From positions 1-42,506 of the forward strand of contig JAOUEV010000029.1 of assembly GCA_029858565.1 (NCBI GenBank): a stretch of 42,506 nucleotides of DNA. Direction: 5' to 3'. Source of the stretch: Nitrospirota bacterium. Lineage in GTDB: Bacteria > Nitrospirota > UBA9217. The position numbers and the translations under genes were made by a program. Shown here one piece after another: positions 1-42,506 of this stretch. Position 1 is the first letter of the stretch; each line of letters opens with the position of its first letter. The notes under the pieces were generated by a model. The model was given only the letters and a program-made list of their open reading frames with translations, was not told the origin of the DNA and did not search any database.

Positions 1-127
1 ACAGCCATCTCCTGGAAGTGTGCCGCTATGTAGTGCTGAATCCGGTGCGGGCCAGGATGGTGGAAACGCCGGACGCCTGGAAATGGTCCAGCTATCTGGC
101 AGCGGCGGGGAAGGCACAGCCTCATTC
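1..127 (+). repeat. Fragment of a second copy of the RAYT-type transposase gene (exact duplicate of 3087-3213)
   Basis: Bases 1-127 match 3087-3213 base for base (encoding ...SHLLEVCRYVVLNPVRARMVETPDAWKWSSY...) and then diverge abruptly. Confidence 0.9.
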
Positions 128-251
128 GCAAGCGATAATTCTTTCGCACAATACTTGACTAATATGGTATTATATACTTACTGAAGAGCCGGGAATGCAA
201 AACAGTTTGATTGACCGTGAGCACAATTCAAGGACGAAAAGGAGGAAACAT

Positions 252-986
252 ATGAAACGCGCAGTGCTGTTAGTCCTGGGTTTCTGGTTCTGCCTCATCC
301 CGCTTACCGTGAAAGCGCAGTCAAGCATCCCCGTCATTACCACCGATGAGCTCAAGAAGATTTACGATGCGAAAGAGGATTTCCTGCTCATCAACGCCCT
401 GAGCCACATCGAACACGCTGAAGAGAGCATCGCCGGCTCCGTCAACATCCCCTACAGCAGGCTGAAGGACGGCAAGTCAAAGCTTCCCGAGAACAAAGGC
501 AAGAAACTGGTCTTCTACTGCAAGGGGCCGAAGTGAACGAAGTCCACAAAAACGGCCGGTCTGGCCGTGAAGATGGGCTACACCAACGTGTACGTGTATA
601 ATGAAGGGCTCCCCGAATGGATCAAACGCGGCTATCCCGCGGACCTGAAGAAAGTCTACCCGCAGATCGAGGTGCCGGTGATTTCCGCAGCGGACCTCAA
701 GAGCATGATCGACAAGAAGGAGAAAATGTTCATCCTGGACATCCGGGACGAGGACGACCTCGCCGCCGGGACCATCAAAGGCGCCGTAAACATCTCCCTC
801 GAAGCGCTGGATCTCCACATCAGCGAGGTCCCCAAGGGCAGGAAGGTCGTGATCATGGACCTGCATGGAAAACAGACGAACATGGCGGGACGGTTCCTGG
901 CATCGAAGGGCTATACCGACCTGATCCGTCTGGACGGCGGGCTTGTGAGCGGCTGGATCAAGGCCGGCTACCCTGTCGAGAAGTGA
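252..986 (+). CDS. Exported tandem rhodanese-domain protein, probable selenoprotein (in-frame UGA 534-536 read as Sec95), 244 aa
   Basis: GGAGG SD before ATG252 and a signal peptide ([22 protein letters not shown]). ORFs 195-536 and 567-986 are in the same frame. Readthrough restores a complete rhodanese domain: [38 protein letters not shown]. The second rhodanese domain has Asp at the catalytic position (IMDLHG). Confidence 0.85.
552..568 (+). promoter_or_regulatory. Bacterial SECIS-like hairpin
   Basis: ACGGCC-GGTCT-GGCCGT, a 6-bp stem with a G-initiated apical loop starting 22 nt after the UGA. The loop resembles the GGUC loop of the E. coli fdhF SECIS. Confidence 0.7.
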
Positions 987-1001
987 TGGCTCATCGCTGC
1001 G

Positions 1002-1031
1002 GCCCGGCGCAGGCTGTTCCCTGCGCCGGGC
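1002..1031. repeat. Perfect 12-bp intergenic hairpin without U-tract
   Basis: GCCCGGCGCAGG-ctgttc-CCTGCGCCGGGC between the rhodanese and MCP genes. Confidence 0.75.
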
Positions 1032-1059
1032 ACCCTGCTCCAAAGGAGTGACAGATTCC

Positions 1060-2589
1060 ATGTTCCTGCAGAATTTGACCATTCGGAAAAAACTTATCGT
1101 CGGTTTCGGCATCATCCTGACGCTGCTCGCGGTGGTGAGCGCGGCCGGCATCCTGGCGCTCCAGAAGATCAACAGGAACGCCGGCGCGGTGAAGAACGCG
1201 TCGTTTCCCCAGGCGCTCTTGCTGCTCGAGATCGAGGGCCTTACCCGGCAGATGGTCAACAGCATCACCGCGTCCGTGGACAGCGGCACCGGCCAGGGGC
1301 TCGAACAGGCCGCGCGGTTCAAGCAGGAGCTGGACGGGAAATGGGCTGAGGCGGCGACGGTCTTCAAGGGGAACGCGGCTGCGCTCGAACGGTTCGAGGG
1401 GCTCAAAGGACGGGCGGAAAAGACCTACCTGCAGGGCGGAAAGCTCGCCCGGATCGTCATGAACCAGGAGTGGACGGCGGTCGCCGACGCGACCAACCGG
1501 TTCAAGGACGAGCGGGAAGGCCTGGCGGCGCGCATCGGCGAGCTCAAGACCGCGGGAATCGGCGAACTGGACGCGTCCCTCACGGACATCGTATCGCTCA
1601 CCGTCCGGGCCCTGGCGCTCACCACCGTCGTGATGGTGCTCGGCATCCTGGCCGGCACCGGCCTGACGTTCTACATCGGCGCGCTGATCAACCGGCCGAT
1701 CCAAAAGCTGATGCGCGGCATCTCCTCCCTGGCTGCCGGCGACCTGTCGATCGAGATCGACGCGACCGGCAGGGACGAGATGGGGCAATTGCTTGCCGAC
1801 GTAAAACACATGGTGGAGAAGCTGAACAGCGTCGTGTCTGACGTCAAACACGCGTCCCAGACGCTTGCGTCCAGCAGCGCCCAGCTCGCGGCAGGGGCGA
1901 AACAGGTCTCCGAGGGATCAACGCGCCAGGCGTCGTCCAGCGAAGAGGCCTCGGCCGTGATCGAGGAAATGGCCGCCACGATCCAGCAGAACGCCGAGAA
2001 CGCCCGGGAGACCGAGAAGATCGCGACGAAGGCCGCCGCCGACGCGTCGGAAGGCCGGAAGTCGGTTTCCAACGCCGTGCAGGCCATGCGCCAGATCGCC
2101 GAGAAGATCTCGATCATCGGGGAGATCGCCCGGCAGACGAACCTGCTGGCACTGAACGCGGCCATCGAAGCTGCCCGGGCAGGCGAGAGCGGCAAGGGTT
2201 TTGCGGTGGTCGCCGCCGAGGTGCGCAAGCTCGCCGAACGCAGCGGTGCGGCTGCCGACGAGATCGGCGAGATCTCGTCCACGAGCGTGGAGGTCGCGGA
2301 GTTCGCCGGCGAGATGCTGGAGAAGCTCGTGCCGGACATCCAGCGGACCGCGGACCGGATCCAGGAGATCAGCGCCGCGAGCAAGGAGCAGGCCAGCGCC
2401 GCAGGGCAGATCAAGGCCGCAATCGAGGACCTGAACAACGTGGTGCAGCAGAACGCGGGCGCCGCGGAAGAGACCCATGCCACGGCCGAGGAACTGTCCT
2501 CGGAGGCGAGCTGGCTGCAGGAAACCGTGGCGTTCTTCAAGGTGCGGAAGGACAAATCGGCCGCGCTGCAGCGACCTCCTGCCCCGTGA
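1060..2589 (+). CDS. Methyl-accepting chemotaxis protein (TM, periplasmic helical sensor, TM, HAMP, MCP signal domain)
   Basis: Hairpin-tip motif [44 protein letters not shown] (GDLS...GRDEMGQL) and two TM segments. AAGGAG lies upstream of ATG1060 (GTG1048 is an alternative start). Confidence 0.95.
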
Positions 2590-2710
2590 ACAGATGAGCC
2601 GGGTCACTCGTGATAAGCTTTTTCTCTCTTCGGTTCTTTCGCATTTATTAATTGTCTCATAATAATATCGACAGTGGAGCCCCCGGAGGCACGGAACCTA
2701 CAGGGTTATA

Positions 2711-3629
2711 CAGGTCTCTTTTGTTGCAATTCAGCCATTTCTCTGCTATCCATTCCGCATGTCCCGCCCTCTTCGCATAGAATATGCCGGTGCCGTTTAT
2801 CACGTGACATCCCCGGGTAACGAGAAGAAGCCGGTCTTTAAAGATGATCATGACCGGGAAGTATTTCTCAACACCCTCCAGCATGTAAACAAACGGTACA
2901 ACTGGATCTGCCCTGCCTACTGCCTCATGACCAACCATTACCACCTGCTTATCGAAACACCGGAAGGCAATCTGTCCCTTGGAATGCGGCAGCTCAATGG
3001 CGTTTACACGCAGCTCTTCAATAAGCATCATGGAAGGAACGGGCATCTTTATCAGGGACGCTACATGGCCATCCTGATCCAGAAGGACAGCCATCTCCTG
3101 GAAGTGTGCCGCTATGTAGTGCTGAATCCGGTGCGGGCCAGGATGGTGGAAACGCCGGACGCCTGGAAATGGTCCAGCTATCTGGCAGCGGCGGGGAAGG
3201 CACAGCCTCATTCCTGTCTTACGACGGAATGGGTACTTGGACAGTTCAGCGGCAAACGAGGAAAAGCGGAGAGCGAATATCGGCAGTTCGTCAAATGGGG
3301 GATCGGGGAGAAAACGATCCGGACCTCGGTGCGGGGGCAGGCACTCCTCGGCGAGGATGATTTTGTTGATACGCTGGCGGACCATCTCAGGAAGAAGAGG
3401 GACATCCCGGAGATTCCGCGCAGTCAGCGGTATTCAACACGGCCCGGTTTGTCAAAGCTGCTGCCCGAATCGATCAGTGCAGATCGACGAAAGTTAAAGA
3501 AGAAGTTGGTCGAAGCGGTGGAAAAAATACGGCTATCATCAAAGCCAGCTTGCGCGGCATCTTGCAGTCCACCGTTCGACGATCAGCCGTTGGCTTCAAG
3601 ATTATGAAACTGCAACAAAAGAGATCTGA
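2711..3629 (+). mobile_element. RAYT/Y1-transposase element bounded by 18-bp inverted repeats
   Basis: Left CAGGTCTCTTTTGTTGCA (2711-2728) and right TGCAACAAAAGAGATCTG (3611-3628) are inverted complements at 17/18 positions and enclose the transposase gene. Confidence 0.75.
2759..3629 (+). pseudogene. REP-associated tyrosine (HUH/Y1) transposase with frameshifted C-terminal HTH
   Basis: Motifs MSRPLRIEYAGAVYHVTS, YCLMTNHYHLL (HUH), GHLYQGRY, RYVVLNPVRA and WSSY. Removing one A from A6 at 3522-3527 restores KYGYHQSQLARHLAVHRSTISRW (HTH), ending at TGA 3627-3629. As sequenced the ORF ends at 3607. Confidence 0.75.
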
Positions 3630-3831
3630 CCCGTATGGCTTGCAGAAATCCTGGCGGACGCTGAGACTCTAGGGAACGTTGTTGCACGCGTTGCGTGGCG
3701 GTCCCCCCGAGATCTCAATAGCCGCTCGATCATTTGTTGAACTTAAAGGCCTTTTCCAAAGAATAGAGATTCTCCTGTGCGCGCTCTATCGTTACGAGGC
3801 GACGTTAACAACGGTTACCCCTGCCTGCCGC

Positions 3832-3860
3832 TTGCCAACGACCGCCGGACATGCTACTGT
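3832..3860 (+). promoter_or_regulatory. Sigma70-type promoter abutting ATG3866 (probable leaderless mRNA)
   Basis: TTGCCA-17 nt-TACTGT with an extended -10 TG. ATG is 5 nt further on and no SD is visible. Confidence 0.5.
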
Positions 3861-3865
3861 AGTCC

Positions 3866-4927
3866 ATGGCCGAGCCTCTCTTTTCGATCTATCAGCCCTT
3901 CACTGCGCGGCGGTTGCTGCGGTCGATCGCAGCGAACCTCGTCATCAACACCGTCATCGCGCTGATCATCACCGCCATCGGCGTGGGCAAGGGGTTCACC
4001 GTCACGTTCATCTTCTCCCAGTGCATCGGCTTCTCCATCTTCGGCGCAAACCTCGCCGTGTTGCCGTTCTATCGCCGGTTGCGGCGCTCCGGGTCCCAGG
4101 CTCTGCTGATCGTGACAGCGATCATCGCCGGCGCGCTTGTCGGGACCATGCTCGGGGCGCTGGCGAACGGCATCGATCCTCTGTTGTTCTTCCGGGACCG
4201 GTCCGATTATTTCCTGCAGATCCTCATATTCGCGCTGCTCTTCGGTTTCGTGATCAGCGGCATGTCGATCGCGCTTGCCCTGCTTTCCGAGGAAAAGGTC
4301 CGGCGGCTGGAGCTGGAAAAGACCGCTGTCGAGGCTGAGCTGCGGCTGCTCCAGTCCCAGATCGAGCCGCACTTCCTGTTCAACACGCTTTCGAACGTTC
4401 TCGGTCTCATCGACACGGACAAGGACCGGGCGCGCAGCATGCTCGAGTCCTTCACCTCCTTCCTGCGGGCATCGCTCGTGGCGTCCCGGGAGAAGACCGT
4501 GCCATTGGGCCAGGAAATGGATACGATCAGAAGCTACCTGGACATCTTCACCGTGCGCATGGGAACACGGCTCCGGTATCGCATCGACATTCCCGACGAT
4601 ATCCGGCAGTGCCGCGTACCGCCGCTCCTGCTCCAGCCGCTGGTCGAGAACGCGGTCAAGCACGGCCTTGAGCCGTCGGTCGGGGGCGGCGTGATCTCGA
4701 TCATTGGCGAGCGGATCCCGGGCCGGGTCCGGATCACCGTGTCCGACACGGGCATCGGTCTCCATGAGAAGAGCGCGGGGACCGGCGTGGGGCTGGAGAA
4801 CGTACGGAAACGATTGGAGCTGCTGCACGGAAGCGCAGGAACGCTGGTGCTGGAGGAGAACGAGCCGACCGGCGTGAAAGTGAGCATCCATATTCCTTAT
4901 GAAGCCAATTCGGGCGATCATAGCTGA
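3866..4927 (+). CDS. LytS/YehU-family sensor histidine kinase
   Basis: Four N-terminal TM helices, LQSQIEPHFLFNTL (His_kinase family H box), PPLLLQPLVENAVKHG, DTGIG and GVGLENVRKRL. Confidence 0.93.
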   Translation: MAEPLFSIYQPFTARRLLRSIAANLVINTVIALIITAIGVGKGFTVTFIFSQCIGFSIFGANLAVLPFYRRLRRSGSQALLIVTAIIAGALVGTMLGALANGIDPLLFFRDRSDYFLQILIFALLFGFVISGMSIALALLSEEKVRRLELEKTAVEAELRLLQSQIEPHFLFNTLSNVLGLIDTDKDRARSMLESFTSFLRASLVASREKTVPLGQEMDTIRSYLDIFTVRMGTRLRYRIDIPDDIRQCRVPPLLLQPLVENAVKHGLEPSVGGGVISIIGERIPGRVRITVSDTGIGLHEKSAGTGVGLENVRKRLELLHGSAGTLVLEENEPTGVKVSIHIPYEANSGDHS

Positions 4928-5654
4928 CGACGAGGAAACGCTTCGGGCGGCCCTGCGGCGGAAGCTGGAGGTCCAGTGGCCCGAGCTCGAGATCGTTGCC
5001 GAGGCCGGGGACGGGGAGCAGGCGCTCCGGCTGCTTACGGACCTGCGGCCGGAGATCGCGTTCCTGGACATCACGATGCCCGGTCTGTCGGGCATCGAGG
5101 TCGCACAGCAGACCGCGGGGACATCGCTCTTCGTGTTCGTCACGGCCCACGACGAATATGCTGTCGAAGCCTTTGAGAGCGAGGCGATCGACTATCTGCT
5201 CAAACCGGTGGCCGACGACCGGCTGCACAAGACGGTCGCGCGCCTGAAGACGCGGCTTGCGGCGAAGACCGTACCTGACCTGTCGGCCGTACTGGAGCGG
5301 TTGTCCCTGGCTGTGCCGAAAACGCCGGCCCATCTTCAGTGGATCAAGGCCCAGCAGAAGGACGGCGTGCGGCTCATCGCGGTGAAGGACGTCTATTTCT
5401 TCCGCTCCACGGACAAATACACCACTGTCAGGACCCGGGATGGCGAGTTCCTGATCCGGAAGCCCCTGAAGGACCTTGAACAAGAGCTCGATCCAGGGCA
5501 ATTCTGGCGGGTCCACCGCGCTGCCATCGTGAACGTCCGCATGATCTCGAAAGTCGACCGCACCATCGCGGGGATGCGCACCATCCGTTTTGTGAACCTG
5601 CCGGATACCCTGGCTGTCAGCAGGGCCTTTGCCCATCTTTTTAAGCAGATGTAA
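4899..5654 (+). CDS. LytTR-family response regulator
   Basis: Receiver motifs IADDE, FLDITMPG, FVTAH and YLLKP. LytTR motif FWRVHRAAIVN...VSR. Overlaps the kinase 3' end. Confidence 0.95.
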   Translation: MKPIRAIIADDEETLRAALRRKLEVQWPELEIVAEAGDGEQALRLLTDLRPEIAFLDITMPGLSGIEVAQQTAGTSLFVFVTAHDEYAVEAFESEAIDYLLKPVADDRLHKTVARLKTRLAAKTVPDLSAVLERLSLAVPKTPAHLQWIKAQQKDGVRLIAVKDVYFFRSTDKYTTVRTRDGEFLIRKPLKDLEQELDPGQFWRVHRAAIVNVRMISKVDRTIAGMRTIRFVNLPDTLAVSRAFAHLFKQM

Positions 5655-5665
5655 GGTCCACTTAT

Positions 5666-5707
5666 CCTGTTCGCCTTCCGTTCATCCCCTGTTTTCTGCT
5701 GTTCGTC
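5666..5707 (+). promoter_or_regulatory. Phased GTT(C) direct repeats, candidate LytTR binding sites
   Basis: cctGTTCgcc, tccGTTCatc, cctGTTTtct and gctGTTCgtc, with GTT at 5669, 5680, 5691 and 5701. A GATAAT -10-like hexamer lies at 5738-5743. Confidence 0.55.
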
Positions 5708-5749
5708 GCACATTCCTTGCGTTACTCCCTCCAGAGCGATAATGTTTGC

Positions 5750-5897
5750 TTAACAGGTCACTGAAAAGTCTTATGTCTGTCTTTGCGAGCATAGCGAAGC
5801 AAACTCGTAGCTAATGAACTCAGGGCACTACGAGGTTGCTTCGTCGCGAAATCGCTCCTCGCAATGACAATCCAGGGCTTATTTGGCAAACTGTTAG
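5750..5897. repeat. Nested palindromic REP/MITE-like element
   Basis: Core 5778-5869: TGTCTTTGCGAG...CGAAGCAAACTCGTAG...CTACGAGGTTGCTTCG...CTCGCAATGACA (nested inverted arms). Outer ends TAACAG.../...CTGTTA. Confidence 0.65.
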
Positions 5898-5949
5898 AAG
5901 ATAACCCCTCTCTCCGGAGGGGCGAGGAAAAAGCAGAAGGAGGACCGAT

Positions 5950-6621
5950 ATGAACATCCTCGAATTCCATGAGGTGACCAAGGACTACCGGCTCGGCGAG
6001 ACAACGGTCTCGGCTCTGCGGGGCGTTGACCTCGCTGTGGGCGAGGGCGAGTTCATTGCCGTGCTCGGCGCGTCGGGCAGCGGCAAGTCCACGCTCCTGA
6101 ACCTGGCAGGCGCCATCGACGATCCCACGACCGGCGAAGTGCGCATCAGGGACCGGGACGCCGCGGGGCTGACGGACAACGAAAAGGCCGAACTCCGGAG
6201 CCGGTCCATCGGGTTCATTTTCCAGAACTTCAACCTCCTGTCCGTGCTCACGGCGCTGGAGAACGTGATGCTGTCGCTCCAGATCCGCGGCAGCAGGACC
6301 GCGATCGCACGGCAGGAAGCGGCCCAGCGGCTGGACGAGGTGGGACTGGCGGACTATCTGCACCACCGGCCGGACAAGCTCTCGGGCGGCCAGCGCCAGC
6401 GGGTCGCGATCGCGCGGGCGCTCGTCACGAGGCCGTCCCTGATCCTGGCGGACGAGCCCACGGCCAACCTGGACCACGTGACCGCCCAGTCGATCATCGA
6501 CCTGATGAAGGAGCTGAACGAAAAGGAAGGGGTCACGTTCCTGTTCTCGACCCATGATCAGCGGCTGATCAGCGAGGTGAAGCGGGTGGTGCGGATCGAT
6601 GACGGACGGATAGCGCAGTAA
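5950..6621 (+). CDS. ABC transporter ATP-binding protein (LolD/MacB-like)
   Basis: Walker [10 protein letters not shown], signature [15 protein letters not shown], Walker B ILADEPT, STH. GGAGG SD. Confidence 0.95.
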
Positions 6622-6626
6622 CAACC

Positions 6627-6658
6627 GACGCGGAGACACGGAGACGCGAGGACGCGGG
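6627..6658 (+). repeat. 8-bp degenerate tandem repeat x4
   Basis: gacgcgga gacacgga gacgcgag gacgcggg just after the ATPase stop codon. Confidence 0.7.
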
Positions 6659-6677
6659 GAAGAGACGGGAGGCTCAA

Positions 6678-7925
6678 ATGTTCACCTGGTTCACCATATC
6701 GCTCAGGAACATCGTGAAGAACGGCAGGCGCAGCCTGGTGACCGTGCTGGCCATCGCGCTGGGCTATGCCGCGATCAACCTGTTCCAGGGCTACGTCCAC
6801 AGCACTTACGAAGGTCTCACCACCGCGGCGATCAAGGGCGAGGGGCTCGGTCATCTGACGATCTTCAAGAAGGGCTACCTGGAGCAGGGCAAGCTCCATC
6901 CGGAGAGATACCAGTTCACCCGCGACGAGGCGGAGCTCATCATACAGGTCGTGCGGAAGCAGCCGGACGTGCAGCTCGTGACCCCCCGGCTCTCGGTCTC
7001 GGGCATCATCTCGAACGGAAGGAACTCAACGATCTTCATCGCCCAGGGGCTCGTGCCCCGGGATGACAGGGAGATCCGCGGCGACATCAGGAAGATAACG
7101 ACCTTCGACGGCCGGTATCTTGCCGACAACGAGCGAAGCGGGGTGGTGATCGGGGCCGAGCTCGCCGCCATGCTGGACCTCACCGTGGGCAGCGATGCGG
7201 TGGTGCTGTCCAATACCTATACCGGCATGGCCAATGCGCTCGATGCAAAGGTCATCGGGATCTTCGACACCGGAGCGTCGGCGACCAACGACAAGATGGT
7301 GCTGATGACCTTCCGCCACGCCCAGGACCTGGTGGACTACACCGGCGCCGAGCGGCTGGTGGTGCTGCTCAGGAACGGAAAGAACGGGAACGCGTCCGCT
7401 GAGGCCGCGGCCAGGCTCGGCGCGCTGCTTGCCGCCGAGGGATTCGACGTGGAGATCAGGACCTGGAAGGACCTGTCGGTCTTCTACAGCCAGGTGAAGA
7501 ACATGTTCGACATGATCTTCCTGTTCATCTTCATCATCGTGCTCGTGATCGTGGTGATGAGCGTGGTGAACACCATGAGCATGTCGGTGATGGAGCGGAC
7601 CCGGGAGATCGGCACCCTGCGGGCGCTGGGCCTGAAACGGCGCAGCGTCAAATCCCTCTTTGCAACCGAAGGCGCGCTGCTGGGGCTCCTGGGCAGCGGC
7701 GCAGGATGTATGCTGTTCTTCGCGGTCTACGGCGCGATCGCCGCGGCCCAGCCCACCTACATTCCGCCCGGGTCGTCGAGCCCGGTGCCGCTCCGGGTGG
7801 ACCTCGTCTGGCCGGCCCTAGCCCGGAGCATTGCCTTTATGTCGCTCCTGTCGCTGCTTGCCGCCTTTGTACCTGCCCGGCGGTCAGCGCGGATGACGGT
7901 CGTGGATGCGCTGGGGCACATCTAG
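6678..7925 (+). CDS. ABC transporter permease (FtsX/LolE-like)
   Basis: N-terminal TM, large periplasmic domain, SVMERTREIGTLRALG and PARRSARMTVVDAL. Confidence 0.93.
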   Translation: MFTWFTISLRNIVKNGRRSLVTVLAIALGYAAINLFQGYVHSTYEGLTTAAIKGEGLGHLTIFKKGYLEQGKLHPERYQFTRDEAELIIQVVRKQPDVQLVTPRLSVSGIISNGRNSTIFIAQGLVPRDDREIRGDIRKITTFDGRYLADNERSGVVIGAELAAMLDLTVGSDAVVLSNTYTGMANALDAKVIGIFDTGASATNDKMVLMTFRHAQDLVDYTGAERLVVLLRNGKNGNASAEAAARLGALLAAEGFDVEIRTWKDLSVFYSQVKNMFDMIFLFIFIIVLVIVVMSVVNTMSMSVMERTREIGTLRALGLKRRSVKSLFATEGALLGLLGSGAGCMLFFAVYGAIAAAQPTYIPPGSSSPVPLRVDLVWPALARSIAFMSLLSLLAAFVPARRSARMTVVDALGHI

Positions 7926-7988
7926 AATGCGGAATGGGGAATTCGGAATGCGGAATGGAAGGCGAGAGACCCGTGACCGGGGACAAGA
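7926..7988 (+). repeat. 7-bp degenerate tandem repeats
   Basis: aatgcgg aatgggg aattcgg aatgcgg aatggaa, followed by gacccgt gaccggg gacaaga. Confidence 0.75.
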
Positions 7989-7998
7989 GGGGTGCGAT

Positions 7999-8751
7999 AT
8001 GAGAAAGGTGCTGATCATGCTGAACATGGCGTTAATTCTGCTCCCGGTTCTGCCTGCGTTTGTTCTCGCCGGTGATGTTCCGGTCAAGGAGATACTCCGC
8101 CACGCCGACCGGGCAAGGGGAAACGTGGCTGGCATCATCTGGGATATCATGATCACCTCGAACGAGGAAGGGGAGCGCGAGTCACGGGGCATGACCGTGA
8201 AGGTCAAGGGCAACGATACCCTGGCGCGCTACACCAGTCCGCCGAACTACAGCGATCGCATGGTCCTGATGCGCGACCGGAACATGTGGTTCATCCGGTC
8301 AGGGCTCAAAAAGCCGGTCTCGATCTCCCCGCGCCAGAAGCTCATGGGCGACGCGGCGAACGGGGATATCGCTTCGACGAACTACGCGGAGGATTACCAC
8401 GCGGTGCTCACGGGAGAGGAGGCGGTCAGGGGCGAGGTCTGCCATGTCCTTGACCTCAAGGCAGCGAACAAGAACGTTACCTACGACCGGATCAAGTACT
8501 GGGTCTCGAAGGAGCGGCTGGTGGGCGTGAAAGCCGAGTTCTACACCCTTTCGGGCAAACTGTTCAAGACCGCGGACTTCACCTACAGCAACAGGATCTC
8601 GATCTCCACGGGAGAGGAGATCCCCTTCCTCTCCGAACTGGTCATCCATGACGCGATCCAGAAGGACAAGGTGACCACGCTGACCTATTCGAACATCAAG
8701 GTCCGGGAGCTGCCCGACTCGACGTTCAATTTGAACGTGTTGATGAAGTAA
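7999..8751 (+). CDS. Outer-membrane lipoprotein-sorting protein (LolA-like fold)
   Basis: Signal peptide, NMWFIRSGLKKPVSISPRQKLMGDAANGDIA, YDRIKYWV, AEFYTLSGKLFKT, LPDSTFN. Lies within an ABC operon. Confidence 0.85.
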   Translation: MRKVLIMLNMALILLPVLPAFVLAGDVPVKEILRHADRARGNVAGIIWDIMITSNEEGERESRGMTVKVKGNDTLARYTSPPNYSDRMVLMRDRNMWFIRSGLKKPVSISPRQKLMGDAANGDIASTNYAEDYHAVLTGEEAVRGEVCHVLDLKAANKNVTYDRIKYWVSKERLVGVKAEFYTLSGKLFKTADFTYSNRISISTGEEIPFLSELVIHDAIQKDKVTTLTYSNIKVRELPDSTFNLNVLMK

Positions 8752-8843
8752 ATTGCGGATTTCGGATTGCGGAATGGGCAAGGCAGGGACGAGAGACGAG
8801 TGACGAGAGATTAGTGACGAGCGACAAGAGATGAGTGATGAGA
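8752..8843 (+). repeat. Two abutting 7-bp tandem repeat arrays
   Basis: attgcgg atttcgg attgcgg aatgggc (8752-8779), then gacgaga gacgagt gacgaga gattagt gacgagc gacaaga gatgagt gatgaga (8788-8843). Confidence 0.8.
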
Positions 8844-8851
8844 GGCAAAGG

Positions 8852-10171
8852 ATGAGAGAACCGCTGCAAAACGCTTTTCGTAGTTTGCTCATGGTCTGCT
8901 GCCTGCTGTCGCTGTCAACAGGTCAGGTCGTGGCTGGAGATTCGCCGCCCGATAAGGCAGGCGACCGGTGGCTCACCACGAATGTCAGGGCGCTTCTGTA
9001 CGGCGGGATGCAGGATCCGGCGGATTCGTCCCAGAATCCGGATAACGCGCTTCTTCGCATACCGCGATATGATGCGACGGCCGCGTTCCGTCCGGACTTT
9101 CTTGCCGAAACATCATGGGTGAACGGGGTGTTCAAGCCGCGCGTGACCGCGACGGAAACCTGGCGGCGCGACGGCGCTCCCGCGGGGACCCGTGACCGCG
9201 AGGCGCGGCTCTTTGTGAACGAGTGGGTGGTCCAGCCGAGAGTGCATGACAAGCTGGTGCTCTCCTTTGGCAAGGAGAAGCTGCTCTGGGGCCCGTCGTT
9301 CCTGGTCAGTCCGTCGAACCTGCTGTTCCGGGACAGGGAAAAGGCGAATCCCAAGGCCGAGGTCGAGGGAAAGTATCTCGGCCGGCTGGTCTGGATGCCG
9401 AATCCGGCGGTCACGATCAGCGGAATCAGCGAGACGCAGAAACAGGAGAACCTGCTGCAGGAGCAGGAGAAACCCTTCCGGGTCCTCAAGTTTGATGTAA
9501 TGGGCGGAAATTACTCTGTCACGGCAATCGGCTATCTTCGCCAGGATGACCGGTTCCGGGTGGGAAGCTTTGGTCAGTGGACCGCGTCGGACGCACTGCT
9601 TCTTTATTACGATGGGATCGTGACCAGGGGCACGGACGCGTTCTACCCGGTGCAGGACCCGGCTCAGCCGCTGGGCGGGGATTTCCTGAAGCTGTACGAC
9701 CACTCAGCCCGGCTGTTCACCACGGTCACTGCCGGCGGGAGCTGCACTTTTCTGTCCGGCGAGACCGTCAGCATGGAGTTCCTGTATAACGGCGCGGGCT
9801 ACGGCGATGCCGATGCAGCGGCGTTCTATCAACTTCGCGGGACCGCGTCGGATCATTTCTTTGACAGCAGTGCTATCGCCGGCCTGTCCCAACGAACACT
9901 CGGCCAGGCGCTCGCCGCGGGCAGCCCCTTCCTGCGAAGGCGCTATCTCATGGCTCAGGTCAACAGCGGGGAGATTCGGAACTCGCTCACCGTGCTTCTG
10001 CGCTATGTCCGGGGCCTGGAGGAACGGAACGGACAGGCGTCGTCGATCCTCGAATGGACGCTTTCGGAGCGGCTCCAGCTGTTCAACATCACGACGGTGG
10101 CGGCGGGGCAGGGCGAGTTCCGGGCGCTCGTCGACCGGAGCTCGGTCCTCGGTCTTGAAGCGCATTGGTAG
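8852..10171 (+). CDS. Probable outer-membrane beta-barrel protein of the ABC/LolA-like operon
   Basis: Signal peptide, amphipathic strands, SFGKEKLLWGPSFLVSPSN motif and C-terminal aromatic residue (LGLEAHW). Start uncertain (8831, 8852 or 8891). Confidence 0.7.
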   Translation: MREPLQNAFRSLLMVCCLLSLSTGQVVAGDSPPDKAGDRWLTTNVRALLYGGMQDPADSSQNPDNALLRIPRYDATAAFRPDFLAETSWVNGVFKPRVTATETWRRDGAPAGTRDREARLFVNEWVVQPRVHDKLVLSFGKEKLLWGPSFLVSPSNLLFRDREKANPKAEVEGKYLGRLVWMPNPAVTISGISETQKQENLLQEQEKPFRVLKFDVMGGNYSVTAIGYLRQDDRFRVGSFGQWTASDALLLYYDGIVTRGTDAFYPVQDPAQPLGGDFLKLYDHSARLFTTVTAGGSCTFLSGETVSMEFLYNGAGYGDADAAAFYQLRGTASDHFFDSSAIAGLSQRTLGQALAAGSPFLRRRYLMAQVNSGEIRNSLTVLLRYVRGLEERNGQASSILEWTLSERLQLFNITTVAAGQGEFRALVDRSSVLGLEAHW

Positions 10172-10238
10172 TCCGTCTTTCCTGCAGCAGGTTCCCGGCA
10201 GATACTGCTGCGTCCGCCAAAATGCCGCCAAAATATTC

Positions 10239-10267
10239 TTGACGCCATCCCCGGAATCTGCCATAGT
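10239..10267 (+). promoter_or_regulatory. Sigma70-type promoter
   Basis: TTGACG-17 nt-CATAGT with an extended -10 TG, upstream of the kinase at 10309. Confidence 0.5.
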
Positions 10268-10308
10268 AGGCCACTTACCCTTTCGTCGCAGAAGGGAGAA
10301 GTCCTGCC

Positions 10309-11574
10309 ATGCTGGAAACATACACACAAAAGCTCCGTCTTCGTTTTCCCGGGGAACTGGAGGAACGGTTCCGCGAGGATTACTACGAGAAGTCGCTGAA
10401 CTCGCTCCGGGTCAGCCTGGTGCTCGGCGCGGTCATCTACGGCCTCTTTGGCGTTCTGGATACCTGGATCTTTCCGGATACGCGGGAAACGGTCTGGATC
10501 ATCCGGTACGGCGTCGCCTGCCCGGCCATTGCAGCCTGCTTCCTGTTCACCTACACCCGTGCGTTCAAGAGCCTCATGCAGCCGGTCATATTTGCGACCG
10601 TGTTGATCGGAGGCGGCTGCGTCATCGCCATGATGATCGTGGTGGGGTCGCCGATCAATTATTTCCACAACGCCGGTCTGCTGCTGGTGCTGATGTATGT
10701 TTTCACCTTCAGCAAGCTGCGCTTCCTGTACACGGCCATTGCCTCGTGGCTGATCGTGCTGCTCTACGAGGCCGCGGCGCTCCTGGTCATGCACACGCCG
10801 GCAGCGGCGCTCCTGAACGACAATTACCTGTTCATTTCCGCGAACCTCATCGGCATGTTCTCCCACTTTCACCGGGAACGGTACATGCGGCGGGATTTTC
10901 TGCATAACCGCACGATCCGGGAGATGGAGGAGAAGCGGCATATCCTGGAGCGGGAAAAGATCCTTCGGGACCTGCACGACGGCCTCGGCGGCATAACGAC
11001 CAACATCTGCCTGCTTGCCGAGATCGGGAAGAACGCGGCGCAGGAAGAGGACGTCAAAAGAATGCTCGAGACGATCTCGGATCTGTCGCGGGAAGGTCTC
11101 GCGGAGATCAAGGGCTTCATGCAGAGCCTGGACGCGCGGGAGATCACCTGGCCCGCCCTTGTGCCCGAGCTGCGGGTGAGCGGCCGGAACGTGGTGGAGT
11201 CGCACGGCATCGCGTTCACCATGAACGCGAAGATCGACGGCGCGCACGGCCAGCCTCCCAGCCTGCTCTGGCTGAACGTGCACCGGGTGTACAAGGAAGC
11301 GCTGACCAATGTGGTGAAGCATTCCCGGGGAAAGAACGTGGAGGTCGATCTGGTCGTGGACCGGCACAGGTTCCTGTTGTCGGTGCGCGACGACGGCAAC
11401 GGGGTCCCCGCGGATAGTACGGGCGGCAGGGGGCTGTCGAACATGCGGAAGCGGGCCGATGAGATCGGCGGGGCTGTGACGATCAGGTCTGATAATGGCA
11501 CGGTGGTGCGGCTGGAAGTCCCGCTGCGCGACCGCCCGGGAACGAGCGTGCCGGGGACCGCGGCAACCGCCTGA
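10309..11574 (+). CDS. Membrane sensor histidine kinase (HisKA_3/NarX-like) with multi-TM input domain
   Basis: EREKILRDLHDGLG (H box), KEALTNVVKHS (N box), DDGNG and GRGLSNMRKRA. About 6 N-terminal TM helices. Confidence 0.9.
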   Translation: MLETYTQKLRLRFPGELEERFREDYYEKSLNSLRVSLVLGAVIYGLFGVLDTWIFPDTRETVWIIRYGVACPAIAACFLFTYTRAFKSLMQPVIFATVLIGGGCVIAMMIVVGSPINYFHNAGLLLVLMYVFTFSKLRFLYTAIASWLIVLLYEAAALLVMHTPAAALLNDNYLFISANLIGMFSHFHRERYMRRDFLHNRTIREMEEKRHILEREKILRDLHDGLGGITTNICLLAEIGKNAAQEEDVKRMLETISDLSREGLAEIKGFMQSLDAREITWPALVPELRVSGRNVVESHGIAFTMNAKIDGAHGQPPSLLWLNVHRVYKEALTNVVKHSRGKNVEVDLVVDRHRFLLSVRDDGNGVPADSTGGRGLSNMRKRADEIGGAVTIRSDNGTVVRLEVPLRDRPGTSVPGTAATA

Positions 11575-11598
11575 GGCCGTCCGGTCAACGCCTTGGGA

Positions 11599-12210
11599 TC
11601 ACTTGATCATCCTGTCCCCGGCAAGCTGCGAGACGATCGCGGCAGCGAACGGAGCGATCTGCTTGAAAGGGTCGTTCTGGTATTTTGTCCTGGACAGGAC
11701 CGACCATACCGGCTTGTCCGATCCCACCCGATAGAGCATCGTTCTCATGACCGCGGTCGTGAACTCGTAGGAGACCTCGGGCGTTATCGTGTCGGGCGTC
11801 GCGGCGCGGGCGTTTTCCCAGGTCTCGTCGAAATCCGGCTGAGCGCCGTACAGGCGTTCCGGCGTGTGGGTATCTCCGCTCTCCCTTCCCAGGAACCGCA
11901 GCACGAGAACGCCATCGCATCCCAGTTCCGTCACTTTGGCAGAAACTTCATCGCGCGTCGGCAGCGCTTCCCCGGGGAACACCGAAGTGCTCGCTGTTGC
12001 CCTGAGGCCGCGCGACCGCAGTTCCTTTGCAAGCGCTTCCTCCATCAGGCCCCTGGGCCCGCGGTTCTTCAGCGTCCCGATCACGAATAGGCTCGCGGCC
12101 GGGCCCTTGTCATAGCCCGCGTCCTTCCACCGGTCCATGACCTTTGTGGAAGAACAGGCTTGCAGAATGAGGATCATTGTCAGGACCGGGAACAGCTGCT
12201 TCGTTCTCAT
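11599..12210 (-). CDS. Uncharacterised lipoprotein (DUF4136-like)
   Basis: AGGAGG SD, MRTKQLFPVLTMILILQAC lipobox, an alpha/beta body (LGCDGVLV) and a C-terminal PVWSVLSRT. Confidence 0.7.
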   Translation of the reverse strand: MRTKQLFPVLTMILILQACSSTKVMDRWKDAGYDKGPAASLFVIGTLKNRGPRGLMEEALAKELRSRGLRATASTSVFPGEALPTRDEVSAKVTELGCDGVLVLRFLGRESGDTHTPERLYGAQPDFDETWENARAATPDTITPEVSYEFTTAVMRTMLYRVGSDKPVWSVLSRTKYQNDPFKQIAPFAAAIVSQLAGDRMIK

Positions 12211-12446
12211 GGGGGGCCTCCTGGGGCGGACCGGATACCGGGAGACCGTTGTCCGCACCTGTTGAAAGTATAGCCAAGAAAGCGCCTGGCTGACGGGCGA
12301 TCTTTGGATACTTTTCGTTTGATTTTGGCCTACGCCGATGCTAATATACGTTCTGCTTTTCTGGAAAAAGCGCTTGTGAAACAAGGCACTTAGGCCCTCC
12401 TCACCAGCCCGATAAAAACACGAAAACCGAGGCATCAAAGACGTCT

Positions 12447-14918
12447 ATGAAACAGAGAATCATTGAGCTTGCCCGCATCTTTGGCACCACCATCGCCGCG
12501 TTCTGGCGCGACCGAGCGCTTCCCTGGCTCAAGTCCATGACCTTTCAGAAGGCGCTGGCCCTTGCGCTTATCGCGTTCCTGTCCGGCGTTCTGCTGGTCT
12601 CGCTGCTCTTCCTGGTGCTGTCCATCAACCTGCCGACCGTTGAGTCGCTCAAGGACTACAAGCCGTCGCCGGGCACGACGATCTATGCCGAGGACGGCCG
12701 CGTTCTGGGACAGGTACGGATCGAGAAGGGCGTTTACGTGCCGCTGGCGAAGATCCCGAAGCACATGATCAACGCGCTGCTCGCGACCGAGGACCCGCGG
12801 TTCTACCAGCATCACGGGTTGGACTACCGGGGCATCATGCGCGCGGCGCTCAAGAACATCATCCGTTTCCGCGTGAGCCAGGGCGGCAGCACGATCACCC
12901 AGCAGCTGACCAAGGTGGTGTTCCTGTCCCCGGAGCGCACATTGACGCGCAAGATCCGCGAGGTGATCCTGGCCCGGCGCCTGGAGCGGGAGATCTCCAA
13001 GGACGAGATCCTGGAGCTCTATCTCAACAAGGTCTATTTCGGTCACGGAGCCTACGGTGTGCAGATGGCCTCAAAGACCTACTTCGGCAAGAACTGCTGG
13101 GAGCTGAACCAGGCCGAGACCGCGCTCCTGGCCGGGCTGCCGCAGTCTCCCATGGGCTACTCGCCCTACGGCGATATCGACCTGACCAAGCTCCGGCAGC
13201 GGCATGTGCTCAAGCGCATGGTGGACGAGGGATTCCTGAACGAACAGCAGGCCGACCAGATCTTCAACCAGCCGCTGGCGCTCGAGAACCTGCGGACCGC
13301 CGAGGACGTGGCGCCCCACGTGGTGGACCACATCCGGAAATACATCCTCGCGAAATACGGGGAGGAGAAGCTCTTTCAGGGCGGGATGAAGGTATACACG
13401 TCCATTGATTTCGAGCTTCAGCGCGCCGCGATGAATTCCCTCAAGGACGGCCTGCGGGCGCTGGACAAACGTCAGGGATTCCGCGGCAGGATCGGGCATA
13501 AGGACGTGAAGCCCAAGGAGCTGGAGCCCGGGATGCTGCGTGTGCTGGTCAAGCCCGGCGAGGTGTTCAATGCCCATGTGCTGTCCGTGGGCGAGCACTA
13601 CCTCGCGGTCAAGGGCCGGGGCATGATGGGATATGTCATGAAGGACGACATGGCCTGGGCCCTGCTCAAGCCCAAGAAGAACAAGGACGCTCCCGACGAG
13701 TTCAAGCTCCCGTCGGAGATCGCGGAGGCCGGGGACATCATCAAGGTCCGGTTGAAGGACTTTGACAGGAAGAAGCAGATCGCATCGTTCAGCCTGGAGC
13801 AGACCCCGCTGGTCGAGGGCGCTGTGGTGACGCTCGAGCCCTATACCGGCTATGTCCGCGCCATGGTCGGCGGCTACGATTTCGTTGAGGGCGGGTTCAA
13901 CCATGCCACGGACGCCAAGCGCCAGCCCGGTTCGTCGTTCAAACCCTTCATCTACGGCGCAGCGCTGGAGATGAAGGACAAGGACCAGTACAAGTACACG
14001 CCGGCCACGATCCTTTACGACCTGCCGGTGATCCATGAGAAGACCGAACAGGACCAGAAAGGGTGGAAGCCCGAGAACTACGACGAGCGGTTCCTGGGGC
14101 CCATGCGCATGCGCACGGCGCTGGCGCTGTCCCGGAATGCCGTGACCGTGCGGCTGCTTGAGGACATCGGACTCAGCCGGGCCGTCGATTTCGCGCGCAA
14201 AGCGGGGATCACCAGCCCGATCAACGAGGACTATACCTCAGCGCTCGGGTCGTCGGCCGTGACGCCCATCGAGCTGACGTCCGCCTACGCCACCTTCGCG
14301 TCCCAGGGGATCCGCGCGGAACCGATCCTGATCAAGAGCATCGTGGACGCCAAGGGTGCTGTCCTGGAGGGGTATGATCCCAATCCCCAGCCCGCGCTGG
14401 ACCCGGTGACGGCCTACCTGGTGACAAGCCTGCTCAAGAGCGTGGTGGACGAGGGAACGGGCCGCGGGGCCAAGTGGCTGAACAAACCGCTGGCAGGCAA
14501 GACCGGCACCACGAACAATTACGTGGACGCCTGGTTCGTGGGATACAGCCCCAGCGTAGTGACCGGCGTCTGGGTGGGCTATGACAACGCTGCCGCGTCG
14601 CTCGGGGACCGGGAGACCGGCGCGCGCTCGGCGCTTCCCATATGGAACGGCGTGATGGCAAAGGCGCTGGCGGACAAGCCTGAAGAGGATTTTATCGCGC
14701 CCGACGACATGGTGTTCACGAAGATCGATCCCGAGTCCGGACTGCTTGCCCAGGAGGGCGCGGCCGATGCGGTCCAGGACGTTTTCCGCAAAGGCACGGA
14801 ACCGACCCAGGTCGCCAAGGCCAAGGGCGGCCCCAAGGCCGGCCAGTTCTACATGCTCGACCAGGGCGAAGGGGATTTTTCTCTGGTCAAGAAGAAAGCG
14901 ATGGAAGCGGAAGACTAA
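12447..14918 (+). CDS. mrcA: Penicillin-binding protein 1A (transglycosylase/transpeptidase)
   Basis: EDPRFYQHHG, QGGSTITQQL, RKIRE, ILELYLN, QPGSSFKPF (SxxK), SRN and KTGTT. Confidence 0.95.
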   Translation: MKQRIIELARIFGTTIAAFWRDRALPWLKSMTFQKALALALIAFLSGVLLVSLLFLVLSINLPTVESLKDYKPSPGTTIYAEDGRVLGQVRIEKGVYVPLAKIPKHMINALLATEDPRFYQHHGLDYRGIMRAALKNIIRFRVSQGGSTITQQLTKVVFLSPERTLTRKIREVILARRLEREISKDEILELYLNKVYFGHGAYGVQMASKTYFGKNCWELNQAETALLAGLPQSPMGYSPYGDIDLTKLRQRHVLKRMVDEGFLNEQQADQIFNQPLALENLRTAEDVAPHVVDHIRKYILAKYGEEKLFQGGMKVYTSIDFELQRAAMNSLKDGLRALDKRQGFRGRIGHKDVKPKELEPGMLRVLVKPGEVFNAHVLSVGEHYLAVKGRGMMGYVMKDDMAWALLKPKKNKDAPDEFKLPSEIAEAGDIIKVRLKDFDRKKQIASFSLEQTPLVEGAVVTLEPYTGYVRAMVGGYDFVEGGFNHATDAKRQPGSSFKPFIYGAALEMKDKDQYKYTPATILYDLPVIHEKTEQDQKGWKPENYDERFLGPMRMRTALALSRNAVTVRLLEDIGLSRAVDFARKAGITSPINEDYTSALGSSAVTPIELTSAYATFASQGIRAEPILIKSIVDAKGAVLEGYDPNPQPALDPVTAYLVTSLLKSVVDEGTGRGAKWLNKPLAGKTGTTNNYVDAWFVGYSPSVVTGVWVGYDNAAASLGDRETGARSALPIWNGVMAKALADKPEEDFIAPDDMVFTKIDPESGLLAQEGAADAVQDVFRKGTEPTQVAKAKGGPKAGQFYMLDQGEGDFSLVKKKAMEAED

Positions 14919-14919
14919 A

Positions 14920-17709
14920 ATGGACTATAAAACAACGCTGAACCTGCCGAAAACAGACTTCCCCATGAAGGCGAATCTCAAGGACCTGGAGCCGAAGTCG
15001 CTCGGCCGGTGGCAGGACCAGAAGATCTACGCCAGGATCCAGGAACGGAACGCGGGCAAGAAAGCCTATATCCTGCACGACGGCCCGCCCTATGCCAACG
15101 GCCACATCCATCTGGGCCACGCGCTGAACAAGATCCTCAAGGACATCATCGTGAAGTACAAGTCCCTGCAGGGCTTCTCCGCGCCCTATGTGCCCGGCTG
15201 GGACTGCCACGGCCTTCCCATCGAACATCAGGTGCTGAAGAACCTCGGTCCCAAGAAGGACACGATGAGCAAGGCCGAGATCCGGAAGCTCTGCCGCGAG
15301 TATGCCGAGAAGTTCATCAATATCCAGCGCGACGAGTTCAAGCGGCTCGGCGTGTTCGGCGACTGGGAGAACCCCTACCTCACCATGAACTACGCCTACG
15401 AGGCGGCGATCGTTCGCGAGCTCGGCAAGTTCGTGGGCACGGGCGGCGTGTACAAGGGCAAGAAGCCGGTCTACTGGTGCGGCTCCTGCGAGACCGCCCT
15501 TGCCGAGGCCGAGGTGGAGTACGGGGACCATGAGTCGCCGTCCATCTCCGTGAAGTTCGCTCTGCCTGACGCGGCCAGGGCGCTGCCTTCTCTCGCAGGC
15601 AAGGATGTTTCGGTCGTGATCTGGACCACCACGCCCTGGACCCTGGTGTCCAACCTCGCTGTCGCGCTCCATCCGGACCTTGATTACGTTGCCATCGAGG
15701 ACAAGGCGACATCAGCGGTCCTGATCGTTGCCGAGGCGCTCCTTGCCCAGTCGCTCCAGAAGTTCGGGATCAAGGACCATAGCGTGCTCGACAAGTTCAA
15801 GGGCAGAAAGCTCGATGGACTGAAGGCGCGCCATCCCTTCATCGACCGCGAGTCCCTGGTGATCCTTGGGGAGCACGTGACGCTCGAAGCAGGCACCGGC
15901 GCGGTGCACACCGCACCGGGCCATGGCCAGGAAGACTATGAGGCCGGGCTCAAGTACGGTCTTGAAGTGTACGCGCCGGTGGACCATAAGGCGCGGTTCA
16001 CGAAAGAGGCGGGCGTGTTCGTGGGCGAGCACGTGCACAAGGCCAACAAGGGCGTGATCGCTCTTCTGAAGGACAAGAACGTCCTGCTGTCCGATGAGAA
16101 GCTGTCGCACTCCTATCCGCACTGCTGGCGGTGCAAGAACCCGGTGATCTTCCGGGCGACCGAGCAGTGGTTCATCTCCATGAAGACCAATGACCTGCTC
16201 AAGAAGGTCGTCGAGGCCGCGGACAAGGTCACCTGGGTGCCCGGCTGGGGCAAGGACCGTTTCATGTCCATGGTCCAGGACCGGCCGGACTGGTGCATCT
16301 CACGCCAGCGGGCCTGGGGCGTTTCGATCACCGCCTTCACGTGCAAGGACTGCGGCAAGCTGCTTTTGGACAAGGCGATCGTTGATCATGTGGCCGACAT
16401 CGTTGCCAAGGAAGGCGCCGATGTCTGGTTCACCAAAGAGGTTTCGGAACTGCTGCCGCAGGGCACGAAGTGTCCCAAGTGCGGCAAGAGCGATTTCGAG
16501 AAGGAAATGGACATCCTCGATGTGTGGTTCGACTCGGGAGTGAGCCAGGCCGCGGTGCTGAGGGAACGCAAGGAGCTTTCCTGGCCCGCGGACATGTATC
16601 TCGAAGGCAGCGACCAGCACCGCGGATGGTTCCAGTCGTCCCTTCTTGCTTCGGTCGGCACCACCGGCAAGGCGCCCTACGGGACCGTGCTGACCCATGG
16701 CTTTACCGTGGACGGCCAGGGAAAGAAGATGAGCAAATCCGCGGGCACCGGCGTGGCGCCCCAGGAGATCATCGACCAATACGGAGCGGAAGTGCTCCGG
16801 CTCTGGGTGTCGGCCGCGGACTATCGCGACGATATGCGCATCTCCAAGGAGATCCTGACGCAGCTGGCGGAAGCCTACCGCAGGATCAGGAACACGAACC
16901 GCTACCTGCTCGGCAACCTCTCGGATTTCGACCCGTCAAAGGATGCGGTTTCCTACGATAAGATGCTCGAGATCGACCGCTGGGCCCTGCACAAGCTCCA
17001 GAAGCTGATCCAGCGGGTGACCAAGGCCTACGACGATTTCGAGTTCCATGCGGTATTCCATTCGCTGCACAATTTCTGCGCCGTGGACCTGAGCGCCTTC
17101 TATCTCGATATCCTGAAGGACCGGCTCTACACGGCCAAGGCAACGTCGCAGGAGCGGCGGTCCGGCCAGACGGCGATGTACGAGATCCTGTCTTCCCTTG
17201 TGCGGCTCATGGCGCCGGTGCTGTCGTTCACCGCCGACGAGGTCTGGGCATACCTGCAGGCAGAGGGAAAAGCGCCCAGCGTTTTCCTGGAGGACTTCCC
17301 GAAAGCGGACCCGAAAAAGACCGACGACGGGCTCGAAAGCAGATGGGACAGGATCATGCAGGTCCGCGGCGAGGTGGCCAAGGTGCTCGAAGGCCTGCGC
17401 AAGGACAAGAAGATCGGCCACTCCCTGGACGCACAGGTCACCCTGCATTGTTCCCCGGACCTGCAGGATTTCCTGAAGCAGTACGAGAAGGACCTTGCGT
17501 TCATTTTCATCGTGTCCCAGGTTTCCGTTGCCGGCGAGCAGGGCGCCGCGGCCGACGCCTATGCCAGCGATATCGTCAAGGGCCTCAAGGTAGCGGCAGG
17601 CGCGGCAAAAGGCCAGAAATGCGGGCGCTGCTGGATGTACCAGGAAAGCGTGGGCACCGTTGCCGACCACCCGGCGATCTGCGGAAGATGCGCGGGAAAC
17701 CTGCCGTAA
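14920..17709 (+). CDS. ileS: Isoleucine--tRNA ligase
   Basis: MDYKTTLNLPKTDFPMKA, HDGPPYANGHIHLGH (HIGH), WTTTPWT, WCISRQR, KMSKS and a C-terminal Zn finger CGRCW...CGRC. Confidence 0.98.
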   Translation: MDYKTTLNLPKTDFPMKANLKDLEPKSLGRWQDQKIYARIQERNAGKKAYILHDGPPYANGHIHLGHALNKILKDIIVKYKSLQGFSAPYVPGWDCHGLPIEHQVLKNLGPKKDTMSKAEIRKLCREYAEKFINIQRDEFKRLGVFGDWENPYLTMNYAYEAAIVRELGKFVGTGGVYKGKKPVYWCGSCETALAEAEVEYGDHESPSISVKFALPDAARALPSLAGKDVSVVIWTTTPWTLVSNLAVALHPDLDYVAIEDKATSAVLIVAEALLAQSLQKFGIKDHSVLDKFKGRKLDGLKARHPFIDRESLVILGEHVTLEAGTGAVHTAPGHGQEDYEAGLKYGLEVYAPVDHKARFTKEAGVFVGEHVHKANKGVIALLKDKNVLLSDEKLSHSYPHCWRCKNPVIFRATEQWFISMKTNDLLKKVVEAADKVTWVPGWGKDRFMSMVQDRPDWCISRQRAWGVSITAFTCKDCGKLLLDKAIVDHVADIVAKEGADVWFTKEVSELLPQGTKCPKCGKSDFEKEMDILDVWFDSGVSQAAVLRERKELSWPADMYLEGSDQHRGWFQSSLLASVGTTGKAPYGTVLTHGFTVDGQGKKMSKSAGTGVAPQEIIDQYGAEVLRLWVSAADYRDDMRISKEILTQLAEAYRRIRNTNRYLLGNLSDFDPSKDAVSYDKMLEIDRWALHKLQKLIQRVTKAYDDFEFHAVFHSLHNFCAVDLSAFYLDILKDRLYTAKATSQERRSGQTAMYEILSSLVRLMAPVLSFTADEVWAYLQAEGKAPSVFLEDFPKADPKKTDDGLESRWDRIMQVRGEVAKVLEGLRKDKKIGHSLDAQVTLHCSPDLQDFLKQYEKDLAFIFIVSQVSVAGEQGAAADAYASDIVKGLKVAAGAAKGQKCGRCWMYQESVGTVADHPAICGRCAGNLP

Positions 17710-17732
17710 TGCGGAGTGCGGAATGGGGAATG
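17708..17732 (+). repeat. 7-bp degenerate tandem repeat at the ileS-lspA junction
   Basis: aatgcgg agtgcgg aatgggg aatg, the same family as 7926 and 8752. Confidence 0.65.
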
Positions 17733-17737
17733 ACCGT

Positions 17738-18226
17738 ATGAAGAACAAATACACCTGGGTCGGCGCCATAGCTGCCGTGGTCATCATCCTCGACCAATGG
17801 ACGAAATATCTCGTGGTGAAGCGGTTTGCCCTGTATGAGACCCTGGCGGTCATCCCCGGGTTCTTCAACCTGAGCTATGTGCGGAACAAGGGAGCGGCAT
17901 TCGGCATCCTCTCGGGCAGCCACGGCGCCTGGCGCAGCGTGTTCTTTGTCGCTGTGGCCGTCATCGCCCTGGCGGCGCTGGCGATGCTGGTCCGTAAATC
18001 CGAAGACCGCCTCTCGATCATCTCGTTTTCCCTGATCGGCGGCGGCGCTCTCGGGAACCTGATCGACCGCATACGCGTCGGCGAGGTAACGGATTTCATC
18101 GACTGGTACTACCGGTCCTATCACTGGCCGACCTTCAATATCGCCGATTCAGCCATCACCGTCGGCGTCGTGCTGCTTGCCGTGGAAATGCTTTTCCCGG
18201 GAAAAGAAACGGCACGTGAAACGTGA
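17738..18226 (+). CDS. lspA: Lipoprotein signal peptidase II
   Basis: DQWTK, NKGAAFG, GGALGNLIDR, VTDFI and WPTFNIADSAI. Follows ileS. Confidence 0.97.
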   Translation: MKNKYTWVGAIAAVVIILDQWTKYLVVKRFALYETLAVIPGFFNLSYVRNKGAAFGILSGSHGAWRSVFFVAVAVIALAALAMLVRKSEDRLSIISFSLIGGGALGNLIDRIRVGEVTDFIDWYYRSYHWPTFNIADSAITVGVVLLAVEMLFPGKETARET

Positions 18227-18288
18227 AAGGTGAGACGGACCTCTTGATACATCCGCCCTTTGCAGTGCTCACGTCTGACGTCTGAAGT
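18214..18288. repeat. Inverted pair of 7-bp tandem arrays at the lspA-lgt junction
   Basis: acgtgaa acgtgaa aggtgag (18214-18234) faces ctcacgt ctgacgt ctgaagt (18268-18288). Confidence 0.6.
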
Positions 18289-18304
18289 TTTTACGGAGAA
18301 CACC

Positions 18305-19138
18305 ATGCATCCCATTCTTTTTGAAATTCCCAGGATCGAGTTCGGCGCCTGGGCGCTCGGCCCCATTCCCATCAGGATGTACGGCCTGATGATCGGCATC
18401 GGGTTCCTGGTCAGCATCTTGCTGGCGTCGCGCAAGGCGAAAAAAGAAGGCATCGATCCCGACCGCATCATGGATATGGGCGTGTACCTCCTTCTTGCCG
18501 CGATCGTGGGATCACGGCTCCTTTATGTGCTGGTGAACCTGCAGGAGTTCCGTCAGAATCCCCTGGACGCCTTTGCCATCTGGAAGGGCGGGCTCGTGTT
18601 CTACGGCGGTTTGATCGGCGCCGTGGGAACCGGGCTCTGGTACGTGCGGCATCATAATCTGCCGATGTGGAAGACCGCGGATATCGTCGCGCCCTATATC
18701 GCGCTGGGGCACATGTTCGGCCGGTTCGGCTGCTTCTTTGCCGGCTGCTGCTATGGCGCGCCCTGTGCCAGCTCGGTCTGCATCACCTTTGCCGATCCCC
18801 GGTCCCTGGCTCCGCTGGGTGTGCCCGTCTATCCCACCCAGCTCTTCGAGGCAGGCGGCGAGTTCATGAACTTCATTCTGCTCCTGATGCTCTATCGGCA
18901 CAAGAAGTTCGATGGTCAGATCTTCTGGTTCTACCCTGCCTTGTACTCCATCCTCCGGTTCATGGTGGAGTTCTTCCGGGGCGATGCCGCCCGGGGCGTC
19001 TATTTCGGCGGCTACATCTCGACCTCCCAGATCATCTCGGTGCTTTCCTTCGGCATTTCCCTGTTCATGCTCTGGTGGCTCGGGAGGAAACAGGCCGAGA
19101 TCGGGGCGGCGAAGCCTCCTGACAAAAAGCGCGCCTGA
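18305..19138 (+). CDS. lgt: Prolipoprotein diacylglyceryl transferase
   Basis: MHPILF, IRMYG, GSRLLYV, WKGGLVFYGG, GRFGCFFAGCCYG, PTQLFE and RFMVEFFR. Confidence 0.96.
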   Translation: MHPILFEIPRIEFGAWALGPIPIRMYGLMIGIGFLVSILLASRKAKKEGIDPDRIMDMGVYLLLAAIVGSRLLYVLVNLQEFRQNPLDAFAIWKGGLVFYGGLIGAVGTGLWYVRHHNLPMWKTADIVAPYIALGHMFGRFGCFFAGCCYGAPCASSVCITFADPRSLAPLGVPVYPTQLFEAGGEFMNFILLLMLYRHKKFDGQIFWFYPALYSILRFMVEFFRGDAARGVYFGGYISTSQIISVLSFGISLFMLWWLGRKQAEIGAAKPPDKKRA

Positions 19139-19144
19139 TCCCGG

Positions 19145-19162
19145 CCCGGTCCCGGGACCGGG
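19145..19162. repeat. Perfect 18-bp palindrome
   Basis: CCCGGTCCCGGGACCGGG between lgt and rluD. Confidence 0.7.
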
Positions 19163-19187
19163 AGCGCTGAACGCTCTTCTCCGTGCC

Positions 19188-20183
19188 ATGCCTTATACAA
19201 CCTTCACTGTCACCGAAAGCCACCGCGGCAAGCGGCTGGACCTGTTCATCCAGCACCATGACGCGCATATATCGCGGAACCGCATCCAGGCGATGCTGGC
19301 CGATGGGCTTGCGCTGGTGAACGGGAAGCCCGAGAAGCCGGGCTACAAGGTAAAGCCCGGCGATGTGATCACCCTTGAGCTTCCCGAACGCATCATCCGC
19401 GAGGTCCTTCCCGAGAACATCCCGCTCCATGTTGTCTATGAGGACGACGCCATGGTGGTCCTGAACAAACCTGCCGGCCTGGTCGTGCATCCCGCTCCGG
19501 GGAACTACACCGGCACGCTCGTGAACGCCCTGCTGTTCCATTATGGGAGCCTTCCCGCTGCTCTGGGGTCCGGACCCGACGACGAAGAAGGGGAAGGAGG
19601 CAGGGAGCGGGCAGGGATCGTGCATCGTCTGGACAAGGATACATCGGGCATCATGGTCGTGGCGCGCACGCCGGAGGTGCTCAGGACGCTGTCGGCGCAG
19701 TTCAAGGCCCGGATCGTGCAGAAGAAATATCTTGCCCTGGTGGCGGGCGTGATCAAGAAGGGTTCCGGCACCATAGAGGCGGCCATCGGCAGGCATGTGA
19801 AGGAGCGGAAGAAGATCAGTGTGCATACCGCGTCCCCGCGCGAGGCGATCACCCTGTTCCGCGTGATGGAGAGATACCGGATAGCCACGCTGGTGGAAGT
19901 TGAGATCAAGACCGGCCGGACCCACCAGATCCGCGTGCACATGTCCCACCTGGGCCATCCGGTCCTTGGAGACCGCACCTACGGCAACGACCGGCTCTTG
20001 AAGATCGGCGATTTGATGATCGACCGGCAGATGCTCCACGCCGAATCCCTTTCCCTGCGCCACCCGATCTCCGGTCACCCCATGACCTTCAGCGCACCGC
20101 CTCCTGCTGACATGCAGGCGGTCATCAATGCGCTGCGCGTTATGTCCAGAGACCGGTCTCGATCCGGGAATGAGCAGGAATAA
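19188..20183 (+). CDS. rluD: RluA/RluD-family 23S rRNA pseudouridine synthase
   Basis: N-terminal S4 (KRLDLF...SRNRIQ), NKPAGLVVHP, GIVHRLDKDTSG, KTGRTHQIRVH and QMLHA. Confidence 0.93.
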   Translation: MPYTTFTVTESHRGKRLDLFIQHHDAHISRNRIQAMLADGLALVNGKPEKPGYKVKPGDVITLELPERIIREVLPENIPLHVVYEDDAMVVLNKPAGLVVHPAPGNYTGTLVNALLFHYGSLPAALGSGPDDEEGEGGRERAGIVHRLDKDTSGIMVVARTPEVLRTLSAQFKARIVQKKYLALVAGVIKKGSGTIEAAIGRHVKERKKISVHTASPREAITLFRVMERYRIATLVEVEIKTGRTHQIRVHMSHLGHPVLGDRTYGNDRLLKIGDLMIDRQMLHAESLSLRHPISGHPMTFSAPPPADMQAVINALRVMSRDRSRSGNEQE

Positions 20184-20430
20184 GCGAATAGCTAGGTGTT
20201 CGTGGTCGGCAACGATCTGTTAAAATTCCTTCAGATCCCCGGCGATGCCGGGCGGTTCACGCATGATTGAGCACTTTGACCCCGATGGTTGCAAAAGCAC
20301 TTAACTGCATATTCCTGTCGGCCCGACACTCCTGAGTTCAAAAAAACGCGTCATTACCTTGATTTTTTTCAACAGCATGTTATATTCTTACTGGTTAGGT
20401 GCATATGGATATTGATGAGGGGGAATTGGC

Positions 20431-21393
20431 ATGCGTACATGGGGGATGGTTCTTTTAGCGCTGGCACTGATCGCCGGTCCGGCATACGCTCAGGAGGGTG
20501 ATGAGAGCGCGAACATCGATATTCGAAGCACCCTGGTGGGGACCCGGGTCTATCTGGCAGATACTTATGTGGGTGACGCGGACCTGTTCCTGGACAACGT
20601 TCCTCCCGGAGACCACATGATCATCATGCGGCAGGGCAGCCAGCGGATCAACGGCCAGTTCAGCGTGAAGGCCGGCGAAACGCTCATGCTGGAGGGCCGG
20701 TTTGAAGAAAACCGTATCGTGGACCTCAAGAAGGTCGCGCGCGAGGACGCGATGAAGCGGGCCGAAGCAGAGCGGAAGGCAGAGGAGGAGCGGAAGGCAG
20801 AGGCGGAAAAGAAGAAGGAGCAGGCCGCTGCCGTGCCGGAAAAGAAGAAGCCTGAGCCGAAAAAGCCAACAGCAGCTGCTGTAAAACCGGCAAAGAACGC
20901 CGCTGATGAGCGCCGCGACCAGTATCTAACGCTCATTCGCGTGGATTTCAATGAAAGCGGAAGCACAGATGTGAAGATCGTGGCGAGGGCGAACGCGAAG
21001 TCAACGACGAACTTCACCGATAACCAGTCCACCTCGGGCAAACTTGTCCGTTCGAAGCAGAACTACACGCTCTGTGACGGCGCCGAATGTTTCCGCGATT
21101 GGACCGGCAGGTTCTTCTACATCGATGACACCGGAAAACGCGACGCTTTTTTGATCCGGTGGCGTGAAACGATTTTCAGCGGCATCACGCCGCAGGGGAC
21201 CAGCAAGAAGGACATGGACCTTTGCCTGAACGGAGACTGCAAGCAAATCACATACAGCCCGGAAGGCAGCGGCACAATTCAGACACCGATCGACCGCTAT
21301 GTCCTGATATGGGCCAAGGGCAATTTCACCATCCGCCGCGCAGACCTGCTGAAGGAGATAACCGATGCAGGCGGCAAAGTGCCGGAGTTCTGA
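20431..21393 (+). CDS. Exported PEGA-domain protein with charged linker and Cys-paired C-terminal domain
   Basis: Signal peptide (AYA), PEGA-like GTRVYLADTYVG...VPPGDH, an E/K/A-rich stretch, and the Cys pairs CDGAEC and CLNGDC. Confidence 0.7.
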   Translation: MRTWGMVLLALALIAGPAYAQEGDESANIDIRSTLVGTRVYLADTYVGDADLFLDNVPPGDHMIIMRQGSQRINGQFSVKAGETLMLEGRFEENRIVDLKKVAREDAMKRAEAERKAEEERKAEAEKKKEQAAAVPEKKKPEPKKPTAAAVKPAKNAADERRDQYLTLIRVDFNESGSTDVKIVARANAKSTTNFTDNQSTSGKLVRSKQNYTLCDGAECFRDWTGRFFYIDDTGKRDAFLIRWRETIFSGITPQGTSKKDMDLCLNGDCKQITYSPEGSGTIQTPIDRYVLIWAKGNFTIRRADLLKEITDAGGKVPEF

Positions 21394-21417
21394 TCAACAA
21401 TACAAGTCATCGTCTGC

Positions 21418-21447
21418 AACGGCCGGTACCCTGTCCCGGCCGTTTTT
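21418..21447 (+). terminator. Rho-independent terminator
   Basis: AACGGCCGG...CCGGCCGTT followed by a T-run, after the PEGA gene. Confidence 0.65.
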
Positions 21448-21684
21448 CTATTTATACTGTGCAAAGAAAGGCAGGTCAACTCACCGAATATCTTCTGGAA
21501 GATGATTATGATGCAGACAGATCGTTGCACAGCGGTTGCATGCTGACATTCCAATATTTCATGCTAAGCGACTATTCCGCATTTCACCGGTTCAGGAAGA
21601 TTGACCTGCAGGACGAGCGGAGATTGCGGGGACCTGACCTTCTCGGGAACAAAACGGTAATACGATAGGGCAGCGCGATCATTC

Positions 21685-21715
21685 AGGAGAGGCTATCGCG
21701 CCGCTCCTTTTTTTT
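21685..21715 (+). terminator. Rho-independent terminator on + strand with no annotated gene directly upstream
   Basis: AGGAGAGGC-tatcgc-GCCGCTCCT followed by a T8 run. Confidence 0.6.
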
Positions 21716-21746
21716 GTCGCCGCAAGAAAAGCCGCCCGGTGAAGCG

Positions 21747-22793
21747 CTATTTCGGGGCAGCCTGCTGCCGGGCCCTGAGCTGGCCGCAGGCCGCGCTGAT
21801 GTCCCTGCCGCGGCTCCGGCGGACGACAACGATGATCTTGTTCCGGACCAGGACGTCGCGGAAGACCGCGACGCTCTCGGCATCGGGGCGGTCAAAGGGA
21901 GCGCCGGGGAAGGGATTGAACAGCAGCAGATTGACCATGGAGGGAAGGTCCTTGAGGAGCCTGATCAGCCGGTGCGCGTCTTCAAGCGAATCGTTCACGC
22001 CTTTGAACAGGACATATTCGATGGTCACGGTCCTTCCGCTTTTGGCCGCATAGTAACGAAGGGACCCTATAAGCTGTTCGATCGGGTAGACCTTGTTCAC
22101 CGGCATGATCCTGTCCCGCACTTCATCGGTCGTGGCGTTGAGGGATACCGCGAGGCTCGCGGGGACATCATCGTCGGCCAGCCGCTCGATCATGGGCGCG
22201 AGGCCGCAGGTGGAGATGGTGACCCGTTTTGTGGAAAAGGCAAGGCCGCTATGGTCCGTCGCGGTTGTAATGAAGCGGCGGACCCTGTCGTAATTGCTCA
22301 GGGGCTCGCCGGTGCCCATCAGCACGAGATTGCTGATCCGGTCCGGCCCCGCGAGCGCGGTCGCGGCAAAGACCTGATTGACGATCTCCGCGTGAGACAG
22401 GTTGCGCACGAGACCAGCCCCGCCGGTAAGACAGAACAGGCAGCCGGAAGCGCAGCCGACCTGCGTTGATATGCAGAGGGTCAGCCGGTCCCTGCCCGGA
22501 ATGAGCACGCCTTCCACTGCGTTCCCGTCATGCAGCCGGTAGAGGAGCTTTCGTGTGCCATCGGAGGATTCTTCGATCCGCTCGACAACGATGCGGGAGA
22601 TCGTGCAACTCGGCGTCAGGACCTCCCGGATGCGGCGGGAAAGGCTGGTCATGGAGCCCAGGTCCTCGATCCTATGACGATAGAGCAGGGCAGCCGTGCG
22701 GCTGCCGGCGCCTGGGCGAAGACCGAGCGTGAGGGAACAATACTGCTCGATCTCAGCGGGGGTCAGGTCTTTGAGGTCCGCGGGAGGGGGCAA
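21747..22793 (-). CDS. rlmN: Dual-specificity RNA methyltransferase RlmN (radical SAM)
   Basis: DGTRKLL, CISTQVGCASGCLFC, MGTGEPL, TISTCG, SLNA and DISAACGQL. Confidence 0.9.
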   Translation of the reverse strand: MPPPADLKDLTPAEIEQYCSLTLGLRPGAGSRTAALLYRHRIEDLGSMTSLSRRIREVLTPSCTISRIVVERIEESSDGTRKLLYRLHDGNAVEGVLIPGRDRLTLCISTQVGCASGCLFCLTGGAGLVRNLSHAEIVNQVFAATALAGPDRISNLVLMGTGEPLSNYDRVRRFITTATDHSGLAFSTKRVTISTCGLAPMIERLADDDVPASLAVSLNATTDEVRDRIMPVNKVYPIEQLIGSLRYYAAKSGRTVTIEYVLFKGVNDSLEDAHRLIRLLKDLPSMVNLLLFNPFPGAPFDRPDAESVAVFRDVLVRNKIIVVVRRSRGRDISAACGQLRARQQAAPK

Positions 22794-22810
22794 CGAAAGG
22801 TCAGCTCCCT

Positions 22811-23296
22811 TTACGAAAGGGCTTTCTTCATCTTGTTCAGATGGTCAAGGTGCTTTGTTTCCTGGGACATCATGTCTTCGAAGATCACTTTCGCTTCACG
22901 GTCAGCAGCTCGCGCTGCCAGGCCCTTGTACAGGTTGTAGGCTTTTGCCTCTATCCCCAGGGCGATGGTCAAGGCGTCCTTTTCATCGCGAACGACATGG
23001 GTCTCGATCTTCTTCTCCAGGTCCTTCACCGGAATGCCGCTCTCGGAAACCGTCGCGGGGACGGAAGCGCTGAACGTCTCGAATTCCAGCAGTTCCCGGT
23101 CATCGAGGATGGACTGGTAAAGGGACTGGATATAGGCCATGTGTTGTGTTTCCCAGCGGGTCAATTCCTCAAAGGTCTTTTTTGCCTCGGCAGAGGTCGA
23201 TTTTGCCGCTGCCTGCGAGTAGAAATCCCGCGTGCCTTTCTCCATGATGAATGCCTCAACAAGCGCCTGCAAAAGGTCCTCTTTTCCCGTGATCAT
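22811..23296 (-). CDS. Ferritin-like/rubrerythrin-family diiron protein
   Basis: Duplicated E...FY...ExxH pattern (MEKGTRDFY...WETQH; IEAKAYNLY...QETKH). Confidence 0.88.
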   Translation of the reverse strand: MITGKEDLLQALVEAFIMEKGTRDFYSQAAAKSTSAEAKKTFEELTRWETQHMAYIQSLYQSILDDRELLEFETFSASVPATVSESGIPVKDLEKKIETHVVRDEKDALTIALGIEAKAYNLYKGLAARAADREAKVIFEDMMSQETKHLDHLNKMKKALS

Positions 23297-23411
23297 CGGT
23301 CCGCTCCTTTCCCGTCATCAGATGGTTCACCACATACTCTACCATAGGAACCGGTGTTTGTCATTTCACTTTTCACCGTGCGCCATGCGGTGAAAAGGAG
23401 TATGATGGGCC

Positions 23412-23897
23412 ATGCTTGCAGTTGTCCAGCGGGTTTCCCGGGCCGCGGTCATTATCGACGGCAGGACCGTGGGCTCCATTGACAAGGGGCTCCTGGTCCT
23501 GGTATGCGCGGTCAAGGGCGACGGGGAAAAGGACGTGGAGTATCTTGCGAAGAAGATCTCCCAGCTGAGGATCTTCGAGGATGAGAGCGGGAAGATGAAC
23601 CGCTCGGTGTCCGAGGCAGGGGGCAAGCTCCTGGTCGTTTCCCAGTTCACCCTTGCCGCCCAGACGCGCAAGGGGAACCGGCCGTCCTTTGACAACGCCG
23701 AGGCTCCCGGCCGCGCCCAAGAGCTCTACGAGGCCTTTGTCGGACGTCTTCGGGCAACAGGGATACCCGTCGAGACCGGCATCTTCGCGGCCATGATGAG
23801 CCTGTCGCTTGTCAATGAAGGTCCGGTGACGGTGCCGGTCGATTCACGCGACGCGTCCTGTTCCGCCGGCGCTGCCTGGGGCATGCCTGGGGCATAA
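23412..23897 (+). CDS. dtd: D-aminoacyl-tRNA deacylase
   Basis: AVVQRV, LRIFED, SQFTL, KGNRPSF and NEGPVT. Confidence 0.96.
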   Translation: MLAVVQRVSRAAVIIDGRTVGSIDKGLLVLVCAVKGDGEKDVEYLAKKISQLRIFEDESGKMNRSVSEAGGKLLVVSQFTLAAQTRKGNRPSFDNAEAPGRAQELYEAFVGRLRATGIPVETGIFAAMMSLSLVNEGPVTVPVDSRDASCSAGAAWGMPGA

Positions 23898-23990
23898 GGC
23901 TTGACAGTTCACCCACGTTTTGCTACAAATGTAGCATTCTTTCGTTGACCGCACACTGCCAACTCTATGTTGTTCCCGGGGGAGGACTTA

Positions 23991-25364
23991 ATGCTGAAAT
24001 TTCGCTGGATAGTTCCGATTCTTGCACTCGCCGCGACCGTGGCCGGCTGCTGTACCCTTCCAACGCCTCCGCTTCCCGTGGATTATTCCAATCCGCTCAA
24101 ACGCGTCGCGATCCTCCCCATGAAGAACGATACGGATGATGTTGACGGGCCTTCGGTCCTTCGCGAAAAGATGGCCAAAGCGCTGGTCCACCGCTCCTAT
24201 GCAGTGCAGGACCTGAAGGAAACGGAACAGACGCTGCGGGACCGCATGGGGATCAATCTGGGCGGACAACTCGACATGACCACCGCGCAGAAGCTCGGCG
24301 AAACGCTGGGCGTCGAAGGTGTGCTGTACGGGACCCTCATGGACTTTGACGAGACCACGACCGGCGTGCTGAACGTGAAAAAGGTTCGCGCCAAGTTCAA
24401 GCTCGTGAACACCGGAACAGGTCAGGTTTTCTGGCAGCGCGGCCTCGGCGTGAGGAGCGAGGTCAAAATGGCCGGTCTGGGCGCTGCCCTGGCAACGGCC
24501 GCATCCCGAGCGGCCGACAAGGATAAGGAAGCGCCCTGGGTCATTCTCGATACCACGACGCAGAACCAGGATTTCAGGACCTCGCTGGCAATGGGATTGG
24601 GGACCAAACTGCTTTCCAAGGCAATGGGAAAACACCTTGACCACGAATCAGAGGAGCTTGCCCGCAGGGTGACCGGCGATCTTCCCTGGGGCCCGGGCAC
24701 CGGTCCGGCGCCCGCGCCTGCGCCGGCGATCAAGATCGCCATGCCGGAGATCAAGGCTCCGCCGTCATTCGGCTACATGGACTGGGAAGGAAAGCGGGAC
24801 CTGATGGCGAAGGTCGTCTCTACCAGCGTGGACAAGAGCCGCAACAGCACCTATGTGTTCGAATCCCAGCTCGGTCTCGCGGGAAACAAGATGCGCATGG
24901 ATATGGATATGAGCAAGATGATGAACGATGAGACCGGCCAGTCCCCCATGAGCAAAATGACCATGCTGAACCGGGGCGATAAAAAGACCGGCTACACGCT
25001 CTATCCTAATGCAAAGAAATACATCGTTCACACCGAAGCAGAGGAACAGGGCGAGAAGCCGAATGTGGAGAAGGTCAAGGTGGGGACCGAGACCGTGAAC
25101 GGCTATCTATGCGATAAATACAAGGTAAAGATCACCTACAAGGACGGTAAGTCCGAAGAGGGATTCATCTGGAATGCGTTGAAGCTTAATGGGTTGACCG
25201 TCCGGAGCGAAGTGGAGAACAAGGATTTCAAGATAACCACGGACCTCAAGAGCGTCATACTCAAGGCGCCCCCGGCTTCGGCCTTTGAGATCCCCTCTGC
25301 ATACACCGAGGCCAAGGATTTCATGGAGATCATGATGTCCGGCCAGCAGGGGCAAATGAGATAG
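23991..25364 (+). CDS. Lipoprotein: GNA1162/DUF799-like domain fused to a DUF4412-like (LolA-fold-like) domain
   Basis: GGAGG SD, lipobox VAGC, KRVAILP...LGVEGVLYG, a Pro/Ala linker, and GTETVNGYLCDKY...SAFEIPSAY. Confidence 0.72.
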   Translation: MLKFRWIVPILALAATVAGCCTLPTPPLPVDYSNPLKRVAILPMKNDTDDVDGPSVLREKMAKALVHRSYAVQDLKETEQTLRDRMGINLGGQLDMTTAQKLGETLGVEGVLYGTLMDFDETTTGVLNVKKVRAKFKLVNTGTGQVFWQRGLGVRSEVKMAGLGAALATAASRAADKDKEAPWVILDTTTQNQDFRTSLAMGLGTKLLSKAMGKHLDHESEELARRVTGDLPWGPGTGPAPAPAPAIKIAMPEIKAPPSFGYMDWEGKRDLMAKVVSTSVDKSRNSTYVFESQLGLAGNKMRMDMDMSKMMNDETGQSPMSKMTMLNRGDKKTGYTLYPNAKKYIVHTEAEEQGEKPNVEKVKVGTETVNGYLCDKYKVKITYKDGKSEEGFIWNALKLNGLTVRSEVENKDFKITTDLKSVILKAPPASAFEIPSAYTEAKDFMEIMMSGQQGQMR

Positions 25365-25423
25365 CCGAAAATACTTCCCTAATAGGATCAAAAAAGCTCG
25401 TATAGCGGGCAAGGAGGAATAAT

Positions 25424-26389
25424 ATGAGAGCATTGATTCGGTTGTTGCTGGTGGCGGTGATGGTTGGCGGTCTGATCTGGACAGCGGGGTGCGCTCCCAC
25501 GATCTCCGGTGCGACCAAGGATGATACCACGGTAACGGGGACGTCCAAGGAATTGGCCAAGACAACGTCTGATGTTGAGGAGTATCTGGGACCCAAGCTC
25601 CGGGTCGGGGTTGTGAACTTCCAGAACAAGACCCCTTCGAAGGTCCTTGGCATCGGCGAGGCTGCTGCAGACATCCTGGGCACGATCCTGCAGAAGTCCG
25701 GCAGGTTCATTGTGATCCCGCAGCAGGATATGGAGTCGATCGCCCACCAGCAGGCGCTGGGCGCGAGCGGCATGATCAACCCGGATACGGCGGCAAAAAT
25801 GGGCGAGGTCCTGGGCCTGAACGCAATTGTCACCGGCGCGGTGACGGCTTACTCTGAAGCGGAAGAAGGCCAGGACATGCTGGTGTACAAGTCCAAGAAG
25901 CAGATCGCCCGTGTGACCGTGGATTATCGTCTTGTGGACACCACGACGGGCGTTCAGATCATGGCTGATTCGGGCGCCGGCATCTACGAGAAGTCGGTCG
26001 GCCGCGTCCTGGGCATGGGCGGCAAGGCAAGTTATGATTCGGACCTTCGGGACGGCGCTTTGCGCGACGCGCTGACCAAGGCCATGGTGAACATGCAAAA
26101 ACAGCTTGCCAAGCGGAAGTGGCAGGGAAGGATCGCCTCAGCCAAGGGCAGCCAGGTCTATATCAACGCAGGCCAGAAGTCGGGCATCCAGGTGGGCGAC
26201 AAAATGATGGTCTATCGTCCCGGCGATCCGATCATCGATCCCGTGACGCGGGTCAAGATCGGTATGGAAGAGACCTTCATCGGCGAGGTGACGATCCTTC
26301 AGAACGATCTCGGCGACAGCGGGGACCTCTCCCTGGCGCGCGGCGGCGGTCAGTTCAAGACCGGCGATATCGTGAAGCTGGCGAAGTAA
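25424..26389 (+). CDS. CsgG/HfaB-family lipoprotein with FlgT-C-like domain
   Basis: Lipobox TAGC, LRVGVVNF, SGRFIVI, AAKMGEVLGLNAIVTGAVT, VDYRLVDTTTG, VYINAG and PIIDPVT. Confidence 0.8.
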   Translation: MRALIRLLLVAVMVGGLIWTAGCAPTISGATKDDTTVTGTSKELAKTTSDVEEYLGPKLRVGVVNFQNKTPSKVLGIGEAAADILGTILQKSGRFIVIPQQDMESIAHQQALGASGMINPDTAAKMGEVLGLNAIVTGAVTAYSEAEEGQDMLVYKSKKQIARVTVDYRLVDTTTGVQIMADSGAGIYEKSVGRVLGMGGKASYDSDLRDGALRDALTKAMVNMQKQLAKRKWQGRIASAKGSQVYINAGQKSGIQVGDKMMVYRPGDPIIDPVTRVKIGMEETFIGEVTILQNDLGDSGDLSLARGGGQFKTGDIVKLAK

Positions 26390-26411
26390 GCCGATCAGAT
26401 GGGATGATCCG

Positions 26412-26451
26412 CGACCCCTTCAGGTGAACGGCCTGAAGGGGTCGTTTTTTT
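26412..26451 (+). terminator. Rho-independent terminator
   Basis: 13-bp stem CGACCCCTTCAGG/CCTGAAGGGGTCG followed by T7. Confidence 0.9.
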
Positions 26452-26476
26452 GCTGCCGACGGAAGGGGTGGATGAT

Positions 26477-27358
26477 ATGGTGACAAAAGGGGGCACATTG
26501 AAACGCGCGTTCCTGCTCCTCTTGATATCATTTGTCTTCATGATTCTCCTCCTGCTGACAGGCTGCGGTTCCGTCTTCTTTTTCCCTTCGCGGGAAATGA
26601 GCAATAATCCCTTTATTCATCAGTTCGACCACCAGGACGTCTATTTTACGACCGATGACGGATCGATCCTGCATGGCTGGTTTTTCAAGGCCAGGGAACC
26701 TGTGGGCAGCATCCTCATTCTGCACGGCAACGCCGAGAATATCAGCACTCACGTTAACGGAGTCCTCTGGTTTGTTGCGAACGGTTTCAATGTCTTTATA
26801 TTCGATTATCGCGGATATGGCCGATCCGAAGGGGTTCCGACGCTGGGTGGGATACAGCGTGACGCCGAGGCCGCGTTTCGGAGATTGCTCACGCTGCCGA
26901 CGGTCGACCCGGACCGGACCATTCTGTTCGGCCAAAGCCTCGGAGGCACTGTTGCGGTCAATCTCGTCGCCGCCACGCCGGCAAAGGAGCACATTAAAGC
27001 GCTGGTGATCGACAGCGCTTTTGCGAGCCACCGCATCATTGCACGCGAAAAGATCTCACACTTTTGCATTTGGCCTTTTCCTGATCTCCTGTCCCCGTTC
27101 TTCAGCAGTCGATTCAGTCCAATGAAAAGAATTGCCGATGTGTCGCCGGTCCCGGTCCTGATCCTGCAGGGCCTGCATGACACCATTGTCCCGCCTGACC
27201 ACAGTGAGCTGCTCTTTGCCGCAGCTCACCAGCCGAAAGAATTGTGGCTTACCACAGAGGCGGGGCATATCAGATCGACCGCTGCCCCTGCTGTTCGGGA
27301 ACGATTGAAGGTCTGGTTACTGGAACAACTTGCCGCGTCAGGAAAGAAGCTGCAATAA
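26477..27358 (+). CDS. Alpha/beta-hydrolase lipoprotein
   Basis: Lipobox LTGC, LHGNAEN, FDYRGYGRSEG, nucleophile GQSLG, D in HDTIVP and H in AGH. Start is 26477 or TTG26498. Confidence 0.88.
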   Translation: MVTKGGTLKRAFLLLLISFVFMILLLLTGCGSVFFFPSREMSNNPFIHQFDHQDVYFTTDDGSILHGWFFKAREPVGSILILHGNAENISTHVNGVLWFVANGFNVFIFDYRGYGRSEGVPTLGGIQRDAEAAFRRLLTLPTVDPDRTILFGQSLGGTVAVNLVAATPAKEHIKALVIDSAFASHRIIAREKISHFCIWPFPDLLSPFFSSRFSPMKRIADVSPVPVLILQGLHDTIVPPDHSELLFAAAHQPKELWLTTEAGHIRSTAAPAVRERLKVWLLEQLAASGKKLQ

Positions 27359-27449
27359 AATGAGCATGTTAGTGGGCAGGTGGTTGACAAAGGAATGATG
27401 CCGTGATTTACTTCAACGTGTACCCAAATTCGCTCGAAGGAGGCAATCC

Positions 27450-27911
27450 ATGAGAAAGATGTTGATGCTCGTAGTAGTATTGGTCCTGTCCCTCACGTTG
27501 ACCAGCAGTGCGTTCGCTTATGGTTCGGCAGGCTGTGGACTCGGCGGTATCGTCATCGGCAACGATCCGGGTTGGAAGCAGCTTGTGGCAACCTTTCTGA
27601 ACGGTGCGATCTTTTCCAATCAGGTCTTCGGTATCACAACGGGCACGCTGGGCTGCGGCAAGCCGATCTGGGCTTCGAACAACGACCGGTTGAATCAGTT
27701 CGTGGTAGCGAACATGGACAACCTCGCCAAGGACATCGCCATGGGCAAGGGCGAGACCCTTGATGCTTTTGCCGAACTGATGGAGGTCCCGACGGCCGAA
27801 CGCGCAGCACTCTATGCAAAGTTTCAGGCGAATTTCGCAACGATATTCCCCTCCGAGAATGTTGTCCTCGCGGACGTCGTGGACAATATCGTAATTGTGG
27901 CAAATAACTAG
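27450..27911 (+). CDS. DUF3015-family exported protein
   Basis: GGAGG SD, signal peptide AFA, AGCGLG, NQVFGITTGTLGC and NMDNLAKDIAMGKGETL. Confidence 0.85.
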   Translation: MRKMLMLVVVLVLSLTLTSSAFAYGSAGCGLGGIVIGNDPGWKQLVATFLNGAIFSNQVFGITTGTLGCGKPIWASNNDRLNQFVVANMDNLAKDIAMGKGETLDAFAELMEVPTAERAALYAKFQANFATIFPSENVVLADVVDNIVIVANN

Positions 27912-27917
27912 GAGCTT

Positions 27918-29858
27918 ATGCGAGAAGCGAATGCACGGGTATACAGGGCCCTTTGCTCTGTATACCTTTTTTTTGCTCTCTGCCTGACACTTTCCCCGGC
28001 GACCGCAGCTGCGGAGGCTGATTATCCCTCCACGCTTGTCGAAGCAGGGAGAGCTCTCCGGCTTGCTGACGAACGATACTGGAATATCCTGCTCCATTAC
28101 AAGAAAAGCGGTTCCGGAAGGGAAAGTCTGGTCGATGACCCCGTATTTTTCCTGTCGCCTGCGGGAAAGACCGATCCCGAGGCCGAACTTGAGGCGACCA
28201 TCAGCGGTCTTTTCCAGGGGCCGGAGCTTGGCGACGACCATCCCCGTTGCCGTTTTCCCGCCCGATCCGCCTGGCTCGTAGAGCAGCTGTCCATTGACGC
28301 GTCTCGCCTTACGCCGGTAGTCTGCGCGGCTTACGACGAGTCCATGCGGAACATCACGATGCGTTCAGCGGTCCTCGTGTTCCCTGCGGCCCACGGCAAT
28401 GGTCCGGCATCCATGTTCGGCCACACGCTCATCCGCATCGACAGCACTGTTCAGAGCGATCTCATGTCCTACGCGGTGAACTACGCGGCAAAGATGGAGG
28501 ATGACAGCGGGCCGGTCTATATATTCAAAGGGCTGTTTGGCTTCTACAAAGGGCACTACTCCATCCTGCCCTATTACGAGAAGGTCAAGGAGTACAGCGG
28601 TATCGAGCATCGCGACATATGGGAGTATCGTCTGAACCTGACCGAGGACGAGATACGTCGGATGGTGATGCATATCTGGGAGTTGCGGCAAACCTACTCG
28701 GATTACTATTTCTTTACGGAAAACTGTTCGTATAACCTGTTATTCCTTCTTGAGGCAGCCCGGCCCTCGCTTGATCTGACCGATCCTTATCGGAATCGTG
28801 CCCGCTTCTGGGTCATTCCCGGTGATACGATCCGGACGTTGACGGAGAACAATGCAGTGGCCAGCGTGAAGTATCGGCCATCCCTTGCGACAGGAATCGC
28901 CGTGCGGGCCCGCGCTCTGGTAGCTGACGAGCAGGTTCTGGCTGTCGCACTGGCTGAGGGAAGGATGAAGCCGGCGGAGATGGGTGGGCGGACATCCTCC
29001 CCCGAGCGGACAGCCCCGGTGCTCGATCTTGCGGCAGAGGTCCTCCAATACCGGTATTCGAAAAAAGAGCTGGACCGCGAGGTCTATCTTCAGCGATACC
29101 TCTCGGTCCTGCGTGCACGGAGCACTATTGCGGAGACAAGCAAGGACCTGTCCGCAATTGCTGAGCCGCCGACGCAGCCGGAACTGGGACACCGGGCCGC
29201 CCGGCTGGCGATGGGGGCCGGCTGGCGGTCGACGAACGAACGAAGATGGTTCGCGGATCTCTCAGTGCGTCCGGCATATCACGATCTCATGGACCCTGAT
29301 GACGGGTATGTGGAGGGCGCGCAGATCAACTTCTTTGACCTGGGAGCACGGTATGAACCGGACAAGGGCAGTCTGACGCTTCAGAAGATGCATATTGTTG
29401 ACATCCTGTCTCTAGCGCCTCGCGACCGCTTTTTTGCACCGGTCTCCTGGAAGTTTTCAACGGGACTAGATCGTGTCTTGATGAAGGACGGAAGCGAACG
29501 GCTGGTCTTTCGCGTCAATCCAGGAGGCGGCGCGGCTTATCGTTTCCCCGGCCGCGGTCTTATTTACGCTCTGTTCGAATCCGATGTCCAGTTGTCCAAC
29601 GTTTATGAGGACCGCATGTCGCTCGGGGTCGGACCTTCTGTCGGTCTGGACGTGGTTCCTTCCGGTCGATGGAAATCCAGCATCCAGGCGGCTGCTTTGG
29701 CTTATTTCCTGGGAGAGACGCACCGGATAGTGTCCGGCATATTCATGCAGAGCTGGATGATCGATGCCAACAATGTCATATCGCTGAAAGCGAAGCGGGA
29801 AAAAACGTTTCGACACTATGGGACGGAAGCCGTGTTGTCATGGAATTGGTATTTTTAG
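27918..29858 (+). CDS. DUF4105 (Lnb N-terminal-like) protein with C-terminal beta-barrel
   Basis: WNILLHY, CRFPAR, PASMFGHTLIRI, YSGIEHRDIWEYRLNL, YYFFTENCS and RPAYHDL. The C-terminus has amphipathic strands ending WNWYF. Confidence 0.85.
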   Translation: MREANARVYRALCSVYLFFALCLTLSPATAAAEADYPSTLVEAGRALRLADERYWNILLHYKKSGSGRESLVDDPVFFLSPAGKTDPEAELEATISGLFQGPELGDDHPRCRFPARSAWLVEQLSIDASRLTPVVCAAYDESMRNITMRSAVLVFPAAHGNGPASMFGHTLIRIDSTVQSDLMSYAVNYAAKMEDDSGPVYIFKGLFGFYKGHYSILPYYEKVKEYSGIEHRDIWEYRLNLTEDEIRRMVMHIWELRQTYSDYYFFTENCSYNLLFLLEAARPSLDLTDPYRNRARFWVIPGDTIRTLTENNAVASVKYRPSLATGIAVRARALVADEQVLAVALAEGRMKPAEMGGRTSSPERTAPVLDLAAEVLQYRYSKKELDREVYLQRYLSVLRARSTIAETSKDLSAIAEPPTQPELGHRAARLAMGAGWRSTNERRWFADLSVRPAYHDLMDPDDGYVEGAQINFFDLGARYEPDKGSLTLQKMHIVDILSLAPRDRFFAPVSWKFSTGLDRVLMKDGSERLVFRVNPGGGAAYRFPGRGLIYALFESDVQLSNVYEDRMSLGVGPSVGLDVVPSGRWKSSIQAAALAYFLGETHRIVSGIFMQSWMIDANNVISLKAKREKTFRHYGTEAVLSWNWYF

Positions 29859-29896
29859 GAAGGGGAACTGATGACAGGAAAATGGGAAGACCGGGG

Positions 29897-29932
29897 AAAA
29901 AACCCTTGTGACACCGTGGTCACAGGGGTTTT
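29897..29932. terminator. Bidirectional terminator between convergent genes
   Basis: AAAAAACCCTTGTGAC-accgtg-GTCACAGGGGTTTT. Confidence 0.8.
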
Positions 29933-29938
29933 AGCGTT

Positions 29939-31309
29939 TTATTCGTCCGATTTCCCGTTCCCCTGATACAGCTGGGGCGTCTGCTCGTTATTGAAGATCT
30001 TGCGGGAGATGCGCGAGACCTGGGGTTTCAAATAGCTGAACAGGTCTTTCACGTTCAGACTCCCGTTCTGTCCCACCACATCCTCCTCTTTTATTCCTTT
30101 CAGGAGAAAATAGGTGAAGAGACCATGGCCCTTGTCGTCATAGCTGGAGCTTATCTGGTCGCCTGACGAGGCTGAGAGCACGACCACGCTCTTTGCCAGC
30201 GGCGCCGTGGTCTTCAGGTTCATTACCAGCGGTCGGGAACCTTTTGCCAGGACCGACCGGCCGCCTGCTCCGGAGAAGCAGGAGTCGAGCGCCACGATCG
30301 TTTCCTTGTTCTGCAGCTTATTGAGAACGTCATACATCCTTTTCAGGGAGTACCCTGTCTGTTTGATGAAGGTCGGGTCCCCGTCGTAGGGAACCAGATA
30401 CGCGCTGCCGGACTTTGGATCAGGCGCTCCGTGGCCGGAATAATAGATGAACACCGAGCTCTGGGGCTCCACGTTGTTCGTGAGCCACTGCTCGAAATAT
30501 TTTTCCATGTCGCTTTTAAGCGCCCGATCGTTGATCAGGGTGATCACGTTCTCTTCGGGATATCCCAGGACATTGATCAGGTAGCCCGCCATGGTCTGGG
30601 CGTCATTGGCCGCGAAGTCTGCGCGCGGGAGCTTCTGGCGATACTCCTCGATGCCGATCACGATGGCGTACGCGTCTTTCCTCTTCTTCACCTGGACCTG
30701 GGGGATCTGGTCGACATCCGATATCCCTCCGCGAGCAGCAGCGGGCGCATGTTCGCCGCGGTCAGCAACAGAATCGCGGGAGGACGCGGAGGCCGGGGCG
30801 TTCGCGCGTGCCATGCGGGCAATAGATGCAAAGGAGGGGTTTTCCAGCAGCTTTGATGCAAGCGCTTCTGCCGCGGTTTTCGCGTACTGCGAGCCCTCGG
30901 GCCCGTAAGTTTTGAAGTTTCCTCCGCGCCCTTGTTCTGTGTAATCAACCGTGAGTAATATCTGCTCGTTTTGCATCAACGCAAGAGACGTTTTGTTGAA
31001 AACAACCCAGGCATTTACGAAAATCGTGTGGACTTCGGTTTCCGTGCTAAAGCGGATTTCAATGTCGTACGGCACGCTAGAGGAATTGACGACCTTGAGG
31101 CCTTTTTTTAGAAGGATTTTTCGTAGCTCATAGTTGAGGTCATATCCCAACTGGCCGACAATACTTCCTCCGTCTCCCTTGATGTCGATGTGTTCGGAAA
31201 GGAAGAATGTAGTATCAGGTGATGCCGCAAAGCAGGGCGTCGCAATACAGATAAACAAGAAAACAACAGCCAAGGTTATCCGGCAGGATCTGACGAAATG
31301 GATGGTCAT
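29939..31309 (-). CDS. Exported caspase-family (peptidase C14) protein
   Basis: Signal peptide, AIVIGIEEY, FAANDA, YYSGHG (His), LDSCFSG (Cys), GHGLFTYFLLKG and EQTPQ. Confidence 0.9.
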   Translation of the reverse strand: MTIHFVRSCRITLAVVFLFICIATPCFAASPDTTFFLSEHIDIKGDGGSIVGQLGYDLNYELRKILLKKGLKVVNSSSVPYDIEIRFSTETEVHTIFVNAWVVFNKTSLALMQNEQILLTVDYTEQGRGGNFKTYGPEGSQYAKTAAEALASKLLENPSFASIARMARANAPASASSRDSVADRGEHAPAAARGGISDVDQIPQVQVKKRKDAYAIVIGIEEYRQKLPRADFAANDAQTMAGYLINVLGYPEENVITLINDRALKSDMEKYFEQWLTNNVEPQSSVFIYYSGHGAPDPKSGSAYLVPYDGDPTFIKQTGYSLKRMYDVLNKLQNKETIVALDSCFSGAGGRSVLAKGSRPLVMNLKTTAPLAKSVVVLSASSGDQISSSYDDKGHGLFTYFLLKGIKEEDVVGQNGSLNVKDLFSYLKPQVSRISRKIFNNEQTPQLYQGNGKSDE

Positions 31310-31343
31310 TGTGGCTTATCCCCATGCTAAAAGTGAGGTAATA

Positions 31344-31387
31344 AACAAGGGGAAACCGTCCGTTAATCGGAGCTGTTTCCCCTTGTT
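31344..31387 (-). terminator. Hairpin, possible terminator or attenuator between lipoprotein and caspase genes
   Basis: 13-bp stem AACAAGGGGAAAC/GTTTCCCCTTGTT with a short T-rich tail on the minus strand. Confidence 0.55.
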
Positions 31388-31433
31388 ATTGCTACAATTC
31401 ACGGTAATGAGAATTCGGCGAGATCCAGGCTGA

Positions 31434-31961
31434 TCAATTGACCTTTACATCGATCTTTGCTTCAGCCGATTTTTCGCTCGATTGCTTCAGGGTTTTGATC
31501 GTGCCCTTATAGCCGGTGACGGTGACGTTAAGCGTTTTGAATATAATGAAATCATTCAACTCGGTAATATATCGCGGAGCAACGATGATATCTGCACGGG
31601 ACCGGCTTACAGCATCATAGGCCGCTGCATCCCTGACCGTTCCTTCATGTCCCGTCGTCGCTTCTTTTAACGCTGCAAACAAGCCGGTGTCGCTTCCCGC
31701 AGCACCGGTGGCGCCGTAACTCACACCGTCTGCGAACTTGTCGGGCATAAGCAAACCTTTAGGTGCGATACAGAAGCAGAGAACTGTACCCGAGGCTGTA
31801 CCTGATATTTTCTCGCCTACTTCAATTTCTGCCTTGATATGGACAGGATCTACACTCGTGCCACCCCACGGACCGCTGAACTGACTCTGATGGGTGCTGG
31901 TACAACCGCTTGCGATTACGAGCATAATGAACATTCCGAAGATAATAGACCGAGTCTTCAT
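31434..31961 (-). CDS. Small lipoprotein (TRL/YbjQ-like fold, tentative)
   Basis: GAGGGGG SD, lipobox ASGC, and AAAYDAV...ADIIVAPRY...VTVTGYKG. Confidence 0.7.
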   Translation of the reverse strand: MKTRSIIFGMFIMLVIASGCTSTHQSQFSGPWGGTSVDPVHIKAEIEVGEKISGTASGTVLCFCIAPKGLLMPDKFADGVSYGATGAAGSDTGLFAALKEATTGHEGTVRDAAAYDAVSRSRADIIVAPRYITELNDFIIFKTLNVTVTGYKGTIKTLKQSSEKSAEAKIDVKVN

Positions 31962-32007
31962 GATAATCCCCCTCTGTCAGAGAAATGTCCGAACCACTAG
32001 TTAGCGA

Positions 32008-32036
32008 AGAGTAATATAGAAAAGAGATTCTGTCAA
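32008..32036 (-). promoter_or_regulatory. Sigma70-type promoter with AT-rich upstream element
   Basis: Minus-strand TTGACA-17 nt-TACTCT, with an AT-rich tract at about 32037-32065. Confidence 0.6.
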
Positions 32037-32145
32037 TAAATTAAATTTAAAACATTTAAATAATGTCGCTGGTTGCTGTTATTTGAAACAATCATGGCCG
32101 TTGCCTGGGGGAGAATCTGGGTCCGTCGTGCCGGCCTGTTCCGGG

Positions 32146-32949
32146 TCAGTTCAGTTCCTTGGCCTTAATGTTGGGGATGGTGGGAGGTAGAAACAAGCTG
32201 GCAGGCAGCTCATGGTTTGCCATGTAGTCGCTCAAATAAATCACGCTTTTCGTTGCACCGCCCTCTCGTGCGCCGTAGATGACCTGTATTTCTCTCGGTA
32301 TCCAGAATCCTGCGAAGATTTCCGTGAACTGTTTTGCCGACGTGCGCAAAATTAGATGCTCTTCCGAATCAAATATCTCAGCTCGAAGCAGGGAGGTCTG
32401 AGCGGGATCGATGTAAATAATGTGTTTTGGATCGCTGTACTCCATCCTGATGGCGTTGTGTCCATCGAACATGACCTGGCTGACCTGAACCGGATTGTTA
32501 TGCAGGTCGGCGGCATTCTCTATGGTAAGTCCAGGAACGGCAACGGGGGCCAATACCTTGTTGATCAGTTGACTCTTTTCGAAAGGCGGGAGCTTTTTGA
32601 GGTGGATCTGCGACAAGGAGCGAGTCGCGGGAATGTACTCATAAAGGGAATCGTCGTTGACGAGCACGAGTCGCTCGGAAGGAACAAAATAATCAATCCG
32701 GATGCTGTTCGGCCTTCTGTAGCGAAAACGCCATTTTTCCTCGGTCTTGTGGTTCTTGTTCGTCGTGACACGTTTGACCGTGAAGGACAGGGTCTCCAGA
32801 GAGGCGAACTTCTTCACCAACTGTCCGATGATCTGGTCAGCAACCGTTGTTGCGGAGGCAGCTGCATGACTCGAAGTTGATATCAGCAGGATGGCCAGGA
32901 CGACGAGGCCTCTGATAGCATTCATGCATCGTGAACCCGTTCTTATCAT
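32146..32949 (-). CDS. LolA-like periplasmic carrier protein (paralogue B)
   Basis: AGGAG SD, signal peptide, FRYRRPNSIRIDY, VNDDSLYEYIP, GFWIPREI and LPASLF. Confidence 0.75.
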   Translation of the reverse strand: MIRTGSRCMNAIRGLVVLAILLISTSSHAAASATTVADQIIGQLVKKFASLETLSFTVKRVTTNKNHKTEEKWRFRYRRPNSIRIDYFVPSERLVLVNDDSLYEYIPATRSLSQIHLKKLPPFEKSQLINKVLAPVAVPGLTIENAADLHNNPVQVSQVMFDGHNAIRMEYSDPKHIIYIDPAQTSLLRAEIFDSEEHLILRTSAKQFTEIFAGFWIPREIQVIYGAREGGATKSVIYLSDYMANHELPASLFLPPTIPNIKAKELN

Positions 32950-33025
32950 GAAGCGCTCCTGTAAGTTGAGTAGCAGGAAGAAAGTGGCAAGGAACAACGG
33001 GGCTTCACCTTAATCCGTGGCTTTC

Positions 33026-34021
33026 CTAAAAGCTCATCTGGAATGCGGTGATGAAGCCGCCCGATGGCGCGGCGGAGATGCTGATGCGGTACTGTGAGTC
33101 GATCCGGTCAAAGTAGTGCTTGTCCGCCTGCCGGTTATAGGCGTGGGCGCCGCTTATGGCCGTAAAGATATTCCCTGAATACCAGCCAAGCTCGAAGAAC
33201 GCGAGGATGCCTGCTGCAACGTGGTTGCCATGATCGTTCGTTCTAACGGCGCCCCAGAGAAAGAGGCCGTTCAGAAGAAAAGAACCCAGCGCTTCCTTGG
33301 GACGTTCGATATACAGATGTCCCGCTCCGGGAACGATGGCCAGCGCTCCAGCCAGATAGGGCGACTTGCGCGGAATGTCGCCGGCGCGAAGTGCTTCTTC
33401 GGCGAGGCCGTTTCCCTGCTGAGCAAGCGGGGAGTCAGGCGGCAATTTCCTGAACTCTTCCGCTGCGCGGGCCGCGCTCCCCTGGCGAAGGTGGCACCAG
33501 CCAAGCCTGATATGCGCCGCGTCCACCCTGCCGCTATGCGGATAGGAGCGGAGAAAGGTCTCCCACCCGTCGATCGACGACTGGTACTCGCCTTTGCGAT
33601 AGTAGGTCTCGGCCAGCATGAACTGTGCCTGTTCTCCCAGGGGATCCGAGGGAAGGTCCATTACCAGGGTGCGGAAACGCTCGATGGCCTGCGTGTATTT
33701 CCCGCTCTGGAAGTATGAACGCGCGATCTGGAAACGGGCGGTCTTTGCCTCCGGTGTTCCCGGATGGAGGAACATGACGCGTTCGTATTCCGTGATGGCG
33801 CGATAGTAATCCCCCTGCGCGTACAGATGATCAGCAAAGGACAGCAGATCTCTGCCGGCGCTGTCCGAGCTCAGGGCCGGCATGGTTGTGGTGAGCAGCA
33901 TCAGTGCCGCGATGAGGCCGATGCGGATCCATCCTGTCGCAGGGCGACCGGATGCAGTGGGTCCCGGTTCCGGCGCGTGCGCGGAGGATGCTGAAAACTC
34001 TATCCTGGGTTGATTGTTCAT
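33026..34021 (-). CDS. TPR protein with C-terminal TM2/P13-like membrane domain (paralogue B)
   Basis: BamD/YbgF-like TPRs (DYYRAITEYER, AQFMLAETYY), KSPYLAGALAIVPGAGHLY, hydrophobic helices and a terminal ITAFQMSF. ATG overlaps the upstream TGA. Confidence 0.8.
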   Translation of the reverse strand: MNNQPRIEFSASSAHAPEPGPTASGRPATGWIRIGLIAALMLLTTTMPALSSDSAGRDLLSFADHLYAQGDYYRAITEYERVMFLHPGTPEAKTARFQIARSYFQSGKYTQAIERFRTLVMDLPSDPLGEQAQFMLAETYYRKGEYQSSIDGWETFLRSYPHSGRVDAAHIRLGWCHLRQGSAARAAEEFRKLPPDSPLAQQGNGLAEEALRAGDIPRKSPYLAGALAIVPGAGHLYIERPKEALGSFLLNGLFLWGAVRTNDHGNHVAAGILAFFELGWYSGNIFTAISGAHAYNRQADKHYFDRIDSQYRISISAAPSGGFITAFQMSF

Positions 34022-34572
34022 CGTGGTTGCTCCTCAGACAGGCCCTTCCATGCTTCATTATCAGGGTCCTTGCGCATCTCGTCCTTGATCTGTTCACGGG
34101 CTGTTGAACCCTCGAACCGGTCATGCACATAATCCCTGTCGATCCTGCCTGCTGCTTTGTAGGCTTGATAGGCGTCCTTGTACCGTTTTTGACGGAACAG
34201 CGAAACTGCGAGATTATAAGCGGCCTTTACGTACCGCGGTTCCAGCTCGAGCGCTTTCCGGAACAATGCTTCGGCCTTCTCGTACTCCTTGAGGCGCAAA
34301 TGGGTCGCTCCCAGATTGTTATGGGCAACTGCGTGGCGCGGATCGGTCTTGATGCAGCGGTTCAGCGCATCAATGGCGGCCGGCAGACGGTCCAATTTGT
34401 AATACGCAAAACCGAGTGCGTTCAAATAGTGAGGGTTGTCCGGGTCCTTCTGCAGCAGTGCGGTATTCCGGTCCACATCCAGGGTAAGCTGTTCCGAGGA
34501 CGGTTCCTGCGCCGCATGTGCAACAGAACAGCAGCGTGTCACTATGATGATAAACAAGAGAAAAGATCTCAT
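34018..34572 (-). CDS. Exported TPR protein
   Basis: Signal-like N-terminus MRSFLLFIIIV, YLNALGFAYY, AHNNLGATH and AAYNLAVSL. Confidence 0.85.
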   Translation of the reverse strand: MRSFLLFIIIVTRCCSVAHAAQEPSSEQLTLDVDRNTALLQKDPDNPHYLNALGFAYYKLDRLPAAIDALNRCIKTDPRHAVAHNNLGATHLRLKEYEKAEALFRKALELEPRYVKAAYNLAVSLFRQKRYKDAYQAYKAAGRIDRDYVHDRFEGSTAREQIKDEMRKDPDNEAWKGLSEEQPR

Positions 34573-34855
34573 ACGCTGAAGGTTTTCAGGGCGCCCCGGA
34601 GCAGGGGATGCCAAACAGGGCCGAGTTCGCTGAACAGACGTACAATAGAGCATGGGATTTGAATTGTCAACCCTTGAAAACCTTGTTTGCCTTTCTTTCG
34701 GGAGTCTGTTATAGTATGCCGACCAGAGCGGGAACCAAGATGTTGCTTGAAGACTTTCGTGTCGTATTTCCATCGGCGCGGTCTGGGTTTTCTCAACGTT
34801 ATTACAGGGTTTTTGTACTTGACAATATTCCGGGCCGATGCTACACATACACCAT

Positions 34856-35647
34856 ATGGGTAATAGACGTTTCGGGGCGGGATATGTCCTGCTTGCGGCG
34901 ACGGTTCTGGCTGTCGGAATGTTCACGGCGGGCATTTCCCGGGCCTCTGAACCTTCGGCAGGCGAGCTGTTCCGTGAGATCGAAGGGCGTTACGACCGAG
35001 TCTCCACCTTGTCATACAAAGTAAAACGGATTGTCGCATCAAAGACATCGAGTACCGAAGAACAGTGGAGTTTTCGCTATCGAAGCCCCGATCTGTTGCG
35101 AATCGACTATACAGTGCCTCATGACCGAGTGATAGTCGTCAACAATGAAGCTCTTTGGGAATATGTTCCCCGTGCTAAAAAAGCGGCCAAGACAGTTTTT
35201 GCCGCCATGCCAAGGGGAAAAAAAGAAAAGACCATTGCGCAGGTGATGGCGCATGTGACCGTGGACGGACTCCGGATCGGCAATTACGCCGAGATGGAGA
35301 AGAAAGCGGTCAAGGTCAAGACCGTCTCTTCGTCGGGCATATCTGCTTATCAGGTAGAGGGTGTCGATCCGCGGTATGTGATCACGATCGACCGCGAGAA
35401 AAAAGTTCTTCTGCGATCAGAGATCTATGATAAAAAGGGGGCGCTCGTGCTCAGGACCGAGGCGAGCCGTTTTGTTGAGGCAGGGCCGGGGTTCTGGATG
35501 CCTCGCGAGATCAAGGCAACCTATGCAACTGCCACAGGATTCGTCCAGAGCACGGTCCTCCTCTCCGATCAGCGTGCAGACGGTCCGGTAGAAGAAAAAG
35601 CGTTCAGCTTTGTTGTTCCACAGGGTGTGGAATTGATCAACTACTAA
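34856..35647 (+). CDS. LolA-like periplasmic carrier protein (paralogue A)
   Basis: Signal peptide, FRYRSPDLLRIDY, VNNEALWEYVP, GFWMPREI and FSFVVPQGVELI. TTGACA lies at 34819. Confidence 0.8.
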   Translation: MGNRRFGAGYVLLAATVLAVGMFTAGISRASEPSAGELFREIEGRYDRVSTLSYKVKRIVASKTSSTEEQWSFRYRSPDLLRIDYTVPHDRVIVVNNEALWEYVPRAKKAAKTVFAAMPRGKKEKTIAQVMAHVTVDGLRIGNYAEMEKKAVKVKTVSSSGISAYQVEGVDPRYVITIDREKKVLLRSEIYDKKGALVLRTEASRFVEAGPGFWMPREIKATYATATGFVQSTVLLSDQRADGPVEEKAFSFVVPQGVELINY

Positions 35648-35668
35648 AGAGAAGGAGGTGAACAGAGT

Positions 35669-35950
35669 ATGAAGAAGATCCTGGTGGTGATGGTAGCGGT
35701 GATGATGGTGATGACGTCGGTCCTGGCCGGTGCTGCGTTGGCAGCAGATGCGGGTGCTGCGGCGGTGCTTTCGTGCGCGATCCCGGGAGCGGGTGAGTGG
35801 TACAATGGGAATTTCAAGGGCAGCTTCCCGTGGCTGGAGTGTATCGCTGGCAAGATCTGCTTCTGCGTTGCGATAGCTTCGGTGTTCGACGCGGCGGCGG
35901 GCAAGTCTAGCGACTCAATGCGGATCGATTTCTGGTCAGCGCCCAAGTAA
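35669..35950 (+). CDS. Small exported hydrophobic Cys-containing protein with TM2-like motif
   Basis: Strong SD AAGGAGGT, signal peptide ending ALA, AAAVLSCAIPGAGEWYNG, four Cys, and its own terminator. Confidence 0.8.
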   Translation: MKKILVVMVAVMMVMTSVLAGAALAADAGAAAVLSCAIPGAGEWYNGNFKGSFPWLECIAGKICFCVAIASVFDAAAGKSSDSMRIDFWSAPK

Positions 35951-35980
35951 CCGGGCAGGTTTCATCAGTTCAGCATTTAT

Positions 35981-36021
35981 CCATGAGAGGATGGCATACC
36001 CATCCTCTCATGGTTTTTTTT
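35981..36021 (+). terminator. Rho-independent terminator
   Basis: 14-bp stem CCATGAGAGGATGG/CCATCCTCTCATGG followed by T8. Confidence 0.9.
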
Positions 36022-36032
36022 GGCTGGAACGG

Positions 36033-36944
36033 CTAGAATCGCATGGTAAAAGCGAGCGCGGCTGTCCGGTCATTGTCCAGCAAGAGCGAAAAACCATACT
36101 GGTTCGACAATCTCTCAAGATACCCCTGCTGCCGGTCCCTGTTGTATTTGTGAGCACTGCTTACCGCGCTGTACACATTTCCAAAATACCAGCCTGTTTC
36201 GAAAAAGAGCAGTACCCCGGCGGTCGTGTGGCTGTGGTTGTGCAGGGCTTCCGCTGTCGCCCATATGAAAACTCCATTCATCATGAACGAAAGCAGCGCG
36301 TCATATTTTCTGCCAACATAGAGCTGGCCTGCGCCGGGAAGGACCGCGGACAGTCCGCCTGCGAGGGCTGGTGATTTGGAGGGGACGGCGGGATAGGTTT
36401 TTGCTTCGGTTGAGAGCCACAGCGCCTGCTCCCGAAGGGGAGAAGAGACGGGAATGCTGTCGTATTGCATGGCAGCCCTGCGCCAGTCGCCTTGCCGTAG
36501 ATAGGACCAGCCGATCTGGATGCGCGTTGCGTCCGCTTCCGGGGCATCGGGGTGGTTCCGTAAAAAACGTTCGTAGCAGGCGATGGCCTGCGTGTAATCC
36601 TTCTTCTGGAAGTAGGCCTCGGCGATCCTGAGCAGAGCCTGCCTTCCCTGCTCGTCAGCCGGGTGCTTGTCCGCGAATTTCTCGAACAACCGGATCGCGT
36701 CGTCCAGCCTGTCGCCCATGTAATAGGACAATGCGATCTGGTATTGCGCGTACGCTGCCTGGCCGTGGTCCGGGAAGTGGAAGATGAATCGTTCATACTC
36801 CGTGATCGCCCGGAAGTAGTCTCGTTCAGCAAAAAGCTGGTCTGCGAAAGAGAGTGTGGCCTCGGCGGACCGGATGTCCGCATATCCCTTTGCAGGCGTT
36901 CCCAAAGCAAGGACGGCAAGAGTGATGAGGAGTAGCCGTTTCAT
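36033..36944 (-). CDS. TPR protein with C-terminal TM2/P13-like membrane domain (paralogue A)
   Basis: Signal peptide, DYFRAITEYER, KSPALAGGLSAVLPGAGQLYVG and a terminal ALAFTMRF. ATGA overlap with the yidD-like gene. Confidence 0.82.
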   Translation of the reverse strand: MKRLLLITLAVLALGTPAKGYADIRSAEATLSFADQLFAERDYFRAITEYERFIFHFPDHGQAAYAQYQIALSYYMGDRLDDAIRLFEKFADKHPADEQGRQALLRIAEAYFQKKDYTQAIACYERFLRNHPDAPEADATRIQIGWSYLRQGDWRRAAMQYDSIPVSSPLREQALWLSTEAKTYPAVPSKSPALAGGLSAVLPGAGQLYVGRKYDALLSFMMNGVFIWATAEALHNHSHTTAGVLLFFETGWYFGNVYSAVSSAHKYNRDRQQGYLERLSNQYGFSLLLDNDRTAALAFTMRF

Positions 36945-37432
36945 TTGCGGGTCCACCAGAAATCGTTGTTATCCAGCGGGTCGAGGTAGCGCAGGCGGTC
37001 CCCGAAGTTCTTCTGGCGGGCAAGGCGCTGTTCGTCCGCTTCGTGCAGGAGCCGGTCTGTGGTCATGACGATGCCGATGACCGGTCCGTGCTTGCGAATG
37101 GCCTGAACGCTGTACTGGGAACAGGTGGGATGCATGGGGCAACGATCGCCATCCAGAGGTGATACGAAGTTCTGATAGATCTTGAGCATCCAGGAAAAGG
37201 GGGTCGCGGCCATTGATGTTTCGTGCTTTTCCGCGGATGGCCGTGCAGGCCGTTCACGGTCAGCTTTCGTCAGGATCACCGGTGCGTCGCTGTTCACGGA
37301 CCACGGTCCCCACGGTTCCGCGCCGATCGCCAGGTCAGGAGCAATGAGCAACAGCGCGAGCACGATGAATCCTGCCGGGTTCCCTGGGGACCGCATTGAG
37401 CATTTTTCGTTTGATGCGAGAAACACCTTCAT
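36941..37432 (-). CDS. YidD-like (membrane protein insertion efficiency factor) protein with N-terminal signal/TM extension
   Basis: YQNFVSP...CPMHPTCSQYSVQAIRKHG...DRLL...YLDP, preceded by a hydrophobic segment FIVLALLLIAP. Start is 37432 or 37396. Confidence 0.8.
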   Translation of the reverse strand: MKVFLASNEKCSMRSPGNPAGFIVLALLLIAPDLAIGAEPWGPWSVNSDAPVILTKADRERPARPSAEKHETSMAATPFSWMLKIYQNFVSPLDGDRCPMHPTCSQYSVQAIRKHGPVIGIVMTTDRLLHEADEQRLARQKNFGDRLRYLDPLDNNDFWWTRK

Positions 37433-37615
37433 GGCTCTTTATAAAGGATGTGAGCAGGACTTGTCAATGAAAAGAACGAACGACCTCCTGTGAATAAGTG
37501 CTGTCTTTTCGGATCGTGCAAGTCCTTTCCAGCCTGGAGCGCGTGAATCGCTATCACCGGGCGCCGCAGATCCATCGTCGGACGGGATCGAGGTCTCCCG
37601 AATAAAAAACACTCC

Positions 37616-37644
37616 TTGACAATCTCTGATGTTCCTTATAATAT
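37616..37644 (+). promoter_or_regulatory. Sigma70 promoter of the tRNA-bamD unit
   Basis: TTGACA (37616-37621), 17 nt, TAATAT (overlapping a TATAAT at 37637). Confidence 0.65.
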
Positions 37645-37654
37645 GTGCTCCCGT

Positions 37655-37741
37655 GCCGAAGTGGTGGAATTGGTAGACGCGCTGCGTTCAGGGCGCAGTG
37701 GGCTCACGCCCGTGGGGGTTCAAATCCCCCCTTCGGCACCA
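37655..37741 (+). tRNA. tRNA-Leu (anticodon CAG), CCA encoded
   Basis: Acceptor GCCGAAG/CTTCGGC+ACCA, D-loop GGAATTGGTAGAC, anticodon arm CTGCG-TTCAGGG-CGCAG, long variable arm and GGTTCAAATCC. Confidence 0.96.
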
Positions 37742-37765
37742 TTTTCAGATCTATAATGTCCTCCC

Positions 37766-38494
37766 ATGAATAAAATCCTGCTCATAGTGCTGTTCGCCTT
37801 CCTTGCCGGTTGCGCCAAGGAGCCGCCCTTCGATCCGGTCGCCGTGTTCAAGGATGCCGAAGAGAAGATGCGCAAGGAACGGTACGAGGACGCGCGCAAG
37901 GCCTACCAGGAGATCCAGGAAAAAGCTCCTGACCGGAGCTATGACGCGGACATCATGCTGAGGATCGCCGATACCTATTTCGGCGACGAAAAGTACAGCG
38001 AAGCGCTGGTCGAATACCAGTCCTTCCTGAACTTCCATCCCGTGCATCGCGACGCGCCCTACGCGCAGTTCCAGAAGGCCATGTGCAGCTACAAAGAGCT
38101 CACGACCATTGACCGTGACCCCGGTCTCGTGCGCGCGGCGCTCAAGGAGTTCCAGACCCTGCTGGAAAAGTATCCCAACAGCACCTACGAGGCGCAGGCC
38201 AGGTCCTACGTCTCCATCTGCAGGGACCGTCTGGCCGGGTATGAGCTTTACGTGGGCCGGTTCTATCACAAAAAAGGGTCCTACCGCGCTGCGATCGGTA
38301 GGCTGGAGAAGCTCGTGGCCGACTATCCCGGATCAGGCTCAGAAAAGGACGCGCTTCTCTACGCCGGCCTTTCCCATATGGAACTGGGAGAAAAGGCCGA
38401 AGCTCGGCAGACCTTTGAAAAGCTGACATCCCGGTATCCTTCCATGGCGGATCAGGTCACCCCCCTCATCACCAAGCTCAATACGCAGCCCTGA
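37766..38494 (+). CDS. bamD: Outer membrane protein assembly factor BamD
   Basis: Lipobox LAGC, TPRs, FLNFHP, IDRDP, YELYVGRFY and YRAAIGR. Confidence 0.9.
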   Translation: MNKILLIVLFAFLAGCAKEPPFDPVAVFKDAEEKMRKERYEDARKAYQEIQEKAPDRSYDADIMLRIADTYFGDEKYSEALVEYQSFLNFHPVHRDAPYAQFQKAMCSYKELTTIDRDPGLVRAALKEFQTLLEKYPNSTYEAQARSYVSICRDRLAGYELYVGRFYHKKGSYRAAIGRLEKLVADYPGSGSEKDALLYAGLSHMELGEKAEARQTFEKLTSRYPSMADQVTPLITKLNTQP

Positions 38495-38567
38495 TCATCT
38501 TCCCGCTGCGATATCCGATCCGGCGCCCGGCATGGTGCGGGCACCCTTCCGGACGAAGAGGCTTTTC

Positions 38568-39218
38568 ATGAAATACTATCCCCTGGCACTCGACATCAAG
38601 GGCCGCGCCTGTGTGGTGGCCGGCGGCGGTGCAGTGGCCGAACGTAAGGTCCTGTCGCTGATCAGCGCGGGCGCGTCCGTCACCGTGGTCAGCCCCGCGC
38701 TCACCGGAACGCTCCGGGCACTTACTGCGGAGGGGCGAATCTCCTGGCTGGAGCGCGCTGTTGCCGAAAGCGATCTGGAAAAGGCCTTTCTCGTGATAGC
38801 AGCGACCGATGACGGGGCGGTGAACGAGCGCATGGCCCAGCTGTGCCGTGACAGGGGGATCCTGGTCAATGTGGTCACGTCGCCGGCAGCGAGCTCGTTC
38901 CTGGTGCCTTCGGTTGTCGAACAGGGGGACCTCCTGATCGCCATATCCACGAGCGGGAACAGCCCCGCCCTGGCGCGAAAGGTGCGGGAGCGTCTTGAAC
39001 AGGAGTTCGGCCCTGAATACGCTGCGCTGCTCGAGGAGCTGGCGCGTCTTCGCAAAGAGCTTATGGCCGAGGTAGGGGATGAGCGGGTCAGGAGAAAGGT
39101 CCTTGAATCGGTCGTGGACTCCGATGTGCTGGCGTTGCTAAAGAAGGGCGAAGCCAAAGCAGCCGGCAAACGGATCAGAGAAATTGTGGCGCGAGAGACC
39201 GGGTACGGAGCACGCTGA
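38568..39218 (+). CDS. sirC: Precorrin-2 dehydrogenase/sirohydrochlorin ferrochelatase (CysG N-terminal, SirC-like)
   Basis: YYPL, VVAGGGAVAERK, LVIAATDD, LVNVV and IAISTSGNSPALA. Confidence 0.9.
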   Translation: MKYYPLALDIKGRACVVAGGGAVAERKVLSLISAGASVTVVSPALTGTLRALTAEGRISWLERAVAESDLEKAFLVIAATDDGAVNERMAQLCRDRGILVNVVTSPAASSFLVPSVVEQGDLLIAISTSGNSPALARKVRERLEQEFGPEYAALLEELARLRKELMAEVGDERVRRKVLESVVDSDVLALLKKGEAKAAGKRIREIVARETGYGAR

Positions 39219-39227
39219 GCAGGGACG

Positions 39228-41270
39228 CTACTTGGCCGCGCCGACAGCGGCCTTGATGGCTTCCTGGATCCTTGGCGCGTTGGGATGGTGCAGGAGGGCG
39301 TTGTTCAGGACGCCGAGCGCCTTGGCCTTGAGGCCGCTCTTGAGGTAGAAGCTGCCCAGTTCCAGATGATGCTCGATCCTTGTCTGGTCGAGCTCAAGCG
39401 CTTTTTTGAGCGGTTCCTCCGCTTCCTCCCGTCTGCGGGCGATGCGCGAGAGGGTGACGCCGTAATAAAAATGATATTGCGCCTGCGCCGGGTCCAGCCG
39501 GACCGCGGCGGCAAAGGGATCGACCGCCAGACCGAAATTGTTCGTGCGGAAATCCTTGAGCCCCTTGTTGAACTGCTCCAGGGCCTGCGCCGCCTTTTCC
39601 TTGCTTACCGCTGGAGTTCCCTGTCGTGACGGCCCTCCCGGGCCCTTGGCCTTCGCATCCTTTGTTCCGGCGTCGTAGATCACCGGCGCGAGCTTTCCTT
39701 CCCCTGCCAGAACGATCGCTTCCTGGACCTTGTCGACCCAGGAAACCTGCTCCAGCGCGGCATTCAGCACGCTGAGCGCCCGCGTCTTGAGCCCGCTCTT
39801 CAGATACAGGTTGCTTAACTCGATATGATATTCCACCTTCGTGGCGTCGAGCTCGATCGCCTTTTGGAGGACCTCTTCGGCTTCGTGCTTGCGCCTCGGT
39901 ATGTTCGCCAGGCAGATCCCGTGGTAGAAGAAGTACGGAGCCTTGATGGGGTCCATGCGGCTGGCCCAGGCGAATTTTTCCTCGGCGCCCCAATAGTTGC
40001 CGATCTTGAATTCCTTTAATCCCTCGGAGAACTGCTCGGCCGCGCGCGCAACCTTTTCCGCGTAGTTCTCCTGGTATTCCTCGGCACGTTTCTCAACGAA
40101 ATCGCCGCCGGACGGTCTCTGTGCCGCGGCGGGCGCCGTGGACCGGGTATTGCTCCGGTCGTAGGCTTCCCGCTTCGACGGATTGCTGAGAGTGTCATAG
40201 GCTTCGTGGATGCGGGTGAAGAGCGCCTCGAGCATGCTCTTGAGGTCGGCCATGGCAGCGTCGAAATGCCTGTCCGGATGGTACGCTTTTGCCAGTCGGA
40301 AGTAGGCATGCTTGATATCCGCCGCTGTCGCGGTCACCGCTACGTTCAGGACCTCGTAGTGGTTCTGGCGGGCAAGCGCTGTGTGGGCCTCTTGGATGGA
40401 TTCCCTGGTGACGACGATCTCAGGCTCCGCCCTGGCCCGTCCCCGCTGGGCTTCCTCGGACCGGACCGCAGCCTGGACCGCGCTCCGGGCGTCCTCCATT
40501 TCCTTTTCGCTCTTGATAGCGCCGATCTCGGCCATGCGGAGCGCGAGCAGAAGGTAGACAGCCTTGAGGGCATTGAAGTCGCCCACCCCGGAAAGCGAGC
40601 AGACCTCCTCGATGCTCCGTTTGCCGTCCACGAGCCCGAAAACGGTCCGCTGGTCCCCGGTCAATTGCGCGTCCTGGAACAGGCAGGACGGATCAGTAGC
40701 GGGACGGATAACCGTGTCCGGAGAGGGAAGGGATTTTCTCACGATCTGCCAGTCAAGGGCATTGACGCCTTCGAGCGTAAGGTTGCCGGTGCTCATCTGG
40801 AGCGGAATGATCTCATCCGCCGGTAGCGGGCCCTCGTCGAAGCGGTAGGTGCCGAGGCGAAGGTCGAAGAGGCTCAGAACGATCGCCTTGACCTGGTCCT
40901 TCACGCCTGCCACGAGGTCCTGGGGCGAAAGAAATCCCATCTGCACGAGCAAGGCTCCCTGTTTCTTTCCGGTCTTCTCGATCAGTTCGGACAGGGCGTC
41001 GTACTGGGCGCGGGTCAGCTTTCCCCCGCTCAGCAGCCGGTCGCTCAGGTGATCAGCAGGCAGTGTTGAGGCCGCGAAAATGATGTCGCCGTTCTTGAAG
41101 AACACTTTTTTTACGATAGGCAGCGCGGTCTGTGTCTGTACATATTCGAACAGGGCCGTGCCGGTCTTTGACTGGATGCGGAGAGCCTGGAAGAACCAGG
41201 GAACGGTCATCTGGCGGATCTCGCCGGACAGGGGGAAGGAGTTTTGCTCCTTGCAGGAATTCTGGGCCAT
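39228..41270 (-). CDS. DUF4388-J-domain-TPR protein
   Basis: N-terminal KKVFFKNGDIIFAAS...LSDRL, J domain NHYEVL...AYFRLAKAYHPD, and two duplicated TPR blocks. Confidence 0.88.
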   Translation of the reverse strand: MAQNSCKEQNSFPLSGEIRQMTVPWFFQALRIQSKTGTALFEYVQTQTALPIVKKVFFKNGDIIFAASTLPADHLSDRLLSGGKLTRAQYDALSELIEKTGKKQGALLVQMGFLSPQDLVAGVKDQVKAIVLSLFDLRLGTYRFDEGPLPADEIIPLQMSTGNLTLEGVNALDWQIVRKSLPSPDTVIRPATDPSCLFQDAQLTGDQRTVFGLVDGKRSIEEVCSLSGVGDFNALKAVYLLLALRMAEIGAIKSEKEMEDARSAVQAAVRSEEAQRGRARAEPEIVVTRESIQEAHTALARQNHYEVLNVAVTATAADIKHAYFRLAKAYHPDRHFDAAMADLKSMLEALFTRIHEAYDTLSNPSKREAYDRSNTRSTAPAAAQRPSGGDFVEKRAEEYQENYAEKVARAAEQFSEGLKEFKIGNYWGAEEKFAWASRMDPIKAPYFFYHGICLANIPRRKHEAEEVLQKAIELDATKVEYHIELSNLYLKSGLKTRALSVLNAALEQVSWVDKVQEAIVLAGEGKLAPVIYDAGTKDAKAKGPGGPSRQGTPAVSKEKAAQALEQFNKGLKDFRTNNFGLAVDPFAAAVRLDPAQAQYHFYYGVTLSRIARRREEAEEPLKKALELDQTRIEHHLELGSFYLKSGLKAKALGVLNNALLHHPNAPRIQEAIKAAVGAAK

Positions 41271-41277
41271 GGATGCG

Positions 41278-41286
41278 ATTATAGCA
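41278..41286 (-). promoter_or_regulatory. Extended -10 promoter 7 nt before ATG41270 (probable leaderless mRNA)
   Basis: Minus strand TGCTATAAT-cgcatcc-ATG with no SD. Confidence 0.6.
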
Positions 41287-41383
41287 GTTTTTATTTGACA
41301 GGGTAAAGGGAATTCTGGGCATACCAGGCTTTGGCGAAGCAGTCCGGCACGATGAGTGTCTCACCGTCCAGCCTCATTATAGA

Positions 41384-41412
41384 TTGACGGTGACAAACTA
41401 ATTTTCTATAAT
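41384..41412 (+). promoter_or_regulatory. Near-consensus sigma70 promoter
   Basis: TTGACG-17 nt-TATAAT upstream of ATG41466. Confidence 0.75.
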
Positions 41413-41465
41413 GACACGTGGTTTTCTGGACGCATCAGTCCTGCGGCGCCACCTGGGGGAAATTC

Positions 41466-42506
41466 ATGACGGACAGGGACCTCTATCTCGGCATCGACAT
41501 CGGTTCTGTCAGCGTAAAGACGGCGGTCCTCGATCCGCGGAAGACACCGGTAGCTGTATCCTATACGCGCATCAAGGGCGATCCGCGCGGCACGCTGGCC
41601 GAGGAATTGTCAGCGCTCGCGTCCCGGATGCCCCGGGACCGCATACGGGCAGCGGCCATTACCGGCAGCGGCGGCAAGAAGGTCGCCGGGGTCCTGGGCG
41701 CCTTGTTCGTGAACGAGATCCTGGCGCAGACCGCTTTTGTTTCCTGCTTCCATCCCGGTGCAAGGACGATCATCGAAATGGGCGGAGAGGACGCCAAGCT
41801 CATCATTCTGGGGCAGGGCGCCGAAGCGGGCAAGATCGAGGATTTCGCCATGAACGCCGCCTGCGCTGCAGGCACCGGCTCCTTTCTTGACCAGCAGGCG
41901 AACCGCCTGCGCCTTACCATCGAAGAGTTCAGCGCTCTCGCGCTCCGCTCCAAGGTCCCTCCCGCAATCGCCGGCAGATGCAGCGTTTTTGCCAAGAGCG
42001 ATATGATCCATCTGCAGCAGATCGCCACGCCGGATTACGACATTGTTGCCGGCCTCTGCTTTGCCATGGCGCGGAACTACAAGGCGACCGTTGGAAAAGG
42101 CAAGATGTTCACGCCGCCGGTGTTGTTCCTGGGCGGCGTCGCGGAGAACGAGGGGATGCGGCGGGCCTTCCGCGAGGTGCTGCATCTCAGCGACAGGGAC
42201 ATGATCGTTCCTGATCATTTCAACACTTCCGGCGCGATCGGCGCTGCGCTCATGGCCATTGACGGGGCTGCTGAAGCGCCTGTGTACCTTGGTCTTGCGG
42301 GACTTGCCGCGCAGCGGGATGCCGTGCAGAAGCAGGCCGGCTCGACCCTGCATCCGCTTTCAATGCCCGCCGGCATGATGGCCAATCCCGACCAGGACGC
42401 TGTCCCGGGGGCGGGGGTGACGGTCGATGCCTACCTGGGCGTGGACGTGGGGTCCGTGTCCACCAACGTGGTGGTGATCGACCGTCACCCCCGCCCCCGG
42501 GACAGC
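41466..42506 (+). CDS. 2-hydroxyacyl-CoA dehydratase activase-type ATPase (BadF/BadG/BcrA/BcrD), multi-domain, truncated by window end
   Basis: Not in the ORF track because it has no stop. Manual translation gives MTDRDLYLGIDIGSVSVK, ITGSGG, EMGGEDAK, FAMNAACAAGTGSFLDQQA, AGRCSVFAKSDMIH, GGVAEN, and a second domain beginning YLGVDVGSVSTN. Confidence 0.92.
   Translation, partial: MTDRDLYLGIDIGSVSVKTAVLDPRKTPVAVSYTRIKGDPRGTLAEELSALASRMPRDRIRAAAITGSGGKKVAGVLGALFVNEILAQTAFVSCFHPGARTIIEMGGEDAKLIILGQGAEAGKIEDFAMNAACAAGTGSFLDQQANRLRLTIEEFSALALRSKVPPAIAGRCSVFAKSDMIHLQQIATPDYDIVAGLCFAMARNYKATVGKGKMFTPPVLFLGGVAENEGMRRAFREVLHLSDRDMIVPDHFNTSGAIGAALMAIDGAAEAPVYLGLAGLAAQRDAVQKQAGSTLHPLSMPAGMMANPDQDAVPGAGVTVDAYLGVDVGSVSTNVVVIDRHPRPRDS

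Follow-up and report, generated by a model that had tools for sequence, protein, structure and literature searches.

An internal UGA almost certainly read as selenocysteine in a tandem rhodanese gene that adjoins a chemoreceptor gene

Does a TGA codon within an otherwise open frame separate two small genes, or is it read as selenocysteine (Sec)? The question is raised by the window analyzed here, the whole 42,506-nucleotide stretch of contig JAOUEV010000029.1 from a Nitrospirota bacterium, where a single frame on the plus strand runs from ATG252 to TGA984-986 with TGA534-536 as its sole interruption. A preliminary description had taken the two same-frame open reading frames parted by this codon for one rhodanese gene that gene callers would split; all the elements it named were found in their places, and the public gene calls for 252-986 do consist of a 94-residue piece (P0123) and a 137-residue piece (P0036). 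In our reading, positions 252-986 form one intact gene in which UGA534-536 is almost certainly decoded as Sec. This degree of confidence covers the selenoprotein reading, whereas a sensory role of the product is held separately.

The read-through protein scores 101.3 bits on the rhodanese profile PF00581 (gathering cutoff, 22.2) over two stretches. The better of these, residues 30 to 125, extends across the TGA, which bears out the earlier view that the codon falls inside the catalytic loop and that the codons behind it complete the domain. The loop reads F-Y-C90-K-G-P-K-U95-T-K-S98, with the catalytic Cys, C90, at the junction of strand, loop, and helix; C90, which is invariant and shares one loop with residue 95, is the mature protein's sole Cys. 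An AlphaFold2 model of the read-through protein (pLDDT, 93.2; pTM, 0.83) is confident across the join, ordering domain 1 as strand 85-89, C-x4-U loop, and helix 96-107, and shows a low-confidence helix at residues 2 to 14 ahead of the folded domain. A signal-peptide-like segment is present in 28 of 28 aligned homologues, and the N-terminal sequence together with the neighboring genes suggests that the protein, of about 24 kDa, carries a signal peptide of the Sec type and is exported. Domain 2 is predicted to be noncatalytic and inactive as a sulfurtransferase because its Cys is missing; in a visual side-by-side comparison of the two domains, as distinct from a tool alignment, Asp203 stands at the place equivalent to C90. 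Ahead of GTG567 and ATG573, at which gene callers start the second piece, no ribosome site comparable to the GGAGG upstream of ATG252 was found.

Features of the rhodanese locus and its downstream neighbor, in window coordinates
Feature	Position	Strand	Basis or remark
Shine-Dalgarno GGAGG	241..245	+	6 nt ahead of ATG252; read from the sequence
Entire tandem rhodanese gene, predicted selenoprotein	252..986	+	244 residues, stop TGA984-986; single internal TGA; PF00581 twice
Signal-peptide-like N terminus, residues 1-23	252..320	+	Basic then hydrophobic stretch, terminal V-K-A
Rhodanese domain 1, about residues 28-132, with C-x4-U loop	333..647	+	Pfam best stretch 30-125
Loop codons C90-K-G-P-K-U95	519..536	+	C90, G92, P93, K94, and residue 95 invariant among homologues (alignment)
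Predicted UGA selenocysteine codon, residue 95	534..536	+	Cys/TGA pairing over 58 distinct orthologous sequences; Sec machinery in the genome
Predicted SECIS hairpin	552..568	+	Stem ACGGCC 552-557 / GGCCGT 563-568; loop GGTCT (GGUCU) 558-562
Rhodanese domain 2, about residues 140-244	669..983	+	Without any Cys; K207-Q208 invariant
Perfect 11-bp inverted repeat, 6-nt spacer	1003..1030	+	Between the rhodanese and chemoreceptor genes; not called a terminator
Methyl-accepting chemotaxis protein (MCP) gene, 4HB_MCP_1 + HAMP + MCPsignal	1048..2589	+	Pfam; periplasmic domain at about residues 38-190; conserved downstream partner gene

Where homologues lack the TGA, they carry Cys at residue 95 and nothing else. 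This is true of the 28 aligned homologues without exception, of all 59 database proteins of at least 200 residues among the 120 best matches, and, as TGC or TGT, of 40/40 distinct Cys-form loci. The 57 distinct orthologous DNA sequences comprise 17 with TGA and 40 with TGC or TGT at this codon, and one further orthologue (L094) has TGA. From other assemblies, at least 18 distinct orthologous loci have TGA at the same codon. The tree has 58 rows, 18 of them Sec and 40 Cys; with three of the Cys forms placed inside the Sec clade, it needs three changes. Its Sec rows come from records labeled Nitrospirota and Myxococcota as well as from unlabeled metagenomes. Criteria for bacterial selenoproteins, as set out in a 2026 review (PMC13188914), are a Cys/Sec pair, a bacterial SECIS element (bSECIS), and TGA-containing homologues in other organisms; here the TGA is aligned with Cys in homologues, and TGA homologues do occur in other organisms. 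The broader claim that many rhodaneses have a second Cys at this place could be shown here only for the present tandem rhodanese family and its paralogues. These paralogues include larger three-rhodanese selenoproteins, in which both the C-x4-U loop and the hairpin recur and which adjoin Cys-form orthologues in six loci.

That at least 18 distinct orthologues share the codon also speaks against a read error, as does a 151-base contig from another study that is identical over 497-647. An RNA library, in which DNA may also be present, yielded a 778-base contig that is about 93% alike and spans 212-983; among the differences listed (15 more are unlisted), none lies in 515-592. Three sequencing runs, X2 (share, 0.21), X3 (0.13), and X5 (0.04), held only parts of the stretch or relatives of it, whereas a further run, X1, may be where this DNA comes from.

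The hairpin expected behind the TGA, ACGGCC-GGTCT-GGCCGT, was found at 552-568 in the minimum-energy and centroid folds alike. Bacterial SECIS elements, as outlined in PMC1088965, are hairpins just downstream of the UGA with a small apical loop that contains G. Here the GGUCU loop starts 21 nt past the last base of the UGA, or about 24 to 25 nt from its U. In bacterial SECIS elements generally, the distance from UGA to loop ranges from 16 to 37 nt. The folding energy of the hairpin is not above chance (z = -0.59, with an equally good fold in 53 of 200 shuffles), and at gathering thresholds Rfam gives no match in the hairpin region, its only hit being a tRNA at 37655-37738.

Across the aligned sequences, in contrast, this G-containing element is conserved and covaries, and it does so solely in the UGA forms. 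A GGTCT loop with 6 bp or more in its stem (6 to 7 bp) occurs in 15 of the 17 TGA orthologues and in L094, the two exceptions among TGA orthologues having the loops AGTTT (L083/L086) and CGTGT (L095). None of 40 Cys forms has the GGTCT loop, and just one of them has 5 bp or more in the stem. For 24 UGA-type sequences, paired cells amount to 87.5% versus 74.4% in shuffles and covariation to 0.266 versus 0.096, values that none of 500 shuffles reached in either case. Within this set, pair 21-33 is GC in 13 sequences, CG in 7, AU in 2, GU in 1, and UA in 1, and is never unpaired. The same structure imposed on the 40 Cys forms gave 60.0% paired versus 60.6% in shuffles (331 of 500 reach the value). 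In L091 and L096, a compensatory change from G-C to A-U involves two synonymous third codon positions.

The genome itself offers a further comparison. Counted over the two strands, the 3.9-Mb genome contains three copies of the 13-mer GGCCGGTCTGGCC (554-566), versus 0.37 expected from composition, and all three lie 17 to 20 nt past an in-frame TGA, two in fdhA genes and one in the rhodanese gene. Against TIGR01591 Fdh-alpha (cutoff, 666), one fdhA gene scores 865.9 bits and the other 861.7 bits. The organism's own fdhA SECIS elements have the identical 13-base core, a 4-bp upper stem plus the GGUCU loop, after an in-frame UGA; their loop begins 21 nt after the U of the UGA compared with 24 nt in the rhodanese gene by the same counting, which is one codon further. 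The true stop of the rhodanese gene (984-986) is TGA as well, and Sec decoding would therefore depend wholly on the hairpin.

The factors required for such decoding are encoded in the same genome: selA (516.6 bits), a SelB winged-helix domain (84.4 bits) within a 658-residue frame that adjoins selA, a tRNA-Sec (64 bits versus a gathering score of 47) with the anticodon TCA (UCA) according to ARAGORN, and two selD genes, each with its own in-frame TGA. SelA, SelB, tRNA-Sec, and SelD all exceed curated cutoffs. Three observations had been named beforehand that would count against a selenoprotein, namely, a genome without Sec machinery, homologues with a residue other than Cys, and a TGA that is a read error, and the reading is supported in that none of them was made. 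We believe that SelA, SelB, tRNA-Sec, and SelD of this organism would decode UGA534-536 as Sec, the signal being the hairpin with its GGUCU loop, which is of the same type as those behind both fdhA Sec codons.

As to chemistry, C90 is probably the canonical rhodanese nucleophile. U95 lies five residues further along a loop that is two residues longer than usual, and C90 and U95 may act jointly, whether by forming a selenenylsulfide redox pair or by carrying persulfide or perselenide. Sulfur or selenium transfer is a predicted activity. The closest solved structure is that of a tandem rhodanese-like protein from Francisella tularensis (PDB 6mxv), which has the same two-domain layout (sequence E-value, 6.9e-14 over residues 18-243; top Foldseek match, E 1.4e-15). 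Identity is 23%, however, and the TM score of 0.45 indicates a different domain arrangement. In addition, 6mxv has no Sec or second Cys at the position of residue 95: HMMER aligns the loop C-K-G-P-K-C-T-K-S with C-G-G-G-(2-residue gap)-F-R-S, and the 6mxv loop is thus two residues shorter.

That rhodanese-type selenoproteins exist, as the preliminary description stated, is well documented, since five forms are tabulated in the 2026 review (PMC13188914). Form 1, a rhodanese-like domain-containing selenoprotein with the motif UxxS and the exemplar WP_010941598.1 (PMC13188914; 2022 review, PMC9312934), is credited in both reviews to Kryukov and Gladyshev 2004. In their passages on rhodanese selenoproteins, neither review (PMC13188914, PMC9312934) assigns a function. 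Our protein shares with form 1 a PF00581 domain, one Sec, and the UxxS motif, here U95-T-K-S98 with S98 invariant, a likeness that refers to the published motif alone. A pattern scan of 185,579 species genomes, which needs near-exact peptide words and can therefore miss diverged relatives, gave 35 loci, none under the name of the form 1 exemplar's organism, and a protein search with a three-rhodanese paralogue returned no Geobacter-named protein among its 120 best matches.

Two other forms come close by profile. The best NCBIfam match is NF041203, rhodanese_LYCAU (form 3, CxU), with 91.5 bits for residues 16-132 on profile positions 10-125 of 126. Its members are N-terminally hydrophobic single rhodaneses with Sec in the active-site loop, but our protein remains below the 115-bit cutoff, as does its orthologue L094 (80.6 bits), has Sec at C+5 rather than C+2 (C-x4-U, not C-x-U), and contains an extra, Cys-free rhodanese domain. 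The second-best match is TsoB (NF045694; form 5, UxxxxU, with two Sec; exemplar, WP_332113227.1), at 87 bits for residues 26-134 on profile positions 43-160. The five-residue spacing of its two Sec, as given for form 5, equals that of C90 and U95, but the cutoff is 805 bits, and our protein, with its 244 residues, only two rhodanese stretches, and a single internal TGA, lacks the DsbD-like membrane part, carries one Sec, and has Cys at the first position. TsoB was matched in 0 of 201 genomes of the phylum. Sec-rhodaneses are thus already known as a kind, and the present case adds one that is predicted to be exported and has a C-x4-U loop to Nitrospirota- and Myxococcota-labeled sediment and groundwater bacteria. 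New here is the near-constant chemoreceptor gene partner.

An MCP gene directly follows the rhodanese gene in 59 of 64 loci according to a strict script, and with tblastn matches in three of the five misses the count becomes 59 to 62 of 64. This adjacency is shared by two clades that are parted by a 100/100 branch, and the sensor domains of their receptors are homologous (hhalign, 97.1%; E, 6.7e-11) while being 16% identical. The inverted repeat between the two genes (1003-1030) was considered as a REP element and rejected, its full 26-base element being unique in the genome. Given that nearly every locus has a homologous four-helix-bundle chemoreceptor gene right after the rhodanese gene, we propose, tentatively and with somewhat less than even confidence, that the rhodanese may report the periplasmic sulfane-sulfur or redox state to the adjacent receptor; conserved gene order and homology of the receptor sensor domains are the whole basis of this proposal. 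Conceivably, the C90/U95 center would pick up sulfane sulfur or change its redox state in the periplasm, and the four-helix-bundle domain of the receptor would read the loaded or oxidized rhodanese. The fuller version of this idea, which joins both genes in one chemosensory module where the Sec rhodanese does the sensing and, when loaded or oxidized, is read by the receptor's four-helix bundle, seems rather doubtful to us. If true, it would make a selenoprotein a chemotaxis coreceptor, inherited as a pair in at least two deep clades and in both Sec and Cys versions.

Some chemoreceptors do sense via a periplasmic binding protein, for instance the sugar-binding proteins that act with Tar and Trg. 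The present pair is similar in that the gene for a soluble protein, predicted to be exported, adjoins that for a transmembrane MCP whose periplasmic domain is a four-helix bundle, but the putative soluble partner is a rhodanese predicted to be redox or sulfur active rather than a solute-binding protein. Direct hand-over of sulfur or selenium to the receptor is unlikely given that its periplasmic part is without Cys in 38 of 43 sequences, and coupling would need protein-protein contact. A complex prediction for the MCP sensor domain of locus L089 (residues 36-186) and that locus's own Cys-form rhodanese gave no answer (score, 0.00) and counts neither for nor against the idea. A literature search for a rhodanese-MCP pair brought up no paper among the matches listed. 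The near-invariant pairing nevertheless provides a testable idea for the role of a periplasmic Sec/Cys rhodanese.

Alternatively, the protein may be a real selenoprotein that serves respiration or detoxification as a sulfur carrier or sulfurtransferase of the periplasm, like a polysulfide-binding rhodanese, next to a chemoreceptor that is merely cotranscribed or coregulated and with which it has no crosstalk. This is a serious contender, to which we would nonetheless not give an even chance. It fits the rhodanese fold with its canonical catalytic Cys and the fact that the nearest solved relatives are sulfurtransferase-type rhodaneses; likewise, the three-rhodanese C-x4-U paralogues beside Cys-form orthologues in six loci point to a wider periplasmic set for sulfur handling. 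Less easily accommodated is that the conserved neighbors showed no gene for a respiratory reductase, the recurring ones being signaling genes, i.e., the MCP, a PAS histidine kinase, and a sigma-54 regulator, and that MCP adjacency survives on both sides of the 100/100 branch with sensor domains so far diverged.

It is less probable, and in our view unlikely, that C90 and U95 constitute a thiol-selenol redox center of an oxidoreductase, for example in periplasmic oxidant or oxyanion reduction, rather than of a sulfur carrier. In its mature form the protein would contain a single Cys and a single Sec, spaced by five residues on a loop that exceeds that of 6mxv by two, and TsoB, to judge by its NCBIfam name, is a fusion of a related rhodanese domain with a DsbD-like membrane part. 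MauE-type proteins are linked to periplasmic disulfide chemistry, and a gene for a MauE-like membrane protein (PF07291) follows the MCP gene in 28 loci of the Cys-form clade. Yet with two queries no such gene was found beside any Sec-form locus or anywhere in this genome, and no substrate is indicated.

Public gene calls treat the TGA as a true stop, which would leave a nonsense-mutated pseudogene or two small genes and a hairpin that is either coincidental or a terminator for the opposite strand; a pattern scan indeed lists the hairpin as terminator-like on the minus strand. We consider this exceedingly improbable. The frame downstream of the TGA is intact and conserved in the orthologues that share the codon, the break would fall inside domain 1 between a strand and the helix that follows it, the second piece lacks a ribosome site, and the hairpin covaries and is missing from Cys forms. 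A minus-strand terminator was itself rejected, as terminator-like sites (2 versus a shuffle mean of 2.5) show no excess and GC-rich orthologues have not preserved the A-run that supplies the T tail on the minus strand. Scarcely credible, too, is an assembly or sequencing error or decoding as some other residue, e.g., Trp, Cys, or Gly, through an altered code or near-cognate read-through: nothing was found in its favor, the same codon is present in independent assemblies and in the identical contig of another study, the TGA is not reassigned because the gene and its neighbors end on ordinary stops including TGA984-986, and all non-TGA homologues have Cys, a signature of Sec, unlike Trp or Gly.

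With the UGA read as Sec, gene callers cut one gene in two because the internal TGA is taken as a stop, and no curated model catches the split forms of the Sec-rhodanese. About half of the family's entries in the catalogues consist of two meaningless fragments (the 120 best matches include 57 C-terminal pieces versus 59 Cys forms that are whole), and the split pieces include NCBI-named records. Of these 120 matches, 61 are short, and 57 of these 61 are C-terminal pieces that begin right after the TGA or at M108, while 52 of 55 short N-terminal matches stop exactly at ...C-x-G-P-x.

The open reading frame from 252 to 986 very probably encodes a selenoprotein, with TGA534-536 read as Sec at residue 95. 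Because this TGA interrupts the frame, a table-11 ORF listing gives two pieces in the same frame (195/252-536 and 567-986); no ribosome site occurs in the sequence upstream of GTG567/ATG573, where the second piece starts. Translated through the TGA, the product has 244 residues, and its 23-residue N terminus carries a basic stretch followed by a hydrophobic one. Pfam family PF00581 matches it twice (101.3 bits), with residues 30-125 as the best stretch, which therefore spans the TGA. The loop F-Y-C90-K-G-P-K-U95-T-K-S98 contains the TGA; its C90 is the sole Cys of the mature protein, domain 2 having none. An AlphaFold2 model of the read-through product, made from 29 sequences, keeps high confidence where the two pieces join (pLDDT 93.2, pTM 0.83); in it the C90-U95 loop lies after strand 85-89 and before helix 96-107, where rhodaneses usually have their active site. 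We read the product as an exported Cys/Sec rhodanese.

Features of the window and of compared loci (L-numbers, orthologous or related loci; G000, the window's own genome; positions without a prefix are those of the window)
Feature	Position	Strand	Remark
Shine-Dalgarno GGAGG	241-245	+	6 nt upstream of ATG252
Tandem rhodanese gene	ATG252 to TGA984-986	+	single frame; sole interruption TGA534-536
Hairpin ACGGCC/GGUCU/GGCCGU	552-568	+	in minimum-energy and centroid folds
Perfect 11-bp inverted repeat, 6-nt spacer	1003-1030		between rhodanese stop and MCP start
MCP gene	1048-2589	+	4HB_MCP_1, HAMP, MCPsignal domains
IS200-like Y1 transposase gene (PF01797)	2759-3607		just after MCP
LytS-type histidine kinase (PF06580) and LytTR response regulator genes	3866-5654		after transposase gene
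ABC/FtsX/LolA-like gene set	5950-8751		after LytS/LytTR pair
tRNA gene	37655-37738		sole Rfam match in window at gathering thresholds
selD genes (selenophosphate synthetase; loci L011, L012)	G000:C3:2376-3290, G000:C14:90529-91446		TGA near N terminus, ...G-U-A-[CA]-K...
MauE-like genes (PF07291)	L054:5202-5669, L059:5285-5743, L062:5175-5696		and 25 further loci
Flavin amine-oxidase-like gene (PF01593)	L093:684-2264		526 aa
Three-rhodanese lipoproteins	L051:1136-2518, L067:1375-2691	+	
Three-rhodanese lipoproteins	L052:1281-2753, L054:1238-2638, L058:1291-2613, L080:1242-2711, L098:788-2110, L119:666-2009	-	
Relative in the window's phylum	L042:1069-2634	-	~500-aa frame

A protein search returned 207 relatives; among the 120 listed, all 59 proteins of at least 200 aa have Cys at residue 95, and an alignment of 28 of these shows no variation at C90, G92, P93, K94 or C95. 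The remaining 61 are short: 55 start at the Met corresponding to M108 (54 being exactly 137 aa long), two start just 3' of the TGA, and four, truncated at contig ends, retain the Cys motif. Of 55 proteins retrieved in a search for short N-terminal relatives, 52 stop exactly at ...C-x-G-P-x. To these fragments belong the public calls for the window's rhodanese, P0123 (94 aa) and P0036 (137 aa), as the preliminary description had anticipated in stating that gene callers would split the gene, and the family is systematically mis-annotated. The Cys/TGA pairing that it proposed to check among homologues is likewise present in DNA (35 loci from species genomes, 39 from metagenomes, and phylum relatives), where the residue-95 codon is TGA in 17 and TGC/TGT in 40 of 57 distinct orthologous sequences. 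One further TGA orthologue, L094, has the loop C-M-G-P-K; L049, also a TGA form, is left out of the hairpin counts.

The hairpin after the TGA has an ordinary folding energy (z = -0.59), and the case for it as a predicted SECIS is made by comparison. A GGTCT loop on a stem of 6 bp or longer is found in 15 of the 17 TGA orthologues, plus L094, and the loop in none of the 40 Cys forms, of which L063 alone forms a stem of 5 bp or more there; the SECIS-like element described earlier thus holds up. Other loops occur in the TGA forms L083/L086 (AGTTT, 6 bp) and L095 (CGTGT, 5 bp). Across 24 UGA-type sequences, of which 17 are orthologues and 7 are paralogues, a 7-bp structure has 87.5% of cells paired versus 74.4% in shuffles, and a covariation of 0.266 versus 0.096, neither value being reached in 500 shuffles. 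Kinship among sequences can raise such scores above shuffles without any structure, but this artefact is disfavoured, since every slid register scores far lower and the 40 Cys forms are indistinguishable from their shuffles (60.0% versus 60.6% paired; 331/500 reach it). Pair 21-33 is GC in 13 sequences, CG in 7, AU in 2, GU in 1, UA in 1 and unpaired in none; in L091 and L096 the A-U arises from synonymous changes at two third codon positions (Thr ACG to ACA, Ala GCC to GCT).

The same hairpin recurs in the 3.9-Mb genome assembly. Of 367 hairpins in which 5 bp or more close a GGTCN loop, 32 lie 16-33 nt after a TGA with open frame on both sides, and only three of these are in believable coding frames, as judged from the flanking translations: the rhodanese, together with two genes reading ...D-H-C-A-R-[LY]-U-H-S that match TIGR01591, formate dehydrogenase alpha, at 865.9 and 861.7 bits (cut-off 666). 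The 13-mer GGCCGGTCTGGCC has exactly three genome copies, at these three sites, versus 0.37 expected from composition; the rhodanese hairpin lies one codon further from its UGA than those of fdhA. Since the hairpin is common to these genes, the rhodanese carries a signal that SelB of this organism must already be recognising at fdhA. The Sec machinery, searched for in the genome, was found: selA (516.6 bits), a SelB winged-helix domain (84.4 bits) in a 658-aa frame adjoining selA, tRNA-Sec with anticodon TCA (64 bits; gathering score 47), and two copies of selD, at 369.7 and 354.1 bits. Each selD has one in-frame TGA followed by a hairpin, which in one case is similar to that of the rhodanese and has an AGGUC loop.

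That the TGA is a sequencing or assembly error was checked and not borne out: it recurs at this codon across many independent assemblies, and a 151-base contig of another study is 100% identical across 497-647. Weak support also comes from a 778-base RNA-library contig, ~93% alike, that spans 212-983 with none of the listed differences within 515-592; 15 further differences lie beyond those listed, and an RNA library can contain DNA. In a tree of 58 distinct rows, two clades separate with branch support 100/100: the window's, with 18 Sec and 3 Cys rows, and a Desulfobulbia-labelled one of 37 rows, all Cys. As L088+L089 and L050, the Cys rows, branch from within the window's clade, at least three Sec/Cys state changes are implied. 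The flanks of L050 (Cys) nearly equal those of L047 (Sec), but the GGUCU loop is gone from L050, the pattern that would be expected on replacement of Sec by Cys. The TGA-form orthologue L057 (3001-3670 and downstream) stands out in the tree by its very long branch (0.9) and unusual composition, and a script detected no stop at the expected frame end; its 3' end may reflect a frameshift or an assembly problem.

The window's protein is a well-documented addition to the already known Sec-rhodaneses. A 2026 review (PMC13188914) tabulates five forms, namely, UxxS (form 1, exemplar WP_010941598.1), UxxG (forms 2 and 4), CxU (form 3, NF041203) and the two-Sec UxxxxU of TsoB (form 5, NF045694); a 2022 review (PMC9312934) has the same exemplars. 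With scores of 91.5 for NF041203 (cut-off 115) and 87 for NF045694 (cut-off 805), our rhodanese belongs to neither family. Compared by motif alone, the printed UxxS fits its U-T-K-S, and the U...U spacing of TsoB equals its C...U spacing; we regard both correspondences as leads. No TsoB was found among 201 genomes of the phylum. The closest solved structure, the tandem rhodanese 6mxv (E 6.9e-14), has a loop two residues shorter.

A conserved chemoreceptor partner is the part of the story that deserves experiment. Of the 64 loci whose 3' end is complete and which extend 150 nt or more beyond it, 59 have a methyl-accepting chemotaxis protein (MCP) gene starting just 3' of the rhodanese on the same strand, at a median gap of 69 nt. 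Among the five misses, L050, L057 and L095 do show a downstream MCP match by tblastn, and the other two have <200 nt of sequence remaining. The periplasmic domains of the two clades' receptors are only 16% identical, and their profiles align end to end (97.1%, E 6.7e-11, 155 columns) in a comparison confined to these two clades. The sensor domain lacks Cys in 38 of 43 sequences. Other recurring neighbours are also signalling genes (PAS histidine kinase, sigma-54 regulator). From gene order alone, we suggest that the exported rhodanese would change its sulfur-loading or redox state and that the dedicated chemoreceptor would receive that state. No literature on such a pair appeared among the matches listed. 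The inverted repeat between the two genes has a single genome copy as a 26-mer and is not called a terminator.

Further genes accompany the pair in particular clades. A MauE-like membrane protein gene lies 3' of the MCP in 28 loci of the all-Cys clade, and searches of the Sec forms and of the window's genome gave none; 17 loci of that clade also hold a gene of 300-480 aa with no Pfam match. In one Sec-form subclade (L048, L090, L092, L093, L096), the MCP is longer (705-754 aa) and a flavin amine-oxidase-like gene lies directly upstream of the rhodanese. Window 1-127 is identical to 3087-3213, within the transposase gene, so that the rhodanese-MCP pair is flanked by two transposase copies, inside one of which the contig begins; a 60-base probe occurs twice in the genome.

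A second selenoprotein family comprises ~440-aa lipoproteins that have three rhodanese domains besides a beta-rich N-terminal part; F-[FY]-C-G-G-P-T-U-G-M-S occurs in the first of these domains. The GGUCU hairpin is present in six of seven distinct sequences, and in L051, L052, L054, L058, L067 and L080 a Cys-form orthologue of the window's gene lies 1.3-1.6 kb away. These lipoproteins exceed no NCBIfam cut-off. Among the proteins listed from public catalogues, 90 of 95 of at least 300 aa are whole Cys forms, and 25 are pieces of ~246 aa. The L042 frame has a C-x-x-C-H haem-binding motif near its N terminus and then three rhodanese domains, the first with the loop Y-Y-C-A-G-M-T-U-A-M-S; many such frames of 440-510 aa with one TGA occur across the window's phylum.

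Follow-up and report, generated by a model that had tools for sequence, protein, structure and literature searches.

A signal-bearing YidD paralogue and a TPR protein with a P13-like membrane domain: a conserved gene pair and candidate envelope assembly module

The conserved core of a gene set found in a Nitrospirota bacterium consists of two genes, not seven. One encodes YidDx, a predicted exported paralogue of YidD, and the other encodes TPRTM, a TPR protein with a C-terminal membrane domain. The two genes are inherited together, as a rule with translational coupling and in some cases as a fusion, and they represent an envelope module present in many phyla of double-membraned bacteria. No published description of the YidDx-TPRTM combination was found. 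Quite possibly, though by no means assuredly, the pair builds a helical membrane assembly of the P13 type, in which YidDx, located in the periplasm, is an assembly factor or subunit and a LolA-like protein and a small protein, small93, are accessories.

The window, meaning the whole stretch of DNA analysed, comprises 42,506 nt (GCA_029858565.1 JAOUEV010000029.1:1-42506), and the gene set lies at 32146-37432. A preliminary description had claimed seven genes in this interval, and all seven ORFs are present:

36941..37432, minus strand: YidDx, 163 aa, with matches to PF01809 and TIGR00278; an alternative start at M13 (37396) is possible.
36941..36944, minus strand: ATGA, the overlap of the YidDx stop (TGA) and the TPRTM_A start (ATG), read from the sequence.
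36033..36944, minus strand: TPRTM_A, 303 aa, analysed by AF2 model, Foldseek and hhalign.
35669..35950, plus strand: small93, 93 aa, analysed by homologue alignment and by hhalign to the TPRTM C-domain.
34856..35647, plus strand: LolA_A, 263-aa form; the ORF opens at 34838, and the form starting at 34856 is recorded in the Atlas.
34018..34572, minus strand: TPR, a signal-bearing, stand-alone TPR protein, 184 aa from the MRSFLL start, with TPR_1 and TPR_2 matches; the ORF extends to 34935.
33026..34021, minus strand: TPRTM_B, 331 aa, a paralogue of TPRTM_A.
32146..32997, minus strand: LolA_B, an ORF of 283 aa and a paralogue of LolA_A; the likely start is 32949 or 32925.

On the minus strand YidDx is followed by TPRTM_A, and the ATGA overlap bears out the earlier claim that the yidD-like gene is coupled to the first TPR-membrane protein. 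LolA_A and then small93 lie on the plus strand, convergent with YidDx-TPRTM_A. TPR, TPRTM_B and LolA_B form a series on the minus strand, where the coordinates of TPR and TPRTM_B overlap by 4 bases. Signal-like N-termini had been ascribed to all seven proteins. By a crude rule of our own (a basic n-region, an uncharged 10-residue core with a mean Kyte-Doolittle value of at least 1.9, and small residues at -3/-1), this holds for six of the seven and fails for TPRTM_B, in which a 32-residue N-terminal extension precedes the hydrophobic segment. TPRTM_A and TPRTM_B share 41% identity over 300 residues (E 1e-78) and the two LolA-like proteins share 38% (E 2e-55), with TPRTM_B and LolA_B being a lineage-specific duplication. 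Besides the four canonical genes, the window carries an upstream-type TPR gene and the duplicated TPRTM-LolA pair.

YidD is a small protein of the cytoplasmic side that aids membrane protein insertion, and its gene lies between rnpA and yidC. YidDx passes the cut-offs of both curated YidD families (PF01809, 58.3 bits against 27; TIGR00278, 59.8 bits against 40), and the motif C-x-x-x-P-x-C-S-x-Y is kept. Among 42 aligned homologues both cysteines (C98 and C104) and P102 are invariant, and S105 and Y107 are nearly so. The protein is laid out as a signal-like N-terminus, a conserved WGPWS motif, the YidD core and a family-specific C-terminus, DRLxHExDE...DPxxNNDFWW. In contrast to YidD, it possesses the predicted signal peptide, the WGPWS motif and a linker of ~40 residues. 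Moreover, PF01809 matches it at profile positions 4-54 of 67 only, with no full-length match, and DRLxHExDE...NNDFWW takes the place of positions 55-67. While YidD belongs to the rnpA-yidD-yidC operon, the YidDx gene is located outside it, and its partner would be TPRTM instead of YidC. The same genome carries a canonical 69-aa yidD on another contig, in the order rpmH-rnpA-yidD-yidC, whose product is 34% identical to YidDx over 47 residues (BLASTP).

TPRTM_A consists of a predicted signal peptide, a BamD/YbgF-like TPR domain (residues ~27-182) and a membrane domain (186-303), and has 567 homologues at E <= 0.001. Its AF2 model reached a pLDDT of 88.3, and the C-terminal domain alone 91.6. The top Foldseek match of the full model was BamD (3qky, E 2.9e-6), followed by several more BamD chains, and the structural matches also include the YbgF TPR domain (2xev, TMt 0.88, rmsd 1.8) and the PpiD-YfgM complex (8zht_B). 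BamD-like TPRs bind substrates. For TIGR03302 the cut-off is 81.4 bits; TPRTM_A exceeds it at 87.1 bits, and TPRTM_B falls below it at 74.3 bits. Identification of TPRTM as BamD was nevertheless rejected: the best stretch of TPRTM_A covers only positions 48-122 of 239 of TIGR03302, the predicted cleavage site lacks a Cys (lipobox), and a true, full-length BamD gene adjoins the set at 37766-38494 (PF13525, 140.4 bits, positions 6-201 of 203). The likeness to BamD/YfiO and CpoB/YbgF lies in the TPR fold and the TIGR03302 score of TPRTM_A, whereas the attached membrane domain sets TPRTM apart.

This domain is modelled as three consecutive hydrophobic helices (192-209, 213-235 and 239-282) and a beta-hairpin (283-301) ending in F, and the hydrophobic cores of the helices are short (~12, 15 and 10 residues). 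Across 80 TPRTM proteins, the last residue is aromatic in 68, and hydrophobic residues occur at frequencies of 0.88, 0.99 and 0.96 at positions -3, -5 and -7 and of 0.04 and 0.13 at -2 and -4. This alternating pattern with its aromatic end resembles that of outer-membrane beta-signals.

At the level of sequence profiles, the predicted membrane domain is homologous to the Borrelia P13 family (PF05628; hhalign 94.1%, E 1.2e-7, 87 columns). The homology spans helices 1-3, and bridging ORFs in L126 match both the P13 and the TPRTM C-domain profiles. By inspection, P13 and TPRTM have in common a signal peptide, a Gly-rich helix-1 motif, a Y..YN+ helix-3 motif and a C-terminal hairpin with an aromatic last residue. 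Unlike TPRTM, P13 proteins are small (174-338 aa in the sample) and possess no TPR domain, and the P13 gene with the best score (L119) has no YidDx-type gene within 15 kb. When 49 family members were scanned individually against Pfam, 45 matched DUF5683, 20 DUF6677, 9 TM2 (best E 1.3e-5) and 2 Borrelia_P13 (E about 0.03). The window proteins are below the Pfam cut-offs of P13, DUF5683 and TM2: the membrane domain gave no PF05628 row at E <= 10 and no row for TM2 (PF05154), and DUF5683 (PF18935) reached 19.3-19.5 bits against a gathering threshold of 26.7, at profile positions 3-45 of 151 only. The weak matches of DUF5683 and TM2 fall on the PGxGQxY helix and the next helix of the TPRTM family; both families lack the BamD-like TPR domain, and no function was found described for DUF5683 in the literature. 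The DUF5683-type protein P0169 also ends in ...GLSFSIQF. Together with the P13 alignment, these member matches agree with the TM2/P13-like character originally attributed to the domain. The genome encodes just two P13-like domains, and TPRTM_B carries the second.

One study describes P13 as an outer-membrane, porin-active and predicted alpha-helical protein that forms a homo-oligomer of ~300 kDa and from which CtpA removes the C-terminal 28 residues (PMC6879480). The channel activity, the oligomer and the CtpA processing given there are known for P13 only.

Of 80 loci drawn from many phyla, 53 have YidDx and TPRTM side by side, with YidDx upstream in 50 and directly downstream in 3; in the other 27 they are not linked. 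In related genomes, all eight loci have YidDx immediately before TPRTM on one strand. Among 41 related genomes, which are kin and not independent, full-length genes of the YidDx type, scoring 186-207 bits, occur in exactly the 9 with a full-length TPRTM, and the other 32 have canonical YidD only (73 bits or less) or no match. Where TPRTM is unlinked, three of five genomes possess a full YidDx-type gene elsewhere (124-127 bits), one has a partial YidDx (84 bits), and one has none, only canonical YidD. In addition, natural fusions comprising a signal peptide, YidD, TPR and the P13-like domain occur in two phyla. The spirochaete fusion ORF (YidD, 54.5 bits; C-domain profile, 77 bits) is directly downstream of a P13-family gene that passes the Pfam cut-off (32.2 bits against 25). 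The other fusions form four clusters with lengths of 410-425 aa, one of which carries the name Spartobacteria; the YidDx profile matches them at 105-110 bits and the C-domain profile at 110-115 bits. Neighbourhood and phylogenetic profiling thus upheld one part of the system first proposed, in that its genes co-occur elsewhere and YidDx and TPRTM are linked, but there is no fixed seven-gene unit. The stand-alone TPR gene recurs in only 6 of the 80 loci; in L015 and L022, a homologue is encoded upstream of YidDx and on its strand.

Modelling of the two proteins together supports their binding. The predicted complex scored 0.63, and the best of three controls 0.00; of 80 solved complexes 58 reach the score mark, as do 2 of 110 mismatched pairs, a calibration that is approximate, own alignments having been used. 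At least 44% of contacts agree between runs, with a partner pLDDT of at least 61. The modelled interface comprises residues 192, 207, 211-222 and 251-270 of TPRTM and 121-137 and 155-159 of YidDx. Residues there are only modestly more conserved than the proteins as a whole (p 0.026 and 0.009), and a comparison within the domains shows no increase (p 0.12 and 0.22).

The position of this interface bears on an alternative that is unlikely, namely a periplasmic complex anchored in the inner membrane without outer-membrane assembly. TPRTM would then be a three-pass protein with its N-terminus out and its C-terminus in, the TPR domain would scaffold or chaperone envelope biogenesis like CpoB/YbgF or YfgM-PpiD, and YidDx would act at the periplasmic face. 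The three consecutive helices fit this arrangement, as do the YbgF and PpiD-YfgM structural matches, the TIGR02795 ybgF scores (61.5 and 66.5 bits, under the cut-off of 90.1) and the TM2 matches, because Pfam describes TM2 as membrane-spanning helix pairs. The clustering of K/R residues in loop 211-215 and beyond helix 3 also fits the alternative and speaks against the assembly preferred here. Were helix 1 to span the inner membrane, the positive-inside rule and the analogy with two-pass TM2 domains would make loop 211-215 and segment 265-270 cytoplasmic, and the signal-bearing YidDx could not reach the modelled interface. Consequently, unless helix 1 fails to cross the membrane, the complex model is wrong. 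Further points against the alternative are that YidD precedes the TPR domain in the fusions, that the helices have short hydrophobic cores, that the TPRTM C-terminus resembles a beta-signal, and that the homologue P13 is reported in the outer membrane (PMC6879480). The short helix cores, the beta-signal-like C-terminus and BamD as the best TPR match would instead point to the outer membrane.

The small93 gene encodes a protein with a predicted signal peptide and a mature part of ~65 aa, equivalent to the beginning of the P13-like domain. It carries a PGAGEWYN helix, FPWxEC and a C-terminal R-x-DFW, and 20 columns, including two Cys, are invariant among 18 aligned homologues. No Pfam or NCBIfam family matched it, and its own family is rare, with 29 representatives at E <= 0.001 among 1.84 billion. 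Aligned with the TPRTM C-domain profile (hhalign 91.8%, E 7.3e-7, 56 columns), small93 is a reduced version of the TPRTM membrane domain. The PGAG motif said to occur three times is found in the translations in all three quoted forms, and the profile alignment indicates that it is homologous and not due to chance. Within the 80 loci, small93 occurs in 18 and a LolA-like gene in 15; both occur in 13, where they are adjacent, in several phyla. They therefore constitute an accessory pair missing from most loci, contrary to the fixed membership first assumed. The small93 profile found nothing in five TPRTM genomes, four with a linked pair and one with an unlinked YidDx. The distribution of small93 among relatives is patchy.

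LolA folds ferry hydrophobic cargo across the periplasm. The LolA-like proteins of the window resemble this fold family only, and their assignment as curated LolA (TIGR00547/PF03548/PF17131) was rejected because all scores were below the cut-offs. On TIGR00547, LolA_A and LolA_B reach 38.4 and 27.3 bits against 112, and on LolA_like 27.6 and 27.9 bits against 30. LolA_A also matches LolA and DUF2092 weakly, below the cut-offs, and in the Atlas its nearest clusters by features (scores 0.92-0.94) belong to the TP_0789-like, LolA and DUF2092 families. These carriers thus share weak matches and Atlas neighbours with the LolA-like proteins, but the LolA-like gene adjoins small93 in 13 of 15 loci instead of lolCDE.

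That same adjacency speaks against a trafficking system for a lipid, lipoprotein or other hydrophobic small molecule, in which the LolA-like protein would carry non-protein cargo, TPRTM-YidDx would be its membrane station, and small93 a membrane partner and not the cargo. This is improbable, although families of the LolA-like fold do carry lipoproteins or lipids, the NCBIfam flexirubin LolA2 family matches weakly (E 5e-6), and envelope-lipid neighbours occur (BamD here and ORFs read by eye as LpxC in L015-L018). The LolA-like gene is present in only 15 of the 65 loci with at least 1.5 kb of downstream room, and neighbourhood clustering found no recurring ABC or MlaD-type energising component. 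It is most improbable that small93 is a secreted Cys-containing toxin or bacteriocin with the other genes serving export or immunity, or that the set is a phage-exclusion module: small93 is small, signal-bearing, rare and patchy with two invariant Cys, but the core pair usually occurs without it, it is homologous to its neighbour's membrane domain, and neighbourhood clustering found no peptidase, ABC exporter, immunity-like or mobile-element gene recurring nearby. Nothing pointed to the toxin or phage-exclusion role once suggested; the contexts are those of housekeeping envelope genes, and the caspase, Lnb_N and lipoprotein neighbours in the window recur in 0 of the 80 loci.

Under the P13-like assembly preferred here, TPRTM would, like P13, oligomerise into an alpha-helical assembly. 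The membrane that contains it would be accessible from the periplasm and most likely be the outer one, and the TPR domain and C-terminal hairpin of TPRTM would be periplasmic. YidDx would bind the periplasmic face of the membrane domain via its DRLxHExDE helix and NNDFWW tail, where it would either aid assembly or insertion as a cofactor or remain bound as a permanent subunit. It would thereby mirror, on the trans side, the role of cytoplasmic YidD for YidC/Sec substrates. Where present, the LolA-like protein may shield the small93 hairpin protein in transit so that small93 joins the assembly. The gene set offers a candidate, accessible to testing, for the assembly route of such helical envelope proteins.

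The seven open reading frames that the preliminary description treated as one envelope system for assembling small TM2/P13-like subunits (32146-37432) are all present as described.

Genes of the locus
36941-37432, minus strand: YidDx, an exported YidD paralogue that exceeds the curated cut-offs of PF01809 (58.3 bits against 27) and TIGR00278 (59.8 bits against 40)
36033-36944, minus strand: TPRTM_A, a BamD-like TPR domain with a C-terminal P13/DUF5683/TM2-like membrane domain; its start codon and the YidDx stop share the sequence ATGA
35669-35950, plus strand: small93, a 93-residue hydrophobic protein that matches no Pfam or NCBIfam family
34838 or 34856 to 35647, plus strand: LolA_A, a LolA-like periplasmic protein, with LolA-type matches below cut-off
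34018-34572, minus strand: a stand-alone TPR gene, matching TPR_1 and TPR_2
33026-34021, minus strand: TPRTM_B, 41% identical to TPRTM_A (E 1e-78)
32146-32997, minus strand: LolA_B, 38% identical to LolA_A (E 2e-55)

Because the genome keeps a canonical yidD of 69 amino acids on another contig, in the order rpmH-rnpA-yidD-yidC, YidDx represents a second, N-terminally extended YidD paralogue. The two proteins share 34% identity over 47 residues. A signal-like N-terminus had been proposed for all seven proteins; by a crude ad hoc rule this is borne out for six of them and fails for TPRTM_B, where a 32-residue extension precedes the hydrophobic segment. The LolA assignment is one of fold-family likeness only, and the feature neighbours of the LolA-like protein in the Atlas are the TP_0789-like, LolA and DUF2092 clusters. 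In a run filed as a metatranscriptome, contigs of a relative are 95-99% alike over 33175-33370 and 35674-36134. These were discounted as evidence of expression because they come from a relative and may reflect DNA carry-over, and the gaps in their coverage carry no meaning.

The TPRTM family comprises 567 proteins at E <= 0.001, which their sources name only as TPR, BamD or 'TM2 YozV' proteins. Of 24 other genomes in the window organism's taxonomic family, 8 encode full-length TPRTM, with YidDx directly upstream in all eight loci; among 16 genomes belonging to the phylum's other families, none does. When these 41 genomes were searched with a YidDx profile, full-length proteins of the YidDx type (186-207 bits) were found in exactly the nine TPRTM genomes, and the remaining 32 had either canonical YidD alone, at no more than 73 bits, or nothing, a co-occurrence that is a pattern and not a statistic because the genomes are kin. 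Among GTDB species genomes, 90 stretches encode a TPRTM relative, and 80 loci were retained. They belong to Nitrospirota, Citrifermentans bremense R1 (L034), Desulfuromonas, Geobacteraceae, Desulfobacteraceae, Syntrophaceae, Verrucomicrobiota, Lentisphaerae, Kiritimatiellia, Entotheonella, Nitrospinota, Schekmanbacteria and Spirochaetia. YidDx lies directly upstream of TPRTM on the same strand at 50 of these loci and directly downstream at 3, and it is absent from the locus at 27. Five genomes drawn from this last set include three with a full YidDx-type gene elsewhere (124-127 bits), one with a partial gene (84 bits) and one with canonical YidD only. At two such loci, L103 and L105 of the Desulfuromonas-type genomes G042 and G043, the unlinked YidDx-type gene follows an ORF that, judged by eye, resembles a replication-associated AAA ATPase, and nearby ORFs resemble rodA and PBP2.

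The other genes are found less often. Of the 80 loci, 18 have small93, 15 have a LolA-like gene and 13 have both, almost always in the convergent orientation to TPRTM that the window shows. The stand-alone TPR gene precedes YidDx at 6 of 80. The small93 family is rare: 29 representatives out of 1.84 billion match at E <= 0.001. Its profile recovers the window's own small93 and had no match in five TPRTM genomes, four with linked YidDx-TPRTM and one (G042) with an unlinked YidDx. Based on these counts, the seven genes do not form one unit as originally proposed. Instead, the core consists of two genes, YidDx and TPRTM, to which small93 and the LolA-like gene form an accessory pair, while TPRTM_B and LolA_B represent a local duplication. 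Two loci from Lentisphaerae MAGs (L050 and L052) carry second and third TPRTM paralogues and a second LolA-like gene beside the canonical set, as well as a longer YidD-domain protein (268-297 aa), a multiplication resembling that of the window. The alignment of the small93 family contains the motif E-C-x-x-G-H-x-C, with two invariant cysteines and often the histidine, which is replaced by lysine in the window. This motif could form a disulfide or a metal site. Weak matches of the small93 profile also fell on large repeat proteins (P0166-P0171); of these, P0168 is an Ig-like repeat protein, and its match was taken as spurious.

The caspase-domain, Lnb_N and lipoprotein neighbours (27918-31961) were rejected as members of the system, recurring in none of the 80 related loci, and this includes the protein at 27918-29858. 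The latter (plus strand) is a signal-bearing protein of 646 aa matching DUF7843 (216.5 bits), Lnb_N (190.6 bits) and DUF7840 (91.4 bits). In Lnb, a lipoprotein N-acyltransferase, Lnb_N forms the periplasmic domain at the N-terminus. On the NCBIfam Lnb equivalog the protein scores only 27.4 bits against a cut-off of 550. The adjacent gene (29939-31309, minus strand) encodes 456 aa, signal-like at the N-terminus and with a caspase domain (Peptidase_C14, 69.3 bits) at the C-terminus, and reaches 85.8 bits on the EACC1-associated caspase model, under the cut-off of 140. On the other side of the locus, a 680-aa protein (39228-41270, minus strand) combines DUF4388, DnaJ and two similar TPR-containing C-terminal halves.

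Natural fusions join the two core proteins. In a spirochaete protein of 375 aa, a signal peptide precedes a YidD domain (54.5 bits), which is followed by a TPR-like middle and a C-terminal membrane domain (77 bits on our own profile). Its gene lies directly downstream of a P13-family gene that passes the Pfam Borrelia_P13 cut-off (32.2 bits against 25); the two genes together occupy L123:7180-8979 (genome G092). Four more fusion clusters, of 410-425 aa and one of them named Spartobacteria, have the same domain order, with 105-110 bits against the profile of YidDx and 110-115 bits against that of the membrane domain. These fusions put YidD and TPR in one compartment, N-terminal to the membrane domain.

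The membrane domain itself is related to P13, the Borrelia outer-membrane channel protein. In the window it matches DUF5683 weakly (E 0.001, under the cut-off). Among 49 diverse members, DUF5683 is matched by 45, DUF6677 by 20, TM2 by 9 and Borrelia_P13 by 2. Against a P13 profile of ten aligned P13-family genes, from a set gathered in spirochaete genomes, the TPRTM C-terminal domain gave a probability of 94.1% (E 1.2e-7) over 87 columns covering helices 1-3. At L126, two ORFs match both profiles. The first part of the domain is in turn matched by small93 (91.8%, E 7.3e-7). The label 'TM2/P13-like' thus holds at the superfamily level by profile comparison, while no curated cut-off is reached. 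Confident AF2 models were obtained, with a pLDDT of 88.3 for whole TPRTM_A and 91.6 for residues 186-303 modelled alone. The domain contains helices at 192-201 and 205-209, broken at an invariant P-G-x-G, then at 213-235 and 239-282, followed by a beta-hairpin (283-301). At E <= 0.001, Foldseek matched this domain to nothing in the PDB. A VIA-align comparison with 48,161 chains returned generic long-helix matches only, the best of which (6zsh_C, Z 7.6, rmsd 3.9, 75 aligned) is under the tool's meaningful level for helical models and therefore has no bearing on the novelty of the fold.

Several features bear on the location of the domain. Its hydrophobic cores are short, at about 195-206, 217-231 and 241-250 in the family average. 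The final residue of TPRTM is aromatic in 68 of 80 proteins and F in 63, and the hydrophobic frequency is 0.88, 0.99 and 0.96 at positions -3, -5 and -7, against 0.04 and 0.13 at -2 and -4. We take this pattern to be that of the C-terminal beta-signal of outer-membrane proteins. P13-family and DUF5683-type sequences share this ending. The top structural match of the TPR domain is BamD (3qky, E 2.9e-6), with other BamD chains and YbgF also matched. A genuine full-length BamD/YfiO lipoprotein adjoins the module (37766-38494, plus strand; PF13525, 140.4 bits, profile positions 6-201 of 203; lipobox LAGC), an arrangement not seen in the related loci inspected. P13 is reported to be a porin-active outer-membrane protein predicted to be alpha-helical, which forms a homo-oligomer of about 300 kDa and loses its C-terminal 28 residues to CtpA (PMC6879480).

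Binding between YidDx and TPRTM is supported by modelling. The complex of the mature proteins passed its controls, scoring 0.63 against 0.00 for the best of three, with contact agreement of at least 44% and partner pLDDT of at least 61 across runs. Of 80 solved complexes, 58 attain the mark for this score, as do 2 of 110 mismatched pairs; these counts are rough because our own alignments were used. In the predicted interface, a YidDx-specific helix (121-137) and tail (155-159) face TPRTM residues 192, 207, 211-222 and 251-270. Conservation of the interface exceeds the whole-protein level (p 0.026 and 0.009) but is not significantly raised relative to the rest of the proteins' own domains (p 0.12 and 0.22). 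Two parts of TPRTM, loop 211-215 and segment 265-270, are K/R-rich. If helix 1 spanned the inner membrane, both would be cytoplasmic and therefore out of reach of a YidDx that carries a signal peptide. Two readings remain. Helix 1 may be interfacial or re-entrant, with the N-terminus, loop 1-2 and C-terminus all periplasmic, which agrees with the contact at residue 192 and with the domain order in the fusions. Alternatively, the complex model may be in error here.

Overall, many phyla share a conserved module whose core is YidDx-TPRTM, with a membrane domain of the P13 superfamily and with small93 and the LolA-like protein as accessories. TPRTM would assemble into a helical oligomer resembling that of P13, probably located in the outer membrane. 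YidDx would occupy the periplasmic side of this oligomer and serve either as assembly factor or as subunit, and the LolA-like protein may ferry small93 to this assembly. The main rival is a periplasmic scaffold anchored in the inner membrane. Roles in lipid trafficking or as a toxin are less likely.

It is conceivable, if rather improbable as a whole, that many diderm phyla possess a dedicated route for alpha-helical outer-membrane proteins, either independent of BAM or assisted by it. Short helices would let P13-like proteins cross the inner membrane by Sec; a beta-signal-like C-terminal hairpin, readable by a BamD-like TPR domain, would serve as the address; exported YidD would aid insertion and oligomerisation from the periplasm; and LolA-like carriers would ferry the smallest subunits.

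To our knowledge, the placement of alpha-helical proteins in the outer membrane by bacteria is poorly understood; P13 is among the few reported cases, and we know of no biogenesis factors for it. The literature searched, judged by titles, openings of abstracts and selected passages, yielded no description of an exported YidD, a TPR-P13-like protein or this gene combination. The component families are already known, and their association appears to be new. Within the module, P13-like domains are tied to an exported paralogue of YidD, to a TPR domain resembling that of BamD and, in some cases, to a LolA-like carrier. Gene adjacency, shared inheritance and natural fusions support this link, which spans Nitrospirota, Desulfuromonas/Geobacter relatives, Desulfobacteraceae, the Verrucomicrobiota/Lentisphaerae/Kiritimatiellia group, Entotheonella, Nitrospinota and spirochaetes, including at least one organism that is cultured and non-pathogenic, C. 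bremense R1. With the module, DUF5683-like and TM2-like bacterial proteins gain a first clue to their function, as does YidD outside the cytoplasm. If the proposed route is true, YidD-fold proteins would be general helpers of membrane insertion on both sides of the inner membrane.
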